A DNA stretch of 64,000 nucleotides from an uncultured Bacillota bacterium (GTDB taxonomy: Bacteria > Bacillota_I > Bacilli_A > RF39 > UBA660): assembly GCA_905205665.1 (NCBI GenBank), contig CAJLEF010000001.1:15120-79119 (forward strand). Direction: 5' to 3'. A program made the translations under genes and the position numbers. Positions 1 to 64,000 of this stretch are shown here, piece after piece. The notes beneath the pieces were generated by a model. It saw only the letters and a list, made by a program, of their open reading frames with translations, was not told the origin of the DNA and ran no database searches. Position 1 is the stretch's first letter; the number at the start of each line of letters is the position of its first letter.

Positions 1-1
1 C

Positions 2-214
2 GATTTAAATCGTCAAAAAGTAAATTATGATCATTTAAATGAATTGTGTATTCAAAATGAGTTTCCTTTTAAAATTGTAGACGGTAATTTACAAGAACAA
101 GATATTTTAAAAAGAACGAATAAGATATCCGGATATATTAATGATATCAGTATTATTTTTCTAACTATTTTTATGGGAATTTTAATAGGTATCATTTTTA
201 TTATAAAAGGTTAG
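2..214 (+). CDS. 3-prime end of an upstream gene (partial), with a C-terminal hydrophobic anchor
   Basis: The frame is open from the window edge to TAG at 212-214. The tail ...ISGYINDISIIFLTIFMGILIGIIFIIKG ends in a ~20-residue hydrophobic helix. No family recognised. Confidence 0.3.
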   Translation, partial: DLNRQKVNYDHLNELCIQNEFPFKIVDGNLQEQDILKRTNKISGYINDISIIFLTIFMGILIGIIFIIKG

Positions 215-225
215 AAAGGTTTTTT

Positions 226-891
226 ATGAAAATAGCGTTAATAAATGAAAATAGTCAAAAAGATAAAAATGAATTTATCTATAAAATTTTAAATAAAGTA
301 GCTTCTAAATATGGTCATGAAGTTTACAATTATGGGGTAAGTAATGATAAAGAATGTAGTATAGATTATGTTGGAGCTGGCATTTTAGCAGGGCTTTTGT
401 TAAATAGTAAAGCAGTTGATTTTGTAATTACTGGTTGTGCTTCTGGAATAGGCGTAACAATGAGTTTAAATGCGATGCCAGAGGTTTATGGGGGATATGT
501 CGCAGATAGTGTCGATGCTAAATTATTTTGTAAAGTAAATGCTGGAAATGCTATTGCCATTCCGTTTGGCAAATATTTTGGTACCGGTTCTGAATTTTTA
601 TTAGAGGGTATTTTTGAAACTTTATTTAGCACCGAGTTTTTAAGTGGTTATCCTGCTAAAAGAAAAGAAATTCAAAGTTTACAAAAACAAGAACTTGTTC
701 ACTTAAAACAAACAACGCAGATAGCGATGAGTGAAATATTAGAAGAGTTAGACAAAGACATGCTAAAAGATATGATTTATAATGAATACTTTGAAGAAAA
801 CTTTTTTAAAAACTGTGATAATGAATTTTTAGGTATTTTAGTTAAAAATATTTTTGATAAATGGGAAAATGAGGAAAGTGAATTAAACTAG
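226..891 (+). CDS. RpiB/LacA/LacB-family sugar-phosphate isomerase-like protein
   Basis: The core DFVITGCASGIGVTMSLNAMPEV...VNAGNAIAIPFG parallels the E. coli RpiB core ILICGTGVGISIAANKFAGI...DTNVLAFG. It has an extra ~70-aa C-terminal extension. Confidence 0.55.
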   Translation: MKIALINENSQKDKNEFIYKILNKVASKYGHEVYNYGVSNDKECSIDYVGAGILAGLLLNSKAVDFVITGCASGIGVTMSLNAMPEVYGGYVADSVDAKLFCKVNAGNAIAIPFGKYFGTGSEFLLEGIFETLFSTEFLSGYPAKRKEIQSLQKQELVHLKQTTQIAMSEILEELDKDMLKDMIYNEYFEENFFKNCDNEFLGILVKNIFDKWENEESELN

Positions 892-940
892 ACTTTCCTT
901 TTTTATTTCGTTATAATAATCTTTCCAACAGGGGGAAGTT

Positions 941-1963
941 ATGCCAAAAGTAAGTATTATTGTACCAATATATAATGTTTCCAAATATTTGAGCACATGT
1001 TTAAATTCTTTAGTCACACAATCTTTGCAAGATATTGAAATTATTTGTGTTGAAGATAAAAGTACGGATAGTAGTAGGGAAATCTTAAGGGAATATGAAA
1101 AAAATTACCCTTATTTAATTAAAGCTATCTATTTAGAGGAAAATGGAGGGCTTTCTCATGCTAGAAATGAAGGTCTTAAAGTTGCAAATGGAAAATATAT
1201 TGGTTTTGTAGATTCTGATGATTTAGTTTCTCACACAATGTTTGGTGATTTTTCAAACACTTTAGAAGAATATGATTTACCTATTTTAGTTGGCAATTGT
1301 TTTCAAATAAGAGAAAATGATTATCTTCATAATGAAGTTTTTCCAAGACAGAAAAAAGCTATACCTCATATCGAAGATTATTTAAAAACGCCGAAATCTT
1401 TTTTTATGGAAACACCAGCTGTCTGGGATAAGTTATTTTTACATGATTTTATACAATATGAAAAATTTATAGATGGTGTTGTTTATGAAGACGTTTCTTT
1501 TACATATCCTTTACTTTTAAAAGCTAAAAAAACCGTTCAGCTTCTTCAATATGATTATGCCTATAGACAAAGAAAGGCAAGTATCATGGCTAACAGTTCG
1601 TTAAAAAACATTCAGATATTAGATCTGTTTAAGATTTATGAAAGTTGTGTCCAAAGTCATTTAGAACCAAAGTTAAAAAGTATGCTTTTAGATCAAATTA
1701 AGTATGAAATTTTTAGTAAGTCAGTTCAAATTAATGGTTGGGAGATGTCCCCAAAAGAAAAGAATCACATATTAGAACTTTATTTAAAACTTGCTGAATA
1801 TAAAGTAAAAAACTTTTGGCATTATGAAAACGAATATCCTCAGATATATTATTGTAATTTAAAAGAAATTTTGCAAAAAAAAATAGAAGGCAAGAAGAAA
1901 ATTTTAAGTGAAAATGAAGCTAAAAATATCGAAGAGAAACTTATCCGGATTATAAAAAGATAG
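941..1963 (+). CDS. Family 2 glycosyltransferase
   Basis: N-terminus VSIIVPIYNVSKYL, EDKSTDSS, and the DxD-type motif FVDSDD are typical of GT2 (GT-A fold). RBS GGGGGA lies upstream. Confidence 0.8.
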   Translation: MPKVSIIVPIYNVSKYLSTCLNSLVTQSLQDIEIICVEDKSTDSSREILREYEKNYPYLIKAIYLEENGGLSHARNEGLKVANGKYIGFVDSDDLVSHTMFGDFSNTLEEYDLPILVGNCFQIRENDYLHNEVFPRQKKAIPHIEDYLKTPKSFFMETPAVWDKLFLHDFIQYEKFIDGVVYEDVSFTYPLLLKAKKTVQLLQYDYAYRQRKASIMANSSLKNIQILDLFKIYESCVQSHLEPKLKSMLLDQIKYEIFSKSVQINGWEMSPKEKNHILELYLKLAEYKVKNFWHYENEYPQIYYCNLKEILQKKIEGKKKILSENEAKNIEEKLIRIIKR

Positions 1964-2011
1964 ACGAATATCTTTTTTTCTTTTATAATGAATTTAGGAA
2001 GGATGAGGAAT

Positions 2012-2911
2012 ATGTTAAAAGTTAGTCATGTAACAAAATACTATGATACTCATAAAGCAGTTGATGATTTATCTTTTACGGTGAATGATGGTGAAATCTT
2101 TGGCCTTTTAGGTGTTAATGGTGCCGGAAAAACAACCACTTTTAGAATGATTATCGGTTTATTAAAACCAACAAGTGGTGAAATTACTTTAGATGGTAAG
2201 CCAATCGATTATTCAGTTACTGATAAAATCGGCTTTTTAACTGAAGAAAGAAGTTTACTTACCAAATTAACTGTGAAAGAACAAATTATTTATTATGGGG
2301 TTTTAAAAGGTTTAGACGAAAAAACTATTTTAGAAAGATTAGATGAATGGCTTAAAAAATTCCATATTGAAGAATATAAAGATCGGAAAATAAAGGAATT
2401 ATCAAAAGGAAATCAACAAAAGATTCAGTTTATTTCGGCGGTGATTAGTGAACCTAAACTTCTTATTTTAGATGAGCCCTTTACAGGACTTGACCCAATC
2501 AATGTGGAAATGTTTATGGAAGCTATCCGAGAATTTAAAAAGAAAGGGTGTAGTATTATTTTCTCTTCGCACCGGATGGAACATGTGGAAATGTTTTGTG
2601 AAAAATTAGTTATTTTAGTAAAAGGAAAAGCTGTTTTAGAAGGTGATTTAAAAGAAATTAAAAAAGATTATCGTCGTAAAACGATTCACATTGTAGGTGA
2701 TGTTAATAAAGATGAGCTTTTAAATATGGAAGGTGTTTCTAATGTTTCAGAAAATGCTGATGAAATAACCGTGTCTGTTTTAGAAGACAAATATATTTCT
2801 AAAGTATTTGATGTCGTGAAAAAATGTCAAAATATTACTAAATTCGCGGTGGAAGACCCTAGTTTAAATGAAATATTTTTAAGTAAAGTAGGTGAATCAT
2901 ATGAAGGCTAA
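2012..2911 (+). CDS. ABC transporter ATP-binding protein (ABC-2/NatA-like)
   Basis: Walker A GVNGAGKTT, signature LSKGNQQK, Walker B LLILDEP, H-loop SSHRM. The ORF track starts at 1988, but ATG 2012 after a GAGGA box gives the usual N-terminus MLKVSHV. Confidence 0.85.
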   Translation: MLKVSHVTKYYDTHKAVDDLSFTVNDGEIFGLLGVNGAGKTTTFRMIIGLLKPTSGEITLDGKPIDYSVTDKIGFLTEERSLLTKLTVKEQIIYYGVLKGLDEKTILERLDEWLKKFHIEEYKDRKIKELSKGNQQKIQFISAVISEPKLLILDEPFTGLDPINVEMFMEAIREFKKKGCSIIFSSHRMEHVEMFCEKLVILVKGKAVLEGDLKEIKKDYRRKTIHIVGDVNKDELLNMEGVSNVSENADEITVSVLEDKYISKVFDVVKKCQNITKFAVEDPSLNEIFLSKVGESYEG

Positions 2912-4226
2912 ATTAAAATTTTTAACCAAACAAAGTTTAAACAAAAAAATAAAAACAAAATGGTTTAAAGGAGTCAATATTTTATTACTTATTTTACTTA
3001 TAGTAATTACTAATATTGATCAAATTGTTCGACTTTTCGGGGGCGATTTTGAAGATACCACGAAAATAGTTGTTGTAGATGAAATGGGCGGTTATGATTT
3101 ATTTAAAACTTCTTTTGATACTTTAACGAACGATTACAAAGACACTTATCACTTTGAAGTTTCTAAAACAACGGATACCTTAGAAAATGAAAAAAATTCT
3201 TTAAAAGATGATGATAAAAAAATTATTGTGCATTTAAAAGAAGATTCTGAAAATTATTTGAGTGCTGATTTAATTAGTTTTAATGAATTAAAAACAGTAG
3301 AAACACAATTTTTAGAAACTTCTATTAATAGTCTTAAAAGTTCTATGGCTATTTTAGAAAGTGGTTTAAGTGAAGAGGAAATTTCTAAATTAACTCGTCC
3401 GGCTTCCATTTCTCTTGTCGTGACAAATGAAGACAAGAGTAACGTTAAAAATAAAGACTTAATTACTTCAGGGGTTATTTTGGTAGTCATCTTACCTTGC
3501 TTTTTCTTAATACTTATGTTAGTTCAAATGATAGGCAGTGAAGTAAATGATGAAAAAACGACAAGAAGTATGGAAATCATTATTTCCAATGTTTCACCGG
3601 AAACGCATTTTCTTTCTAAAGTTTTAGCTTCCACTTTATTTGTTGTTATACAAGGATTGTTATTATTAGGTTATGCTATTATTGCCGTTTTAAGTCGTTT
3701 CTTATTTGGTGGTGGTAATATCATAAATGATGTGGGAACGGGCTTAGCTAGTCAAATGACCTCTATTTTGACAACCGTTAAAGAAACAGGCATTTTAACA
3801 ACTCTTTTACAAGGTCTTCCATGGATTCTTTTACTTTTCTTAGTTTCCTTTATCTTATATGGTATCGTAGCTGGCGTTTTGGCTTCTATGACAACTAGTA
3901 TGGAAGATTTCCAACAATTACAAACACCTATTATGTTAATTATTATGGTAGGCTATTATTTAGCTATCATGGCTAGTCAATTTGAAGGCGCTACCTTTAT
4001 TAAAATAATGTCTTATGTACCTATGTTAAGCTTTATGCTTTCACCATCTTTGTTTTTACTAGGACAAATAAGTATATATAGTTTAGCTATGGCTACCTTA
4101 ATTAATATTATCTTTACTTTTATTATTTTTAAATATGGTTTAAGAATTTATAAAGTAGGTATTTTAAACTATTCCTCTACGAAGTTATGGAAAAAAATGT
4201 TTAGGTCTTTGAAGAATAAAGAATAA
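2901..4226 (+). CDS. ABC-2 type transporter permease (NatB-like)
   Basis: It overlaps the stop of the ATPase gene. It has one N-terminal TM, a large extracytoplasmic loop, then about 5 C-terminal TM helices. ATG 2901 follows an AGGTGA RBS. Confidence 0.7.
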   Translation: MKAKLKFLTKQSLNKKIKTKWFKGVNILLLILLIVITNIDQIVRLFGGDFEDTTKIVVVDEMGGYDLFKTSFDTLTNDYKDTYHFEVSKTTDTLENEKNSLKDDDKKIIVHLKEDSENYLSADLISFNELKTVETQFLETSINSLKSSMAILESGLSEEEISKLTRPASISLVVTNEDKSNVKNKDLITSGVILVVILPCFFLILMLVQMIGSEVNDEKTTRSMEIIISNVSPETHFLSKVLASTLFVVIQGLLLLGYAIIAVLSRFLFGGGNIINDVGTGLASQMTSILTTVKETGILTTLLQGLPWILLLFLVSFILYGIVAGVLASMTTSMEDFQQLQTPIMLIIMVGYYLAIMASQFEGATFIKIMSYVPMLSFMLSPSLFLLGQISIYSLAMATLINIIFTFIIFKYGLRIYKVGILNYSSTKLWKKMFRSLKNKE

Positions 4227-4302
4227 GAGCAATAAGCTTTTATTTTTTTCTTGACTTTTTTCTGAATTTCTATAGAATAATAACCATCAATAGGGGGATA
4301 TT

Positions 4303-5208
4303 ATGACAAAAGATGAAAAAAGGTTGCAAGCCGAAAAAGAAGTATTAAAAGCAATGAAAAGTGGTGTACCAATTGTTGATTTAGATATTTTTAAACGTGT
4401 TCAAGATTTAACACCAAGTGAACAAGTATTGAATCAAATTTCTTATACAGAAGATCTTTATAAAGAGTATCATGATATGATAATGTCTCTTTCCAGTAGT
4501 TTAAGAAGTAATTATTTACAAATATTAAAAAGTGAAGATATTATCAACAATCAAGTTGTAGAAAAAGAAAATTCTTTCTTACTGGCTCTTTATTATAAAA
4601 CACATCCTAAAAATGCTATGGATGAAATGATTCGTTGTTGCAATTCAGAAATTACCGCTAGTGAGTTTATCAAAATACATGATAAATTATTAGATGGTAC
4701 CAGTAGCGAAGATCAAAAAGGTTTACGTGAAGATAATTTAAAGTTTGTTGGTACTTACGTAGCAGGTCAAAGACAGATTGATTATTTTCCTATTTTAGAG
4801 AAAGATATTGTCAAGGCTTTAAGAGAATATTTAAGTCTAATCAATGATAAAAAAAGAGTTCAAAGTAAAGAAGATGCCTTTTTAAAACCCATCATATATC
4901 ATGGACTACTCGCGGCTTTGCAACTATTTAAAGATGGTAACACTCGTTATGCCAGACTTATTCAACATATTAATTTATGGTATTATACTAACCAAACATT
5001 AGGTTATGATTTTTCATTGCCAACCGTTTATGCAACGAAGCAATATGCTGCTGACCGGGCAAGTTACCGTGGATTAATAAAGTCAATTGCGATTACAGAA
5101 AATGATGATGCCTGGAACAACTGGATAATTTTTAATTTAAAATGTCTTCAAAACAATATATGGGTTAATCAAAGTAATATAGAAACATTAAAAAGAAGAA
5201 AAAGCTAG
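4303..5208 (+). CDS. Fic/DOC-fold protein with a degenerate active-site motif
   Basis: QLFKDGNTRYAR (nt 4921-4956) lines up with the Fic signature HPFxxGNGRxxR, but His, Pro and the second Gly are replaced. Confidence 0.5.
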   Translation: MTKDEKRLQAEKEVLKAMKSGVPIVDLDIFKRVQDLTPSEQVLNQISYTEDLYKEYHDMIMSLSSSLRSNYLQILKSEDIINNQVVEKENSFLLALYYKTHPKNAMDEMIRCCNSEITASEFIKIHDKLLDGTSSEDQKGLREDNLKFVGTYVAGQRQIDYFPILEKDIVKALREYLSLINDKKRVQSKEDAFLKPIIYHGLLAALQLFKDGNTRYARLIQHINLWYYTNQTLGYDFSLPTVYATKQYAADRASYRGLIKSIAITENDDAWNNWIIFNLKCLQNNIWVNQSNIETLKRRKS

Positions 5209-5227
5209 AAAAATTTTTAGCTTTTTT
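5201..5227 (+). terminator. Rho-independent terminator after the Fic-like gene
   Basis: Stem AAAGCTA / TAGCTTT with a 10-nt loop, followed by a T-run. Confidence 0.5.
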
Positions 5228-5283
5228 ATAATGGTCAACAAATTAAATTTTTGCTATACTTATAAAGTAGGAGATGTATTAGT

Positions 5284-6009
5284 ATGGCGCATCGTAAAAA
5301 TAAAAAAAAGTCTTATGTTACCCAAGTAAGTATTATTATCTTTTTAGTATTTAGTTTAGTAAGCTCAATTTGGTTTAGTGATTATGATTTTAGTAGTCTT
5401 TGGGAACCTAAACAAAGTTATTCTATAGAAAATATTCCTTCTTATACTGGAGAAGATTATATTACCATTAATAATAATGTACCTTTTTTTAAAGAAAGCG
5501 AATACTCCACAACTTCTTTTGAAAGTTATAGTGATTTAGATAATTTACAAAGATGTGGTGTGGCGTATGCCTTAGTCGGTTTAGAAACTATGCCGTCAGA
5601 ACCAAGAGGAAGCATTGGCATGATAAAACCAACCGGTTGGCATACTGTGAAATATGATAACGTTGATGGTAAATATTTATATAATCGTTGTCATTTGGTT
5701 GGGTACCAATTAACTGGGGAAAATGCTAATGAAAAAAACTTAATTACCTGTACAAGACAAATGAATATTGGACCTATGTTAACTTATGAGAACAAGATAG
5801 CTGATTATGTTAAAAAGACAAGTAATCATGTTTTATATCGGGTGACACCTATTTTTGAAGGAAATAATTTACTTGCCAGTGGGGCTTTAATGGAAGGATA
5901 CTCAGTAGAAGACCATGGTGAGGGGATATCTTTTAATATTTATGTTTATAATGTTCAAAAAGGGATTGAAATAAATTATCGAACCGGAGAAAGTCGTCTC
6001 GCATCTTGA
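5284..6009 (+). CDS. Membrane-anchored DNA/RNA non-specific endonuclease (Endonuclease_NS_2-like)
   Basis: N-terminal TM helix. YNRCHLVGYQLTGENANEKNLITCTRQMN matches the NRxHLIGxQxxG...NL signature of secreted Gram-positive nucleases. Confidence 0.7.
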   Translation: MAHRKNKKKSYVTQVSIIIFLVFSLVSSIWFSDYDFSSLWEPKQSYSIENIPSYTGEDYITINNNVPFFKESEYSTTSFESYSDLDNLQRCGVAYALVGLETMPSEPRGSIGMIKPTGWHTVKYDNVDGKYLYNRCHLVGYQLTGENANEKNLITCTRQMNIGPMLTYENKIADYVKKTSNHVLYRVTPIFEGNNLLASGALMEGYSVEDHGEGISFNIYVYNVQKGIEINYRTGESRLAS

Positions 6010-6056
6010 CAAGGACGTCTTTTTTTGTTTTTATAGTAAAGGTTAGGAAGTGTTTT

Positions 6057-7310
6057 ATGAAATTTTATATATATACTTTAGGGTGTAAAGTAAATGCCTA
6101 TGAATCAGAAGTTATTAAAGAAGAATTTTTACAAAGTGGTTATCTTTTAGACCAAGAAAAACCAGATATCATTATTATTAATACGTGCTCAGTTACTAAT
6201 ATTGCTGATCAAAAATCTCGGAAAATGGTTAGAAGATTTAAAAAAAATCATAATGATGCCATTTTAGTTGTCTGTGGTTGTTCTTCTGAAAACAATCAAG
6301 TTTCTTATGATGAAATGGGAGTTGATATTTTAATTGGTAATGTAGGCAAAAATGACATCTTACATCTTGTAGAAAACTACATGAAAGACCACGAAAAATA
6401 TCAATACTTTACTAAAAAAAGAGATGTTTCTTTTGAAACGATGCATATTGATAAATTTACTACCCATACAAGAGCCTTTATTAAAATCCAAGATGGCTGT
6501 GATAATTTCTGCAGTTATTGCATTATCCCTTATTTACGTAAACAAAGACGTAACAAAGATTTTGAGGAAGCTTTAGAAGAAATTAAAACATTAGTTTCCA
6601 ATGGACATCAAGAAGTTGTTTTAACGGGTATTCATACCGGTTCTTATGAAAGTGAAGGAAAAGATTTAACAGACTTAATTCATGAGGCTAGCAAAATAGA
6701 AAATTTAAAAAGAATTCGTATTTCCTCTATCGAAGTTACAGAATTAAATGAAAAATTTATGAATGAATTAAAAAATAATCCTAAAATTTGTAATCATATG
6801 CACATTCCTTTACAAGCTGGTTCGGATGAAATCTTAAAGAAAATGAATCGTAAATATAATTTACAAGCTTATAAAGAAAAAATAGCCGAAATAAGAAATA
6901 TTAGACCTGATATTTCTATCACTACTGATGTTATTGTAGGACATCCTTATGAAACTGAAGAGTTATTTTTAAAGACAATGGCTACTTGTGAAGAAATTGC
7001 TTTCAGTAAAATTCATGTTTTTCCATATTCTATTAGACAAAATACAGCCGCGAGTAAAATGCCTATGCAAGTAGAAAGCAAAGAAAAACACCGCCGTAGT
7101 AAAGTTCTTTGTGAATTATCTGATAAATTAGAGAAAAATTACGCTAAAAAATTCATTGGTCAAAAAATGGAAGTTTTAACTGAACAAGATAATATTGGCT
7201 GTACTTCTAATTATTTAAAAGTTCATTTAAATACAACGGTAGAACCAAATAAACTATTAGAAGTTGAAATTATCGATTTAAAAGAAAACGAATTAATTGG
7301 TAAAATATAG
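6057..7310 (+). CDS. mtaB: Radical-SAM tRNA methylthiotransferase, MiaB-like (MtaB type)
   Basis: N-terminal MTTase domain YTLGCKVNAYES...NTCSVT, radical-SAM box CDNFCSYC, and a C-terminal TRAM-like segment. The true start is probably ATG 6057 after AGGTTAGGAAG, not 6006. Confidence 0.75.
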   Translation: MKFYIYTLGCKVNAYESEVIKEEFLQSGYLLDQEKPDIIIINTCSVTNIADQKSRKMVRRFKKNHNDAILVVCGCSSENNQVSYDEMGVDILIGNVGKNDILHLVENYMKDHEKYQYFTKKRDVSFETMHIDKFTTHTRAFIKIQDGCDNFCSYCIIPYLRKQRRNKDFEEALEEIKTLVSNGHQEVVLTGIHTGSYESEGKDLTDLIHEASKIENLKRIRISSIEVTELNEKFMNELKNNPKICNHMHIPLQAGSDEILKKMNRKYNLQAYKEKIAEIRNIRPDISITTDVIVGHPYETEELFLKTMATCEEIAFSKIHVFPYSIRQNTAASKMPMQVESKEKHRRSKVLCELSDKLEKNYAKKFIGQKMEVLTEQDNIGCTSNYLKVHLNTTVEPNKLLEVEIIDLKENELIGKI

Positions 7311-7368
7311 ATGGAATTAAATCCTAAATTTTGCTAAAATAATAATAGAATATTTGGGGTGATAAAGG

Positions 7369-7752
7369 ATGTTTCAAAATCCAGAATATAAAGATTTACA
7401 ATGGCTTGACAATGGTTTACAAAAAGGCTCTATTCATGTTAACACTGATTTTGATTTTAAAAAGCCTACTATAAGACCATTTGATAGGACTAAGAAGGGA
7501 ACTGTTTTGTCAATAGGTCGTGTCAATTATGGACTTTTGGATAACTTTATCATAACTTCTTTAAATGATTATTATCAAAAAGGCATGCAAACAAAAGATG
7601 AATATAAACGTAACGCTTTTATAAAAGAATATAATGAACTTTATATTTTATGGTATACCATTAACCAAGCTAAAAATACACAGAACCCTAATTTAAATAG
7701 TTATTATGATGACTTAGTTTATCGTCTTTATTTACTAGGGTACAAAGAGTAA
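7369..7752 (+). CDS. Hypothetical protein
   Basis: Clean ORF with a GGGGTGA RBS. No motif recognised. Confidence 0.4.
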   Translation: MFQNPEYKDLQWLDNGLQKGSIHVNTDFDFKKPTIRPFDRTKKGTVLSIGRVNYGLLDNFIITSLNDYYQKGMQTKDEYKRNAFIKEYNELYILWYTINQAKNTQNPNLNSYYDDLVYRLYLLGYKE

Positions 7753-7891
7753 TTTATGTGTCTATCTGACATAAAATTAAGAAAATAGGTTGTCCAAAAA
7801 TCGATAATTAAAAGCCTAATGATAAATATTATGTCAAACAAGTTTTAAGAAACAAATGTCTGTTAAAACAAATTTGGAAAGAGGATTCAAA

Positions 7892-8350
7892 ATGAAAGAA
7901 CTAACTATAGTATTAGACAGTTGGGGACATAAAGAACTAAAAGATTACTTAATGTCTTTAAAAGGTATTTCCAAGGTAATTGTTGAAGATGAAAGATATT
8001 TGAAAATTTATGTAAAGTATAATCCTACATTTATTACCCTTAAAATGATTAAAATGGAAATTTTATTATTTTTAGATATTTTAAAAGTACCATCTATTAT
8101 TGCCTTTGATAAACATTTTCAAAATAAAACATCTGAGTATCAAATAGTGAGAAAAGATATTTGCTGTGAGTATTGTTTCAAAAGCAGTGTTGAAGAGTTG
8201 TTTGATATAAAGGGAATAGAAAAAGTAGAAAGTGATTTTGACATAGAAACTTATGACAACAATAAAGAAATTGTGATAAATGTTACATATGATTCGTCTT
8301 TAATAAACGCGAGTGCTATGAAAGAAATAGAAATAAAACTAAACTTATAA
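7892..8350 (+). CDS. Hypothetical protein with a possible HMA-like (ferredoxin-fold) repeat
   Basis: ATG 7892 follows AAGAGGA. ICCEYCFKSSVEELFDIKGIEKVES resembles the MxCxxC...GV..v pattern of heavy-metal-associated domains. The N-terminal half looks like a Cys-less copy. Confidence 0.35.
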   Translation: MKELTIVLDSWGHKELKDYLMSLKGISKVIVEDERYLKIYVKYNPTFITLKMIKMEILLFLDILKVPSIIAFDKHFQNKTSEYQIVRKDICCEYCFKSSVEELFDIKGIEKVESDFDIETYDNNKEIVINVTYDSSLINASAMKEIEIKLNL

Positions 8351-8449
8351 AACTTCTTTTGAAAAAAATTCCAGGTAATCATGTTTTAGAGTTTCCAAAA
8401 ATAATGAAACATTAATTGATAGAAGAAAACTAAAAATGATTTTCTTTTT

Positions 8450-9538
8450 TTAGGTTTTTCTACTAATATTTAAAATAATTCCAATGGAAGCGAATGTAAC
8501 TAGTAGGCTACTGCCACCATAACTAAAGAAAGGCAAGGTAACGCCTGTCACCGGAATGAGCCCAATTACCACACATAAATTTAAAAGAGCTTGAATTAGA
8601 ATACCAATAGCTAAACCAAAAACTAAAAACTTATCAAATAAATCATTACATTTTAAAGATATTTTAACTGCCCGGTAGAAAAGAAAGAAGAAAAAAGAAA
8701 CAATAATAAGAACACCTAAGAAACCAAACTCTTCACTAATAATGGCAAAAATAAAATCTGTCTGAGGTTCTGGTAAATAAAAATGCTTTTGATGTGATTT
8801 TAAAAAGCCTTGTCCAAGAAGACCTCCTGGTCCTATCGCATACAAACTTTGAATAATTTGAAAACCACTTCCTAAAGGGTCACTCCAGGGATTTAAAAAA
8901 GAAACAATCCGGGCTATACGGTAAGGCGCAATAATGATAAGTAGGACAATCCCTCCTAATCCTATTAAACCTAAACTAACAAAAAAGGAAAGTTTAACCC
9001 CGCTTATAAAAATTAAACTAATTAAAGAAAGAGCCATTACCATTGCTGTACCAAAATCAGGTTCTAACATAATTAAAAGAAAAAAGACACCTATAAAAAT
9101 GAGAATTGGTAAAACACCTTTTTTAATACTTCGTAATTCTTTTTTGTTTTGAGCTAAATACTTAGAAACAAAAATGATTAAACCAATCTTGGCAAATTCA
9201 CTGGGTTGAATTCCAAATCCACCAATTCCAAACCAACTTCTAGAACCATTTCTAACCGTTCCAATTCCTGGAATAAGAACTAAAACAAGTAATAATAAGC
9301 ATAAAAAAACAATTTTATTGGCTTTTTCTTTCCAAAAAGAACTAGGAATTTTACTTAAAAAAAGACATTCTAAAATACCAATTATCCAAAAAACACTTTG
9401 AGCTTTAACAAATTTAAAAGCATCATGAAATTTATATTCAGCCCAGATAGAAGAAGCAGAGTAAATCATAACAATCCCAAATAAACTTATCAAAATGACT
9501 GTGATGAATAAAGTTCTATCAAAATGCTTCATTTTCAT
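8450..9538 (-). CDS. SEDS-family peptidoglycan polymerase (FtsW/RodA/SpoVE)
   Basis: About 10 TM helices. Conserved blocks SRSWFGIGGFGIQPSEFAK, PDFGT, LPEPQTDFIF, TGVTLPFFSYGGSS. Confidence 0.88.
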   Translation of the reverse strand: MKMKHFDRTLFITVILISLFGIVMIYSASSIWAEYKFHDAFKFVKAQSVFWIIGILECLFLSKIPSSFWKEKANKIVFLCLLLLVLVLIPGIGTVRNGSRSWFGIGGFGIQPSEFAKIGLIIFVSKYLAQNKKELRSIKKGVLPILIFIGVFFLLIMLEPDFGTAMVMALSLISLIFISGVKLSFFVSLGLIGLGGIVLLIIIAPYRIARIVSFLNPWSDPLGSGFQIIQSLYAIGPGGLLGQGFLKSHQKHFYLPEPQTDFIFAIISEEFGFLGVLIIVSFFFFLFYRAVKISLKCNDLFDKFLVFGLAIGILIQALLNLCVVIGLIPVTGVTLPFFSYGGSSLLVTFASIGIILNISRKT

Positions 9539-9650
9539 CTCCTCTTTTTAGTTAAGTTTATGCCTGATTCATAAAATTATGTTCAATCTATAGTTCTTAG
9601 CTCGTAATTTTGATATAATAAAAGCATAAAATTTATGGGAGGAAAAAATT

Positions 9651-10724
9651 GTGAAAATAGTTGTAACAGCCGGTGGCACCATGGGCCATATTAACCCTGC
9701 TTTAGCCATCATTGATGAATTTAAAAAACATGAAAAAAATTTAGAAGTAATCTATTTTGGAACACATAACCGGATGGAAAAAGATATTATTCCTAAGTTA
9801 GGTTACCGTTACATTCCTTTAGAAATATATGGTTTTAGTAAAGATATTGTAAGAGATATTAAAAATGTTTTCTTGGTTAAGAGAGCCATTCAACAAGTAA
9901 GAGAAGTATTAAGAGTAGAAAAACCAGATGTCGTCATTGGGGTAGGAGGGTATGTCACTTATCCCGTTATTATGGCCGCACACAAAGAACACATTAAAGT
10001 GTTTATTCATGAACAAAATAGTATTCCAGGAAAAAGTAATAAAATGATAAGTCGTTATGCCGACATCATTGGGGTCACTTTTAAAGAAAGTGAAAATCAT
10101 TTAAAAACAAAAGGTAAAGTCATTTTGACAGGCCATCCTTGTGGTGCCTGGGCATTAGAAGTGGCAGCTAAAGATAAAAAATCTTTAGGTTTAGAAGAAC
10201 ATAAAAAATTAGTTACCATCGTGGCAGGAAGTCTTGGGAGTGGTTCATTAAATGAGAAAATGCTTTCTTATTTAAAAAGTATAGGAACTGAAAATTATGA
10301 AGTATGCTATATTACCGGAAAAAATCATTATGAAGAATATAGTCAAAATAAATTTCCTAAAAATGTTCATTTGTTTCCTTATATGGAAGAATTACCAGGT
10401 CTTTTAAAAATTAGTGATGTTATTGTTTCAAGAGCAGGAGCAGGAAGCTTAAGTGAAATTTTAGCCTTAAAAAAACTAGCCGTTATTATTCCAAGCCCTA
10501 ATGTTGCCAATAATCATCAGTATTATAATGCCAAAGAATTAGCTGATAAAGGTCTTATTTATCTATTAGAAGAAAAAAATCTTACTAAAGAAGCATTAGA
10601 AGACGCCATTAAAAAATTATTAAATGACGTGGAAACAAAAGCTAAAATGAAGAAAAATTTAGAGCAAGAAAAAACAACCGATAGTGCTAAAATAATTTAT
10701 GATGAAATAAAAAAATTAATTTAA
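9651..10724 (+). CDS. murG: UDP-GlcNAc:lipid I N-acetylglucosaminyltransferase MurG
   Basis: GTG start after GGGAGG. VTAGGTMGHINPALA, HEQNSIPGKSN, SRAGAGSLSEI and NHQYYNA are classic MurG blocks. Confidence 0.9.
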   Translation: MKIVVTAGGTMGHINPALAIIDEFKKHEKNLEVIYFGTHNRMEKDIIPKLGYRYIPLEIYGFSKDIVRDIKNVFLVKRAIQQVREVLRVEKPDVVIGVGGYVTYPVIMAAHKEHIKVFIHEQNSIPGKSNKMISRYADIIGVTFKESENHLKTKGKVILTGHPCGAWALEVAAKDKKSLGLEEHKKLVTIVAGSLGSGSLNEKMLSYLKSIGTENYEVCYITGKNHYEEYSQNKFPKNVHLFPYMEELPGLLKISDVIVSRAGAGSLSEILALKKLAVIIPSPNVANNHQYYNAKELADKGLIYLLEEKNLTKEALEDAIKKLLNDVETKAKMKKNLEQEKTTDSAKIIYDEIKKLI

Positions 10725-10756
10725 ATTGAAAAAAAGAATATAAGAAGGGTGATACC

Positions 10757-11455
10757 ATGCAAAAAAAGAAAGTGATTAAAAGAAAATTTAAGTGGAAGAC
10801 TTTTTTTAAGTTTTGTCTTTTTGTAGGTATCCTTTTCTTACTTTTTACTTATTTATGGAATTTAAAAACCCAAAATATTTTTATTGAAGGAAATACATTT
10901 GTGAAAGACAATGATATTATTACTACTTCTGGATTTAAAGATTATCCATATTTGTTTCGATTAAAAACAAAAGATATTGAAAAAAAGGTTTTAACAATTC
11001 CTTACATAAAAAGTGTCAAAATAAAAAAAGGTATTTTAGGGAGTATTACTTTTGTTATTACTGAAGATAAGCCTTTATTTTATAACCGTAATAATGACAA
11101 GGTGGTTTTATCATCAGGTCGTGAAATTGAAGACACTTTAAAAGGCATACCTATTTTAATTAATTATGTTCCAGATGTTTATTATACAAAGCTAATTCAA
11201 AAATTAAGTGATATTGATGAAAACGTTTTAACTTTAATTAGTGAAATAGAGTATTCACCTTGGACTAGCAATAACGTCTTAATAGATGAAGAACGCTTCT
11301 TACTTAGAATGAATGACACGAATATCGTTTATACTAATTTGCTTCATATCGATAAATTAAATAAGTACATTGAGATTTACGCGACCTTGGAAGATAAAAA
11401 AGGCATTATCTACTTAGATTCTTCCAGTGATAAGATATCTTTTTCCTCTTATTAG
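10757..11455 (+). CDS. divIB: Cell division protein DivIB/FtsQ (POTRA-containing)
   Basis: It sits directly after murG. It has a basic N-terminus and a single TM, then the POTRA-like segment IFIEGNTFVKDNDII...IKSVKIKK. Confidence 0.65.
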   Translation: MQKKKVIKRKFKWKTFFKFCLFVGILFLLFTYLWNLKTQNIFIEGNTFVKDNDIITTSGFKDYPYLFRLKTKDIEKKVLTIPYIKSVKIKKGILGSITFVITEDKPLFYNRNNDKVVLSSGREIEDTLKGIPILINYVPDVYYTKLIQKLSDIDENVLTLISEIEYSPWTSNNVLIDEERFLLRMNDTNIVYTNLLHIDKLNKYIEIYATLEDKKGIIYLDSSSDKISFSSY

Positions 11456-11503
11456 AGTAATTTGTGATAAAATAACAACTGCACCAAGAAAGGATGGGGA
11501 CTT

Positions 11504-12103
11504 ATGAGACTTAATAATACATCTGTAGTTTTAAATTATAAGACATACCAAGCCAAGTTAAATTCAAATAATCAAGTTAAAATTTGTCATAAAAAATTAG
11601 AGAGAGAAATCACTTTTGATGAATATACGACTAAAATTATTCAAGTAAGTAACAATGAGTTTATTAGTTTTAATGAAAATCACGGCAATAAGAATTTTAA
11701 TCATTACTATTTGTATGGAATAGAAAAGTACACGCGATTTATGAACTTTAAATATTCTTCTTATAAACAATTATCTAATAGTATTTGGAGTTTTACTCTT
11801 TCAGAAGATGAAAGACAACTAGTGTATAATGCTGAAAAACATATCATGTTTTTTTATTCAATGATGCCTTTATCTGAAAAGCCTTTAGTAATAGATAATC
11901 AAATATTTTATCCTTTTATTACTACAAAGTTTAAAATTTATTTTAATGAAAATTTAATTCCAGTAATGATTCAAGATATAAAGAAAGAGGAATATCAAAG
12001 TGTTAATTTATTAGAAGGTGAAACATATAAAGAAGCTTTAGATCGAACTATTTTAACCTTAAAACAAGATAGGAGTTTAAAAAGAGTACCATGGAAAGAA
12101 TAA
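11504..12103 (+). CDS. Hypothetical protein
   Basis: ORF with a GGATGGGGA RBS, overlapping the queH start. No motif recognised. Confidence 0.4.
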   Translation: MRLNNTSVVLNYKTYQAKLNSNNQVKICHKKLEREITFDEYTTKIIQVSNNEFISFNENHGNKNFNHYYLYGIEKYTRFMNFKYSSYKQLSNSIWSFTLSEDERQLVYNAEKHIMFFYSMMPLSEKPLVIDNQIFYPFITTKFKIYFNENLIPVMIQDIKKEEYQSVNLLEGETYKEALDRTILTLKQDRSLKRVPWKE

Positions 12104-12729
12104 ATTATGATAATTTAATGGAAACAATCATCATGGAAAATAGAGAAAAGAAAGTTGTCCCAACTCTTTTACTACATACTTGTTGTGCGCCTTGTTCCTC
12201 AGCTGTTATTGAAAGGTTATCCCGTGATTTTAAAATAACGGTCTTTTATTACAATCCTAATATTGAACCATATGAAGAATACTTAAAAAGAAAAGAAGAG
12301 CAAAAGAAATTTTTAAAAGTTTTTCCCAGTCCTAATCCCTTAAATTTTTTAGATTGTGATTATGAAAATGAAAAGTTCAGAGAAATGGCTTTAGGGCTTG
12401 AAACGGAAAAAGAAGGGGGACCACGTTGTTTTAGATGTTATCATCTTCGTCTTTTAAAAACAGCCTTGAAAGCTAAAGAACTAGGTTTTGATTATTTTAC
12501 AACCAGTCTTTCTATTAGTCCTTATAAAAATGCTCAAAAATTAAATGAAATAGGTTTAGAATTAGAAAAAGAGTGTGGCGTTTCTTATTTAGTAAGTGAT
12601 TTTAAAAAAAATGATGGCTATAAAAAAAGTATTTTATTTTCTAAAGAATATAATCTTTATCGTCAAGATTACTGTGGTTGTGTTTATTCCAAAAAAGAAA
12701 GAGATGAAAGAGTTAGTCAAAAAGATTAA
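12091..12729 (+). CDS. queH: Epoxyqueuosine reductase QueH (DUF208)
   Basis: LLHTCCAPCSS near the N-terminus and YRQDYCGCVYS near the C-terminus are the hallmark Cys motifs of QueH. Confidence 0.82.
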   Translation: MERINYDNLMETIIMENREKKVVPTLLLHTCCAPCSSAVIERLSRDFKITVFYYNPNIEPYEEYLKRKEEQKKFLKVFPSPNPLNFLDCDYENEKFREMALGLETEKEGGPRCFRCYHLRLLKTALKAKELGFDYFTTSLSISPYKNAQKLNEIGLELEKECGVSYLVSDFKKNDGYKKSILFSKEYNLYRQDYCGCVYSKKERDERVSQKD

Positions 12730-12772
12730 CGTCTTTTTTTTTAATTTTTTCATATATTTTAGTGGTGATACT

Positions 12773-13384
12773 ATGGATGATATAAATGCAGCTTTAAAAA
12801 GACATAAACAAAGATGTCATCAAGATGTTTCAAAAGAAAAGAAGTCCAAGATTAGTCAAGAATTTAGTAAAATTTTAATTAGTATTATTTTTATTTTAGG
12901 AAGTGTTATTTACATAAAATTAGGTGAAAATAATTTAACTAATTACAAGAAATATATTTTTGAAAACAATTTTATGTTTACGAAGATAAATAATTGGTAT
13001 ACTAAAAATTTTGGTAATATTTTACCCACAGTATCTTCTCCTAGTGAGGTAAATGTTTCTAAAACAGACAATATTTCTGCTAAAGAAAAATATCAAGATG
13101 GCTATAAAATAGGGAATACTTCGGGACCTATCACCAGCATAGCAAGTGGGCTTTTGGTTTTCATGGGCGAAAAAGAAAATTATGGCAATACTTTAATCAT
13201 TCAAGGAGTAGATGGAACGGATATTTGGTATGGTAATGTTAGTGATGTTAATTTAAAACTTTATGATTATGTGGAAGCGGGTTCTATTTTAGGTAACCCA
13301 AGTGAGAACTATTATTATCTTGTCTTTCAAAAAGAAGGAAATTATTTAACTTATGAAGACTATCAAAAAAGTATGCAAGCTTAA
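12773..13384 (+). CDS. SpoIVFA-like membrane protein with a degenerate LytM/M23 domain
   Basis: ATG 12773 after a GGTGA RBS. It has one TM, then the LytM-like tail YGNTLIIQGVDGTDIWYGNVSDVNLKLYDYVEAGSILG lacking obvious metal ligands. It lies immediately upstream of the M50 protease, as in spoIVFA-spoIVFB. Confidence 0.5.
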   Translation: MDDINAALKRHKQRCHQDVSKEKKSKISQEFSKILISIIFILGSVIYIKLGENNLTNYKKYIFENNFMFTKINNWYTKNFGNILPTVSSPSEVNVSKTDNISAKEKYQDGYKIGNTSGPITSIASGLLVFMGEKENYGNTLIIQGVDGTDIWYGNVSDVNLKLYDYVEAGSILGNPSENYYYLVFQKEGNYLTYEDYQKSMQA

Positions 13385-14117
13385 TTTTTCCTTATATTTA
13401 TTTTTTTTATTATCTTTTTTATGTGGTTATTTTAAACCAACCCTTCTTATTTGTTTGATTGTTGTTACGCATGAATGTGGTCATATTTTTTTTATTAAAT
13501 TATTTCATTATCAAATTGTTAAAGTTGAACTTTTTGCTTTTGGGGGCTTAACAACCATAGAAAAACCTATAAATTCTTCGATCAATAAAGAAATGATTAT
13601 TTCTTTAGGAGGTTTTTTCTTTCAAGGCTTATTGTTTCTTATCTTTTATTTTTTATTTCAAAAAATGATAATTACCGAGATGACTTATCAATTATTTTTA
13701 CTTTATAATAAAACAATTTTTTTCTTTAATTTATTGCCTATAATTCCTTTAGATGGCTCAGTGTTTATTCATGCTTTGTTAGAAAAATTTTATTCTTATT
13801 ATCATTCTTTTCAAGTTTATAAAGTAATTTCTGTTTTAAGTTTTATTATTTTTCTTGGGGTAAACTATTGGCAAAATTTAAATAATTATTTTATTTGTTT
13901 GGTATTATTTTTCCAATTTTTATTGCTTCATAAAAATGAAAAATATTATTTACAGCGATTCTATTTAGAGAGATTTTTAAACGATTATCCTTATAAAAGA
14001 ATTGAAAATGATTATGTTTTAGAAAAGAAAAAACTAAAAAAAGAAACGAAACATTATTTTTATACTAATCATCATTTTATTGATGAGAAAAAAATGTTGG
14101 CTAGGGAATACGAATAA
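13353..14117 (+). CDS. spoIVFB: M50 site-2 metalloprotease, SpoIVFB-like
   Basis: Polytopic membrane protein with HExxH (THECGHIFF) inside a TM and the second motif LLPIIPLDGS. It overlaps the upstream gene. Confidence 0.65.
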   Translation: MKTIKKVCKLNFSLYLFFLLSFLCGYFKPTLLICLIVVTHECGHIFFIKLFHYQIVKVELFAFGGLTTIEKPINSSINKEMIISLGGFFFQGLLFLIFYFLFQKMIITEMTYQLFLLYNKTIFFFNLLPIIPLDGSVFIHALLEKFYSYYHSFQVYKVISVLSFIIFLGVNYWQNLNNYFICLVLFFQFLLLHKNEKYYLQRFYLERFLNDYPYKRIENDYVLEKKKLKKETKHYFYTNHHFIDEKKMLAREYE

Positions 14118-14205
14118 TTCTCCTAGCTTCTTTTTGATTTAGTATATTGAAAAAGTAATTTGTTTCTGATACAATTATTGGTAGATAGAGTCTGGAGGGG
14201 ACAAT

Positions 14206-14619
14206 ATGGCTATGGGTAAACTAAAAAAATGGTTTTCAGATGATGAGGGTGAAGATACATCAAGATTAGATGATGATTTTTATACAGTAAGTGAAGAAGA
14301 AGCTTTAAAGGAAGCCGATAAAACAGGAAATAAAATGATTTTATTAGAACCACGTGCTTTTTCAGAATCACAACAAATTGCTGATCATTTGAAAAAAAGA
14401 AATAGCGTTGTTGTTAACTTTAAAAGAGTAACCGCGGCACAGGCTAAAAGAATTATTGACTTTTTGTCTGGTTGTGTTTATTCTATTGGAGGAACGATGC
14501 AAAAAATAGGTGTTGGTATTTATTTATGTACACCTAATAATGTGAATATTCAAGGCAAAATATCAGATGATAATGAGCCAAAAGAAAAACAAGATGCCGA
14601 AGACGAAATTGGCTGGTAA
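14206..14619 (+). CDS. sepF: Cell division protein SepF
   Basis: LEPRAFSESQQIADHLKKRNSVVVNF...AKRIIDFLSGCVYSIGGTMQKIG is the conserved SepF core. Confidence 0.85.
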   Translation: MAMGKLKKWFSDDEGEDTSRLDDDFYTVSEEEALKEADKTGNKMILLEPRAFSESQQIADHLKKRNSVVVNFKRVTAAQAKRIIDFLSGCVYSIGGTMQKIGVGIYLCTPNNVNIQGKISDDNEPKEKQDAEDEIGW

Positions 14620-14627
14620 GATGTGAG

Positions 14628-15062
14628 GTGGGTAATTTGCAAAAGTTTAAAACGAGTTTAAATGGTTACAATAAAGAAGAAGTGAATCATTTTGTTTTTG
14701 AAGTTACCCAAGAATATGAGGGCATGCTTAATAATTTAAAGAGTAGAGATGCCGAGATAGCGTCTTTAAAAGCTCGTCTTCAAGAATATCAAAATATGGA
14801 GAGCACTTTAAACAAGGCTCTTTTAGTTGCTGAAAATGCCGGTAATCAAATTAGAAAAGTAGCGCGGGATGAATCAAAAGCCATTTTAGACGATGCCAAA
14901 AGAAATGCTTCGAGAATTGTTAATGATGCGCTTTTAAAAGCTGAAAAAATGGAAGCTGATGGCGAACTTTTACGTCAAAGAATTATGGCATTTAAAAGAA
15001 GGTTTCGCGCCATTGTTGAAACCGAGTTAGATGCCATTGAGCAAATAGATGAAAAATATTAA
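14628..15062 (+). CDS. DivIVA-domain protein
   Basis: FKTSLNGYNKEEVNHFV is a DivIVA N-terminal motif, followed by a coiled coil. The start could be GTG 14628 or TTG 14637. Confidence 0.72.
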   Translation: MGNLQKFKTSLNGYNKEEVNHFVFEVTQEYEGMLNNLKSRDAEIASLKARLQEYQNMESTLNKALLVAENAGNQIRKVARDESKAILDDAKRNASRIVNDALLKAEKMEADGELLRQRIMAFKRRFRAIVETELDAIEQIDEKY

Positions 15063-15063
15063 A

Positions 15064-15087
15064 CTGTAGGATTATCTACAGTTTTTT
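15064..15087. terminator. Bidirectional rho-independent terminator between convergent divIVA and sigK
   Basis: CTGTAG-gattat-CTACAG followed by TTTTTT. An A-run precedes it on the other strand. Confidence 0.6.
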
Positions 15088-15778
15088 AGTTTACTTTATT
15101 ATTTTTAATAAATTCTTTTAATATTTTTGTTAAAGCTCTTTTTTCAATCCTTGAAACATAACTACGTGATATTTTAAGTTCTTTAGCAATCTCTTTCTGA
15201 GTCATTTCTTTTTTATTCATAAGACCATAACGTTTCATTAAGATTTCTTTTTCTCTTTTTGTTAAATCTTTCATATATTCATTAACTAAAGTTAAATTAT
15301 CTTTGGTTTGCAATACATTAGTAATGTCATCTTTTTCATCTTTAATGATTTCAATCAAACTAATTTCATTACCGTCTTTATCATAACCAATGGAATCATT
15401 TAAACTCATACTTTTTAAGTTGGAACCTTTTAAACTTCGAAAATACATGAGTATTTCATTTTGAATACATTTGGCCGCGTAAGTTGTTAACTTAATATTT
15501 TTATCGAAGTTATAAGAATCGACACCCTTGATAAGACCAATGGTACCAATACCGATTAAATCATCCACGTCAGCTTCCTTAACATCAAATTTTTTTACAA
15601 TGTGGGCCACAAGTCTTAAATTATGTTCAATTAATTTATTACGAGCTTCTTCATTTCCTTGCATCATTTTTAAAATACATTCTTTTTCTTCCTCCTCTGA
15701 AAGAGGTTTTAAAAAGACATTATTAGAATAACTTCCTGTAAAAAAAAGTAGTGATTTAAGCAAATTAATCAAAAACAA
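15086..15778 (-). CDS. sigK: Sporulation sigma factor, pro-sigma-K type
   Basis: NNVFLKPLSEEEE after a hydrophobic pro-sequence, IEHNLRLVAHIVKKF, IGTIGLIKGVDSY and ISRSYVSRIEKRAL match my recollection of B. subtilis SigK much better than SigE. The gene is uninterrupted. Confidence 0.72.
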   Translation of the reverse strand: MFLINLLKSLLFFTGSYSNNVFLKPLSEEEEKECILKMMQGNEEARNKLIEHNLRLVAHIVKKFDVKEADVDDLIGIGTIGLIKGVDSYNFDKNIKLTTYAAKCIQNEILMYFRSLKGSNLKSMSLNDSIGYDKDGNEISLIEIIKDEKDDITNVLQTKDNLTLVNEYMKDLTKREKEILMKRYGLMNKKEMTQKEIAKELKISRSYVSRIEKRALTKILKEFIKNNKVN

Positions 15779-15890
15779 AATAAATCCCTTCCTTTAATAA
15801 AATTTATGCGTTTTTTTTCCTTTCATTCCTTGTTTTTTTAAAGGGTTTGTGGTACCATTTTAAAGCACGTAAAGAAAGGATTGATGCGTA

Positions 15891-16682
15891 TTGAATAAAG
15901 AATATTTTGTAGCGAAAGATAAACTTGTTGTCATGGACGAACAAGGTAATATAGATATCAGAAATAGGATGAATAATCCCAAAGAAATATTAGAACAAGA
16001 AAATGTGTTAGAGGAAAAAATAAAAGGTAGAGAAGATTTGATTTTAGACTCTTTTCCTGAAGCAATTTTAAAAAAGCAAAAAGCACTAGCAAAGGAAAAA
16101 GACAATCTTCAAAAATATATTAGTAGAGAAAGAAAAATAAGTGAGGTTAAAACTTGGAGTAATATTATCGCTATTCTAGGTGGATTCGCCTTATTTTCTA
16201 GTCAGCCATTTTCAGAAGATCTTTTAATAGATTGTGTGATCGGTGGTTTAGGACTTGCCACATTAAATGCAGTTCTTTTTGCTGTACAAGAAAGAGTTGC
16301 TCTAAAGCAAGAAATATACATTCAAAAAGAAAAATATTTAGAAGGACAACTTTTAAATTATCAAAATAATTTATCTAAAATAAAAAAAGAAGCGTATAGT
16401 TTAAATTCAGATAAAGAAGTACTTTACTTAACGAAAGAAACTAAGGATTTTAAAGAAAATGACAAAGAAAAAATAGGTGTTATTTATGAAATCTTACCGT
16501 CTTCCAAAAATGAAGAATCTGAAAAAAAGAAACTGGTAGAAAGAAGAAAACTTTTACAAAATCTAGCTGCCTTAAGTAAAAAAAATCCGGATTTTTCTTT
16601 AGAAGAAATTATACAAAATAGTCCAGAACTTACCAAGGAAAATAAGGAATTATGCCTAAAATTAGTTAAAAAAGATTTATAA
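15891..16682 (+). CDS. Hypothetical coiled-coil protein with two central TM helices
   Basis: Lys/Glu-rich helical ends. Central hydrophobic stretch IIAILGGFALF...IGGLGLATLNAVLFAV. Confidence 0.4.
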   Translation: MNKEYFVAKDKLVVMDEQGNIDIRNRMNNPKEILEQENVLEEKIKGREDLILDSFPEAILKKQKALAKEKDNLQKYISRERKISEVKTWSNIIAILGGFALFSSQPFSEDLLIDCVIGGLGLATLNAVLFAVQERVALKQEIYIQKEKYLEGQLLNYQNNLSKIKKEAYSLNSDKEVLYLTKETKDFKENDKEKIGVIYEILPSSKNEESEKKKLVERRKLLQNLAALSKKNPDFSLEEIIQNSPELTKENKELCLKLVKKDL

Positions 16683-16715
16683 TCATGATATACTTGTTAC
16701 AAGGGATGGTGGCTT

Positions 16716-17237
16716 ATGGATATATTTAGACCAGATATGTATAAAAGAAGTATTTATGAAATTGACTATGAACAACTTCATAAAAAAGGTATCAAGTGTA
16801 TTTTGTTTGATTTAGATAATACCTTAGCTTCCTTAGACGAGGTAACACCAGATAAAAAATTAATGGATTTTTTCTTATATTTAGAAGATTTAGGAATAAA
16901 AGCTATTATTATTTCCAATGCTTCTAAAAAAAGAGTAGAGCCATTCAAAGAAAAATGTAATGTCGATAGTGCTTTTAAAAGTTATAAACCATTTAAAAAG
17001 AAATATCAAAAAATATTAAAAATGTATCATTTAAAAGATATTGATATTGCCTGCGTTGGAGACCAATTATTAACCGATATTTATGGAGCTAATCGTCTTG
17101 GCTTTACCAGTATTTTGGTTAACCCAATTAGTAATAAAGAAAAATTTGTAACGAAGATTAATCGAGCAATGGAAAAAATAATTTTAAATAATTTTAGTAA
17201 GAAGGGGATATTTAAAAAAGGAGAGTATTATGAGTAA
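16716..17237 (+). CDS. yqeG: YqeG-family HAD-IIIA phosphatase
   Basis: HAD motif I LFDLDNTL and motif IV VGDQLLTDI. About 170 aa, directly upstream of yqeH as in Bacillus. Confidence 0.75.
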   Translation: MDIFRPDMYKRSIYEIDYEQLHKKGIKCILFDLDNTLASLDEVTPDKKLMDFFLYLEDLGIKAIIISNASKKRVEPFKEKCNVDSAFKSYKPFKKKYQKILKMYHLKDIDIACVGDQLLTDIYGANRLGFTSILVNPISNKEKFVTKINRAMEKIILNNFSKKGIFKKGEYYE

Positions 17238-18192
17238 GTATTGTCTAGGCTGCGGTGTTTTATTACAAGATAAAGATGAAAAAAAAGAAGGTTATGTTAG
17301 TGACATATCACAAAATTATTGTAAACGTTGTTTTCGGATGACTCATTATCATGAACTTTCTGTGGTAGGTGAAAGTAAGAGTAAAGATGTCTTAGCAAAA
17401 ATAAATGCCTCTTCTGGTTTTGCCTTTTTTTTCTGTGATTTCTTAAATTTGTATCCTGAAAATATTAAGTATTATCATCAAATTACTTTACCTAAAGTAT
17501 TTGTGGTGACTAAAAAAGATACTATTCCCAAAAGTATATATTATTTAAAGGTTAAAGAATGGTTACAAAAGGATTTTAAAATTAAAGAAGATATTTTCTT
17601 TGTGAATGAGAAAAGTGTTTTCAAAATAAAAGATCTTTTAGAAAATATTCCTTATCAAAATATATACTTTACAGGTCCCACGAATGCTGGAAAAAGCAGT
17701 CTTTTAAATACCTTATTAAAAGAAGAAAATAAAAAAGATTTATTAACCATAAGTGAAGCAAGAAACACGACTTTAAACTTTATAAAAGTTTCTTATAAAA
17801 ATAAAACTTTATATGACACGGTTGGTTTTATTGATGAACTTCCTTATATGACTTTAGATTTACAAAAAAAATCCAATTTAAAAAAGGAAATCAAACCATT
17901 AAGTTTACCTATGAAAAAGAACAGTTTTTGTATGCTTGAAGATTTTTTATTTTTAGAAATGAATCATGAAGAAAATATCATTTGGTTTGGAAGTGAAAAT
18001 TTAAAAGTTTCTAAAACATATAAAAAACCAAGTGAAGAAAATAAAGTGAAAAAAGAAATTAAAATTGTAGAACCTACTAATTTGTATATCAAAGGTCTTG
18101 GTTTTTTCTATATTAAAGAAAGTACGACCTTAATATTATATTTAGAAAATCATGAATGTTTAAGTATGGCTCCTAGTTTTTTTAAGAGGTGA
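17230..18192 (+). CDS. yqeH: Ribosome biogenesis GTPase YqeH
   Basis: N-terminal zinc ribbon CLGCGVLLQ...CKRCFRMTHY and a circularly permuted GTPase with GPTNAGKSSLLN. Confidence 0.8.
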   Translation: MSKYCLGCGVLLQDKDEKKEGYVSDISQNYCKRCFRMTHYHELSVVGESKSKDVLAKINASSGFAFFFCDFLNLYPENIKYYHQITLPKVFVVTKKDTIPKSIYYLKVKEWLQKDFKIKEDIFFVNEKSVFKIKDLLENIPYQNIYFTGPTNAGKSSLLNTLLKEENKKDLLTISEARNTTLNFIKVSYKNKTLYDTVGFIDELPYMTLDLQKKSNLKKEIKPLSLPMKKNSFCMLEDFLFLEMNHEENIIWFGSENLKVSKTYKKPSEENKVKKEIKIVEPTNLYIKGLGFFYIKESTTLILYLENHECLSMAPSFFKR

Positions 18193-18196
18193 AGAA

Positions 18197-19960
18197 ATGA
18201 ATAAAATACGTGTAATGGATGAGACACTTGCCAATAAAATTGCCGCTGGTGAAGTCGTTGAAAAATGTTCTTCTATTATTAAAGAATTATGTGAAAATAG
18301 TATTGATGCGGGCGCTACGATCATTGAAGTGAATTTAATAGAAGGTGGTAAAAAGAAAATCGAGGTCATCGATAATGGTTCAGGAATGAGTAGGGAAGAT
18401 GCTCGTTTATCTTTTCAAAGACATGCGACGAGTAAGATTTATAAAGATGATGATTTATTTTTCATTGACACTTTAGGTTTCCGTGGTGAAGCCTTGCCTT
18501 CTATTGCCAGTGTTTCTAAAACAGAAATGACAACAAGTGATGGTGCTGTTGGAACACATATTATTATTGAAGGCGGTCATATTATCGTAGATGAACCTGG
18601 GGCTTTAAGAAAAGGAACTAAAATTACGGTTACAAATCTTTTCTATAATACGCCAGCTAGATTAAAATATTTGAAAAGTGATCCTGCCGAACTTGCTGGC
18701 TGTGTAAGTTACCTTGAAAAACTTTCTTTGGCACACCCTAATATTTCTTTTACGCTTAACCATGATGGGAAAGATTTAGTCAAAACAAGTGGAAGTGGGG
18801 ATTTATTAAAAACAATTCATGAAATTTATGGAGTTAGTGTTTCTTCAAAAATGATTGAAGTAAAAAATAGCAATGATGACTTTGATTTACAAGGTTACAT
18901 TGCCAAACCTGAAATTTTGAAAAGTAATCGTAATCATATGATTGTCATGGTAAATGGACGTGTTGTAAAAAATTATGATGTGAATAAAGCTATTAATGAT
19001 GCGTATTATACATATAAACCAGATATTAAATTTCCGATTGTTGTTTTAAATATTTATACTGACCCGACATTAATAGATGTTAATATTCATCCAACTAAGC
19101 AAGATATTAAAATTGAAAAAATGCCTGTTTTATATGATTTAATTTATAACACCTTAAAACAAGCTCTTTATAAGGCCCTTTTAATACCAGATGCTGTTTT
19201 AAGAATGCCAGAAAGTAATCCTTTTAAAGAAGAAATCGTGGAAAATGTTGTAAAAGAAACGGAAGAAGAAGTAAAGCCTACTAATGTTCAAACCACTTTT
19301 GATTTTGTAAGAGCAGAAGAAAGTGAAACGAAAGAAGCACCTACAGAAGAAGTTGTTGTTAATCCTGAAATGAAAAAGTTAAAACTTTATCCCGTAGGAG
19401 TTGCTCATGGTACATACATTATTGCCGAGAATGAAAACGGTGTTTATTTAATTGATCAACATGCCGCTCAAGAAAGAGTAAACTATGAAAGAAATATGAG
19501 AGCCCTAAAGGCTAAAGAAGTAAGTACCACTAACTTATTATTTCCAATTACGATTGAATTAAATGGCAGTGATTTTTTAAAATTAAAAAATGAACTTCCT
19601 GTTTTAACAGAAATGGGCTTTCAAATAGAAGAATTTGGTGTTAACACTTTTGTGGTTAAAGCTCATCCTACATGGCTTTTAAAAGGACACGAAGAAGAAA
19701 GTATAAGAAGAATTATTGATCTTATTATCGCCGGTTTAGATGGTTTTGACCGTGTTAAATTTAATGAAAGCATTGCTATTACTTTATCTTGTAAAATGAG
19801 TATTAAAGCCAATATGCATATTTCTCATGAAGCCCAAGAGGAGTTATTAGACGAGCTTTGTGCTTGTGATAATCCTTATAATTGTCCTCATGGAAGACCT
19901 ACTATTATTAAATTTAGTATCTATGATTTGGAACGTATGTTTAAAAGAAGTATGAATTAA
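18197..19960 (+). CDS. mutL: DNA mismatch repair protein MutL
   Basis: IAAGEVVE...ELCENSIDAGAT, DNGSGM, GFRGEAL, and the C-terminal endonuclease motifs DQHAAQERV and CPHGRP. Confidence 0.95.
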   Translation: MNKIRVMDETLANKIAAGEVVEKCSSIIKELCENSIDAGATIIEVNLIEGGKKKIEVIDNGSGMSREDARLSFQRHATSKIYKDDDLFFIDTLGFRGEALPSIASVSKTEMTTSDGAVGTHIIIEGGHIIVDEPGALRKGTKITVTNLFYNTPARLKYLKSDPAELAGCVSYLEKLSLAHPNISFTLNHDGKDLVKTSGSGDLLKTIHEIYGVSVSSKMIEVKNSNDDFDLQGYIAKPEILKSNRNHMIVMVNGRVVKNYDVNKAINDAYYTYKPDIKFPIVVLNIYTDPTLIDVNIHPTKQDIKIEKMPVLYDLIYNTLKQALYKALLIPDAVLRMPESNPFKEEIVENVVKETEEEVKPTNVQTTFDFVRAEESETKEAPTEEVVVNPEMKKLKLYPVGVAHGTYIIAENENGVYLIDQHAAQERVNYERNMRALKAKEVSTTNLLFPITIELNGSDFLKLKNELPVLTEMGFQIEEFGVNTFVVKAHPTWLLKGHEEESIRRIIDLIIAGLDGFDRVKFNESIAITLSCKMSIKANMHISHEAQEELLDELCACDNPYNCPHGRPTIIKFSIYDLERMFKRSMN

Positions 19961-19970
19961 AGGTGATAAA

Positions 19971-20825
19971 ATGATTATTGCAATAACTGGACCAACGGGT
20001 GTTGGTAAAACAAAATTAAGTGTAGCCCTTGCTAAAAAATATCACGGGATTATTGTTAACTGTGATGCCATGCAAGTTTATAAAGGTATGGATATTGGCA
20101 CGGCGAAGATAAAAGAAAGTGAAAAAGAAGGGGTGAATCATTATCTTTTTGACATAGTTTCCCCAGAAGTTAATTACACTGTTTATGATTATCAAAAAGA
20201 TGCCCGAAAAATTATTGAAGAAAATAAAGATAAAACTATTATTTTTGTCGGCGGTACAGGCCTTTATTTAAAAGCTGCTTTATTTGATTATCGTTTTTCT
20301 GTAGAAGAAAATAAAGAAACTTATGAAGAATATAGTAATGAAGAAGTTTATCAGATGTGTTTAAAAAAAGATGAAAAATGTTTAATTCATCCCAATAATC
20401 GTCGGCGTATGATAAGATTTTTACAAAAAGAAACAACTTCTTTAGTTGAACCAAAGCTTCTTTATAATACTATTTTTATTGGTCTTACGACGGATAGAAA
20501 TAATTTATATAACATTATTGATAAAAGAGTTGATATGATGTTTGCAGAAGGACTTCTAGAGGAAGTAAGAAAGTTTTATAATGAACATTTAAATTCTAAA
20601 GCTTTACAAACGGCTATCGGCTATAAAGAATTATATTCATATTTTGATGGTAATCTTTCTTTAGAGGAAACGAAAGAACTTATCAAAAAAAACTCTCGGC
20701 ATTATGCCAAGAGACAATATACTTTTTTTAATCATCAATTACCAATTCATTGGTTTTCCGTTTGTTATGAAGATTTTTCTAAAACGATTGATGATGTATC
20801 ATCTTTTATTGAAAAGCAAGTTTAG
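19971..20825 (+). CDS. miaA: tRNA dimethylallyltransferase MiaA
   Basis: P-loop ITGPTGVGKT, DAMQVYKGMDIGTAK, GGTGLY. It follows mutL as in many Firmicutes. Confidence 0.9.
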   Translation: MIIAITGPTGVGKTKLSVALAKKYHGIIVNCDAMQVYKGMDIGTAKIKESEKEGVNHYLFDIVSPEVNYTVYDYQKDARKIIEENKDKTIIFVGGTGLYLKAALFDYRFSVEENKETYEEYSNEEVYQMCLKKDEKCLIHPNNRRRMIRFLQKETTSLVEPKLLYNTIFIGLTTDRNNLYNIIDKRVDMMFAEGLLEEVRKFYNEHLNSKALQTAIGYKELYSYFDGNLSLEETKELIKKNSRHYAKRQYTFFNHQLPIHWFSVCYEDFSKTIDDVSSFIEKQV

Positions 20826-21799
20826 GCTTGTTTTTCTTTTAATTCAGGATAAATACTTGTTTTAAATTGGTGTTCTAAAACAGGAACATCCCCACTGTCA
20901 ATTTCTTTTAGTTCTTTAGTTGTGATTAAAAAATATTTATGTTGTAAATAATCTTTTCCATCATTACTAACAGGATCATCCCAAGTAAGGTCTAGATGAT
21001 ACCAATTATTATTTAAATAAACAGCATTCCAAACATGACCATCTATAGTTTCATTATCTTCTGGAGTCATGGCAACTTTGAAATTAGGAATGTTCATTTT
21101 GATAAGAAATAAGGCCATGGCATCTGTGTAACCATTGCAAGTGGCATATCCTTCTAAAAGAGGACCATAAGCCGTGTAAGAATGATAAGGACTTTTCCCA
21201 TCATTATTTCTCGCTACATCATATTTGGTATTATTGATGATATAATCATGAATCGCTTTTATTTTATCTTCGGTACTCATAGAATCGTTTATTTGTTTTT
21301 TTAGTATTTCATCTACTTTATCGTTAATTACTTTTATCTCATCTTCTGTATAAAAATAGTCAATAGAAACTGTGATTTCTCTGTTTTCACTAATAATAGT
21401 TTTTACGTTGGAAAAGCCATTAAAAGGATGAACGTAGTTATTTAGATGAGTTAGAAGATCTTGATTCTGACTCATATCTTTCACGTCATTTAAACATTCA
21501 GTATACTCACTAGGACAATAAAAGGTAAATTTTTTCCAACCACTGTTAACAATAGTATAAAAAATATTTTTAATGTCGCCTTTACTTAAAGGAATAAAAT
21601 TATCGGTATTTTTGACAAATTGATAAGTATCATTTTTAAAATATTCATTTTTTTCTTCTAAAGTAATTTGAGTATCTTTTTGAATAAATTTTTCTAACCA
21701 AACCGTTGCTTTATCAAGGTTAGCTACGACAAAAATAAGCCAACCAAAACAAAAGGCTAGGGTAATTATATTTAATATTCTTTTTTTCATATTCATCAC
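20822..21799 (-). CDS. Membrane-anchored transglutaminase-like cysteine protease-fold protein
   Basis: N-terminal TM. Cys-His-Asp core pattern TCNGYTDAM ... DGHVWNAVY ... HLDLTWDD. Confidence 0.7.
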   Translation of the reverse strand: MMNMKKRILNIITLAFCFGWLIFVVANLDKATVWLEKFIQKDTQITLEEKNEYFKNDTYQFVKNTDNFIPLSKGDIKNIFYTIVNSGWKKFTFYCPSEYTECLNDVKDMSQNQDLLTHLNNYVHPFNGFSNVKTIISENREITVSIDYFYTEDEIKVINDKVDEILKKQINDSMSTEDKIKAIHDYIINNTKYDVARNNDGKSPYHSYTAYGPLLEGYATCNGYTDAMALFLIKMNIPNFKVAMTPEDNETIDGHVWNAVYLNNNWYHLDLTWDDPVSNDGKDYLQHKYFLITTKELKEIDSGDVPVLEHQFKTSIYPELKEKQA

Positions 21800-21890
21800 A
21801 TTAATATTCTATCAAATATAAATTTCTTGTGCAATTGTTACCGAAAATAAAAATAGGTATCCAAGTAAATATTCTTGCCCAAAATTGTAG

Positions 21891-22058
21891 ATGAATTTAA
21901 AAAAAAGTGATAAAATCAAATCTAGAAGAAATAGTTTAGAAGAAAGAAGTGAAAATATTATTGAGAATGCCAGACTTTCTAAGGGGATTTCTCAAAGAGA
22001 ACTTGCTAAATTATTGGGAATAAGTGGAAGTATTTTAAATGGCCTTTTGATGAATTAG
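21891..22058 (+). CDS. Short XRE-type helix-turn-helix ORF, possibly truncated or frameshifted
   Basis: 55-aa ORF below the track cutoff, containing LSKGISQRELAKLLGISGSIL. The recognition-helix region ends abruptly. A second frame continues (WPFDELEDVEHKYDYAKLSKDI) to 22106, just before the methylase RBS. Confidence 0.35.
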   Translation: MNLKKSDKIKSRRNSLEERSENIIENARLSKGISQRELAKLLGISGSILNGLLMN

Positions 22059-22119
22059 AAGATGTGGAACATAAATATGATTATGCTAAATTATCAAAAG
22101 ACATATAGGAGGTTTTAAT

Positions 22120-22974
22120 ATGATAAAAGGAAAGCCGTTTGTAAAATGGGCTGGTGGAAAAAGACAAATAATAGATAAATTAAAGCAATATGTTCCATAT
22201 GAGTTTAATACGTATTATGAACCATTTATAGGTGGAGGAGCATTATTGTTTGAACTTTCACCTAAAAAAGCCGTTATTAATGATTATAACAAAGAACTTA
22301 TGAATGTATATGAATGTATTAAAGATGAAAAAAAATTCGAAGCAATGTGTAGAGAATTAAATCATCATGAAATTGAACATTCAGAAAAATACTATTATGA
22401 AGTTAGAAATATTGATAGAGATAAAAAGAAGTTTAATAAGTTAGCAGATTACAAAAGAGCAGCTCGTACTATTTATTTAAATAAAGCTTGTTTTAACGGA
22501 TTATATAGAGTTAATAGTAAGAATGAATTTAATGTACCATTTGGTAAGAAAACTAAAGTAAATACTTACGAAGGACAAAATTTAGGTATTATATGTGGTT
22601 ATTTAAATTATAACGATATTAAGTTATTGTCAGTTGATTTTGAAGAAGCAATAAAGGATGCAAAAAAAGGAGATTTTATTTATTTTGATCCACCTTACGA
22701 TTCTGATACATCTACATTTAATAGTTATACTGAAGATGGTTTTGGAAAAGAAGAACAAAAAAGACTTGCTAAAGTATTTAAAGAATTGTCAGAAAGAGGT
22801 TGTTATGTAATGCTTTCTAATCACAATACAACTTTAATAAATGATTTATATAAAGATTTTCATATACATGTAATTGAGGCTAAAAGAAACATAAATGCTA
22901 ATGGAAAGAAAAGGGGAAAAGTAGAAGAGGTTATTATAACAAACTTTGAAAATGAAAAAAGTTTTGATAAATAG
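22120..22974 (+). CDS. dpnM: Dam-family N6-adenine DNA methyltransferase (GATC), DpnM-like
   Basis: FVKWAGGKRQ, YYEPFIGGGALLF, CFNGLYRVNSKNEFNVPFG, FIYFDPPY and VMLSN align closely along the whole length with my recollection of pneumococcal DpnM. Confidence 0.85.
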   Translation: MIKGKPFVKWAGGKRQIIDKLKQYVPYEFNTYYEPFIGGGALLFELSPKKAVINDYNKELMNVYECIKDEKKFEAMCRELNHHEIEHSEKYYYEVRNIDRDKKKFNKLADYKRAARTIYLNKACFNGLYRVNSKNEFNVPFGKKTKVNTYEGQNLGIICGYLNYNDIKLLSVDFEEAIKDAKKGDFIYFDPPYDSDTSTFNSYTEDGFGKEEQKRLAKVFKELSERGCYVMLSNHNTTLINDLYKDFHIHVIEAKRNINANGKKRGKVEEVIITNFENEKSFDK

Positions 22975-22990
22975 TTAAGGAGGTGGCAAT

Positions 22991-23758
22991 ATGTCTAAGA
23001 AACCATATTATGAAACAGATGGTTTTAAATTGATAAAAGGAGATTCATTTAAAGAATTAAAAAAGATTGAACCTAAATCAATAGACATGATTTTTGCAGA
23101 CCCTCCTTATTTTTTATCTGGAGATGGTATAAGTAGTAGTGCAGGTAAAATGGTAAGTGTAAAAAAAGGTGAGTGGGATGAGAAAATAGATATTGATAAA
23201 AAACATAAATTTAATCGAAAATGGATTAAGTTGTGCTACAATCTTTTAAAAGATGAAGGAACAATATGGATTAGTGGAACAATGCATAATATTTACTCAA
23301 TAGGTATGGCATTGGAACAAGAAGGCTTTAAAATAATAAATAATATAACTTGGAAAAAATTAAATCCACCACCGAATATAAGCTGTCGTGCATTTGTTCA
23401 CTCAACAGAAACAATTTTATGGGCAAAAAAAGATATTAAAAAGGCAAAACATAAATTTAATTATTCCTTGATGAAAGAGTTAAATGATAATAAGCAAATG
23501 AAAGATGTTTGGGAGTCATCATTAACTAAACCTAGTGAGAAAAAGCAAGGAAAACATCCCACTCAAAAACCTATTGCCATATTAGAAAGAATAATATTGG
23601 CATCTACAGATGAAGGAGATTTAATTTTAGATCCATTTAATGGTTCTGGTACAACTGGTATTGTAGCGAATAAATTAAATAGAAAATATATAGGAATAGA
23701 ACAAGAAAAAGAATATCTTGATTTAACGATTAGAAGAAAGGAAGAAAATGATGAATAG
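22991..23758 (+). CDS. dpnA: Second N6-adenine DNA methyltransferase, DpnA-like (beta class)
   Basis: The catalytic FADPPYF lies near the N-terminus and the SAM-binding LDPFNGSGTTG near the C-terminus. Second gene of a DpnII-type cassette. Confidence 0.8.
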   Translation: MSKKPYYETDGFKLIKGDSFKELKKIEPKSIDMIFADPPYFLSGDGISSSAGKMVSVKKGEWDEKIDIDKKHKFNRKWIKLCYNLLKDEGTIWISGTMHNIYSIGMALEQEGFKIINNITWKKLNPPPNISCRAFVHSTETILWAKKDIKKAKHKFNYSLMKELNDNKQMKDVWESSLTKPSEKKQGKHPTQKPIAILERIILASTDEGDLILDPFNGSGTTGIVANKLNRKYIGIEQEKEYLDLTIRRKEENDE

Positions 23759-24608
23759 AAATTTTAATGATTGGTTAAGTAAATTTAAAGCAAGTATTTC
23801 AAATTATAGTTATTATGTTGATTTTAACAAGATATATGGAAATGTAGACAAAATAAAAATTGAACTTAATATTTTAAATTCTTTAATTGGCAGTCAAAAT
23901 ATAGAAGAAGAATTTAGAAATATTATTTTTAAATATCCTGAAACATTGGAGTGTATTCCAGTTTTATTGGCAGTTAGATCAAATGAAATTTTTGTTAAAG
24001 ATGAATTTGATGAATATTTATTCAAATTTAATAAAATGGTTTATTCAATTGATGATTATGTAAAATTCATGAAAGAAACTGGGTTATTTGATTTATTAGA
24101 AAATCATTTGATAAATAATTTATATGATTATGTTTTAGGTGTTGAAGTAGGATTGGATTCAAATGGTAGAAAAAATCGTGGTGGACATTTAATGGAAGAT
24201 TTAGTAGAAAGTTATATTGTAAAGGCTGGATATGAAAAGAATGTTAATTATTTTAAAGAAATGTATTTAAGTGACATTGAAAAAAGATGGGGATTAGATT
24301 TATCTGCGATGTCTGGTGATAATACTTCTACAAAAAGATTTGATTTTGTTATTAAAACTGATAATCAGGTATATGTTATAGAAACTAATTTTTATGCTTC
24401 AGGTGGTTCGAAATTAAATGAAACAGCAAGAAGTTATAAAATGTTAGCAGAAGAATCAAAAAAAGTTGGTGGAGTAACATTTATATGGTTCACAGATGGA
24501 AAAGGTTGGAATAGTGCAAGAAAGAATCTTGAGGAAACATTTAATGAATTAGATACTTTATATTCAATAAATGATTTGGAAAATGGTGTGTTAAATAATT
24601 TGGAGTGA
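23748..24608 (+). CDS. dpnB: Type II restriction endonuclease, DpnII/MboI family (GATC)
   Basis: NFNDWLS..., LNSLIGSQNIEEEF, GVEVGLDSNGRKNRGG, KRFDFVIK and NFYASGGSKLNETARSYKMLAEE match my recollection of DpnII almost block for block. Confidence 0.82.
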   Translation: MMNRNFNDWLSKFKASISNYSYYVDFNKIYGNVDKIKIELNILNSLIGSQNIEEEFRNIIFKYPETLECIPVLLAVRSNEIFVKDEFDEYLFKFNKMVYSIDDYVKFMKETGLFDLLENHLINNLYDYVLGVEVGLDSNGRKNRGGHLMEDLVESYIVKAGYEKNVNYFKEMYLSDIEKRWGLDLSAMSGDNTSTKRFDFVIKTDNQVYVIETNFYASGGSKLNETARSYKMLAEESKKVGGVTFIWFTDGKGWNSARKNLEETFNELDTLYSINDLENGVLNNLE

Positions 24609-24614
24609 TAAGCA

Positions 24615-26372
24615 GTGAATAATAGAATAATTAATAGTTATGTAGAAAATTTTTGCGGACAAAACGATTTTGATTCAAATAAATTTTTGTTATTTTCTAC
24701 ATATCAAATTTGTAAAAAACATAATTTAGATGAAAATATGTTAATTGATTGTGTTGTAGAAGGTGGAGGAGATGGTGGATTAGACTCTATTGTTGCATTA
24801 GTAGATAAAAAATATATATATTCTTTAGATGAATTTAATGAGTATGCTGAACAAATTAATGAAAACTCAAGAATAGATTTATACTTTATACAAGCAAAAG
24901 AAACAAATGGCATAAAAGAAACAGCATTTATGAAAATTAAAGATGTATTTGAAAAGTTGTTAGTTTCCAACAGTATAACAAAAGAATTAAGAATACAATA
25001 TAATCAAGTGTTAATAGAAAAATTCGAGTTAATAAATGAAATAATTATTAAATCATCTCCTAAAACAAATAATATATATATTAATGTTGCATATGCATAT
25101 ACAGGAAATTTAGATAAAGATAGTATTTCAATAGGAACTAAAAATCAAATTGATTCTATAAAAAAACTAGTTAGCGATACAACATATATAAATGAAGCAA
25201 ATATATCCGTTGATATTTTTGATAGTAATAAATTAATTAACATAGCTAATAAAAGCATACAAAAAAATTATATAATAAAATATAAAACGATTTTTAAAAT
25301 GAATTATAGATCAGATAGTGAAAATGGTTTTGTTATGAATATGTCTATAAAGGATTATTATAATTTAATAACACAAGATAATGAAATTATCGATGTATTA
25401 TTTGAAGGTAATATTCGCGATTTTGAAGGTCAAACAGTTGAGGTGAATAAAAATATAAAAAACACACTTGAAGAAGTTTATGATGCAGATTTTTGGTGGC
25501 TAAATAACGGCATAACTATGATAGTTGATTCGTATACTCCATTGCCAAATGATAGTGCGAAGGTTGTAAATCCTATAATAGTTAATGGACTTCAAACTTC
25601 ATATACAATATTTAATTATTTTAAAGAAAATATTGATAAGCTAGAAAATGAAGACAGAAACATATTACTTAAAATAGTTAATACTGATAGCATAAATATC
25701 TCTGATATGATTATATCATCAACGAATAGGCAAAATGCTGTTAAACCAGCACAACTAAAAGCTACAGATCCGATACAAAAAGACATAGAACAATTATTGT
25801 TGAAAAATGGTATATATTATGAAAGAAGAAAAAATTATTATAAAAACAGAGGAATTGATAAACATAAAATAGTGACATTAGAAAACTTAGCTCAATATTT
25901 AGAATCAATTTATTATGGTAATTGCAGTGGAGCACGTAATAATCCAACTACATTATTAAAAAGTGAAAAACTTTATAACAAATTATTTAATAATAGTATA
26001 AATCCTAATATATATACTATAACATCTGAAGTTGCTCTAAAAACATTAGAATGTTTAAGAAAAATCAAAAAAAATAATGATGATATTTTTAACAAAAAAC
26101 ATTCTGTTTCATTAGATATATTTAAATTTTATATTATGAGAATGATTGTATTATGTTTATGTGATAACAACATAAGTGAAAACTACTTAGAAATAGATTT
26201 AGAAAAAATAGATTATGATTTAACAGTAAATATTATTAATAAATTAGAATCTATAGTATCAGATATAAAAGATGATAACGATAATATCATTAATATTTCT
26301 AAATCAAAAGAATTAGATAATAAAATTAATTCAGAAGATTTGTCTGAAATATGCTTAAAAGTAACTACTTAA
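24615..26372 (+). CDS. AIPR-family abortive-infection/phage-resistance protein
   Basis: GTG start 6 nt after the endonuclease stop. N-terminal nuclease-like GGGDGGLDSIV...LYFIQAKE. Central FWWLNNGITMIV...IVNGLQTS is typical of the AIPR C-terminal domain. Confidence 0.72.
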   Translation: MNNRIINSYVENFCGQNDFDSNKFLLFSTYQICKKHNLDENMLIDCVVEGGGDGGLDSIVALVDKKYIYSLDEFNEYAEQINENSRIDLYFIQAKETNGIKETAFMKIKDVFEKLLVSNSITKELRIQYNQVLIEKFELINEIIIKSSPKTNNIYINVAYAYTGNLDKDSISIGTKNQIDSIKKLVSDTTYINEANISVDIFDSNKLINIANKSIQKNYIIKYKTIFKMNYRSDSENGFVMNMSIKDYYNLITQDNEIIDVLFEGNIRDFEGQTVEVNKNIKNTLEEVYDADFWWLNNGITMIVDSYTPLPNDSAKVVNPIIVNGLQTSYTIFNYFKENIDKLENEDRNILLKIVNTDSINISDMIISSTNRQNAVKPAQLKATDPIQKDIEQLLLKNGIYYERRKNYYKNRGIDKHKIVTLENLAQYLESIYYGNCSGARNNPTTLLKSEKLYNKLFNNSINPNIYTITSEVALKTLECLRKIKKNNDDIFNKKHSVSLDIFKFYIMRMIVLCLCDNNISENYLEIDLEKIDYDLTVNIINKLESIVSDIKDDNDNIINISKSKELDNKINSEDLSEICLKVTT

Positions 26373-26432
26373 TAACATATATGTATATAATGTCATAATG
26401 TCATTAGTTAAAAAATATTAGGAGGTTTGGAT

Positions 26433-27101
26433 ATGAAAACGAGAAGTCAAATTATAATTGATTTAATTAATAATAAAATAAATATTACTCAAGCTATGGA
26501 TACTTTAAAAATATTATTAAATGATATAGACAATCCAGAAATTAAAAATTGGTTGCTAAAAGAAATTGACGGTTATAATCAAGATGATGATATTCCAAAA
26601 TATAGAATTGTTCCAGCAACTATCACTGGAGAATATCTTGCAAGTTATGGAAGGATTCATGCAAAAAAACACCCAATACCTATCGATCCACAATATATAG
26701 CTGATTGGAATTCAGTAAAAATTTTTGCTGGAATAAATGAAATATACCAATTTTCATTAGCAGAACAAAAAGAAGACAGTCATCACTTATCAATATCATT
26801 ACATCCAGTTTTAGTCAATCAAATAGCAATGATCGATGGCGAAGTGTTAGAAGCACATCAAGATTTATCAATTTATGCTTATACTAATGTAATAGGAAAA
26901 TTAAAAGAAATAATACTTGATATTTTATTAAAATTAGAAAAAGAATATGGAAATTTAGATAGCTATTATATTGAATTTGAGAATGATGAAAAAGAAAAGC
27001 AAACAATAAATTATATTATTAGCATAATAGACAATTCAATTAAATTTGGAGATAAGAATACTATAAAAAATTCTAATATTGGTGATGAAAATGAAAATTA
27101 A
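26433..27101 (+). CDS. AbiTii-domain-like protein
   Basis: ATG 26433 lies 7 nt after GGAGG. The N-terminal pattern ...LKILLNDIDNPEIKNWLLKEIDGYNQDDDIPKYRIV resembles the ...W...ELNGY....PxYR signature I recall for AbiTii-domain proteins. Confidence 0.5.
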   Translation: MKTRSQIIIDLINNKINITQAMDTLKILLNDIDNPEIKNWLLKEIDGYNQDDDIPKYRIVPATITGEYLASYGRIHAKKHPIPIDPQYIADWNSVKIFAGINEIYQFSLAEQKEDSHHLSISLHPVLVNQIAMIDGEVLEAHQDLSIYAYTNVIGKLKEIILDILLKLEKEYGNLDSYYIEFENDEKEKQTINYIISIIDNSIKFGDKNTIKNSNIGDENEN

Positions 27102-27258
27102 AATTGGAAAGAAAAATAAATTTAATAATGTAAATATGGGTAATAACAATATAATTAACGAAGATAAAAACAATAAATCAAATATTATCATAGATATAAT
27201 TGTCGGAATAATAGTTGCAGTTATTGGAGCTATAATTATAAAATTATTAAAAATATAA
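27085..27258 (+). CDS. Unannotated 57-aa tail-anchored membrane peptide
   Basis: ATG 27085 overlaps the last 17 nt of the preceding gene in another frame. MKMKIKIGKKNKFNNVNMGNNNIINEDKNNKSNIIIDIIVGIIVAVIGAIIIKLLKI has a basic/Asn-rich head and one C-terminal TM. It falls below the 60-aa cutoff of the ORF track. Confidence 0.35.
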   Translation: MKMKIKIGKKNKFNNVNMGNNNIINEDKNNKSNIIIDIIVGIIVAVIGAIIIKLLKI

Positions 27259-27578
27259 ATAGCTGACAAGTATTTCTACCCATCAGCTACCCATCAAATT
27301 CATGTAAATTTATCAATTTTTGATTAAATTTTGTTAAACTTAAAATGGGTTATATGTCGTTATTGCAAGATTTTAAACAATCCTCTTTTTTAATATAATA
27401 GCCCCCTGAAAAGAGCACTTTAAAATAAAATTCATTTCTTTTTAAAGAATAAAGTTTAGTTTTATCAAAATTATTATTATAAATAGTTCAGACTAAATGA
27501 CATAAATCTTTGTTGTTAAAGTATTAAAAAAATAACATTCTCTTAATAATTGTGATATGCTTATAATAGTAAAGGAGA

Positions 27579-28328
27579 ATGAAAAAAATGAATTTTAAAG
27601 ATAAAGTTGCCATTGTAACAGGTGGTGCATCAGGTATAGGTCTTGCCACCGTAAAAAAACTTTTAGAAAACGGTGCTAATGTCGTTATTGCCGATGTTTC
27701 TAAAAATTTAGATGACGTTGTAAGTAACTTAGGAAATGAAGCTCATACTTTAGGAATTCTAACGGATGTTTCTAAAGAAGAAGATGTAAAAAACATGATA
27801 AATAAGACTATCCAAAAATTTGGCCATTTAGACTATATGGTTTCCAATGCAGGTATTGGAGGTTCGCCAAATATTTTAGACGAAGTATCAATAGAAGAAT
27901 GGAATCAAGTAATTGGCGTAAATCAAACTGGCATGTATTTATGTAATAAATATGCCTTAAAAGAAATGCTTAAAAATGGCAAGGGAGCCATTGTAAATAC
28001 AACAAGTATGTATGGCCTTGTCGGAAGTGCTACATCTTATGCTTATTCAGCTTCTAAGGGCGCTATTGTACAAATGACAAGAACCGCGGCCTTAATGTAT
28101 GCTGATAAAAATATCCGTATTAATGCCGTAGCACCAGGTTATGTAGATACACCAATTTTAGCTATGGCACCAGAAGAAATGAAAAAGGCTATGGCCCAAA
28201 GTTTACCTATTAAAAGATTAGGAAAAGATACAGAAATAGCTGATACTATTTGCTTTCTATTAAGCGATGAAGCAAGCTTTATTACAGGCAGTATTCTTGC
28301 TTGTGATGGTGGTTATACAGCAATGTAA
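27579..28328 (+). CDS. Short-chain dehydrogenase/reductase (classical SDR)
   Basis: TGGASGIG cofactor motif, NAGI, and the catalytic S...YSASK tetrad. Confidence 0.85.
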   Translation: MKKMNFKDKVAIVTGGASGIGLATVKKLLENGANVVIADVSKNLDDVVSNLGNEAHTLGILTDVSKEEDVKNMINKTIQKFGHLDYMVSNAGIGGSPNILDEVSIEEWNQVIGVNQTGMYLCNKYALKEMLKNGKGAIVNTTSMYGLVGSATSYAYSASKGAIVQMTRTAALMYADKNIRINAVAPGYVDTPILAMAPEEMKKAMAQSLPIKRLGKDTEIADTICFLLSDEASFITGSILACDGGYTAM

Positions 28329-28332
28329 TAAA

Positions 28333-28360
28333 AAAGAAATGGAACTAAGCCATTTCTTTT
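28333..28360. terminator. Hairpin shared by the convergent SDR gene and rpsT
   Basis: AAAGAAATGG-aactaag-CCATTTCTTT. It overlaps the last codons of rpsT. Confidence 0.45.
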
Positions 28361-28608
28361 ACTTTGTGTGAAAGTCTTGATTTTTGACGAGCTGCTGTAT
28401 TTTTCTTAACTAGGTTTTTGCTTGCAGCTTTATCAATATATTTTTGAGTATCCGCAAGGAGTTTTTGAGCAGTTTCTTTATCTCCAGCTTCAATTGCTTT
28501 ATCGCATAAGCGAATACAGTTTTTAACACGTGCTTTTAATTCGTGATTATTTTCTGTTTTTTTAGCAATAACTTTAATCGCTTTTTTTGAACTTTTAATA
28601 TTAGCCAT
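28345..28608 (-). CDS. rpsT: 30S ribosomal protein S20
   Basis: MANIKSSKKAIKV... is a basic 87-aa protein with the canonical S20 N-terminus. Confidence 0.9.
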   Translation of the reverse strand: MANIKSSKKAIKVIAKKTENNHELKARVKNCIRLCDKAIEAGDKETAQKLLADTQKYIDKAASKNLVKKNTAARQKSRLSHKVKEMA

Positions 28609-28716
28609 ACTTATCTCCTTTCTTCGTTAAGTCAAGTATAATTTTAACAAAATAATTAACTGAAAACAAGGGTGAATTAGTTATTTTTCGTCAAAACCGA
28701 TACTTTTCTTCTAAAA

Positions 28717-29073
28717 TTAGACTGTTTTTTCTAAAACTTTGACAGCCGCTTCATTATAGGCCCGAATAAGACCACCAGCTCCTAATTTAATCCCTCCAAA
28801 ATAACGGACAACAAAAATCGCGTGATGTTGAAGATTACTCCTTACTAAATTTTGATAAATTGGAGCCGCACTGGTTCCAGATGGTTCTTTGTCATCACTT
28901 TTACCAGCTGTGTTATAGAAGATATAAGCATAGGGAATATGTCGAGATTTTTTATGTTCTTTTTTTAAATTATTCCAAATTTCCTTAACTTCCTCTTTTT
29001 CATCGATTTCATATAAATAAGATATAAATTTAGATTTTTTAATTTTATATTCATAAGTATTTAAAAGTTTCAT
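28717..29073 (-). CDS. IMPACT/YigZ-family protein (N-terminal domain only)
   Basis: YEIKKSKFISY..., DDKEPSGTSAAPI, VVRYFGGIKLGAGGLIRAY. The likely start is MKLLN (29073) after AAAGGTGA. It lacks the C-terminal DUF1949-type domain of full-length YigZ. Confidence 0.65.
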   Translation of the reverse strand: MKLLNTYEYKIKKSKFISYLYEIDEKEEVKEIWNNLKKEHKKSRHIPYAYIFYNTAGKSDDKEPSGTSAAPIYQNLVRSNLQHHAIFVVRYFGGIKLGAGGLIRAYNEAAVKVLEKTV

Positions 29074-29144
29074 GGGCATCACCTTTAAAATATGGTACAA
29101 TAAAAAAAGTAAAAAGGAAATACTAAATAAAGAAGGTGAGTGTT

Positions 29145-30932
29145 ATGTTAAAAGAAAAGTTAGCTAATATTCCTAATTTGCCAGGAAGTTATCAAATGAA
29201 AAATAAAGACGGTGTGATTATTTATGTGGGTAAAGCTAAAAATCTTCATCGCCGGGTCAACTCCTACTTTAACCGAATGCAAACGGGAAAAACAGCAAGA
29301 TTAGTTTCTGAAATAGCTGATTTATCTTATATTGTCACTTCGAGTGAAATGGAAGCTTTTCTTTTGGAAATTAATTTGATTAAACAATATAATCCTAAAT
29401 ATAATATCTTACTTAAAGATGATAAAAGTTATCCTTATATTGAATACATTGAACATCCTTATCCTAAGTTAAAGGTATCTAGATATTTACAAATTAGAAA
29501 AAAAGATCATAAAAAGTTATTTGGACCTTACCCCAATGCTTATGCAGCCAGAAAAATAGTAAATCTTTTAAATCGTTTATATCCTTTAAAAAAATGTGAT
29601 GGTAATCCTAAAAAAGTATGTCTTTATTATCATATTGGTGAGTGTCTTGGTTACTGCGAGAAAAAAGTAAGTATGGAAACACAACAAAAAATGAGTGAAG
29701 AAATATTAAGCTTTTTGTCAGGTAATGATAAAATTTTAAAAGATAAAATAGAAGAGAAAATTGCTAAATATAGTGAAGCCTTAAATTTTGAATTAGCCTT
29801 AGAACTCAAAAAAGAATTAGATTATATTAATATTGTTTTGGATAAGCAAAAAATCACTTTACAAGATTTAACAAACCGCGATGTTATTGGAACATACTTT
29901 CAAAACGGCTATATTTCAGTACAAATTCTTTTTTTAAGAAATGGCAAAATTGTAGGTGGGCACACGGATATTTTTTCTGTGGTTGAAGACTTTCAAAGTG
30001 ATATGGAACAATATTTAGAACTTTTCTATGCTCGTCATGAAATACCCAAAGAAATATTAGTTCAAAGTGAGACAGAAACAGATATTTTAAAAACTTATTT
30101 TGAAAATAAAATTGTCGTTCCTTTAAAAGGACAAAAAAAAGATTTAGTTAATATGGCTATTCAAAATGCAAAAATAAACTTTGAACAAGAATTTGAAATT
30201 TTAAAGAAAAAAGAAGACCAAACAGAAGGGGCAAACGAAACTTTAAAAGAAATATTACATCTACCTCTTTTAGACCGGATTGATTTATTTGATAACTCTA
30301 ATTTGTTTGGCGATTGGTCAGTTTCTTGTATGGTTGTTTTTAAAAATGGTCTTCCTTCTAAAAATGAATATCGTAAATATAAAATTATGTACGATAAAAA
30401 TGATGATTATGATATGATGCGAGAAGTTATTTATCGCCGTTATCAAAGAGCTTTAGTGGAAAAAACAGAATTACCAAATCTTATCATTGTCGATGGTGGT
30501 ATTGGTCAAATTCATGCTTGCAAAGAAGTTTTAGATAGTCTAAACCTACATGTTAAAGTATGTGGTTTAAAGAAAAATGATAAACATAGAACAAATGATT
30601 TAGTAGATGGTGATACCTTAGAAATTATTGATATTCCTAAAGATAGTCCTGTTTTTCATTATTTAACAAGAATGCAAGATGAAGTCCATCGTTTTACAAT
30701 TAATTATCATAGAACGATAAGAAGTAAAGGATCTATTGCTAGTGTCTTAGATAATATTGAAGGTATAGGTGAGAAAAGAAAGAAAGAACTTATTAAAGCT
30801 TTTGGCAGTGTCAAGGCTATGGAAGAAGCTTCTTTAGAAGAACTTGGTAAATATCTTCCTTTAAAGGTAGCCGAAACCTTACAGAATTATTTACAAAGTC
30901 GTAAGGAAATGAAAGATGAAAACATAAAATAA
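29145..30932 (+). CDS. uvrC: Excinuclease ABC subunit C
   Basis: GIY-YIG start LPGSYQMKNKDGVIIYVGKAKNLHRRV, a UvrBC-interaction region, an endonuclease V-like domain and a C-terminal (HhH)2. ATG 29145 follows GAAGGTGAG. Confidence 0.95.
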   Translation: MLKEKLANIPNLPGSYQMKNKDGVIIYVGKAKNLHRRVNSYFNRMQTGKTARLVSEIADLSYIVTSSEMEAFLLEINLIKQYNPKYNILLKDDKSYPYIEYIEHPYPKLKVSRYLQIRKKDHKKLFGPYPNAYAARKIVNLLNRLYPLKKCDGNPKKVCLYYHIGECLGYCEKKVSMETQQKMSEEILSFLSGNDKILKDKIEEKIAKYSEALNFELALELKKELDYINIVLDKQKITLQDLTNRDVIGTYFQNGYISVQILFLRNGKIVGGHTDIFSVVEDFQSDMEQYLELFYARHEIPKEILVQSETETDILKTYFENKIVVPLKGQKKDLVNMAIQNAKINFEQEFEILKKKEDQTEGANETLKEILHLPLLDRIDLFDNSNLFGDWSVSCMVVFKNGLPSKNEYRKYKIMYDKNDDYDMMREVIYRRYQRALVEKTELPNLIIVDGGIGQIHACKEVLDSLNLHVKVCGLKKNDKHRTNDLVDGDTLEIIDIPKDSPVFHYLTRMQDEVHRFTINYHRTIRSKGSIASVLDNIEGIGEKRKKELIKAFGSVKAMEEASLEELGKYLPLKVAETLQNYLQSRKEMKDENIK

Positions 30933-30957
30933 ATAAAAATAAAGGATGTGACAACTT

Positions 30958-32934
30958 ATGCTAACCGTTATGGATAAAATGAACCTTATGAATTTGGTTC
31001 GTAAAAATACTTGTTTTGATATTGATATTTTAAAAGAAAATGTGAAAGGTAAATTTGATACCAAAGAAGTCTTAAATTATTATCTTACTAATTACCAAAA
31101 GCGAAAAACAGACTTAACCTCTAATGCTCAAGCACGATATCTAGCTGTTTTTAATATTCTTCTTTATGATATGAAGATGCGGTTTCTTCCCTTATCCAAA
31201 GAAGAAAAAGAAGAACTTTATATGATTTTTGAAGAAGCAAGGCAAAATGAAAATCTTGATTGTGAAGGTAATATAAATAGAAGTAAAGAGTTTTTGGAAA
31301 AAATTAAAGTCATGGATAAAGAAGAGGAGATACCAAAAGAAAATCTTAATGTGGTTCCTTTAAAAACACCTGTTATAAAAAAGGAACATAAAGAAAAAGT
31401 TACTCATCCATCTTTAGAAGATGAGTATAAAAGGCAATTACAAGCTTTAAAAAAAGAGCTGGAAATACAAAAAAGAATGAATAAAGAACAGGAAGAAAAA
31501 AACCTTCGTTTAGAAGAAGAACTACAAAAAGAAAAACACCAAAATGAAGTTCATAAAAAAATGTTAGATAATAAAGATTATCAAATAGGTCTTGAAAAAA
31601 ATGCTCAAAAAAATTTACAAGAAGAAAATAAAATGTGGCAAAGAAAGATAAATGCCCTAGAGCAAGACTTATCAAAATTTAGCCAATTAAAAAAATCTTA
31701 TAGCACGGTGACTTCCTATTTTCAAAAATCATTAAACGATGAAGCAAAGGCAAGAGAAGAAATATTAAAACACAAAGAAACGATTCAAAACTTAAGAAAA
31801 GATATAGCTGACCATAACGAATTAAAAAAATCTTATCAAGAACTTTCTTTTAAATACAAAGACAGCCTGAGTGAAGAAACAAGAAAACAAGAAGAACTTT
31901 TAAAACATAAGGAATTTATTCAAGCTTTAGAACAAAAAACGCATGAAGAGAACTGGAATGAAGATTTACAAGAGTTGCATTTTAAAGATAATGAAGCCAA
32001 CTTGCTTTATAAACATCTATTAACTAAAATAAGTCCCATTGATTTACAAAATAAATTACGAATGGAAGGCATCTTTTATTCTTTAGAAGATATTCGGGCA
32101 TTTTTTGAAAAAGTGGCCAAACATTATACTTTAAGAATAGAAAAAGGATTTAAGCCGACTTATGAACTTCAAGAAGCCTACTTTCCAACCGACCAAGTTT
32201 TTACTTTAGAAAATCACGGGGTTTTAAAACTTATTTTTGTTTCGGATTATCATTTAAGAAAGATAGATAAAATGCAGCAGAATCAAATAGATAACCTTTA
32301 TAATTACTGTCATCAAAACAACATCAGAACGGTTATTAATTTAGGTGATTTTTATAGCTTTTGGGATAAAAAGCCAACTTTTTCTGAAGTGGAAAATATT
32401 TTAGATGATACTATTAAAAATTATCCTAAAGATGATGAGATACAACAAGGTATATTAATTGGCAACCATGATAGACCTTTTATAGGGGGAAAAAGAACTT
32501 TAGATTTAATGGAAACACTTTCTAAAGAAAGAAGTGATTTAATTTCCCTAGGATGGCAGCATGCCCATTTAAACATAGGTTCTTCCTTTGTAGGTATTCA
32601 TCATGTCCCTAGAAGATTTATTTACGATAAAAACGATTTATCTCAGCTTTACCGGTATACCAAAGATTACTATGAATCGAACAATAATGTAACCCATGAA
32701 AGCGTTTTAGATTGCTTTGGCCATTTTCACATTGATTGTTTATCTTTTAACAGAAATATTCTATCGGTACCATCTTTCTTTAAAGACCGAGTTCAAAATG
32801 GCTTTTATGAACTAGATTTTTATTTAAATTTCTTAAATCAAATTGAAACGATTATCTTTAAACCATTCATTGTTCAAAATGGTAATTTTATAAAAAAAGA
32901 AGAAATATATCAACCTGTTTTAAAAAGAGACTAG
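30958..32934 (+). CDS. Coiled-coil protein with a C-terminal calcineurin-like metallophosphoesterase domain
   Basis: The C-terminal ~230 aa carry the MPE motifs VSDYH, NLGDF, IGNHD, GIHH and GHFH in the canonical order. Residues ~150-330 are Lys/Glu/Gln coiled coil with an internal ~45-aa duplication. Confidence 0.6.
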   Translation: MLTVMDKMNLMNLVRKNTCFDIDILKENVKGKFDTKEVLNYYLTNYQKRKTDLTSNAQARYLAVFNILLYDMKMRFLPLSKEEKEELYMIFEEARQNENLDCEGNINRSKEFLEKIKVMDKEEEIPKENLNVVPLKTPVIKKEHKEKVTHPSLEDEYKRQLQALKKELEIQKRMNKEQEEKNLRLEEELQKEKHQNEVHKKMLDNKDYQIGLEKNAQKNLQEENKMWQRKINALEQDLSKFSQLKKSYSTVTSYFQKSLNDEAKAREEILKHKETIQNLRKDIADHNELKKSYQELSFKYKDSLSEETRKQEELLKHKEFIQALEQKTHEENWNEDLQELHFKDNEANLLYKHLLTKISPIDLQNKLRMEGIFYSLEDIRAFFEKVAKHYTLRIEKGFKPTYELQEAYFPTDQVFTLENHGVLKLIFVSDYHLRKIDKMQQNQIDNLYNYCHQNNIRTVINLGDFYSFWDKKPTFSEVENILDDTIKNYPKDDEIQQGILIGNHDRPFIGGKRTLDLMETLSKERSDLISLGWQHAHLNIGSSFVGIHHVPRRFIYDKNDLSQLYRYTKDYYESNNNVTHESVLDCFGHFHIDCLSFNRNILSVPSFFKDRVQNGFYELDFYLNFLNQIETIIFKPFIVQNGNFIKKEEIYQPVLKRD

Positions 32935-33060
32935 CTAAAAAAATAGTAAGTCTTTTTTTATGAAAATTTTCTTCCCATTGATATTAAAAATGTGTTAAGA
33001 TATTCGTGTAAATAGAAAAGAGTTTAAAACATACTAAAGAGAAAAGGAGTTGTTCCATTT

Positions 33061-34668
33061 ATGGATAAAAAGAAAAGAAATATTTTGATTACAATTGTTT
33101 TATTAATAGGAATCATAGCTATCATAGGCGTATCGTATGCCATATGGTTCCTAAACTTAACTCAAACAGGCCAAAATAATATTGCCTCATCATGTTTTAA
33201 TATTACCTTCACAGATAAAGACAATATTAGTTTACAAAAAGCTTACCCAATATTAGATGAAGAAGGAAAGAAACTAGCTCCTTATGAATTTACAATCACC
33301 AACACATGTGATTCTTATGCATCCTTTAACGTTAATCTAGAAGTCTTAAATACCACGACCTTAACCAATAATGATGCAGTTAAAGCCATGATATCATCAA
33401 AAACAAATGATACAGAAACAGAAATAACCACAAGTTTATTATCAGGTTATAAAACAACCACGAAAACTTTAGATAATGCTCAAACATCTTTTAATCTAAC
33501 AACAGGATATTTAAAGGCTAAAGAATCTAAAACGTATACCTTAAGATTATGGTTAGATGAAAACGTAGGCATGAATACAGAAGGAGTCCAAAATGCTAAA
33601 TTTAGTTCCAAAGTCGTTGTGACAACAAGTTATATAGAAGAAATACCTGTCGCAGGCAAAGATGTCTTAAGCTACGTTAAAGAAAATGCTGATTCATCTT
33701 CAACAGATGTTATTACCGTTCCAGGTATTTCAAACGATAGTTGTACTTATACTTTAGCCTATGATGGAACAAGTGATAACAATTTAAGATATGTTGGAAA
33801 AAATCCTTGCAACTATGTCAAAATAGATAACGAGTATTGGCGTATTATAGGTCTTATGAATAATATAGATGATGGAACAGGCAAAAAAGAAACAAGAATA
33901 AAATTGATAAGAAATGAATCAATAGGAACGTATTCATGGGACACATCCGAATCATCTATAAATAGTGGTTATGGTGTTAATGAATGGAGTCAAGCTGATT
34001 TAATGAAACTTTTAAATCCAGGCTATGAAAGTGAAAGTGTCGGAGGTTCATTATACTACAATAATAGTTCAGGAAACTGTAGTAGTTATAGTGGAACAAT
34101 AGCCTGTGATTTTACTACAACTGGCTTAAAAACAAATTTAAAAAAATTGGTAGGGACCACTTTATGGAACACGGGCACAAACGGAACAAATGATTATTCT
34201 TCAGCAAGTAATGGTTTAGCGAGTCATTTTTATAGTTACGAAAGGAGTAGTAATAATGGAAAAATATGCCCGTCAGGTAGTTATTGTAATGATACGGTAA
34301 CCAGAACAACGACGTGGAATGGTAAAATAGGCTTAATGTATCTAAGTGATTATGGATATGCGACAAGTGGAGGAACTAGTATGAATAGAACCAGTTGTTT
34401 AGCCAAAGAATTATACAACTGGGATGGTGCAAGTGACTGCTATAATAATGATTGGCTTTATAATTCTAGCAATAGTCAATGGACGATTTCTCCGTTCGCG
34501 GACTCTTCGTTTGCTAGCTATGTGTTCGGTGTCAGAGGCAGCGGCGCTGTCAACTACAGACATGCTTACAATGCTGGTTTGGTTCGCCCTTCGGTATATC
34601 TGATATCGAAAACGTCGATTTTAGGCGGTGAAGGAATGCTTGAAAATCCATATACGATTGCTGATTAG
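33061..34668 (+). CDS. Membrane-anchored or secreted surface protein, Asn/Ser/Thr/Cys-rich
   Basis: N-terminal TM/signal anchor ILITIVLLIGIIAIIGVSYAIW. The C-terminal pattern QWTISP...V..V...G.V......NAGLVRPSVYL resembles the WWLRSP...gVRPal motif of a widespread surface-protein domain (DUF6273-like, from memory). Confidence 0.5.
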   Translation: MDKKKRNILITIVLLIGIIAIIGVSYAIWFLNLTQTGQNNIASSCFNITFTDKDNISLQKAYPILDEEGKKLAPYEFTITNTCDSYASFNVNLEVLNTTTLTNNDAVKAMISSKTNDTETEITTSLLSGYKTTTKTLDNAQTSFNLTTGYLKAKESKTYTLRLWLDENVGMNTEGVQNAKFSSKVVVTTSYIEEIPVAGKDVLSYVKENADSSSTDVITVPGISNDSCTYTLAYDGTSDNNLRYVGKNPCNYVKIDNEYWRIIGLMNNIDDGTGKKETRIKLIRNESIGTYSWDTSESSINSGYGVNEWSQADLMKLLNPGYESESVGGSLYYNNSSGNCSSYSGTIACDFTTTGLKTNLKKLVGTTLWNTGTNGTNDYSSASNGLASHFYSYERSSNNGKICPSGSYCNDTVTRTTTWNGKIGLMYLSDYGYATSGGTSMNRTSCLAKELYNWDGASDCYNNDWLYNSSNSQWTISPFADSSFASYVFGVRGSGAVNYRHAYNAGLVRPSVYLISKTSILGGEGMLENPYTIAD

Positions 34669-34713
34669 TGGACAGTTTTCCTTAAACAACGATAATCATT
34701 GAATTTATCAAGC

Positions 34714-34813
34714 GACCTTGTCAAGAGTGGTGTGTAAATTTTTTTAATATTTATAAATTATCAGACCTTGTCAAGAGTGGTGTGTAAATTTTTTTAATAT
34801 TTATAAATTATCA
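34714..34813. repeat. Perfect 50-bp tandem duplication (x2) containing the left IS terminal inverted repeat
   Basis: 34714-34763 and 34764-34813 are identical: GACCTTGTCAAGAGTGGTGTGTAAATTTTTTTAATATTTATAAATTATCA. Confidence 0.9.
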
Positions 34814-34852
34814 AAGAACATAAACTAGTATTTTAAAAAAAGTACTAGTTTT

Positions 34853-36085
34853 TTAGATGTCGAGATGTTTGGTAAAACGTTCTTTATAAATTTCAGAAAG
34901 CTGAATTTCAATTTTGTTCCAGTTTGGAATAGGTTTTTTCCATTTTTCTTCTAATTCTTCTACTCTGAGAAATAATATTTTGTAAACAGAATTTACAGAA
35001 GCAAATGAGCCTTTACCATTAGTAACTTTTCTAAGAGCAGAATTAACAGATTCTATAGCATTAGATGTATATATTGCCTTTCTTATTTCATCAGGCACTT
35101 CAAATAATGGCTCTAAATATTTCATATCTTCTTCTACTTTTTGAGTGACCTTTGTTAAAGATGAAAACTTTTCTTTAAAATTTTCTAATTCTAGCTGAGC
35201 CACTTTTAAATTAGATGCTGTGTATATTTTTTTGAAATTTTGAATAATCTCAGATGCTTGTTTTCTAGGACAAATTTTATATAAATTTCTTGTTAAATGA
35301 ACAACACATCTTTGAGCCTGTGTTTTAGGGTACACTGTTTCTAAAGAGCCTTTAAAACCAGCAATACCATCACTTGTAGAATAAAGAATATCTTTAACAC
35401 CACGTTTTTTCAAATCTTCAAAAACAGTTGTCCAAAAAGAAGCGGATTCTGTTTTATCACACCAAATTCCTAGCATTTCTTTTATGCCTTGAGCATTTAC
35501 GCCAATAATGACATAAAAAGCTTTCTTTTCGCTTTTTAAATCTTCTGTAACAGGAATATATAAGCAATCAGCATATATAAAAGCATAAAAGAATTTTAAA
35601 GGTCTATTTCGCCAGTTATCAACAACTTCTGTTATTGTATCTACAAAAGTTTGAACTTGATCTTTAGAAATATCAACTCCATAAATTTCTTTTAAAAGAC
35701 TTGAAATATCTCGATAACTCATTCCTTTAGCACATAAGGATAAGACAATATCTTCAAATTTACCAAGACGATTTTCTCCTTTTGGGATGATAATTGGTTC
35801 AAATTCACCATTTCTATCTCTAGGTGTTTTTATTTCAATAGCTCCATACTTCGTTTGAACTTTTTTTGTTTTACAATAACCATTTCTGGAATTTTCATTA
35901 TCTTTTTTATGTTCATATCTCTCATAACTTAACATGTTGGATAATTCGGTATCAAGCAATTTTTGATAAAGTGGTTGAACTAAATTATCAATAAAATTTT
36001 CAACATCCGCATTGTTTTTTATTTTGCCTTCTTTAAATCTTTTTATAGCCTCATCAATTATTGCATCGTTTATGTTGTTTTCCAT
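34853..36085 (-). CDS. IS256-family (mutator-type) DDE transposase
   Basis: Typical blocks: LSYERYEHK...NSRNGY, IYADCLYIPV (D), STSDGIAGF (D), CVVHLTRN, TSNAIESVNSALRK (E). RBS AAGGTGG. Confidence 0.9.
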   Translation of the reverse strand: MENNINDAIIDEAIKRFKEGKIKNNADVENFIDNLVQPLYQKLLDTELSNMLSYERYEHKKDNENSRNGYCKTKKVQTKYGAIEIKTPRDRNGEFEPIIIPKGENRLGKFEDIVLSLCAKGMSYRDISSLLKEIYGVDISKDQVQTFVDTITEVVDNWRNRPLKFFYAFIYADCLYIPVTEDLKSEKKAFYVIIGVNAQGIKEMLGIWCDKTESASFWTTVFEDLKKRGVKDILYSTSDGIAGFKGSLETVYPKTQAQRCVVHLTRNLYKICPRKQASEIIQNFKKIYTASNLKVAQLELENFKEKFSSLTKVTQKVEEDMKYLEPLFEVPDEIRKAIYTSNAIESVNSALRKVTNGKGSFASVNSVYKILFLRVEELEEKWKKPIPNWNKIEIQLSEIYKERFTKHLDI

Positions 36086-36098
36086 AATCCACCTTATA

Positions 36099-36869
36099 TT
36101 AGATAAATTCTATATCCGGATACAATATCATTAAATCATTCAGTATTAATGTCCATTGTTTCTTATTAAATGATATAAATCCAAAGAATCTATCTTCACT
36201 TTCCAATTTTTCATATATTTCATTTAAATCACTTATATATTTCTCAGTGCTGTTAAACGATAAACGAATTCTATCATATATTCTTGTGTTTGCCGAGGGT
36301 TTAAAGAGTAAATTTCTTATATTTGAACTATATTTATAGTAGCCTTCAACATTAACAAGATATTTTTCTATTAGTTTTTGATGAATGATGTTATTATAAG
36401 TCTCTTTAAATGAGTTAAATTCATTTTGCAATTCATTCATTGTTGGTTGAGAATATAATCTATGTATACGACTCATCACTTTTCGAGAACATTTTTCAGA
36501 AGTGTATTTATCAAACTTTGAAGAAATATAAATTAATGAATCAACAAAATTTACCATTGGAAATGCAATTTTAACAGTCCTTTTAAAATTTTTGTTATCA
36601 TCTATTGCAACAAATAATATTGTATTTAAACCTCTTGTTTTGAGCGATTCAAATATATCTAACCAATAACGATTGTTAAGTGGTCTATCTTGATAAATAC
36701 CAACTAATTGTCGTATTCCTTTTTTATTAATACCAACAAGAGTATAAATATTAATATTTTCGATAATATCTCCTTTTTTAACATTTAAATCATTTTTGAT
36801 GGTATACATCATTACATACATATCATCAAGTCTTTTCTTTGTGTAATCAATTAATTTTAAGTTTTGCAT
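36099..36869 (-). CDS. Divergent, N-terminally shorter IS256-transposase-like paralog with an apparently incomplete DDE triad
   Basis: IYTLVGINKKGIRQLVGIYQDRPLNNRYWLDIFESLKTRGLNTILFVAIDDNKNF parallels FYVIIGVNAQGIKEMLGIWCDKTESASFWTTVFEDLKKRGVKDILYSTSDGIAGF of the adjacent transposase. The first-D and E positions are not conserved (MYVMMY; NTRIYDRIR). Strong RBS AAGGAGG. Its stop lies 13 nt before the transposase start. Confidence 0.55.
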   Translation of the reverse strand: MQNLKLIDYTKKRLDDMYVMMYTIKNDLNVKKGDIIENINIYTLVGINKKGIRQLVGIYQDRPLNNRYWLDIFESLKTRGLNTILFVAIDDNKNFKRTVKIAFPMVNFVDSLIYISSKFDKYTSEKCSRKVMSRIHRLYSQPTMNELQNEFNSFKETYNNIIHQKLIEKYLVNVEGYYKYSSNIRNLLFKPSANTRIYDRIRLSFNSTEKYISDLNEIYEKLESEDRFFGFISFNKKQWTLILNDLMILYPDIEFI

Positions 36870-36947
36870 ATTCTTTCCTCCTTAAGCCATAAAAAAAATA
36901 TGGCATGCAATTCATTTAAGAATTTACACACCACATTCTACACCGTC

Positions 36948-37261
36948 GAGTATGAACTAGTACTTTTGAAATAAAGGTACTAGTTTTTTATATGTCGAGA
37001 TACTTAGTAAAGCGTTCTTTATAAATCTCAGAAAGCTGAATTTCAATTTTATTCCAGTTGGGAATAGGTTTTTTCCATTTGTCTTCTAATTCCTCTATTC
37101 TTAAAAATAATATTTTGTAAATGGATACTATTAGTAACTTTTCTAAGTACTGAATTTACAGATTCTATGGCATTAGATGTATATATCGCTTTTCTTATTT
37201 CATTCAAATAATGGTTCTAAATATTTTGGAGGTGTATCATATAACCACTCTTGACAAGGTA
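36948..37261 (-). pseudogene. Internally deleted remnant of a second IS256-family copy
   Basis: 36956-37228 align, with substitutions and two deletions, to the hairpin plus the last ~95 codons of the intact transposase (34826-35125). It ends in CCACTCTTGACAAGGT (37245-37260), the exact reverse complement of the outer 16 nt of the left IR. Confidence 0.7.
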
Positions 37262-37314
37262 ATAAGCTTCTTTTTTGTTTGTTATAAATTCCATGTAAAT
37301 TTATTGGCAATGAA

Positions 37315-37343
37315 TTGTTATTAAAAAAAATCTTTGATATAAT
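37315..37343 (+). promoter_or_regulatory. Sigma-A-type promoter for the pilus operon
   Basis: TTGTTA, 17 nt, TATAAT, with TG at the extended -10 position (TGaTATAAT). It lies ~30 nt upstream of the flp start and its GAGGGAG RBS. Confidence 0.5.
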
Positions 37344-37369
37344 AATTCTATACTAGAGGGAGTGATAGT

Positions 37370-37600
37370 ATGGATTCTAAAGGACAAGCTCTTGTGGAGT
37401 ATGTTTTAATCGTGGCTATTATTAGTGTTATTACAGTAAGTATTGTTTCTTATTTTGGTGGGTATTTAAAGGATACGATTGTAAAAACCTCGTGTGAATT
37501 AGTTGACAACGTTTACGTAGAAGGGGATAAACCAGGTAATGCTGAATGCTTAACTAAAGAAGAGTACAAAATCAAACAAGAAAAAGAAGGCCAAAAATGA
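37370..37600 (+). CDS. flp: Flp-family type IVb prepilin
   Basis: Very short leader MDSKG, then QALVEYVLIVAIISVITV. This is the G/xxxxEY Flp processing motif followed by a hydrophobic helix. 76 aa. Confidence 0.7.
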   Translation: MDSKGQALVEYVLIVAIISVITVSIVSYFGGYLKDTIVKTSCELVDNVYVEGDKPGNAECLTKEEYKIKQEKEGQK

Positions 37601-37947
37601 GAAATAAAAAAGGTCAAGCCCTTGTTGAGTTTGTCATTATTTTACCAATTTTTATTTTTATGTTATTAGCTATTATTGATGTCGGCAAAATTATATTTAT
37701 TCAAAATCGTTTAGAAAATAAAATGTCTAATGTTTTAGATTTATATCGTAACCAAAAAAGTTATGATGAAATTTTAACGACGTTATCAGGGGACGATAAT
37801 ACGATTCAGTTAGAAATCAAAAACGAAGAAAATAAAAATGTTACTTTCACCTTAAAAAAAGAAGTTAATATTGTCACACCAGGTCTATCATTAATCTTCA
37901 AAAATCCTTACGATGTCACCGTAAGTGAGGTTATCAGTTATGAATAA
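37597..37947 (+). CDS. TadE-like pseudopilin
   Basis: MRNKKG/QALVEFVIILPIFIFMLLAIIDVG matches the TadE-type N-terminus (E at +5, LP.. hydrophobic helix). Its start overlaps the flp stop. Confidence 0.68.
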   Translation: MRNKKGQALVEFVIILPIFIFMLLAIIDVGKIIFIQNRLENKMSNVLDLYRNQKSYDEILTTLSGDDNTIQLEIKNEENKNVTFTLKKEVNIVTPGLSLIFKNPYDVTVSEVISYE

Positions 37948-38308
37948 TAAAGGACAAACACTTATTATCTTTGTTATTTTAGTGCCAATTATCATTACCA
38001 TGATGGCTCTTGTTGTCGATGTAGGAATGTTAGAAAATAAAGTTTTAAAGACTAAAAATATAGTGGATGTAGCTATCAAAGAATATTTTAATAAAGAGGA
38101 TGTTACAGTCATATCTAAAACACTAGAAGAAAATGATATTTCCACCGATAAACTTATTATTAAAAGAACCGATAATGAAGTAGGCGTTAATGTAGAATAT
38201 GAAATGAGTTCTTTATTTGGTAAAATTGTTGGCTTACAAAAGTATGATGTGAAAGTAAAACGTAAAGGAATTAAAGAGAACGAAAAAATTAAAATTACAG
38301 AAGAATAG
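37940..38308 (+). CDS. TadE/TadF/TadG-like pseudopilin lacking Glu+5
   Basis: ATG 37940 after AGTGAGG. MNNKG/QTLIIFVILVPIIITMMALVVDVG has the same leader style as its neighbours, but Ile replaces Glu at +5. Confidence 0.55.
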   Translation: MNNKGQTLIIFVILVPIIITMMALVVDVGMLENKVLKTKNIVDVAIKEYFNKEDVTVISKTLEENDISTDKLIIKRTDNEVGVNVEYEMSSLFGKIVGLQKYDVKVKRKGIKENEKIKITEE

Positions 38309-38309
38309 G

Positions 38310-39092
38310 ATGGGGAATATGAAAAAGAAAATAGGAAAAAGTTTATGTTTGTTTTCAGGTAAAGGTGGTGTTGGAAAAACTATTTTAACACTCAATCTTG
38401 CCGCGATTTATTCACAAATAAATAAACATGTTTTAATTGTTGATTTGGATTTATCTAGTGGTGGTATTGCTCTTGCTACTAATAAAGTCTTTGATAAAAC
38501 CATTTATAATTTCGTAGATGATTACAACAATAACCGTTTTAAAGATTTTAATGACTATGTTGTGAAATATAATGAAAATATTGATATTATGCCAAGTCCT
38601 AAAGATCCAAGACAAGCTTCTAAGATAGATTCTAAATATATTGAAATTCTTTTAGATAAAGCAATGTTCCATTATGATATGGTTTTAATTGATACTAATC
38701 ATAATTTGAATGAATTAAATTTAGTTGTTTTAGATGCCGCCGACAATATTTTATTTGTCATAGAAAATGACCCCATGGATTTAAAAAATATGAAGAGTCT
38801 ACTTTCTATTTTTAAAGACTTAGATAAAACCAATTATAAAATTTTACTAAATAATAGCCGCGATCCTTTTAAAAAATATTTTACTCTTTATGATATGAAA
38901 ACCATTATTAAAAATAATATTGACTATGAAATTTCCTCCGAGTTCTTTTTAAAAAATATGGATTCCTATGTTATGAATGGAGAAATTCCAATGCTACAGC
39001 CAAAAGCGCCTAATATTTTTAATAAGGATTATACGACTATGATGAATTTGGCAGTCAGTTTTTTAGGAGGGGATAATAATGAGCAAAACTAG
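38310..39092 (+). CDS. TadZ/CpaE-like ParA/MinD-family ATPase
   Basis: Deviant Walker A SGKGGVGKT. About 260 aa, positioned directly upstream of the CpaF-type ATPase. Confidence 0.7.
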   Translation: MGNMKKKIGKSLCLFSGKGGVGKTILTLNLAAIYSQINKHVLIVDLDLSSGGIALATNKVFDKTIYNFVDDYNNNRFKDFNDYVVKYNENIDIMPSPKDPRQASKIDSKYIEILLDKAMFHYDMVLIDTNHNLNELNLVVLDAADNILFVIENDPMDLKNMKSLLSIFKDLDKTNYKILLNNSRDPFKKYFTLYDMKTIIKNNIDYEISSEFFLKNMDSYVMNGEIPMLQPKAPNIFNKDYTTMMNLAVSFLGGDNNEQN

Positions 39093-40413
39093 TTTAATTG
39101 AAGCTTTTAATATTGAAAGAAAAAAACCAAAGTTTAATGATGTCAGTGATTATGAAGTCTTTCCTGATAAAAAATTATTAGATGAATTAAGAGTTAAAAT
39201 TGTTGAAAATTTAATTGACCAAGAAATACCAGAAGATAAACTTTTACAACAATTTATTAATGATGAAATTGATAAATCGATTGAAGGATATGATTTAACC
39301 AATTTAGAAAGAAGTCATTTATATAACTTAATTGATAATGAAATTAATGGTTATGGACCTTTAACTGAACTTTTAGAAGATAAAAATATTACCGAGATAA
39401 TGGTCAATAGTCCTAAAGAAATATATATTGAAATTGATGGGCAACTTATTAAAGATGAAAGTGTCTCATTTATTAATGATGAACATATTATAAGAACCAT
39501 TGAAAGAATGATAGGACCTATGGGTAGAACGATTGATGCGACAAATCCAATGGTTGACTCAAGACTTAAAGATGGTTCTCGTATTAATGCTGTTATTCCG
39601 CCTTTATCTACGAAAGGACCTGTTATTACCATTCGTAAATTTAAAAAAGAAATGACAAGTGCCGATGACATGATAAGAATAGGGTCGATGACACCTTATA
39701 TGGCAACATTTTTAGAAGCTGCCGTCAAGGGAAAATGTAATATCATTATTTGTGGTGGTACGGGTTCAGGTAAAACAACTCTTTTAAATATTTTAAGTAG
39801 TTTTATTCCTGATAATGAACGTATTATTACTATTGAAGATGCGGCTGAGTTAAAACTGGAAAAAGAACATGTCATTTCTTTAGAAACAAGAGTAACTAAC
39901 TATGATAATGAAGGGGAAATTACCATTCGTGACTTAGTTATCAATGCTCTTCGTATGCGACCTGATCGTATCATTGTTGGGGAAGTTCGTGGTAAAGAGG
40001 CTTTTGATATGCTTCAAGCTATGAATACAGGACATGAAGGTTCTTTAACAACTCTTCATGCAAACGGTGCTAAAGATGCTTTAAACCGTTTAGAAACTAT
40101 GGTTTTAATGAGCGGTCTTGATATTCCTATTAAAGCTATCAGAGAGTATATTGTCAGTGCCATAGACCTTGTTGTTAATATCGAAAGAATGAATGATGGT
40201 AAAAGAAAAGTAACGTCTATATGTGAACTAGAAAGTTTTCATGATGGCGATATTAACTTAAAAGAAATCTTTGCTTTCCATCAAAAAGGCTTAACTGACA
40301 ATGGGGAAGTAGATGGCGAATATATTCTTTATGATAAAGAAGTGCCAAAAGTTTATAAAAAAATTGCTTCAAGGGGTATTACCGAAATTGACGAAATGTT
40401 TCATATAAAATAG
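39079..40413 (+). CDS. tadA: Tad secretion ATPase TadA/CpaF
   Basis: Walker [13 protein letters not shown], Asp box ITIEDAAEL, Walker [11 protein letters not shown], His box [13 protein letters not shown]. Confidence 0.9.
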
Positions 40414-40428
40414 GAAAGGAGGTATGTT

Positions 40429-41433
40429 ATGGAGTACTCATTACAAATTGTTATTACGCAAGGAATTATGATTATCATTTTACTTTTACTCATCATTTAT
40501 TTATTACACCAAAAAAGGGCTATCAAACTCCAAAAAAGATTTGATGCTTTTACCTTAAAAAGTGTTGTCGATGAAGAAAAAAGTATTTTTGATTATATTA
40601 TGAATTTTCTTTATAAAGTAATGAAAAAAGTAACCAATCTTTTAAGTCATTCGGAGGTTTTAAAAAAACATAGCCTTCGTTATGACAAATTTATTAAATA
40701 TGAAAATAAAGATAAAGTCTCTTCTATGGATTATATGACGGTGAAGTTTTTTACCGGGATCTTACTAGTTATTTTAAGTTTTGTTTCATCTATGTTTCAA
40801 CTTACTTCGTTATCATTACCTTTTATGTTTTTAGTATTTATCTTAGGCTTTTATATTCCTGACGTTTTCCTTTATATTGGTTTTCAAAAGAAAAGAAAGA
40901 AAATAGAAGAAGATTTATTAAAAGCAATCATTATTATGAATAACAGTTTTAAATCAGGACGCAATATAATGCAGGCTGTAGTAATTGTAAGAGATGAGTT
41001 AGAAGGCCCTATTAGTGATGAATTTAAAAAGATATATATGGATATGACTTATGGCTTATCTATTGAAGTAGTCTTTGACCGTTTTTATAATCGTGTCAAA
41101 TTAGATGATGCCAAATATATTGCTAGTTCTTTAACACTTTTAAACAAAACCGGTGGTAATATTGTCAAAGTCTTTGGAACGATTGAAAAATCTTTCTTTA
41201 GTAAAAAGAAACTTAAACAAGAAATGCAAAGTTTAACGAGTGCTTCTATCTTTGTTTATCGTACGCTTTGTGTTATGCCTTTTTTGTTTATTTTAGCTAT
41301 TTACATTTTAAATCCGACTTATTTTACCCCAATGTTTGAAACTACTTTAGGACGTATTTTACTTTTTGTCACCGTTTTATTTTATAGTTTATATATCTTT
41401 ATTATTAAACGTGTCATGGAGGTGAAGATGTAA
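40429..41433 (+). CDS. TadB-like platform protein (T2SS F domain)
   Basis: N-terminal TM, a cytoplasmic helical T2SSF-like domain (LLKAIIIMNNSFKSGRNIMQAV), and C-terminal TM helices. Confidence 0.72.
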   Translation: MEYSLQIVITQGIMIIILLLLIIYLLHQKRAIKLQKRFDAFTLKSVVDEEKSIFDYIMNFLYKVMKKVTNLLSHSEVLKKHSLRYDKFIKYENKDKVSSMDYMTVKFFTGILLVILSFVSSMFQLTSLSLPFMFLVFILGFYIPDVFLYIGFQKKRKKIEEDLLKAIIIMNNSFKSGRNIMQAVVIVRDELEGPISDEFKKIYMDMTYGLSIEVVFDRFYNRVKLDDAKYIASSLTLLNKTGGNIVKVFGTIEKSFFSKKKLKQEMQSLTSASIFVYRTLCVMPFLFILAIYILNPTYFTPMFETTLGRILLFVTVLFYSLYIFIIKRVMEVKM

Positions 41434-42137
41434 TGAAAAAAAATAGTATTGTAAAAAAAATATACTTAGATAGTACCATTAAAAAAATAACCAAAAAGGT
41501 AAAACTTTTAGGTATTAATTGTAAATATGACCCCATTGATTTATTAAATACACGTTTAATGTTAAGCCTTATTTTATTTGTGGTTATCTTAATTTTCTTT
41601 AAAAATGGCTTTTTTGTAGCCCCAATCTCAGTTGTTATTTTCCATTTTTTAAGTGAATATTTTATTCTCGATTTACCTATAAAAAAAAGAGAAGAAAAAC
41701 TAGAAGAAGAAGCTATTTTCTTTTTCGAAGTTCTTGCCTTAACCCTCGAAAGTGGTCGTAACTTAACATCTTCTTTAACTATTACAAGTAAGAATGTTGA
41801 TAGTGAGTTATCAAAAGAATTTCAAAAGTCTTTAAGTGAAATGCGCCTAGGTAAAAGTTTTCCCGAAGCTATGACTAGCATGAAAGAAAGAATACCAAGT
41901 GATGCGATTAATAATGCTATTTTAAATATTGTTCAAGCTAGTGTTTTTGGTAATAGTATTGAAGAATCTTTAAATAACCAACTTGATTTTTTAAGAGATA
42001 AAAGAATTTTGGAAATCAAAGGACGTATTGGTAAACTTCCCACTAAAATAAGTATCATTTCCGTATTATTTTTCATTCCTATTATCTTACTCGTTATTTT
42101 ATCACCTGTTCTAATTGAATTTTTGGGAGGTGTCTAA
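41433..42137 (+). CDS. TadC-like platform protein (T2SS F domain)
   Basis: Its start overlaps the tadB stop (ATGTAATG). Same TM-helical-TM layout (FFEVLALTLESGRNLTSSL). Confidence 0.68.
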   Translation: MKKNSIVKKIYLDSTIKKITKKVKLLGINCKYDPIDLLNTRLMLSLILFVVILIFFKNGFFVAPISVVIFHFLSEYFILDLPIKKREEKLEEEAIFFFEVLALTLESGRNLTSSLTITSKNVDSELSKEFQKSLSEMRLGKSFPEAMTSMKERIPSDAINNAILNIVQASVFGNSIEESLNNQLDFLRDKRILEIKGRIGKLPTKISIISVLFFIPIILLVILSPVLIEFLGGV

Positions 42138-42140
42138 ATA

Positions 42141-42743
42141 ATGTTAAATAAAAAAGGCATGACACTTTTGGAAATTGTTATCAGCATTGCCCTTATTTCA
42201 GTCGTCATGTTATTTTTATTTAGTCTTTTAAATGATATTCAATATGAATCTAAACACACATCTTACGCAAAAGATTTTCTAGTTAGTAGAGCAACAATTA
42301 TTAAAGATGTCGAAGAAGATATTTTGAATAATAACATTACGAATGTTATGCAAGTGAATGTGGATGCAAATAAAACCACTTTAAATTTTTTTGTAGGTAG
42401 TGACCCTTCTAACATGAACCTGGAGGTTGAAAGTAAGAAAATAACTTATAAAAATGCCGCAGGTGAAAAAGAAAGCTATTCTTTAAGTAAAGATAATGAT
42501 GAAGAAGTGTTTGATTTTGCTAACATTAAAATTAATTCTTATGCCGGAAGTAAAATTTATAAACCAGTTGATACTGATGGTGATGGCATTTGTAATTTTA
42601 ATTGTGATGATAATAGTCCTAAAAATGATGATTATGCTGTTGAACCTGATTTTAAATATTATCATATTATCATTCCGGTTTTAACCGGGGCTAGTGATAA
42701 TGCCATTGATGATTTAGAATTTTTCTTTTTAGTTAAAAAGTAA
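42141..42743 (+). CDS. Prepilin-type N-terminal cleavage/methylation-domain protein
   Basis: MLNKKG/MTLLEIVISIALISVVMLFLF is a class III signal peptide with Glu+5, type IVa/Com-pseudopilin style. The C-terminal part has the Asp-rich DTDGDGICNFNCDDNSPKNDDY. Confidence 0.65.
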   Translation: MLNKKGMTLLEIVISIALISVVMLFLFSLLNDIQYESKHTSYAKDFLVSRATIIKDVEEDILNNNITNVMQVNVDANKTTLNFFVGSDPSNMNLEVESKKITYKNAAGEKESYSLSKDNDEEVFDFANIKINSYAGSKIYKPVDTDGDGICNFNCDDNSPKNDDYAVEPDFKYYHIIIPVLTGASDNAIDDLEFFFLVKK

Positions 42744-42754
42744 GGAGGTAAGTC

Positions 42755-43306
42755 ATGAAAAAAAACGGTTTTGTCTTTATTGAAACTATTGTTGTAACAG
42801 GCTTTTTAATTACTTCTTTAATGATTTTATATACATTATTTGTCGCCACAAATAATAGAGAAACAAGAAAATTAAGATATGATGATCCTCCCAAAATTTA
42901 TGAGACGTATTATTTATATCGTTATTTAGAAAGTTTTAAATTAAGTGATTTAGTAGATAATTTAAAGGAAGGAAAAAGTAATTATGAGACTATTTATCGA
43001 AGTCGTGCTAATCTTTTTCCAGATTATCAAAAAGAAAGTGCATTTTTTGAAAACATGTGGGCTGAACTTCATGTCGAGGCTATTTACTTAATTCCTTCAA
43101 AAGTTTCTGAAATAATAACTTGTCCAAAGGGAAAATATACGACAATTTGTTCCGACAGGAATTTAATGAGTTATTTAAATACTTTAGATGATGATGAGAA
43201 TAATATTTTTTATTTTGTGGTGGAGTATAAGCACAAAAAAGATGGTACAACATGTGAACAAAAAGATTGCTTTTATTATTTTTCTCATTACAAAATAACG
43301 ACTTAA
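42755..43306 (+). CDS. Prepilin-like protein
   Basis: MKKNG/FVFIETIVVTGFLITSLMILY has Gly-1 and Glu+5, then a hydrophobic helix. There are four Cys in the C-terminal half. Confidence 0.5.
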   Translation: MKKNGFVFIETIVVTGFLITSLMILYTLFVATNNRETRKLRYDDPPKIYETYYLYRYLESFKLSDLVDNLKEGKSNYETIYRSRANLFPDYQKESAFFENMWAELHVEAIYLIPSKVSEIITCPKGKYTTICSDRNLMSYLNTLDDDENNIFYFVVEYKHKKDGTTCEQKDCFYYFSHYKITT

Positions 43307-43314
43307 TGAGTACT

Positions 43315-44328
43315 TTAGTTTTTCTTTTTACTATAAATGAATAATAGTAGTAAGCTAATCAGTTCAAATATACCTAATAGTATTGGTAAAATCTCATATA
43401 AAACTAATTCTTTGGGATAATAAATACCACAAAGTAATGTAACAAGATAAAGAAGAAAAAGTAAAATTGGGAAAGTAATTTTTAAACATTTTTTTGGTAA
43501 GCATTCCTTTAAATTATTGCCAGCAATAGATAACGTCATAAATAAATCAAACAACCACGCAACTGAAATAATATTTTCTACTTTTTCAATAAAATTAAAC
43601 AATTTAATTTTCTTTAAAGTCATATATTCAGGATAACGATAAATTTTAATAAGATTTGGCCCTAAAACACCGATGATAAAAAGAGACATAATAATGACTG
43701 TTAAAGATGAAAACAAATATTTTAAAACGTATTTGTTTTTTTTTGCTTCCATATTAAGTAAAAGTAAAAAAGGGGCTGTACTATAAAAAGTATAATACAA
43801 AGTACCTTTAAGTAAAGAAGGAGTATTCGTTGTTAAAACAGGTAAAAAAGATTCTACTTTAAAATATTTTATTAAGCCAAGACCTGCAAAAATAAATAAA
43901 ATGAAAGAAATAGGCATTAAAATTTCGCCAACTTTAGCAATCGTAGTTAACCCTTTTTTACAAGCTCGAAAGACCAAAAAAGGAATGGGAAATGAAATAA
44001 AATATATAGGCGATTTAAGTAAGAAAAAAGAATCAGCAAACGTTTGGAAAATAAAGGCTATTTGAGTATAAATTAAAATATTAAAAAGAAAAAAGATAAC
44101 TAAAAGTATACATTTCCAAAGACTATTATCTTTTTTTAGGGGAATAAGATTAATCTTTTCTTTGAGTTTCCCATAAAGATAGATAATACCAGTACCGAAG
44201 ATAGTTCCTAAAATAGCGCATATATAAGTATCTTTACCTGTTAGTTTTAAAAGATAAGAAAAGCCAAAACCCAAGAAAAAAACCCGCCCTAAAAAGTAAG
44301 ATAAAACAAATATTTTACGTTCATTCAT
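43315..44328 (-). CDS. Spore germination protein, GerAB-type permease subunit
   Basis: About 10 TM helices, ~340 aa, last gene of a gerA-type operon. Confidence 0.72.
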   Translation of the reverse strand: MNERKIFVLSYFLGRVFFLGFGFSYLLKLTGKDTYICAILGTIFGTGIIYLYGKLKEKINLIPLKKDNSLWKCILLVIFFLFNILIYTQIAFIFQTFADSFFLLKSPIYFISFPIPFLVFRACKKGLTTIAKVGEILMPISFILFIFAGLGLIKYFKVESFLPVLTTNTPSLLKGTLYYTFYSTAPFLLLLNMEAKKNKYVLKYLFSSLTVIIMSLFIIGVLGPNLIKIYRYPEYMTLKKIKLFNFIEKVENIISVAWLFDLFMTLSIAGNNLKECLPKKCLKITFPILLFLLYLVTLLCGIYYPKELVLYEILPILLGIFELISLLLLFIYSKKKN

Positions 44329-45397
44329 TTGGATTCACCTCAAAAATTAACCCATTTTTATTGATATCTAAATCGATATTAACTAACGTATCTTTTAAAT
44401 ACCAATTTGTTAATTCTTTCCTTTCTTTTTGATAATAAATATTTTGAAATTCTAACACATCACTTTGGAGGTTTTGAATTTTTTTAATTAAATGATCTAT
44501 TTCCTTTTTGATTTCTTCACTAAAAGAATGGCTCAACTCTTCATAACTAGAAGAAGTACGAAAATCTATTTCACAATTATCTTCAATAACACTTCCTTTT
44601 AAAGAAGAATTGATAATAATATTATCTTCTTTTACTTTTATATCTGTATCGCGATTATGATATAAATCAATGGTAATAGTTTTATCTTCTTTAAAAGGAC
44701 AGGCCATTTTAATAAATGTATTATCACTTGTATTTTTAAGCAAATTAAATAAAGAAGTTTCTTGTTCATTTAATTGTCCAACCATTTGATAATCCTTAAA
44801 TAAGGCCATTCCGGAAAGAGCAAAAGTTGTTGTTTCATCTTTTTTTATTGTATTTAAATAAGCATCTTTTTTAGGGTCAACAAAGTTATTCATCAAAGTT
44901 TCAAAATCCATACTAATTGCTATTTTAGGAGTAGAACGATTATTAGTAAGGGCTTTTTCTAGAGCCACAGATGTCACTGGAGATGCTTCATTATTATTTT
45001 CAAGTATTACAGATGCTTTTCCGTCTAAAACAATAAGGGGGTAAAATATTTTGCGAATATTAGGTTCCCTTAAAATGTAGTCAGTTACATCTTGCATATA
45101 GTTTTTAGCGATTTCTTCACTAAATAAAATCACTTTAACATGGGCAAAATAGCCTTCTTTATGAATTTTTAAACTAGCATTGGCGAAGGCTTCAGAAATT
45201 GTTTTACCAGTTGCTTTTACATAAGATGCTTTTTCATCGTTTTCTTTTTGACATTCCAAAACTTCAAAAGTAACCTCATAATCATCTTCATAATCAATGG
45301 CAATCCCTGAAATAATGGCTAAATCATTTAATTCTTGATAGTCATAACAACCTCCTAAAAAAAGAGGAATAAGAAGAATAAAAAGTAATTTTTTCAT
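44321..45397 (-). CDS. Ger(x)C-family germinant receptor lipoprotein
   Basis: Lipobox LFLGGC at residues 12-17 and a soluble ~340-aa body. It sits between the A and B subunits. Confidence 0.75.
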   Translation of the reverse strand: MKKLLFILLIPLFLGGCYDYQELNDLAIISGIAIDYEDDYEVTFEVLECQKENDEKASYVKATGKTISEAFANASLKIHKEGYFAHVKVILFSEEIAKNYMQDVTDYILREPNIRKIFYPLIVLDGKASVILENNNEASPVTSVALEKALTNNRSTPKIAISMDFETLMNNFVDPKKDAYLNTIKKDETTTFALSGMALFKDYQMVGQLNEQETSLFNLLKNTSDNTFIKMACPFKEDKTITIDLYHNRDTDIKVKEDNIIINSSLKGSVIEDNCEIDFRTSSSYEELSHSFSEEIKKEIDHLIKKIQNLQSDVLEFQNIYYQKERKELTNWYLKDTLVNIDLDINKNGLIFEVNPNE

Positions 45398-46842
45398 TTG
45401 TCAATCCTCCTTTGTTTCGTAAAGTTTTGTTCGGTAAGTAAAGGGCTTCTTTCGGTGTTTTTAGAAAAATTGTTTTTAAGAAGACCTTGCATTAAATATT
45501 TGAAGTCAAAAGGGGCTAGAGGATAAAAATAAGGTTCATCTAATGTTTTAATTTCAATAACATGAATGAGAAAATAGATAAAAGCTAAAACGATGCCATA
45601 AAGGCCATACAAGGCCGCGGCAAAAAGAAAAATAATTCTAAAATAACGCGCGGCATCAACAAGTTCTATTTCCGTAAATATTAAACTTGTAATAAAGGTA
45701 AAGGCAATGACAATAATCATAATCGGACTAACAAAACCTGCTGATACGGCTGCTTCACCAAGTATTAAAGCTCCAAGTATGGAAATAGCACTTCCGTAAG
45801 TGTTAGGAAAACGAAGATCACTTTCTCTTAAGATTTCATAAATAAAAAGCATTAAAATAGCTTCTACCAAAGTAGGAAAAGGTACATTATTTCGTTGAGC
45901 CGAAAAGTTAATAAGTAAAGAAGAGGGAATAGTTTCAGGATTATAATTAATAAGAGCAATGTAAAGACCAGGTGCCATCATTGTTATAAAAAAACACATA
46001 AAACGTAATACTTTTAAAAAATTAATATTATTTGTTTTACGATAATCATCACTGACAGGATTAATAAAATCACCAAAAAAAGCTGGCAATATAAGAGCAA
46101 AAGGGGATGTATCTATTAAAATAACTATTTTTCCGGCCATTAAAGCACTAGATACATAATCAGGTCTTTCTGTTTTAATAACTGTTGGAAAATTAGTCTT
46201 GTTTTCTTCTTCTAAATATTCGGCAATAACACCGGAATCAATAATACCATCAATATCTATTTTTTTAAGTTGTTTATAAATTTTATCAAGACTATCTTTT
46301 TTAACAATATCATCAAAATATAAAATGTTTAAAGTTGTATTAGTTTTTCTACCTATGACAACATTTAAGGCTTTCAAGGTGCTAGATTTAATTCTTCTTT
46401 TAACAAGACCTAAATTAATTTGAATATTTTCTGTAAAAGCATCTTTAGGTCCAAATACGTCCTGTTCTGTTTTAGCCTCTGGTATTCCTCTTGTAATATC
46501 TGCTTTGGTTTCTAAAGCTAAAATCTCACTACCTTTAATAACAATAGTAAAGCCATTTGTTATATAAAATTCGATTTCATCTATTTTATTTAAAATTAAA
46601 GTATGAGGTGCAGGAATTAAACTTTGAATATCCTTAAATGATTTCTTTTTTAAGGCTGTTAAAAGAGTAATGTTTTTTAAAATATAATCATTAACTTTAT
46701 CACTACCAGTGACACTTTCTAAATATAAAACGTACAAAGTTGTTCGATAGTTTATCTTGATTTTTTTAATGACAAAATCCGTATTGTTTTCAAATTGTTT
46801 TTCTATTTGCCTTAAAATAATATTTTGCATTGATATCACCAT
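45394..46842 (-). CDS. Spore germination protein, GerAA-type subunit
   Basis: Soluble N-terminal domain plus a C-terminal 4-5 TM bundle. Conserved blocks TERPDYVSSALMAGKIVILIDTSPFALILP and FPNTYGSAISILGALILGEAAV. Confidence 0.85.
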   Translation of the reverse strand: MVISMQNIILRQIEKQFENNTDFVIKKIKINYRTTLYVLYLESVTGSDKVNDYILKNITLLTALKKKSFKDIQSLIPAPHTLILNKIDEIEFYITNGFTIVIKGSEILALETKADITRGIPEAKTEQDVFGPKDAFTENIQINLGLVKRRIKSSTLKALNVVIGRKTNTTLNILYFDDIVKKDSLDKIYKQLKKIDIDGIIDSGVIAEYLEEENKTNFPTVIKTERPDYVSSALMAGKIVILIDTSPFALILPAFFGDFINPVSDDYRKTNNINFLKVLRFMCFFITMMAPGLYIALINYNPETIPSSLLINFSAQRNNVPFPTLVEAILMLFIYEILRESDLRFPNTYGSAISILGALILGEAAVSAGFVSPIMIIVIAFTFITSLIFTEIELVDAARYFRIIFLFAAALYGLYGIVLAFIYFLIHVIEIKTLDEPYFYPLAPFDFKYLMQGLLKNNFSKNTERSPLLTEQNFTKQRRIDK

Positions 46843-46863
46843 TTTTAATATGAAACAAAGGAA

Positions 46864-47527
46864 AAAAATTTATGCGTTTCTTGAAAAAAAAGTTTGCATA
46901 TGATACTCTTTTAAAAAGAAAGCGATGATTTTATGAAAGTACGTATTGAAAAATTTGATTATGAAGGTAGAGGACTTTGTCATATTGATGGTAAAGTGAC
47001 TTTTGTTCCTAAAACTTTAAAAGGCGAAGTTGTTGATATCAGTTTAGAAAAGAGTGAAAAGCATTATAACGTAGCTAAACTTAAGGAAATAATAGAGAAA
47101 AGTCCGGAAAGAATTCCTTCTTTTTGTCCTTACAGTAGTCTTTGTGGTGGTTGTACTTTTTCGCATCTTTCCTATGCAAATTCCCTAAAGTATAAAAAAG
47201 AAATTATCAGTGATTTATTAAAACAAAACAATATTTCTTTTTCTTCTTTAGAAATAGAACCTTCAAGGCCTGTTTTAGGATATCGTAATAAAGTAAGTTT
47301 AAAAGTAGAAGAAAAAGAGTTTGGCTACTACGAAGAACAAAGTCATCGTTTCATTCCTATTAAAAATTGTTATTTGTTAAGTCCTTTTATTGAAAGTCTT
47401 TTAAAAGATTTTTCTATGTTTCATTTTCAAAATGGCGAACTTATTATACAAACAAATAGTAAAGGGGAGATGCTTTTAAATATTAAAACCCAAGATAAAA
47501 TTTCTATTTTAGAAGAATTTACTAAAC
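46864..47527 (+). repeat. Direct repeat copy A (promoter region plus the first ~198 codons of the rlmD-like gene)
   Basis: It aligns without gaps, apart from a 1-nt length difference in the leader, to 48224-48886. Roughly 95% identical by eye. Confidence 0.85.
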
Positions 47528-47559
47528 CATTACAAAGATCTTTATTGAAACATTTTTAA
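46933..47559 (+). CDS. Truncated duplicate of the RNA uracil-C5 methyltransferase (TRAM plus Fe-S Cys cluster only); possible pseudogene
   Basis: Its 208 aa are near-identical to residues 1-198 of the 48292 gene, then diverge (TKPLQRSLLKHF) and stop. It lacks the whole SAM-binding domain. Confidence 0.6.
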   Translation: MKVRIEKFDYEGRGLCHIDGKVTFVPKTLKGEVVDISLEKSEKHYNVAKLKEIIEKSPERIPSFCPYSSLCGGCTFSHLSYANSLKYKKEIISDLLKQNNISFSSLEIEPSRPVLGYRNKVSLKVEEKEFGYYEEQSHRFIPIKNCYLLSPFIESLLKDFSMFHFQNGELIIQTNSKGEMLLNIKTQDKISILEEFTKPLQRSLLKHF

Positions 47560-47688
47560 TCATATATAATTTAATCAGAAAGAAAAGTATATGAAATAAA
47601 AAAATTATGCTATAATTAACATTAATTGATGAGCAGATGTGCTAACGATGGTTAAAAACAAGAGTTTTTTTTGGAAAAGGAGAAATTT

Positions 47689-48066
47689 ATGAGAAATGGT
47701 TGGAAACAAGGAGCTGTTATTATTTCTATATCGATTTTGTTAGTGAGTATTTACTTGGTTTATAATTTTATAATTAATCCTAGGGATGAATTTGGAAATC
47801 GTTGTCAAACACTTTATAATCAAAAACAATATGAATTAGTTACAAAGGACAAGATTGATATTCCTGAAAAATCTTGTTTTGTGTCGGAATGCTGTTCTCA
47901 TGTGGCAACTTTTCGTTCTAAAAAAGATTATGAATCTTTAACAAAAGAGTTAGAAAATTTAGAAAAAAGTTTAAATTCTGTCTATTCTGATTTAGAATTT
48001 GAAATTAATGTTACGCAACATGATTTTTATAATACTTATATAATAAAGTATTATAAAAATAAATAA
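47689..48066 (+). CDS. Small membrane-anchored hypothetical protein (cassette gene between the repeats)
   Basis: ATG 47689 after AAGGAGA. MRNGWKQGAVIISISILLVSIYLVYNF signal anchor. Cys motif CFVSECCSH. Confidence 0.45.
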   Translation: MRNGWKQGAVIISISILLVSIYLVYNFIINPRDEFGNRCQTLYNQKQYELVTKDKIDIPEKSCFVSECCSHVATFRSKKDYESLTKELENLEKSLNSVYSDLEFEINVTQHDFYNTYIIKYYKNK

Positions 48067-48080
48067 TATATTAGGTAGGG

Positions 48081-48121
48081 ACTGTTGAAAAATTATGTAA
48101 TTAATTTCGACAGTTTTTTTC
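48081..48121 (+). terminator. Rho-independent terminator of the cassette gene
   Basis: ACTGTTGAAA ... TTTCGACAGT (one G-U pair) followed by T7. Confidence 0.6.
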
Positions 48122-48223
48122 TTTACATATGGAAATTTTTCAAAATTTATTTTCTTTTGGTGAAGAAACTTATCTTTATATTGTAGAGATAAATTATAGG
48201 TGATAGTTTAACTAAGGATTAAC

Positions 48224-48886
48224 AAAAATTATGCGTTTCTTGCAAAAAAAGTTAGCATATGATACTCTTTTAAAAAGAAAGCGATGATCTTATGAAAGTA
48301 TGTATTGAAAAATTTGATTATGAAGGAAGAGGACTTTGTCATATTGATGGTAAGGTGACATTTGTTCCTAAAGCTTTAAATGGGGAAGTTGTTGATATCA
48401 GTTTAGAAAAGAGTGAAAAGTATTATAATATTGCTAAACTTAAGGAAATAATAGAGAAAAGTCCGGAAAGAATTCCTTCTTTTTGTCCTTACAGTAGTCT
48501 TTGTGGTGGTTGTACTTTTTCGCATCTTTCCTATGCAAATTCCCTAAAGTATAAAAAAGAAATTATCAGTGATTTATTAAAACAAAACAATATTTCTTTT
48601 TCTTCTTTAGAAATAGAACCTTCAAGACCTGTTTTAGGTTATCGTAATAAAGTGAGTTTAAAGGTACAAGAAGGAGAGTTTGGTTACTATGAAGAACAAA
48701 GTCATCGTTTCATTCCCATTAAAAATTGCTTTTTGTTAAGTACTTTTATTGAGAGTCTTTTAAAAGACTTTTCAATGTTTCATTTTCAAAATGGTGAACT
48801 TGTCATTCAAACAAACAGTAAAGGGGATATGCTTTTAAATATTAAAACCCAAGATAAAATTTCTATTTTAGAACAATTAACGAAAA
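48224..48886 (+). repeat. Direct repeat copy B
   Basis: See copy A. It covers the leader and 5-prime half of the full-length methyltransferase gene. Confidence 0.85.
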
Positions 48887-49488
48887 AGCACTCGATTAAA
48901 GGTATTTTACTTAATAATAAACTGGTTTATGGGACCAATATTTTAGAAGAACAAAGAGGAAATATTTATTATCGTTATTCTTTTCATTCCTTCTTTCAAG
49001 TAAATGCCTATATTTCTGAAAAGATAAAAGAAGATGTCATGGATTATGTGAGGTCTAAAGATGAAGTATATGATCTTTACTGTGGAGTAGGTTTCTTTTC
49101 CCTTCCTTTAGCCTTAAGGGCAAAGAGTGTTATTGGTATTGAAGAAAACAAAGAAGCTATTTTAATGGCTTTAGAAAATGCTCGATTAAACCATATTGAA
49201 AATGTTTCTTTTAACGTTGGCAAAGTAGAAGAAATTTTACCTAAAGTACATCATGATATCACGCTTGCCTTAGTAGATCCACCAAGAAGTGGCTTAAAAC
49301 CTATTGTTATAAAGACACTTGTGGATGCTAATATTCCTAAAATTTTATATATTTCTTGTCATCCCTTAACCTTAGTAAGAGACTTAAAAGAGTTTACCAA
49401 ATACTATGAAATTGAATCCATAAAGCTTTACGACATGTTTGCTTACAGTAAGCACGTAGAATGCCTTTGTGTTTTAGAAAGAAAATAA
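48292..49488 (+). CDS. 23S rRNA/tRNA (uracil-C5)-methyltransferase, RlmD/RumA/TrmA family
   Basis: TRAM N-terminus, Fe-S cysteines FCPYSSLCGGCTF, SAM motif DLYCGVGFFSL, catalytic PPRSG and ISCHP. Confidence 0.85.
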   Translation: MKVCIEKFDYEGRGLCHIDGKVTFVPKALNGEVVDISLEKSEKYYNIAKLKEIIEKSPERIPSFCPYSSLCGGCTFSHLSYANSLKYKKEIISDLLKQNNISFSSLEIEPSRPVLGYRNKVSLKVQEGEFGYYEEQSHRFIPIKNCFLLSTFIESLLKDFSMFHFQNGELVIQTNSKGDMLLNIKTQDKISILEQLTKKHSIKGILLNNKLVYGTNILEEQRGNIYYRYSFHSFFQVNAYISEKIKEDVMDYVRSKDEVYDLYCGVGFFSLPLALRAKSVIGIEENKEAILMALENARLNHIENVSFNVGKVEEILPKVHHDITLALVDPPRSGLKPIVIKTLVDANIPKILYISCHPLTLVRDLKEFTKYYEIESIKLYDMFAYSKHVECLCVLERK

Positions 49489-49490
49489 TT

Positions 49491-49964
49491 ATGAAAGATT
49501 TTAAAATAATAAATTTTGATTTAGAGAATATTGAACATATAAAATTATTAAATAATTTTATTTCATCCCCTGGGAGTGAATTAGTATCAAGCAATGTATC
49601 TAGATTTGTTATTAGAAATTTAGAATTAAATAAGAAAGATAATATCACAAATGTTTTTATTATAGATAATGACAATAATAAAATAGGTTTAGCTTTTTTA
49701 AATTATCATCCTAAAAAAGAATATAATGGTGTTATGCTTCCGGAAGAAATAGAAATAGGTTTGGGCTTATTACCTGAGTATAGAGGAAAACGTTTTGGAA
49801 CATTATTTGAAAAAGAGTTTAGCGAGTATTTACTTAATAAATATCAAAACTTTAATGAGATTGTTGCTAGAGTTGATGATGATAATATTAAATCTAAAAC
49901 GGCCGTTATGAATTCTGGCTTTGTTCATATACAAGATGATGAATATCATTATAAGAGAAGATAA
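49491..49964 (+). CDS. GNAT-family N-acetyltransferase
   Basis: EIGLGLLPEYRGKRFGTLF is the acetyl-CoA-binding motif A (Q/RxxGxG/A). About 157 aa. ATG 49491 lies just after the rlmD stop. Confidence 0.68.
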   Translation: MKDFKIINFDLENIEHIKLLNNFISSPGSELVSSNVSRFVIRNLELNKKDNITNVFIIDNDNNKIGLAFLNYHPKKEYNGVMLPEEIEIGLGLLPEYRGKRFGTLFEKEFSEYLLNKYQNFNEIVARVDDDNIKSKTAVMNSGFVHIQDDEYHYKRR

Positions 49965-50156
49965 TAAATAACTTCATATATTATTTATTCGGGGAGCAGT
50001 AACTCTAGACCTGTAAAATTTATGGTGGTTTCTGTCGAAAGTTTCGTAGACAAGACGGTATTAGATGTCTTAAAAAATTTCAATTAAATGAGAATTCAAT
50101 TTGTGTAAATAAAAGTACTAAGTTTTATAGTATAATCTAGATGTAGTAACACTAGA

Positions 50157-50741
50157 ATGAGGTGAAGTACGCAAAATAAAGATTGGCGTAATTATCAAAA
50201 TAGAACTTTAAATGCTAAAGTATCTAGTTTATTAATAGAATTTTTAACGAAATATAATGATATAAAGACGATTGTTGATTTAGGTTGTGGTGCCGGTAAT
50301 GAATCGGTTTATCTCTTACGAAAGGGTTATAAAGTCACAGCGGTTGATAGACAATTAAACAAATCTTTTATATTAGATAGATTAACAGAAGAGGAAAAAA
50401 ATAGTGTTTCTTTTATAGAAAGTGATTTTAAAAATTTAATATTACCTCAGGCTGATTGTGTAATAGCCATGTTTAGCATCCCTTTTTGTGAGCCAATATA
50501 TTTTGACGAGTTATGGGATAAAATTTATTCTTCTTTAAATAATAATGGCTATTTTGTTGGCCAATTATTTGGTAATAGAGATGCTTGGGCAAAGTTAGAT
50601 TCGGTAAACACTTTCACTAAAAAAGAGGTATTAGAAAAACTTTCAAAATATGAGATACTTCTTTTAGATGAAAAGGAGTATGTAAGGGAAAGGGACAATA
50701 AAAAGTGGCATTATTTTAATATCATAGCTAGAAAAAAATAA
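50157..50741 (+). pseudogene. Class I SAM-dependent methyltransferase with an in-frame TGA at codon 3
   Basis: The frame reads ATG AGG TGA, then stays open for 192 codons, including the SAM motif IVDLGCGAGNES and acidic loop VTAVDR. There is no ATG, GTG or TTG between the stop and the motif. The ORF track reports only the last 90 aa. Confidence 0.6.
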
Positions 50742-50768
50742 AGTCAAGATAAAAACTTGGCTTTTTTT
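50742..50768 (+). terminator. Rho-independent terminator
   Basis: AGTCAAG-ataaaaa-CTTGGCT (one G-U pair) followed by T7. Confidence 0.5.
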
Positions 50769-50812
50769 CACGCAAACTGTATAATAAATATAGATGATAA
50801 GTGGGTGGAACG

Positions 50813-53800
50813 ATGATAAAAAATGTTTTTGATATTAATCATTTCAATGTCTTTAGTGACGAAGAAAATTATTATTTTTTTAGAGCTCTTGAAGATGGAG
50901 ATATTAAGTTAATCCAAAATAAGACAATTGTAGATGAAAAAGGAAATCTAAAAAAGCTTGTCACAGATAGAGAAGTTTATGGTGAAACTATTTTTAAAAA
51001 GAGCGATGCCCTATCTTTAGAGCAGATGTTAGAACATGTTAAAATGAATTACAATAAACATACTAATTGTATTTCTTTTTCGACAAATGCCAATGTTGCT
51101 TTAGACTATGGACGCAACGTATTTCACGATAAATATGTTATGTTAAAAGTACCTAAAGATGAAGCCAACAAAAAACTTATTTTTGCTGGGCAATACATGC
51201 TTGAACAAATAAATCAAAAATTAGAAGATTATTATCACAGTTTAAAGCAAAACCAGAAAGAAGATGCTCTTGTCAAATATTATTTTGATTTTATTAATAA
51301 TGCTAGTAATGAAGAACAATTGGATAAGGTAAGAAAAATGATAACCAAAGATTATGTTAACGAATCAGATAGCATTTTTGTAGGAGGTCTAGACAAAATA
51401 ACAAATTCATTAAATTATGGGGCTCTTAATCAAGAACAAAATTTTTTGAAAAATAAAATTTATTTAAAAATGGATATTATGAATCGACACCATCCAGTGT
51501 TGAAAAAAATTGGCAATCGTTTTTTAATTCATACCATTGGTAATGCGTTTTCTTCTATAGAATTTATCCATTACAATGATGTTGAAGGTGGTATTAAGGA
51601 AGTAAGTCCTGAAATTATGGATGTTTTATCTTTACTTCAACAGTTAGAGGAAACACCTCTTATAAAAGAACTCAAAGAAGAAGTTATCAAGAAAATAAAT
51701 GAAGGTGTTAAAATGACTACTCATTTTGACTTAGAACAATACGATACGAATGCTTTTAAAAAGAGTTTAGATTTAGAAAAAGTTTATGAACTTACTAAAG
51801 GTCGAATGTCTTATCAAAAAGCTATTACTACCTACACGAAAACGTATACCCTCGTTAAATCAAAACTTCGAAAAGAAAAAAGTCTTTCTTTATTGAAAGA
51901 AATCATCAATGATAGAAAATATGATGCTGTTATCGAAAAGATGAGAGAAAAGACTTACGGTATTGAAAGTGGACTTACGAACCGCATCTCTAGTAAAGGC
52001 AATATAAGGCTAAGTGAATCTGTAAATTTACAAATAGTAGAAAGTGAACGTTATTTACTTGATTATGTAAATAAAATGGATATTTCTAAATTGGAAGACG
52101 TGTTGCAAAATCCTTTTGCAGAGTTACAAAGTTTGATTGTGAGTAATTATAAAGAGGAGCAATCATTTGATGCTTGGTTTTTAAATAATCTTTTTGGTTT
52201 AATTGACTGGTCCTATTATAATGTTCAGGAAAATTTAAGCGAAAGTCAAAAAAAATTACTATTAACGAATAGTTTTCCTAAAAATAGTTTAGGAAAAATT
52301 TATCATAAATTGAAAGAAAAAAAATTTGATGATAAGGCGATAGTTAACATATTTTTAATGTGGATTATTAGGAAAATGGATAAAGTGGATGCAAACAATT
52401 GCGTATCCCTAGATGAATTAGAAGAATTTTTTGGATGCAATAAAATCAAAAATACTCAAATTATTTTAAAACCCTATCAAAGAGAAGCTATTCAAAATAT
52501 CAATGAAGCTTACAAATATCATGATTTTACATCAGTCATTTTACCAACCGGCACAGGTAAAAGCTATGTTTCTTTATCTGAGATGCACTATATGGAAATC
52601 GAAATCAATAAATTAGATAAAAATAAACATGCACGCATGCTTTATTTAGCACCAAATGAATATATTTTAAACCAATTAGAACGTATTATTGCTCTAAATT
52701 ACCGTTCTAATTATCCTTTTTATTATCGTGATAAAGAAATTGTTAAAAGTGTTTTCCCTAATTTGACATTATGTACTTATCAGTATTTGAACCAGGGAAA
52801 AGGTAACTCTGATATCATCAACAATAAATATGATTTTATTGTTTTAGATGAGCTTCATCGGGCAGGAGCTAGTGAATGGCAAAAAAGTATAGATAAATTA
52901 TTAGAAAATCAGACAGCTAAAGTACTCGGTATGACGGCAACCCCAGAAAGAGATACGGATAAAAGAGATATGACAGAGATTTTTGCTAAAAAATATGGTT
53001 ACACCGAAGAAGAAATTTTAGCAGAAAGACACTTATCTTACAATATGGATTTATTAGATGCGATAGAAAGAGGAATTATTCACAATCCAAAAGTTATAAA
53101 TTGTGAATATTCTCTTATAAAAGATGGTAGTTTGGATGAACTCGAATTAAAAATAGATGATATTATAGATGAGAGCAAAAAAAAATCCAAAAAAAGTGAA
53201 TATGAAAGGATAAGAAAAGAGATTAATGAAGCTGATGGCATTGATAAAATTCTAAATGAAAATTTGTCTTTGGATGGTAAATATATTGTTTTTATTCCAG
53301 TGGCTAGAAAGAAAAATGGGGTTTATACAAATACCGAATCCGGTAAAGAACTAACCGAAACGCAAGCTCAAAGTATGATAAAAGCTTATCAAAATTTAAT
53401 GAATCAATTATTATTTTCGGGACAATATTTAAAAAAGCATCACAAACCATTACAAAATATATATCATAAGATTAATCAAAAAGAAGTACTATCTAAAGAA
53501 GAATTGAACTATTTAAATGAGGAAAAAGAAAATATCTTATTGCTTGTCAAATTACACATAAATAATATGCCTAATGCCCTTCAAACATTCGCCAATGATA
53601 TGGCTTTGGCCATTATTAACTATATGAATTGGACACCTCTTATTGATACTAAAATAGCATCTATTTTAAAAAATAAATTAAAAGATGAAATCGAAACGTA
53701 TTGTATGTTATCGGATAACTCCCAAAAACAAAATGCCAAAAATTTAGCAAACTTTAATTCCTCAAAATCATCCAAGAAAAAATTTATGTTTGTTATAGAT

Positions 53801-64000: not shown

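Follow-up and report, generated by a model that had tools for sequence, protein, structure and literature searches.

Within the 64,000-nucleotide stretch of DNA analysed here (the window), a small island carries, on the same strand, two methylases, a DpnII endonuclease, an AIPR gene, an AbiTii gene and a small overlapping ORF, in this order (Table 1). The HTH remnant ahead of them covers only positions 1-27 of the 55 positions of the HTH_3 model; in a related strain (L075), a 173-aa HTH protein is found in its place. As noted in a preliminary description of this DNA, three same-strand genes lie 3' of the endonuclease, and we measured the distance from the endonuclease stop (TGA, 24606-24608) to the GTG of the AIPR gene (24615) as exactly the 6 nt reported there. 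A GGAG is located 9 nt 5' of this GTG.

Table 1 Features of the island, with window positions, strand and the evidence for each (SD, Shine-Dalgarno).
Feature	Position	Strand	Evidence
HTH remnant, 55 aa, 5' of the R-M cassette, controller-protein position	21891..22058	+	Pfam HTH_3 1.1e-5
Dam-type (D12 class) N6-adenine DNA methyltransferase, DpnII cassette	22120..22974	+	PF02086 2.4e-62; PADLOC MTase_II 1.8e-96
Second methyltransferase (N6_N4_Mtase), DpnII cassette	22991..23758	+	PF01555 8.6e-65; PADLOC MTase_II 2.9e-102
DpnII-family restriction endonuclease	23748..24608	+	PF04556 6.3e-110; PADLOC REase_II 4.9e-100
AIPR / AbiU-type protein, 585 aa, GTG start	24615..26372	+	PF10592 1.4e-35; PADLOC AbiU 3.1e-130
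AGGAGG SD, 7 nt before AbiTii ATG 26433	26420-26425	+	read from sequence
AbiTii-domain protein, 222 aa	26433..27101	+	PF18864 5.4e-27; PADLOC AbiTii 2.7e-26
AbiTii C-terminal tail motif IKFGDKNTIKNSNIGDENEN	27039..27098	+	in 31 distinct AbiTii homologues; peptide-family profile E = 6e-4
GGTGAT SD within AbiTii 3' end, 4 nt before ATG 27091	27081-27086	+	read from sequence
Small protein, 55 aa (MKIKIGKKNKFNNVNMGNNN...IIIDIIVGIIVAVIGAIIIKLLKI), overlaps AbiTii by 11 nt; partner, putative effector	27091..27258	+	homologue profile E = 1e-8
Peptide N-terminal motif IKIGKKNKFNNVNMGNN, consensus as AbiTii tail	27097..27147	+	motif alignment of pairs
Single transmembrane helix I32-L53	27184..27249	+	Kyte-Doolittle 17-residue window maximum 3.08; AlphaFold2 helix

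The first of the three genes was characterised with Pfam and PADLOC, and both confirm the AIPR assignment made earlier. The PF10592 domain spans residues 263-553 (123.9 bits; cut-off, 25). Residues 2-573 correspond to positions 2-532 of the 537 positions of the PADLOC AbiU model, in keeping with the complete AbiUi architecture of ~585-590 aa, in which an AIPR domain follows an N-terminal nuclease-like region; the strings GGGDGGLDS, FIQAKE, WWLNNGITMIV and VNGLQTS, previously picked out in this protein, are all found in the translation. The protein is a full-length member of the AbiU (AbiUi)/AIPR group, of the same length class as a Lactococcus cremoris plasmid homologue, with which it shares 31.5% identity. 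AbiU is described as a single-gene system, and phage resistance conferred by one gene has been reported for lactococcal AbiUi (PMC13064643). Homologues on plasmids either stand alone or precede a gene for 341 aa, the size of AbiUii; the window gene differs in that it is appended directly to a DpnII cassette and is followed by AbiTii instead of a HEPN-type AbiUii.

The preliminary description had combined AIPR, AbiTii and the peptide into one three-part abortive-infection system. The three genes do lie on one strand with tight spacing and no convincing terminator between them, and four near-identical metagenome contigs from the same species all keep this arrangement. Beyond this species, however, the association was not found: tblastn of the window AIPR across 67 loci with AbiTii or the peptide (545 kb in all) gave matches from the same species only, and AIPR was absent from all 66 other loci. 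The AIPR relatives L079 and L080 (74-78% identity) keep the order M-M-DpnII-AIPR and lack AbiTii where this can be judged. L080 has no AbiTii in the ~970 nt 3' of AIPR, where a LysM cell-wall gene is found instead, and it is the only informative case, as the L079 sequence stops 200 nt past AIPR. The closest AbiTii relatives (45-48% identity) present an overlapping peptide gene and no adjoining AIPR, and the one with upstream sequence has an integrase there. Against a single system also speak the description of AbiU as a single-gene system (PMC13064643) and the 60-nt gap between AIPR and AbiTii, which holds an SD sequence and a promoter-like site. The preliminary description had itself named a lack of co-conservation elsewhere as grounds for refutation; by this measure the trio is refuted and the pair confirmed, and we regard a three-part system as very improbable. 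Judged by its conserved neighbours, AIPR is a defence gene in its own right, which accompanies the DpnII cassette and stands outside the AbiTii module.

The AbiTii assignment of the 222-aa protein, proposed from its N-terminal residues, is supported by the Pfam and PADLOC matches. PF18864 is its sole Pfam match (residues 8-192; 95.7 bits, with a cut-off of 27.6), and the residues W40, E44, G47, Y48, P55, Y57 and R58, invariant among 35 sequences, are all kept in the window protein. A Pfam scan reveals no NTPase domain, and there is no C-terminal HEPN (c2405 or Ymh), the protein ending 19 residues beyond the AbiTii domain. The AlphaFold2 model (mean pLDDT 79.9, pTM 0.77) presents an alpha+beta globular domain at residues 1-203, followed by a C-terminal stretch (residues 204-222) that is disordered (pLDDT <50). 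Foldseek searches of PDB and BFVD returned no structural relative (nothing below E = 0.1, TM <= 0.24), and a 2026 review likewise gives neither a structural match nor an effector for AbiTii (PMC13064643). AbiTii has been described as an N-terminal domain ahead of effector domains (PMC3710099). Since the fold has no known relative, the role of sensor that we propose for AbiTii follows from domain-architecture logic.

For the small ORF, the earlier reading of a 57-aa tail-anchored peptide that begins inside the last AbiTii codons holds as regards the ORF, its overlap and its tail anchor, but not its start: homologous peptides begin at ATG 27091, which gives 55 aa, and not at ATG 27085, which gives 57 aa. 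A profile was built from 16 peptides of other genomes, leaving out the window peptide, and was run against 697 six-frame segments. The window peptide came first (E = 1e-8) and the AbiTii ORF second; on the strength of this ranking, the small ORF is a real gene and not a chance ORF. The overlap with AbiTii comprises 11 nt, ATGAAAATTAA, and an identical 11-nt overlap is present in L001, which has the GGTGATGAAAATG arrangement and likewise GGTGAT as its SD, and in L002, where the SD is GGAG. As read from these overlaps, AbiTii and the peptide are translationally coupled.

The AlphaFold2 monomer model places a C-terminal helix at residues 27-54 (pLDDT 88-95), and the peptide is therefore tail-anchored; residues 1-26, including the motif, are disordered (pLDDT ~50). 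Small residues in the helix (G39, A43, G46, A47) follow a G-x3-A-x2-G spacing, and the helices of relatives contain GxxxGxxxG (GIAVGLIVG in L001, GIIVGLILG in L012). The helix flanks are also conserved in the family, with KHP before and FSFWxxIxxWIEG after. The family comprises 388 clusters at 90% identity and 237 at 50%, with members of 55-75 residues, and is matched by no Pfam, NCBIfam or PADLOC model.

The tail of AbiTii and the N-terminus of the peptide carry the same motif, with the family consensus [IV]xIG[DN]xNKIKxSxI (in a looser form, [IV]xIG[DN]xNxIxxSxI), which extends over 17 residues, or 17-20 in the AbiTii tail. We surveyed the gene neighbourhoods of AbiTii for small transmembrane ORFs such as the one pointed out in the preliminary description, and the pair proved to be co-conserved: among the 31 distinct motif-bearing homologues, every evaluable AbiTii gene (30/30) has an adjacent same-strand gene that encodes the motif and a transmembrane helix, compared with 0/21 for AbiTii loci lacking the motif. 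The closest AbiTii relatives of the window protein are also paired in this way. Reverse look-ups with three peptide homologues (from the Bacillus cereus group, Paenibacillus and a gut mobile element) found PF18864 adjoining in 9/9 places, and a scan of viral contigs yielded one locus (L074), with the pair present. AbiTii and the peptide are thus, by co-occurrence, a widespread, unannotated and strongly co-conserved two-gene module. Of the sensor-effector set suggested previously, the partnership of AbiTii with the micro-ORF is retained through this co-conservation, and AIPR drops out as the third part.

The order within the pair varies: in 10 loci the partner gene lies downstream and overlaps AbiTii, and in the others (about two thirds) it lies upstream. 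Fusion of AbiTii with the peptide by programmed frameshifting was considered because the peptide of the downstream class invariably occupies the +1 frame relative to AbiTii; we rejected it as a general mechanism on account of the loci with an upstream peptide gene.

In 29 unique pairs, both proteins conform to one 17-residue consensus. Identity between the two motif copies of a pair amounts to 8.91/17 residues, whereas shuffling the partners gives 7.70 +/- 0.27 (p = 5e-5). Resolved by class, this co-variation is significant in the class to which the window belongs (p = 0.001) and not in either of the two upstream-partner classes (p = 0.12 and 0.45). We rejected an origin of the similarity in gene conversion or a recent tandem duplication because codon identity at matching residues is nearly the same within and between pairs (0.47 and 0.46).

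The motif and helix also occur as a unit in other settings. P0355 carries PF18864 (4.8e-26), the motif and the helix, in this order, in a single chain, and in L024 a transmembrane helix is fused to AbiTii. The motif and helix unit is also joined to other globular N-terminal domains (e.g. P0239, P0245, P0292 and P0336), while L007 and L008 contain an additional third protein of 122 aa with the same motif at its end. The pairs are neighboured by type I and type IIG R-M systems, Abi_2, Schlafen-like proteins, integrases and Mob genes. The domain name and these neighbours point to a putative function of the module in defence. One AbiTii/peptide pair occupies the position of a lysis cassette in a prophage, and on one plasmid a TIR gene is found at the place of the partner gene beside AbiTii.

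Based on these findings, we propose a model in which AbiTii would act as the sensor and detect the phage. Its tail motif would pair or stack, as beta-strands, with the identical motif of the peptide, so that upon infection clustered AbiTii would draw the peptide helices together; the membrane would be permeabilised through the putative toxicity of the peptide and the infected cell would die, as in abortive infection. The shared motif is thus probably the connection between a sensor of phage and an effector that damages the membrane. In the whole reading, the island would hold two separate defence units side by side, DpnII with AIPR and AbiTii with the peptide, the latter as a motif-coupled sensor and membrane effector of abortive infection, and we assign to it a probability of roughly 0.6.

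Alternatively, the peptide might serve as a membrane anchor only, with no role in killing: a small, constitutive beta-sheet formed by the motif would hold AbiTii, and in some genomes another protein with the motif, at the membrane's inner face, where AbiTii would act, for instance at the site of DNA injection. The window peptide is indeed little more than a helix, with almost nothing beyond it, the fused P0355 and L024 resemble ordinary tail-anchored proteins, and the motif and helix unit is used by several different soluble domains. An anchor would, however, leave the module with an AbiTii in which no enzymatic or effector domain can be recognised and which elsewhere is the N-terminal partner of effectors, namely HEPN (PMC3710099) and, on one plasmid, the TIR gene. 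The conservation of the helix and its flanks also goes well past hydrophobicity (KHP, FSFWxxIxxWIEG, Gly/Ala spacing), and a gene adjoining an AbiTii homologue is toxic alone in E. coli (PMC3985639). We therefore consider a pure anchor, and an AbiTii acting at the membrane in this manner, unlikely.

The toxic gene is the 'AbiTi' of Coprococcus catus, whose toxicity in E. coli was not neutralised by its AbiTii (Dy et al. 2014, PMC3985639), and which we liken to the peptide by its AbiTii neighbourhood only. This failure to neutralise bears on a second alternative, a toxin-antitoxin pair, in which the peptide would be a small holin-type or Fst-type membrane toxin, its motif capped by the AbiTii tail until the phage removes or titrates AbiTii. 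Matching motifs would permit such sequestration and the genes overlap and are translationally coupled. Relatives of the peptide present a weak, sub-threshold similarity to holin and Fst toxin helices (Phage_holin_3_3, 13.5 against 28.4 bits; Fst_toxin, 14.3 against 36), whereas the window peptide itself has no match to these models. Yet the gene order is variable, with the peptide upstream in about two thirds of the loci, and single-chain fusions of AbiTii to the helix are hard to reconcile with an antitoxin that dissociates. Together with the C. catus result, these observations make a toxin-antitoxin pair decidedly improbable, even less credible than the anchor.

The motif-coupled sensor and effector can be compared with several known systems. 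Lactococcal AbiT is presented as a two-component abortive infection system, AbiTi and AbiTii (Bouchard 2002, as cited in PMC13064643). The window module resembles it in an AbiTii (PF18864) of ~215-225 aa without its own effector domain, in a small adjacent gene that is needed or always present in a bicistronic arrangement, and in its location in a defence island or mobile element. The partners differ: AbiTi is a soluble protein of 127 aa with a predicted endoribonuclease-like fold (PMC13064643), as opposed to the 55-aa motif and helix peptide, and a shared terminal motif is not described for AbiT in the account cited. No AbiTi-type ORF (127 aa) adjoins the window AbiTii, and the partner classes, which have no PADLOC or Pfam match, are set apart from AbiTi by description. 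The comparison with the lactococcal two-gene requirement, drawn in the preliminary description, is thus apt as an analogy and does not extend to an AbiTi-like partner. In the AbiTii-HEPN fusions (c2405, Ymh; Anantharaman et al. 2013, PMC3710099), AbiTii likewise lies N-terminal to a presumed death effector in an R-M neighbourhood; here, the putative effector would be a membrane helix instead of an RNase and is usually a separate chain, joined via the duplicated motif.

A parallel for the motif itself is offered by Bab/Agp, an abortive infection system of E. coli that signals by a motif common to the products of adjacent genes (bioRxiv 10.1101/2024.11.07.622273), and by the BASS/FASS gene pairs (also bioRxiv 10.1101/2020.01.06.895854). 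There, as in the window module, the products of adjacent genes share a terminal motif of ~20 residues with a high content of N, G, S and aliphatic residues, which lies outside the globular domain in a disordered region, and a sensor is combined with a small membrane-targeting executioner in a defence island, both roles being putative in the window module. The motif positions are reversed, with the C-terminus of the sensor and the N-terminus of the effector carrying it here; the putative effector is a bare transmembrane helix and not a Bell/HeLo domain, and the hosts are unicellular Bacillota. Pfam searches found no Bell/HeLo effector and no NLR/STAND or other oligomerising receptor.

The motif is further reminiscent of RHIM (RIPK1/RIPK3/ZBP1/TRIF), fungal PP and bacterial BASS3 in that a conserved Asn and an aliphatic residue come after a phi-x-phi-G core. 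RHIM, too, lies in disordered regions and is used in cell-death signalling. Its core tetrad is (V/I)-Q-(V/I/L/C)-G (PMC9444067), and the defining Gln is present in only 3/46 motif copies, the window copies reading IKFG and IKIG. No RHIM match was obtained in Pfam (E <= 10), and the motif profile, run against all PDB sequences, retrieved no RHIM or RIPK, only a UspA1 beta-roll repeat (E = 0.26). The absent Gln tetrad and the lack of a Pfam or PDB match rule out RHIM membership, and the similarity is one of resemblance only.

By analogy with E. coli Bab/Agp or fungal NWD2/HET-S, the contact between the motifs may, more speculatively, be a self-propagating cross-beta, amyloid-like assembly, and such templating is possibly the coupling step. 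A broader extension, to which we attach only tentative credence, is that the motif constitutes a new amyloid-like signalling family in unicellular gut and soil Bacillota, in which AbiTii and at least four other globular sensor domains would template the motif on a single-helix executioner.

These results correct the parsing of the island, since AIPR is assigned to the DpnII cassette and not to AbiTii. Current defence finders would report 'AbiTii' alone and overlook the second gene. AbiTii is a named abortive-infection component whose mechanism is still unexplained (PMC13064643), and the pair supplies a concrete candidate partner for it: most non-lactococcal, non-HEPN AbiTii genes of Bacillota gain a partner from an unannotated membrane family of 55-75 residues, with the duplicated terminal motif as the proposed physical coupling device. 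If cross-beta templating holds true, the module would provide a model of amyloid-controlled cell death that is very small and well suited to genetic work. If the motif does define an amyloid-like family, then among the known counterparts of NWD2/HET-S, RIPK-RHIM/MLKL and Bab/Agp the pair would be the simplest, and amyloid signalling would extend past NLR-type receptors and past multicellular bacteria.

The window has a G+C content of ~27%, which drops to 0.23 across 25-27 kb, and Clostridium sp. CAG:433 (L006) is a 99% match to it over the defence stretch. Seven same-strand ORFs, bounded by a minus-strand transglutaminase-like gene and an SDR/rpsT pair, follow one another there: a 55-aa HTH remnant, a D12 Dam-type methylase, an N6_N4 methylase, a DpnII endonuclease, AIPR (585 aa), AbiTii (222 aa) and a small ORF. 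The coordinates and sequence strings of the preliminary description are correct, and its observation of the last three genes is confirmed. AIPR starts with a GTG 6 nt past the endonuclease TGA, AbiTii with an ATG preceded by AGGAGG, and the small ORF overlaps the 3' end of the AbiTii gene. The HTH ORF matches only half of the HTH_3 model, and since a near-identical strain carries a 173-aa HTH protein in the same place, the window seems to have kept a remnant of a controller gene or to have had that gene replaced.

Coordinates of the features discussed, in the window and in related loci
Sequence	Coordinates (strand)	Feature
Window	21891-22058 (+)	HTH ORF before the DpnII cassette
Window	24615..26372 (+)	AIPR
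Window	24615-24773	AIPR part corresponding to L085
Window	26433..27101 (+)	AbiTii
Window	27091..27258 (+)	Small peptide gene
L001	5611-5799	Truncated motif-ending protein
L002	6410-7228	Downstream of peptide gene
L007	4616-4987	Motif-ending third gene
L008	4611-4979	Motif-ending third gene
L024	4995-5732	AbiTii with fused helix
L034 (Vagococcus)	4998-6195	AbiTii and ~193-aa gene
L054	5657-5856	Frameshifted peptide gene
L058 (Enterococcus faecium plasmid)	2501-3698	AbiTii and ~193-aa gene
L059 (Bacillus cereus group)	2144-5210	Pair near lysis cassette
L071	4777-7070	Downstream of peptide gene
L073	1088-3384	Downstream of peptide gene
L075	454-975	HTH protein
L085	3998-6191	Interrupted AIPR
NZ_CP106864.1 (Lysinibacillus capsici plasmid; H1/H16)	104424-104933	AbiTii-like region

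AIPR scores 123.9 bits against PF10592 and aligns over the full length of the PADLOC AbiU model (E = 3e-130); the Pfam description has AIPR as common in R-M operons. The proposal that AIPR, AbiTii and the peptide form a three-part unit is refuted, as tblastn found the window AIPR in none of the 66 other AbiTii/peptide loci, and at L080 AIPR is followed on its 3' side by a LysM cell-wall gene, without AbiTii. Two AIPR relatives from the metagenome scan, 78% and 74% identical, have methylase, methylase, DpnII and AIPR in this order and with the same tight junction; the L079 sequence stops 200 nt past AIPR. Plasmid homologues (31-36% identity) are solitary; behind the one from Lactococcus cremoris lies a 341-aa gene, the size of AbiUii. 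AbiU is at present viewed as a single-gene system (PMC13064643). The absence from the 66 loci, the retention of DpnII by the relatives and the single-gene nature of AbiU therefore make HTH-M-M-R-AIPR followed by AbiTii-peptide the correct parse of the stretch, with AIPR outside the latter module. In other strains (L085-L089) AIPR is 98-100% identical through residue 53 and is then interrupted by an inserted element encoding a 523-aa large serine recombinase, so that its 5' part seems to be an integration site.

The pairing of AbiTii with the peptide, on the other part of that proposal, is borne out and extended. The small ORF is genuine and encodes a conserved partner of AbiTii. In each of the first AbiTii homologues found (42-44% identity), an overlapping ORF of 56-57 aa and very similar sequence comes after the AbiTii gene; in a 32%-identical homologue the small gene precedes it. 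At L001 and L002 the overlap is 11 nt, with an SD sequence within the AbiTii coding end, and the window peptide therefore starts at ATG 27091 and has 55 aa. By script we analysed 51 AbiTii loci from a species-dereplicated genome scan and metagenome loci. The motif [IV]xIG[DN]xNKIKxSxI forms the C-terminal end of 31 distinct AbiTii proteins, and all 30 that have flank sequence adjoin a same-strand gene encoding the motif and one transmembrane helix (that of L026 was recognised by eye; L027 ends at a contig edge). At L054 the peptide gene is frameshifted in a run of A, and reading through restores the conserved KHP-helix-FSFW tail; the gene is phase-variable or decaying, unless the shift is a sequencing error. 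None of the 21 motif-less AbiTii, mostly ~290-aa Bacteroidota forms with a fused C-terminal extension, has a motif-plus-helix partner beside it.

Partners take three forms: 52-66 aa and downstream, the class of the window; 58-85 aa and upstream, usually with a conserved KHP-helix-FSFWxxIxxWIEGxF tail (one member, in L010, is downstream); and 158-183 aa, upstream, with an extra N-terminal domain. With a profile from 16 foreign peptides, the window ORF ranks first among 697 six-frame segments (E = 1e-8), and AbiTii comes second through its tail motif. The peptide family comprises 388 clusters at 90% identity and 237 at 50%, all members being unnamed and free of Pfam domains; reverse look-up of three members placed PF18864 next to them in 9/9 places. 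The AbiTii and peptide genes are obligately linked.

AbiTii itself scores 95.7 bits against PF18864 and keeps the seven family-invariant residues, one of which is the conserved Glu of Anantharaman et al. (PMC3710099). Its AlphaFold2 model (41 sequences) is confident and alpha+beta over residues 1-203 (pTM 0.77) and disordered over 204-222; the predicted fold has no structural relative in PDB or BFVD, in agreement with a 2026 review (PMC13064643). Bacteroidota AbiTii (L036-L043, L046-L052, L055; P0128-P0209) have ~290-310 aa and no separate peptide gene, and combine the AbiTii domain, a motif-resembling N/G-rich stretch (NTGDGNVVNTGDNN), then a helical linker and, at the C-terminus, hydrophobic or amphipathic sequence. 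Lactobacillales AbiTii (~207 aa; L034, L058) lack the tail motif and are followed by an overlapping ~193-aa gene of no known family whose product, with its N-terminal transmembrane helix, is probably a different membrane partner for the same putative sensor. The Lysinibacillus plasmid has a TIR-domain-annotated gene with an AbiTii-like N-terminal region under or beside it, which may be another effector pairing.

The 17-residue consensus common to both proteins comprises I/V1, I3, G4, D/N5, N7, K8, I9, K10, S12 and I14. Motif copies are more alike within a locus than across loci (identity 8.91 vs 7.70 +/- 0.27, p = 5e-5), also in the downstream class alone (p = 0.001); for the two upstream classes alone the likeness is not significant. 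Homogenisation of DNA is ruled out as its source by codon identity at identical motif residues, 0.47 within and 0.46 between loci, and the likeness is therefore kept at the protein level. AlphaFold2 monomer models leave both copies disordered.

The motif is modular. Just upstream of the pair, L007 and L008 carry a third gene, whose unrelated 122-aa product has a different globular domain and ends in the same IGDNN motif; in L001 this product is truncated to 62 aa. Among AbiTii loci these come nearest to the class of the window, which has AIPR in that position and no third gene. Motif-plus-helix is also joined directly to four or more other N-terminal domains, with several unrelated, Pfam-negative ones in P0239, P0245, P0241, P0292, P0336, P0348 and P0343. 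AbiTii, motif and helix share a single chain in P0355 (253 aa), and L024 has AbiTii with a fused helix. Together, these fusions suggest a general effector cassette. Split systems have one motif copy per half, as expected if the motif re-joins the halves; P0104 and P0110 have two tandem copies ahead of the helix.

The motif core phi-x-phi-G-x-x-N-x-phi recalls RHIM, but the Gln that defines RHIM (PMC9444067) occurs in only 3/46 copies here, and no link between the two emerged from Pfam or from a PDB-wide profile search. The sole, weak match in that search is a UspA1 beta-roll repeat and one relative has a sub-threshold hexapeptide-repeat match, both fitting a single beta-solenoid rung, which we infer would be unable to fold alone. 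In layout, with adjacent genes, one terminal motif common to both products, a candidate sensor and a candidate executioner at the membrane, the AbiTii-peptide pair has the form of amyloid-signalling pairs such as the antiphage Bab/Agp (bioRxiv 10.1101/2024.11.07.622273) and BASS pairs (bioRxiv 10.1101/2020.01.06.895854). Motif orientation and domains differ from those of these examples. An amyloid-like motif is possible, though not likely, and would be of high interest if true.

Defence and mobile-element genes make up the AbiTii-peptide neighbourhoods: R-M systems of types I and IIG, Abi_2, Schlafen-like proteins, integrases and Mob genes, and one pair takes a lysis-cassette position in a prophage. 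At L059 a prophage holin-amidase lysis cassette precedes the pair by 1.2 kb, a distance that holds two small reverse-strand genes; the pair thereby occupies roughly the usual site of phage-carried defence morons. In the closest relatives of the window pair (L071, L073, L002), the peptide gene is followed by one or two further genes, for 459 aa and 289 aa or for 272 aa, which the window lacks; an AbiEii-like PADLOC match of the 289-aa product is weak (E = 4e-4).

We propose that AbiTii would sense infection; in phages that escape lactococcal AbiT, the mutations lie in the capsid protein and in other genes (PMC13064643). Motif-to-motif contact would then gather the peptides, whose single transmembrane helices have Gly/Ala zipper-like spacing, and the membrane would fail once the helices cluster. 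Dy et al. found that the gene adjoining C. catus AbiTii is toxic in E. coli and that AbiTii does not neutralise it (PMC3985639), which, if that gene is of the present type, would fit an effector over a toxin-antitoxin pair. AbiTii and the peptide probably make up an AbiT-like two-gene Abi system, in which the unannotated membrane partner is new and the putative coupling motif is duplicated.

Follow-up and report, generated by a model that had tools for sequence, protein, structure and literature searches.

A Tad pilus operon probably joined to a borrowed minor pilin pair of the PilB/PilC/PilD machine in an uncultured Bacillota bacterium

Overview

The nine-gene pilus locus described here lies at positions 37370-43306 of the stretch of DNA analysed (64,000 nt, hereafter the window) from the genome of an uncultured Bacillota bacterium. 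Our best explanation, to which we give a probability of roughly 0.6, is that two units are joined end to end: a Tad operon (genes 1-7) and two borrowed minor pilin genes (genes 8 and 9, encoding P8 and P9) of a PilB/PilC/PilD machine. The proposed course of events is as follows. Throughout this family of uncultured gut Bacilli with small genomes, the P8/P9 pair would belong with the near-universal PilB/PilC/PilD machine, and the ancestor of this genus would have acquired the pair next to its tad operon. Genes 8 and 9 are here probably co-transcribed on the tad transcript. A single unlinked PilD-type peptidase, encoded beside pilC, most likely cuts the five prepilins of the locus and may also N-methylate them. 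The PilB/PilC machine, and not Tad, would then build in P8 and P9, probably as a pair that primes assembly or forms the tip. The mixture of Flp-type and methyl-type pilins in one operon is thus most likely the outcome of gene-order shuffling.

Layout of the locus and its Tad core

The ORF listing of the plus strand gave nine intact and tightly packed frames from flp to gene 9.

37370..37600, plus strand: flp, Flp-type major pilin precursor, 76 aa; leader MDSKG/QALVEY, G/xxxxEY motif by direct reading
37597..37947, plus strand: tadE-like pseudopilin, 116 aa; leader MRNKKG/QALVEF; PF07811 TadE 41.8 bits (cut-off 22.9)
37940..38308, plus strand: third Tad pseudopilin with a TadF/TadG-like N-terminus, 122 aa; leader MNNKG/QTLIIF, without Glu+5
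38310..39092, plus strand: tadZ/cpaE-like ParA/MinD-type ATPase, 260 aa; AAA_31 66 bits, CbiA 41 bits
39079..40413, plus strand: tadA/cpaF secretion ATPase, 444 aa; T2SSE 209 bits
40429..41433, plus strand: tadB platform protein, 334 aa; single T2SSF domain, PF00482 39.5 bits
41433..42137, plus strand: tadC platform protein, 234 aa; single T2SSF domain, PF00482 68.5 bits
42141..42743, plus strand: gene 8 (P8), T4a/Com-class minor-pilin-like protein, 200 aa; leader MLNKKG/MTLLE; conserved Asp-rich loop DxDxDG...C..NC
42755..43306, plus strand: gene 9 (P9), T4a/Com-class minor-pilin-like protein, 183 aa; leader MKKNG/FVFIE; four near-invariant Cys

Adjacent frames overlap by 4 nt (flp/tadE), 8 nt (tadE/third pseudopilin), 14 nt (tadZ/tadA) and 1 nt (tadB/tadC), or are separated by 1 nt (third pseudopilin/tadZ), 15 nt (tadA/tadB), 3 nt (tadC/gene 8) and 11 nt (gene 8/gene 9). 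The third pseudopilin was taken to start at ATG 37940; the GTG at 37925 given by the ORF lister lies 5' of the start in homologues. The tight nine-gene operon proposed in an earlier, sequence-only reading of the window was confirmed, and its calls of Flp, a TadE-like protein, a third pseudopilin, TadZ, TadA, TadB and TadC agreed with the Pfam and NCBIfam matches and with direct reading. The five short leaders ending in Gly that it had pointed out are present as listed above; read from the sequence, these basic leaders resemble one another, with 5-6 residues and a Lys/Asn-Gly end.

Flp scored 24.2 bits against Pfam Flp_Fap, under the cut-off (gathering score) of 32.2, and weakly matched the archaeal Class_IIIsignal family; in congeners, flp is 72-100% identical and is the first gene of the operon every time. 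The third pseudopilin, which just missed PF13400 Tad (21.1 bits, cut-off 22.3) and gave 14.4 bits with TadE, is a paralogue of gene 2 (phmmer, 7e-08) and keeps the same position in other genera. TadZ gave 29.8 bits against CpaE_hom_Actino (cut-off 154), and its N-terminal receiver-like domain is absent. The best NCBIfam match of TadA, which is 76-89% identical across other genera, was TIGR03819 (TadA family) at 321 bits, below the equivalog cut-off of 373. TadB orthologues (at least 59% identity) were present in 32 of 47 congeners. In the five other genera sampled, the same seven-gene tad order stops at tadC and unrelated genes come next. Since all seven genes gave domain matches and the operon ends at tadC in these five genera, genes 1-7 are, as judged from sequence, a standard and self-sufficient Gram-positive Tad (type IVc) operon, predicted to specify an ordinary adhesion pilus.

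Genes 8 and 9 resemble minor pilin genes

The N-termini of the last two proteins had been described as type IVa/Com-like, and they are indeed of the GFxxxE type. P8 exceeded the cut-offs of both N_methyl (PF07963, 25.1 bits) and TIGR02532 (22.1 bits). P9 matched no Pfam or NCBIfam family; its N-terminus K-x-G-F-V-F-x-E-T is invariant among 37 relatives, six of which weakly match TIGR02532. Weak matches to ComGE were obtained for 36/36 P8 relatives and 26/37 P9 relatives, together with matches to ComGF and GspH/I/J; these Com/Gsp matches are far under the curated cut-offs and largely reflect the N-terminal helix. Neither ComGE nor ComGF was reached at the equivalog level, the best score of P8 being 23.7 bits with ComGE (cut-off 49) and P9 itself scoring nothing. 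Flp or TadE matches never occurred among members of the P8/P9 family.

The AlphaFold2 (AF2) model of P8 (pLDDT 76.5) has helices at residues 9-37 and 44-63 followed by eight strands, and that of P9 (pLDDT 81.3) is alpha/beta. The order of secondary-structure elements in both models is compatible with a pilin fold, and their globular parts gave no PDB fold match (Foldseek, none at E < 0.2), a point that counts against our best explanation. The idea that the terminal proteins are unrelated membrane proteins is not borne out, as N-termini and profile matches are pilin-like and the AF2 models are compatible with this. Compared with near strains, TadA is 99% identical, P8 61-85% and P9 64-96%; this fast divergence relative to TadA, together with the four near-invariant Cys of P9, suggests that P8 and P9 are surface-exposed. 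The two proteins are most likely an unannotated, fast-evolving minor pilin pair of the T4a/Com class.

Distribution and neighbourhoods of the P8/P9 pair

The genomes compared were MAGs, so single absences are weak and only genus-wide absences are strong. The P9 profile matched 299/401 genomes of the order, the weakest matches covering little beyond the N-terminal helix, and its search returned 1345 cluster representatives, some with large C-terminal modules. P8 was partnered by P9 in ca. 65 loci. The genes form an adjacent pair or, in some genera, a trio. TadA orthologues were found in 212/401 genomes of the order and PilB-like ATPases in 386/401. By a hand tally from the tables, ca. 47 of the ca. 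95 genomes with a strong P9 match have no TadA. Three strong-P9 genera are wholly Tad-free (TadA in 0/19 genomes of g36, 0/11 of g53 and 0/5 of g111), and 6 of 20 pair-carrying genomes sampled had PilB-like and PilT-like ATPases only. Conversely, many genera have Tad and no P9 match. These results indicate that P8 and P9 are not bound to Tad.

By coordinates, P9 directly adjoins pilB in 15 genomes from 8 genera, and the genera other than this one with the pair right at pilB/pilC/pilD number at least 8. ORF-level annotation of seven loci of other genera likewise placed the pair beside pilB, for example in the order pilC-pilD-<pilB P9-P8> <ylbJ ylbL, and the ylbJ/ylbL right flank is retained at pair loci where pilB has moved off. 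The recurrence of P9 beside pilB in 8 genera and the shared ylbJ/ylbL flank thus link the pair to the PilB machine. In most genomes P8 and P9 are scattered from the pilus machine, and in the present genome they show no linkage to pilB, pilC or pilD.

A third type of protein touches on these neighbourhoods.

33061..34668, plus strand: membrane-anchored or secreted protein, 535 aa, matching no Pfam family

It has 15 paralogues in this genome, and in congeners a homologue sits between tadC and P9-P8. Its C-terminal ca. 300 aa (236-535) are homologous to residues 80-302 of a 302-aa prepilin-headed protein (BLASTP, 1e-13) whose gene other genera carry between P9 and P8. On this homology, the 535-aa protein is possibly a pilus-associated module.

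Position of the prepilin peptidase

As had been noted, the window contains no A24 peptidase. A PF01478 scan of the whole genome gave one match, on contig C5, the window lying on contig C1. This enzyme (C5:71280-72143; 287-aa ORF, 257 aa from the likely start) matched A24_N_bact with 93 bits and Peptidase_A24 with 40 bits, and its PilD-type gene sits just downstream of pilC, a separate platform gene of the GspF/PilC type. No A24 enzyme of the TadV/CpaA type, which is without the N-terminal, methyltransferase-side domain, was found in the window or in the genome (88.8% complete), and the genus has one A24 per genome: exactly one above-cut-off match occurred in 46/47 congeners and, where the two locations were listed, never shared a contig with tad. 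The peptidase gene is unlinked rather than missing. The earlier suggestion of an unlinked peptidase thus proved correct, and the genome does not lack a compatible enzyme.

According to PMC6668835, type IV filament systems exchange prepilin peptidases, and tadV is sometimes a 'loner'. MSH loci never contain a peptidase, and T2SS and T4aP share PilD (Denise et al. 2019, PMC6668835); current detection models regard TadV as not exchangeable (PMC6668835). From the sole A24 of this genome, we infer that PilD would process both prepilin classes.

Assembly of P8 and P9

The sequence-only reading had suggested a hybrid fibre or tip complex. In this case, the Tad machine would have captured P8/P9 as a priming or tip complex, and one fibre would mix both subunit types. 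Several features of this genus speak for it. Genes 8 and 9 follow tadC after only the short gap given above, without a separate strong promoter or terminator, and the five similar leaders would allow one peptidase to mature a mixed set. P9/P8 occur next to tadC in this genus only, as tadC-P9-P8, tadC-X-P9-P8 or tadC-P8-P9, so that the linkage survives order inversion and relocation, including in G052, where the order is a diverged tadZABC-P9-P8. P9 also tracks the TadB orthologue, with which it occurs in 31/32 genomes of the genus, and most congeners whose TadB is diverged or missing have no P9, a co-occurrence pattern confounded by phylogeny. The position directly after tadC, kept through several rearrangements, and this co-occurrence also count against our best explanation. 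However, one ancestral juxtaposition beside ruvAB and later local shuffling could account for the arrangements within the genus, which are therefore not independent, and four congeners (G017, G021, G004 and G057) keep the pair away from tad. Moreover, the pair is older and much wider than the juxtaposition. Since it occurs independently of Tad in whole genera and beside pilB, pilC and pilD elsewhere, and since five other genera have all seven tad genes in an operon that does not include it, the hybrid fibre is not supported and appears unlikely. A lineage-specific link between P8/P9 and Tad is possible in this genus, given the probable co-transcription.

It is more doubtful still that P8 and P9 serve a role of their own, for example in sporulation or germination, as a short pseudopilus or membrane-anchored complex independent of both long pili. 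In most genera the pair lies amid sporulation-type genes, with spoVID-like and ysxE-like genes upstream and a ylbJ-like gene downstream (N-terminal resemblance only, by eye), in the window it and a gerA-type germinant receptor operon run towards each other, and its family is widespread and sometimes carries the large C-terminal modules mentioned above. Yet the adjacency to pilB, pilC and pilD is the more specific and more recurrent linkage, and the neighbour names were assigned by eye. In addition, prepilin-type leaders need a prepilin peptidase and, by general knowledge, an assembly ATPase and a platform.

Promoter and upstream insertion sequence

37315..37343, plus strand: probable native promoter of flp/tad (TTGTTA and TATAAT spaced by 17 nt; extended -10 with TG, TGATATAAT)
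34764..37261 (limits provisional), minus strand: IS256/Mutator-family insertion and older remnant, 5' of the promoter; Transposase_mut

An RBS, AGAGGGAG, lies 3' of the promoter and ahead of flp. The promoter was recovered by a consensus scan, which gives no support over chance (site frequency in the AT-rich region 63 versus 57.5 ± 7.7 in shuffles). G020 and G043, relatives that lack the IS, have an identical -35/-10/RBS block before flp, and the -10/RBS portion of this block also occurs in G012 and G006; the real support for the promoter is therefore this conserved block, not the scan frequency. Genes 1-7 are probably driven by this conserved promoter of the operon's own. The IS region comprises a Transposase_mut gene (34853-36085, minus strand, 327 bits), a truncated paralogue (36099-36869, minus strand, 71 bits) and a remnant at ca. 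37049-37207. The full IS is absent from G020, G043 and G012, and the remnant is shared with G006. The transposase genes and the intact block bear out the earlier remark that an IS lies directly upstream and that the promoter survives it.

A decaying or silent locus, its regulation severed by the IS, is highly improbable: although the nested IS lies 50-600 bp upstream and the HD-domain gene preceding flp in most congeners is absent here, the nine frames are intact, IS-free relatives have TadA, TadB and TadC at 97-100% identity as well as an identical core promoter and RBS, and the close relatives G020 and G043 retain the operon though the HD gene is absent there too.

Comparison with known systems

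In Bifidobacterium breve, the tad genes comprise flp-tadE-tadF and tadZABC, with tadV unlinked. Bulleidia extructa has a tad operon of the Gram-positive type IVc (PMC12786226). The present locus resembles these Gram-positive Tad loci in its short Flp with the G/xxxxEY motif, its TadE-like and Tad_N-type pseudopilins, its ParA-like TadZ, its TadA and the split of TadB and TadC with one T2SSF domain each; a secretin is absent, and the peptidase may be apart. It differs from them in that the sole A24 of the genome is of the PilD type with an N-terminal domain and not of the TadV type, that TadZ is without the receiver-like N-terminal domain, that the leaders of 5-6 residues with a KG/Q end resemble archaeal Epd-type signals, and that, in this genus alone, tadC is followed by two prepilin genes of the T4a class.

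P8 and P9 are comparable to the minor (pseudo)pilins ComGD/ComGE/ComGF/ComGG and GspH-K/PilV-X in having a class III signal peptide with Gly-1 and Glu+5, a length of 180-200 aa, a predicted long N-terminal helix with a beta-sheet head, an adjacent-pair arrangement and, in several genera, a pilB/pilC/pilD vicinity. Unlike those of the Com, T4aP and T2SS systems, their globular domains match no Pfam, NCBIfam or PDB fold, and their genes are in most genomes scattered from the machine and here joined to a Tad operon. The peptidase arrangement resembles the known sharing between type IV filament systems, in that the filament locus has no A24 gene and another system of the genome supplies one (PMC6668835). 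It differs from these cases in that the presumed donor is of the PilD type and Tad is the recipient.

Gene content and integrity of the operon

The window has a G+C content of ca. 28% and lies on contig C1 of the source genome (1.13 Mb, 23 contigs, 88.8% complete). Nine ORFs on the + strand span 37370-43306, and between neighbouring genes the largest overlap is 14 nt and the largest gap 15 nt. The results of profile searches with their products were as follows.

Products of the nine ORFs (all + strand, in order)
Gene 1: Flp-like, motif MDSKG/QALVEY; Flp_Fap 24.2 bits, under the cut-off of 32.2
Gene 2: TadE, 41.8 bits, exceeding the cut-off
Gene 3: Tad_N-type pseudopilin without Glu+5; 21.1 bits against a cut-off of 22.3
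Gene 4: TadZ-like ParA/MinD-type ATPase, 260 aa
Gene 5: TadA; T2SSE 209 bits, TIGR03819 321 bits
Genes 6 and 7: TadB and TadC platforms, a single T2SSF domain each
Gene 8 (P8): prepilin-type N-methylation-motif protein; PF07963 and TIGR02532 both exceed their cut-offs
Gene 9 (P9): N-terminus MKKNG/FVFIE; no family matched

The sequence-only reading was correct in every checkable detail: the ORF listing reproduced its tightly joined nine-gene operon, the profile searches bore out its calls for genes 1-7 and the methylation-motif-type N-terminus of gene 8, the short basic leaders ending in Gly on five proteins all end in K/N-G, and the nested IS upstream contains an IS256/Mutator-family transposase gene and a truncated paralogue. 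Genes 1-7 constitute a normal Gram-positive Tad operon.

The -35/-10/RBS block upstream of flp was identical in the IS-free close relatives G020 and G043. Among the genomes compared, the full IS256/Mutator-family element was found in the source genome alone, and a short IS remnant was shared with G006. Counts of promoter-like sites in a scan of the region were at chance level, and a terminator scan detected none inside or after the operon. Since the frames are intact and the promoter is conserved, the operon is intact and probably expressed from its native promoter; on the same grounds the idea of a decaying locus was rejected.

A single PilD-type prepilin peptidase

The reported lack of an A24 peptidase in the window held, and a PF01478 scan of the whole genome gave a single match, on contig C5. 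This gene (ORF of 287 aa; 257 aa from the likely start) carries A24_N_bact (93 bits) and Peptidase_A24 (40 bits) domains and is therefore of the PilD type. Its neighbour directly upstream is a GspF/PilC-type platform gene, and a GspE/PilB/ComGA-like ATPase is encoded ca. 19 kb further along the contig. Exactly one A24 gene above the cut-off was found in 46 of 47 congeneric genomes; in every case with a listed location for both, it was on a contig other than that of tad. A search of the genome and the genus for a second, TadV-type peptidase found none; it gave just two sub-threshold, pseudogene-like fragments, in other congeners.

Type IV filament systems exchange their prepilin peptidases; in MSH loci the peptidase is always borrowed, and tadV can be a 'loner' (PMC6668835). 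The source genome encodes many classical GFTL(I/V)EL prepilins. Since K/N-G closes all five leaders of the operon, as it does those of the genome's T4a prepilins, the simplest reading is that one PilD-type peptidase matures every prepilin, Flp-type included. The peptidase of the Tad operon would then be unlinked, shared and PilD-type, giving a natural case of a Tad system apparently served by a lone enzyme of this type.

The source genome also encodes four to five giant proteins (940-970 aa) with canonical GFTLIEL prepilin N-termini, which may be modular pilins of a size unusual for a small genome:
C2:79621-76802, - strand
C3:92995-95856, + strand
C4:59537-62362, + strand
C12:31995-29080, - strand

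Sequence and predicted structure of P8 and P9

Between near-strains, TadA was ca. 99% identical, P8 61-85% and P9 64-96%. P8 and P9 evolve fast, as probable surface subunits beside a motor that is 99% conserved. In the AF2 models (pLDDT 76.5 for P8 and 81.3 for P9), a long helix at the N-terminus leads into a head rich in sheet. The models had no significant match among PDB folds (best E 0.22 and 1.1, respectively), and matches of the P8 and P9 profiles to PDB sequences were confined to the N-terminal helix of T4 pilins. In a profile-profile comparison, the common ground of P8 and P9 was limited to residues 1-57, so the view that they are simple paralogues was dropped. P9 has four near-invariant cysteines and P8 an invariant D-x-x-x-D-G...N-C loop, features compatible with extracellular proteins.

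When family members were scanned singly, weak ComGE matches were obtained for 26 of 37 P9 and 36 of 36 P8 proteins. Members also weakly matched ComGF and GspH/I/J, and no match to Flp or TadE was found in any member scanned. Of 1.84 billion cluster representatives, the P9 profile matched 1345, and C-terminal extensions of 500-1300 aa occur in some of them. By these profiles, P8 and P9 appear to be a conserved T4a/Com-class minor pilin pair, an unannotated family whose P9 profile has matches in most genera of this uncultured gut lineage.

The pair across the order

A locus scan with one genome per species yielded 124 P9-encoding loci, of which 80 were kept. All 124 came from MAGs of uncultured gut Bacilli/'Tenericutes' (human (Hadza), rabbit, mouse, chicken and rumen samples); one congener is Candidatus Ventrenecus stercoripullorum. 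P9 precedes P8 in nearly all kept loci, the order P8-P9 being confined to the window's clade. For most kept loci, no tad gene was found within 8 kb.

In an order-wide sample of 401 genomes from 145 genera, the P9 profile matched 299 genomes, a TadA orthologue (E <= 1e-90) was present in 212 and a PilB-like ATPase in 386. Since the weakest P9 matches (E > 1e-10) may reflect the N-terminal helix alone, the cross-tabulation with TadA, a hand tally from two tables, was restricted to strong matches (E <= 1e-20). Such matches occurred in ca. 95 genomes, ca. 47 of them without TadA; among genera with strong matches, TadA was present in 0 of 19 genomes in g36, 0 of 11 in g53, 0 of 5 in g111, and 0 of 3 in both g136 and g128. 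The reverse holds in many genera, where Tad is present without a P9 match. TadA is unusually conserved (64-89% identity across the other genera listed), and its pilins diverge quickly. Most sampled relatives also encode a PilT-like third ATPase (ca. 370 aa, E ca. 1e-28 against TadA), which was not found in the 88.8%-complete source genome.

By coordinates, P9 directly adjoins pilB in 15 genomes of eight genera. Seven of these loci, resolved at the ORF level, read pilC-pilD-<pilB P9-P8> <ylbJ-like ylbL-like, and the ylbJ-like/ylbL-like right flank is retained in loci that pilB has left. The same seven-gene Tad operon occurs in five other genera, where it ends at tadC with unrelated genes beyond, and no P9-TadA adjacency was seen outside this genus among the places listed. 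The pair thus appears to travel family-wide with the PilB/PilC/PilD machine, and it is joined to the Tad 3' end in this genus only. DNA uptake is a possible function of the PilB machine, given that 44 of 47 congeners encode ComEC.

In Tad-less genera, a third prepilin-like gene lies between P9 and P8, encoding 290-470 aa with the leader MKKNG/FISTSLIY or MKNNKG/FISVTVIY and no Glu+5; the three genes would form a minor-pilin set:
L081:8558-9574
L123:1957-3372
L122:6665-7573 (302 aa)

From the mix of Flp-type and methylation-motif-type substrates in one operon, the sequence-only reading had proposed a hybrid fibre or tip complex. In a fuller version of this idea, the Tad machine of this genus would have recruited the T4a/Com-class pair as an initiation or tip complex, with one PilD-type peptidase maturing both classes. 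Such a fibre would be a natural chimera of type IVc and type IVa filament parts and, if real, would show the two kinds of machine to be capable of exchanging subunits. P9 does co-occur with a TadB orthologue in 31 of 32 congeners; this pattern reflects a single split between clades and adds no independent support. A hybrid fibre is not what the gene distribution favours, since the pair also occurs in whole genera without TadA and adjoins pilB in others. We therefore consider the recruitment unlikely in this genus.

Arrangements within the genus

Arrangements of the pair in the source genome and congeners
tadC-P9-P8(-ruvAB): congeners
tadC-[535-aa homologue]-P9-P8-ruvAB: congeners
tadC-five unrelated genes-P9-P8-ruvAB: congeners
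tadC-518 aa-174 aa-P8-P9: congener
tadC-P8-P9: the window's clade
Diverged tadZABC-P9-P8: G052
Pair far from tad: G017, G021, G004, G057

A single ancestral juxtaposition beside ruvAB, with local shuffling afterwards, accounts for every one of them. Since ruvAB of the source genome lies on contig C4 next to another paralogue of the 535-aa gene, the rearrangement may have occurred via recombination between such paralogues. Because the type IV filament genes of these small-genome gut Bacilli lie dispersed, adjacency in one genome can mislead, which calls for caution in annotation.

In a second clade of the genus (L104-L106: G057, G003 and G002; L103: G052), tadZ-tadA-tadB-tadC encodes a TadB of only 25-30% identity, with no adjacent flp, tadE or tadG. 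In G047, a 174-aa protein (L111:11277-11801) with a SipW/camelysin-type N-terminus (...GSYAYFSSE) and a weak Peptidase_M73 match (18.9 bits) is encoded between tadC and P8-P9, together with an anchored protein of 518 aa; here, surface-fibre proteins of other classes stand among the pilin genes. In most congeners the gene directly upstream of flp or tadZ encodes an HD-domain protein (PF01966, 44 bits; 165-172 aa), a possible regulator of the Tad operon that is absent from this position in the window's clade:
L108:6414-6932, - strand
L109:6358-6864, - strand
L113:2614-3111, + strand
L015:13354-13863, - strand
L103:5200-5718, - strand

The 535-aa protein family

Upstream of the IS, window 33061-34668 encodes a 535-aa protein with ca. 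15 paralogues in the 1.1-Mb genome, including:
C1:158423-160036
C2:82568-84178
C4:89536-91068
C1:128102-129706
C4:43620-45251
C15:7952-9358
C7:39347-40813

No Pfam model matched. The N-terminal anchor of the protein ends in ...G(V/I)SYA(I/L/Y)W, and the C-terminal ca. 300 aa (236-535) are homologous to residues 80-302 of the 302-aa prepilin-headed protein of L122 (BLASTP 1e-13). This part may be an adhesin-like module, displayed by a pilin in one case and by an anchor of its own in the other. A specific three-gene module of the 535-aa protein, P9 and P8 was weakened by the 15 dispersed paralogues, and only the sharing of the C-terminal domain was retained.

Comparison with archaeal pilins

Each of the Flp, TadE and third-pseudopilin leaders closes with KG/Q (window 37370-37390 and homologues), and gene 1 weakly matches the archaeal Class_IIIsignal family (PF04021, 15 bits). 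Archaeal Epd-type pilins, with a +1 Gln, are thought to be ancestral to Tad systems (PMC6668835), and it is this residue that the KG/Q leaders of the window recall.
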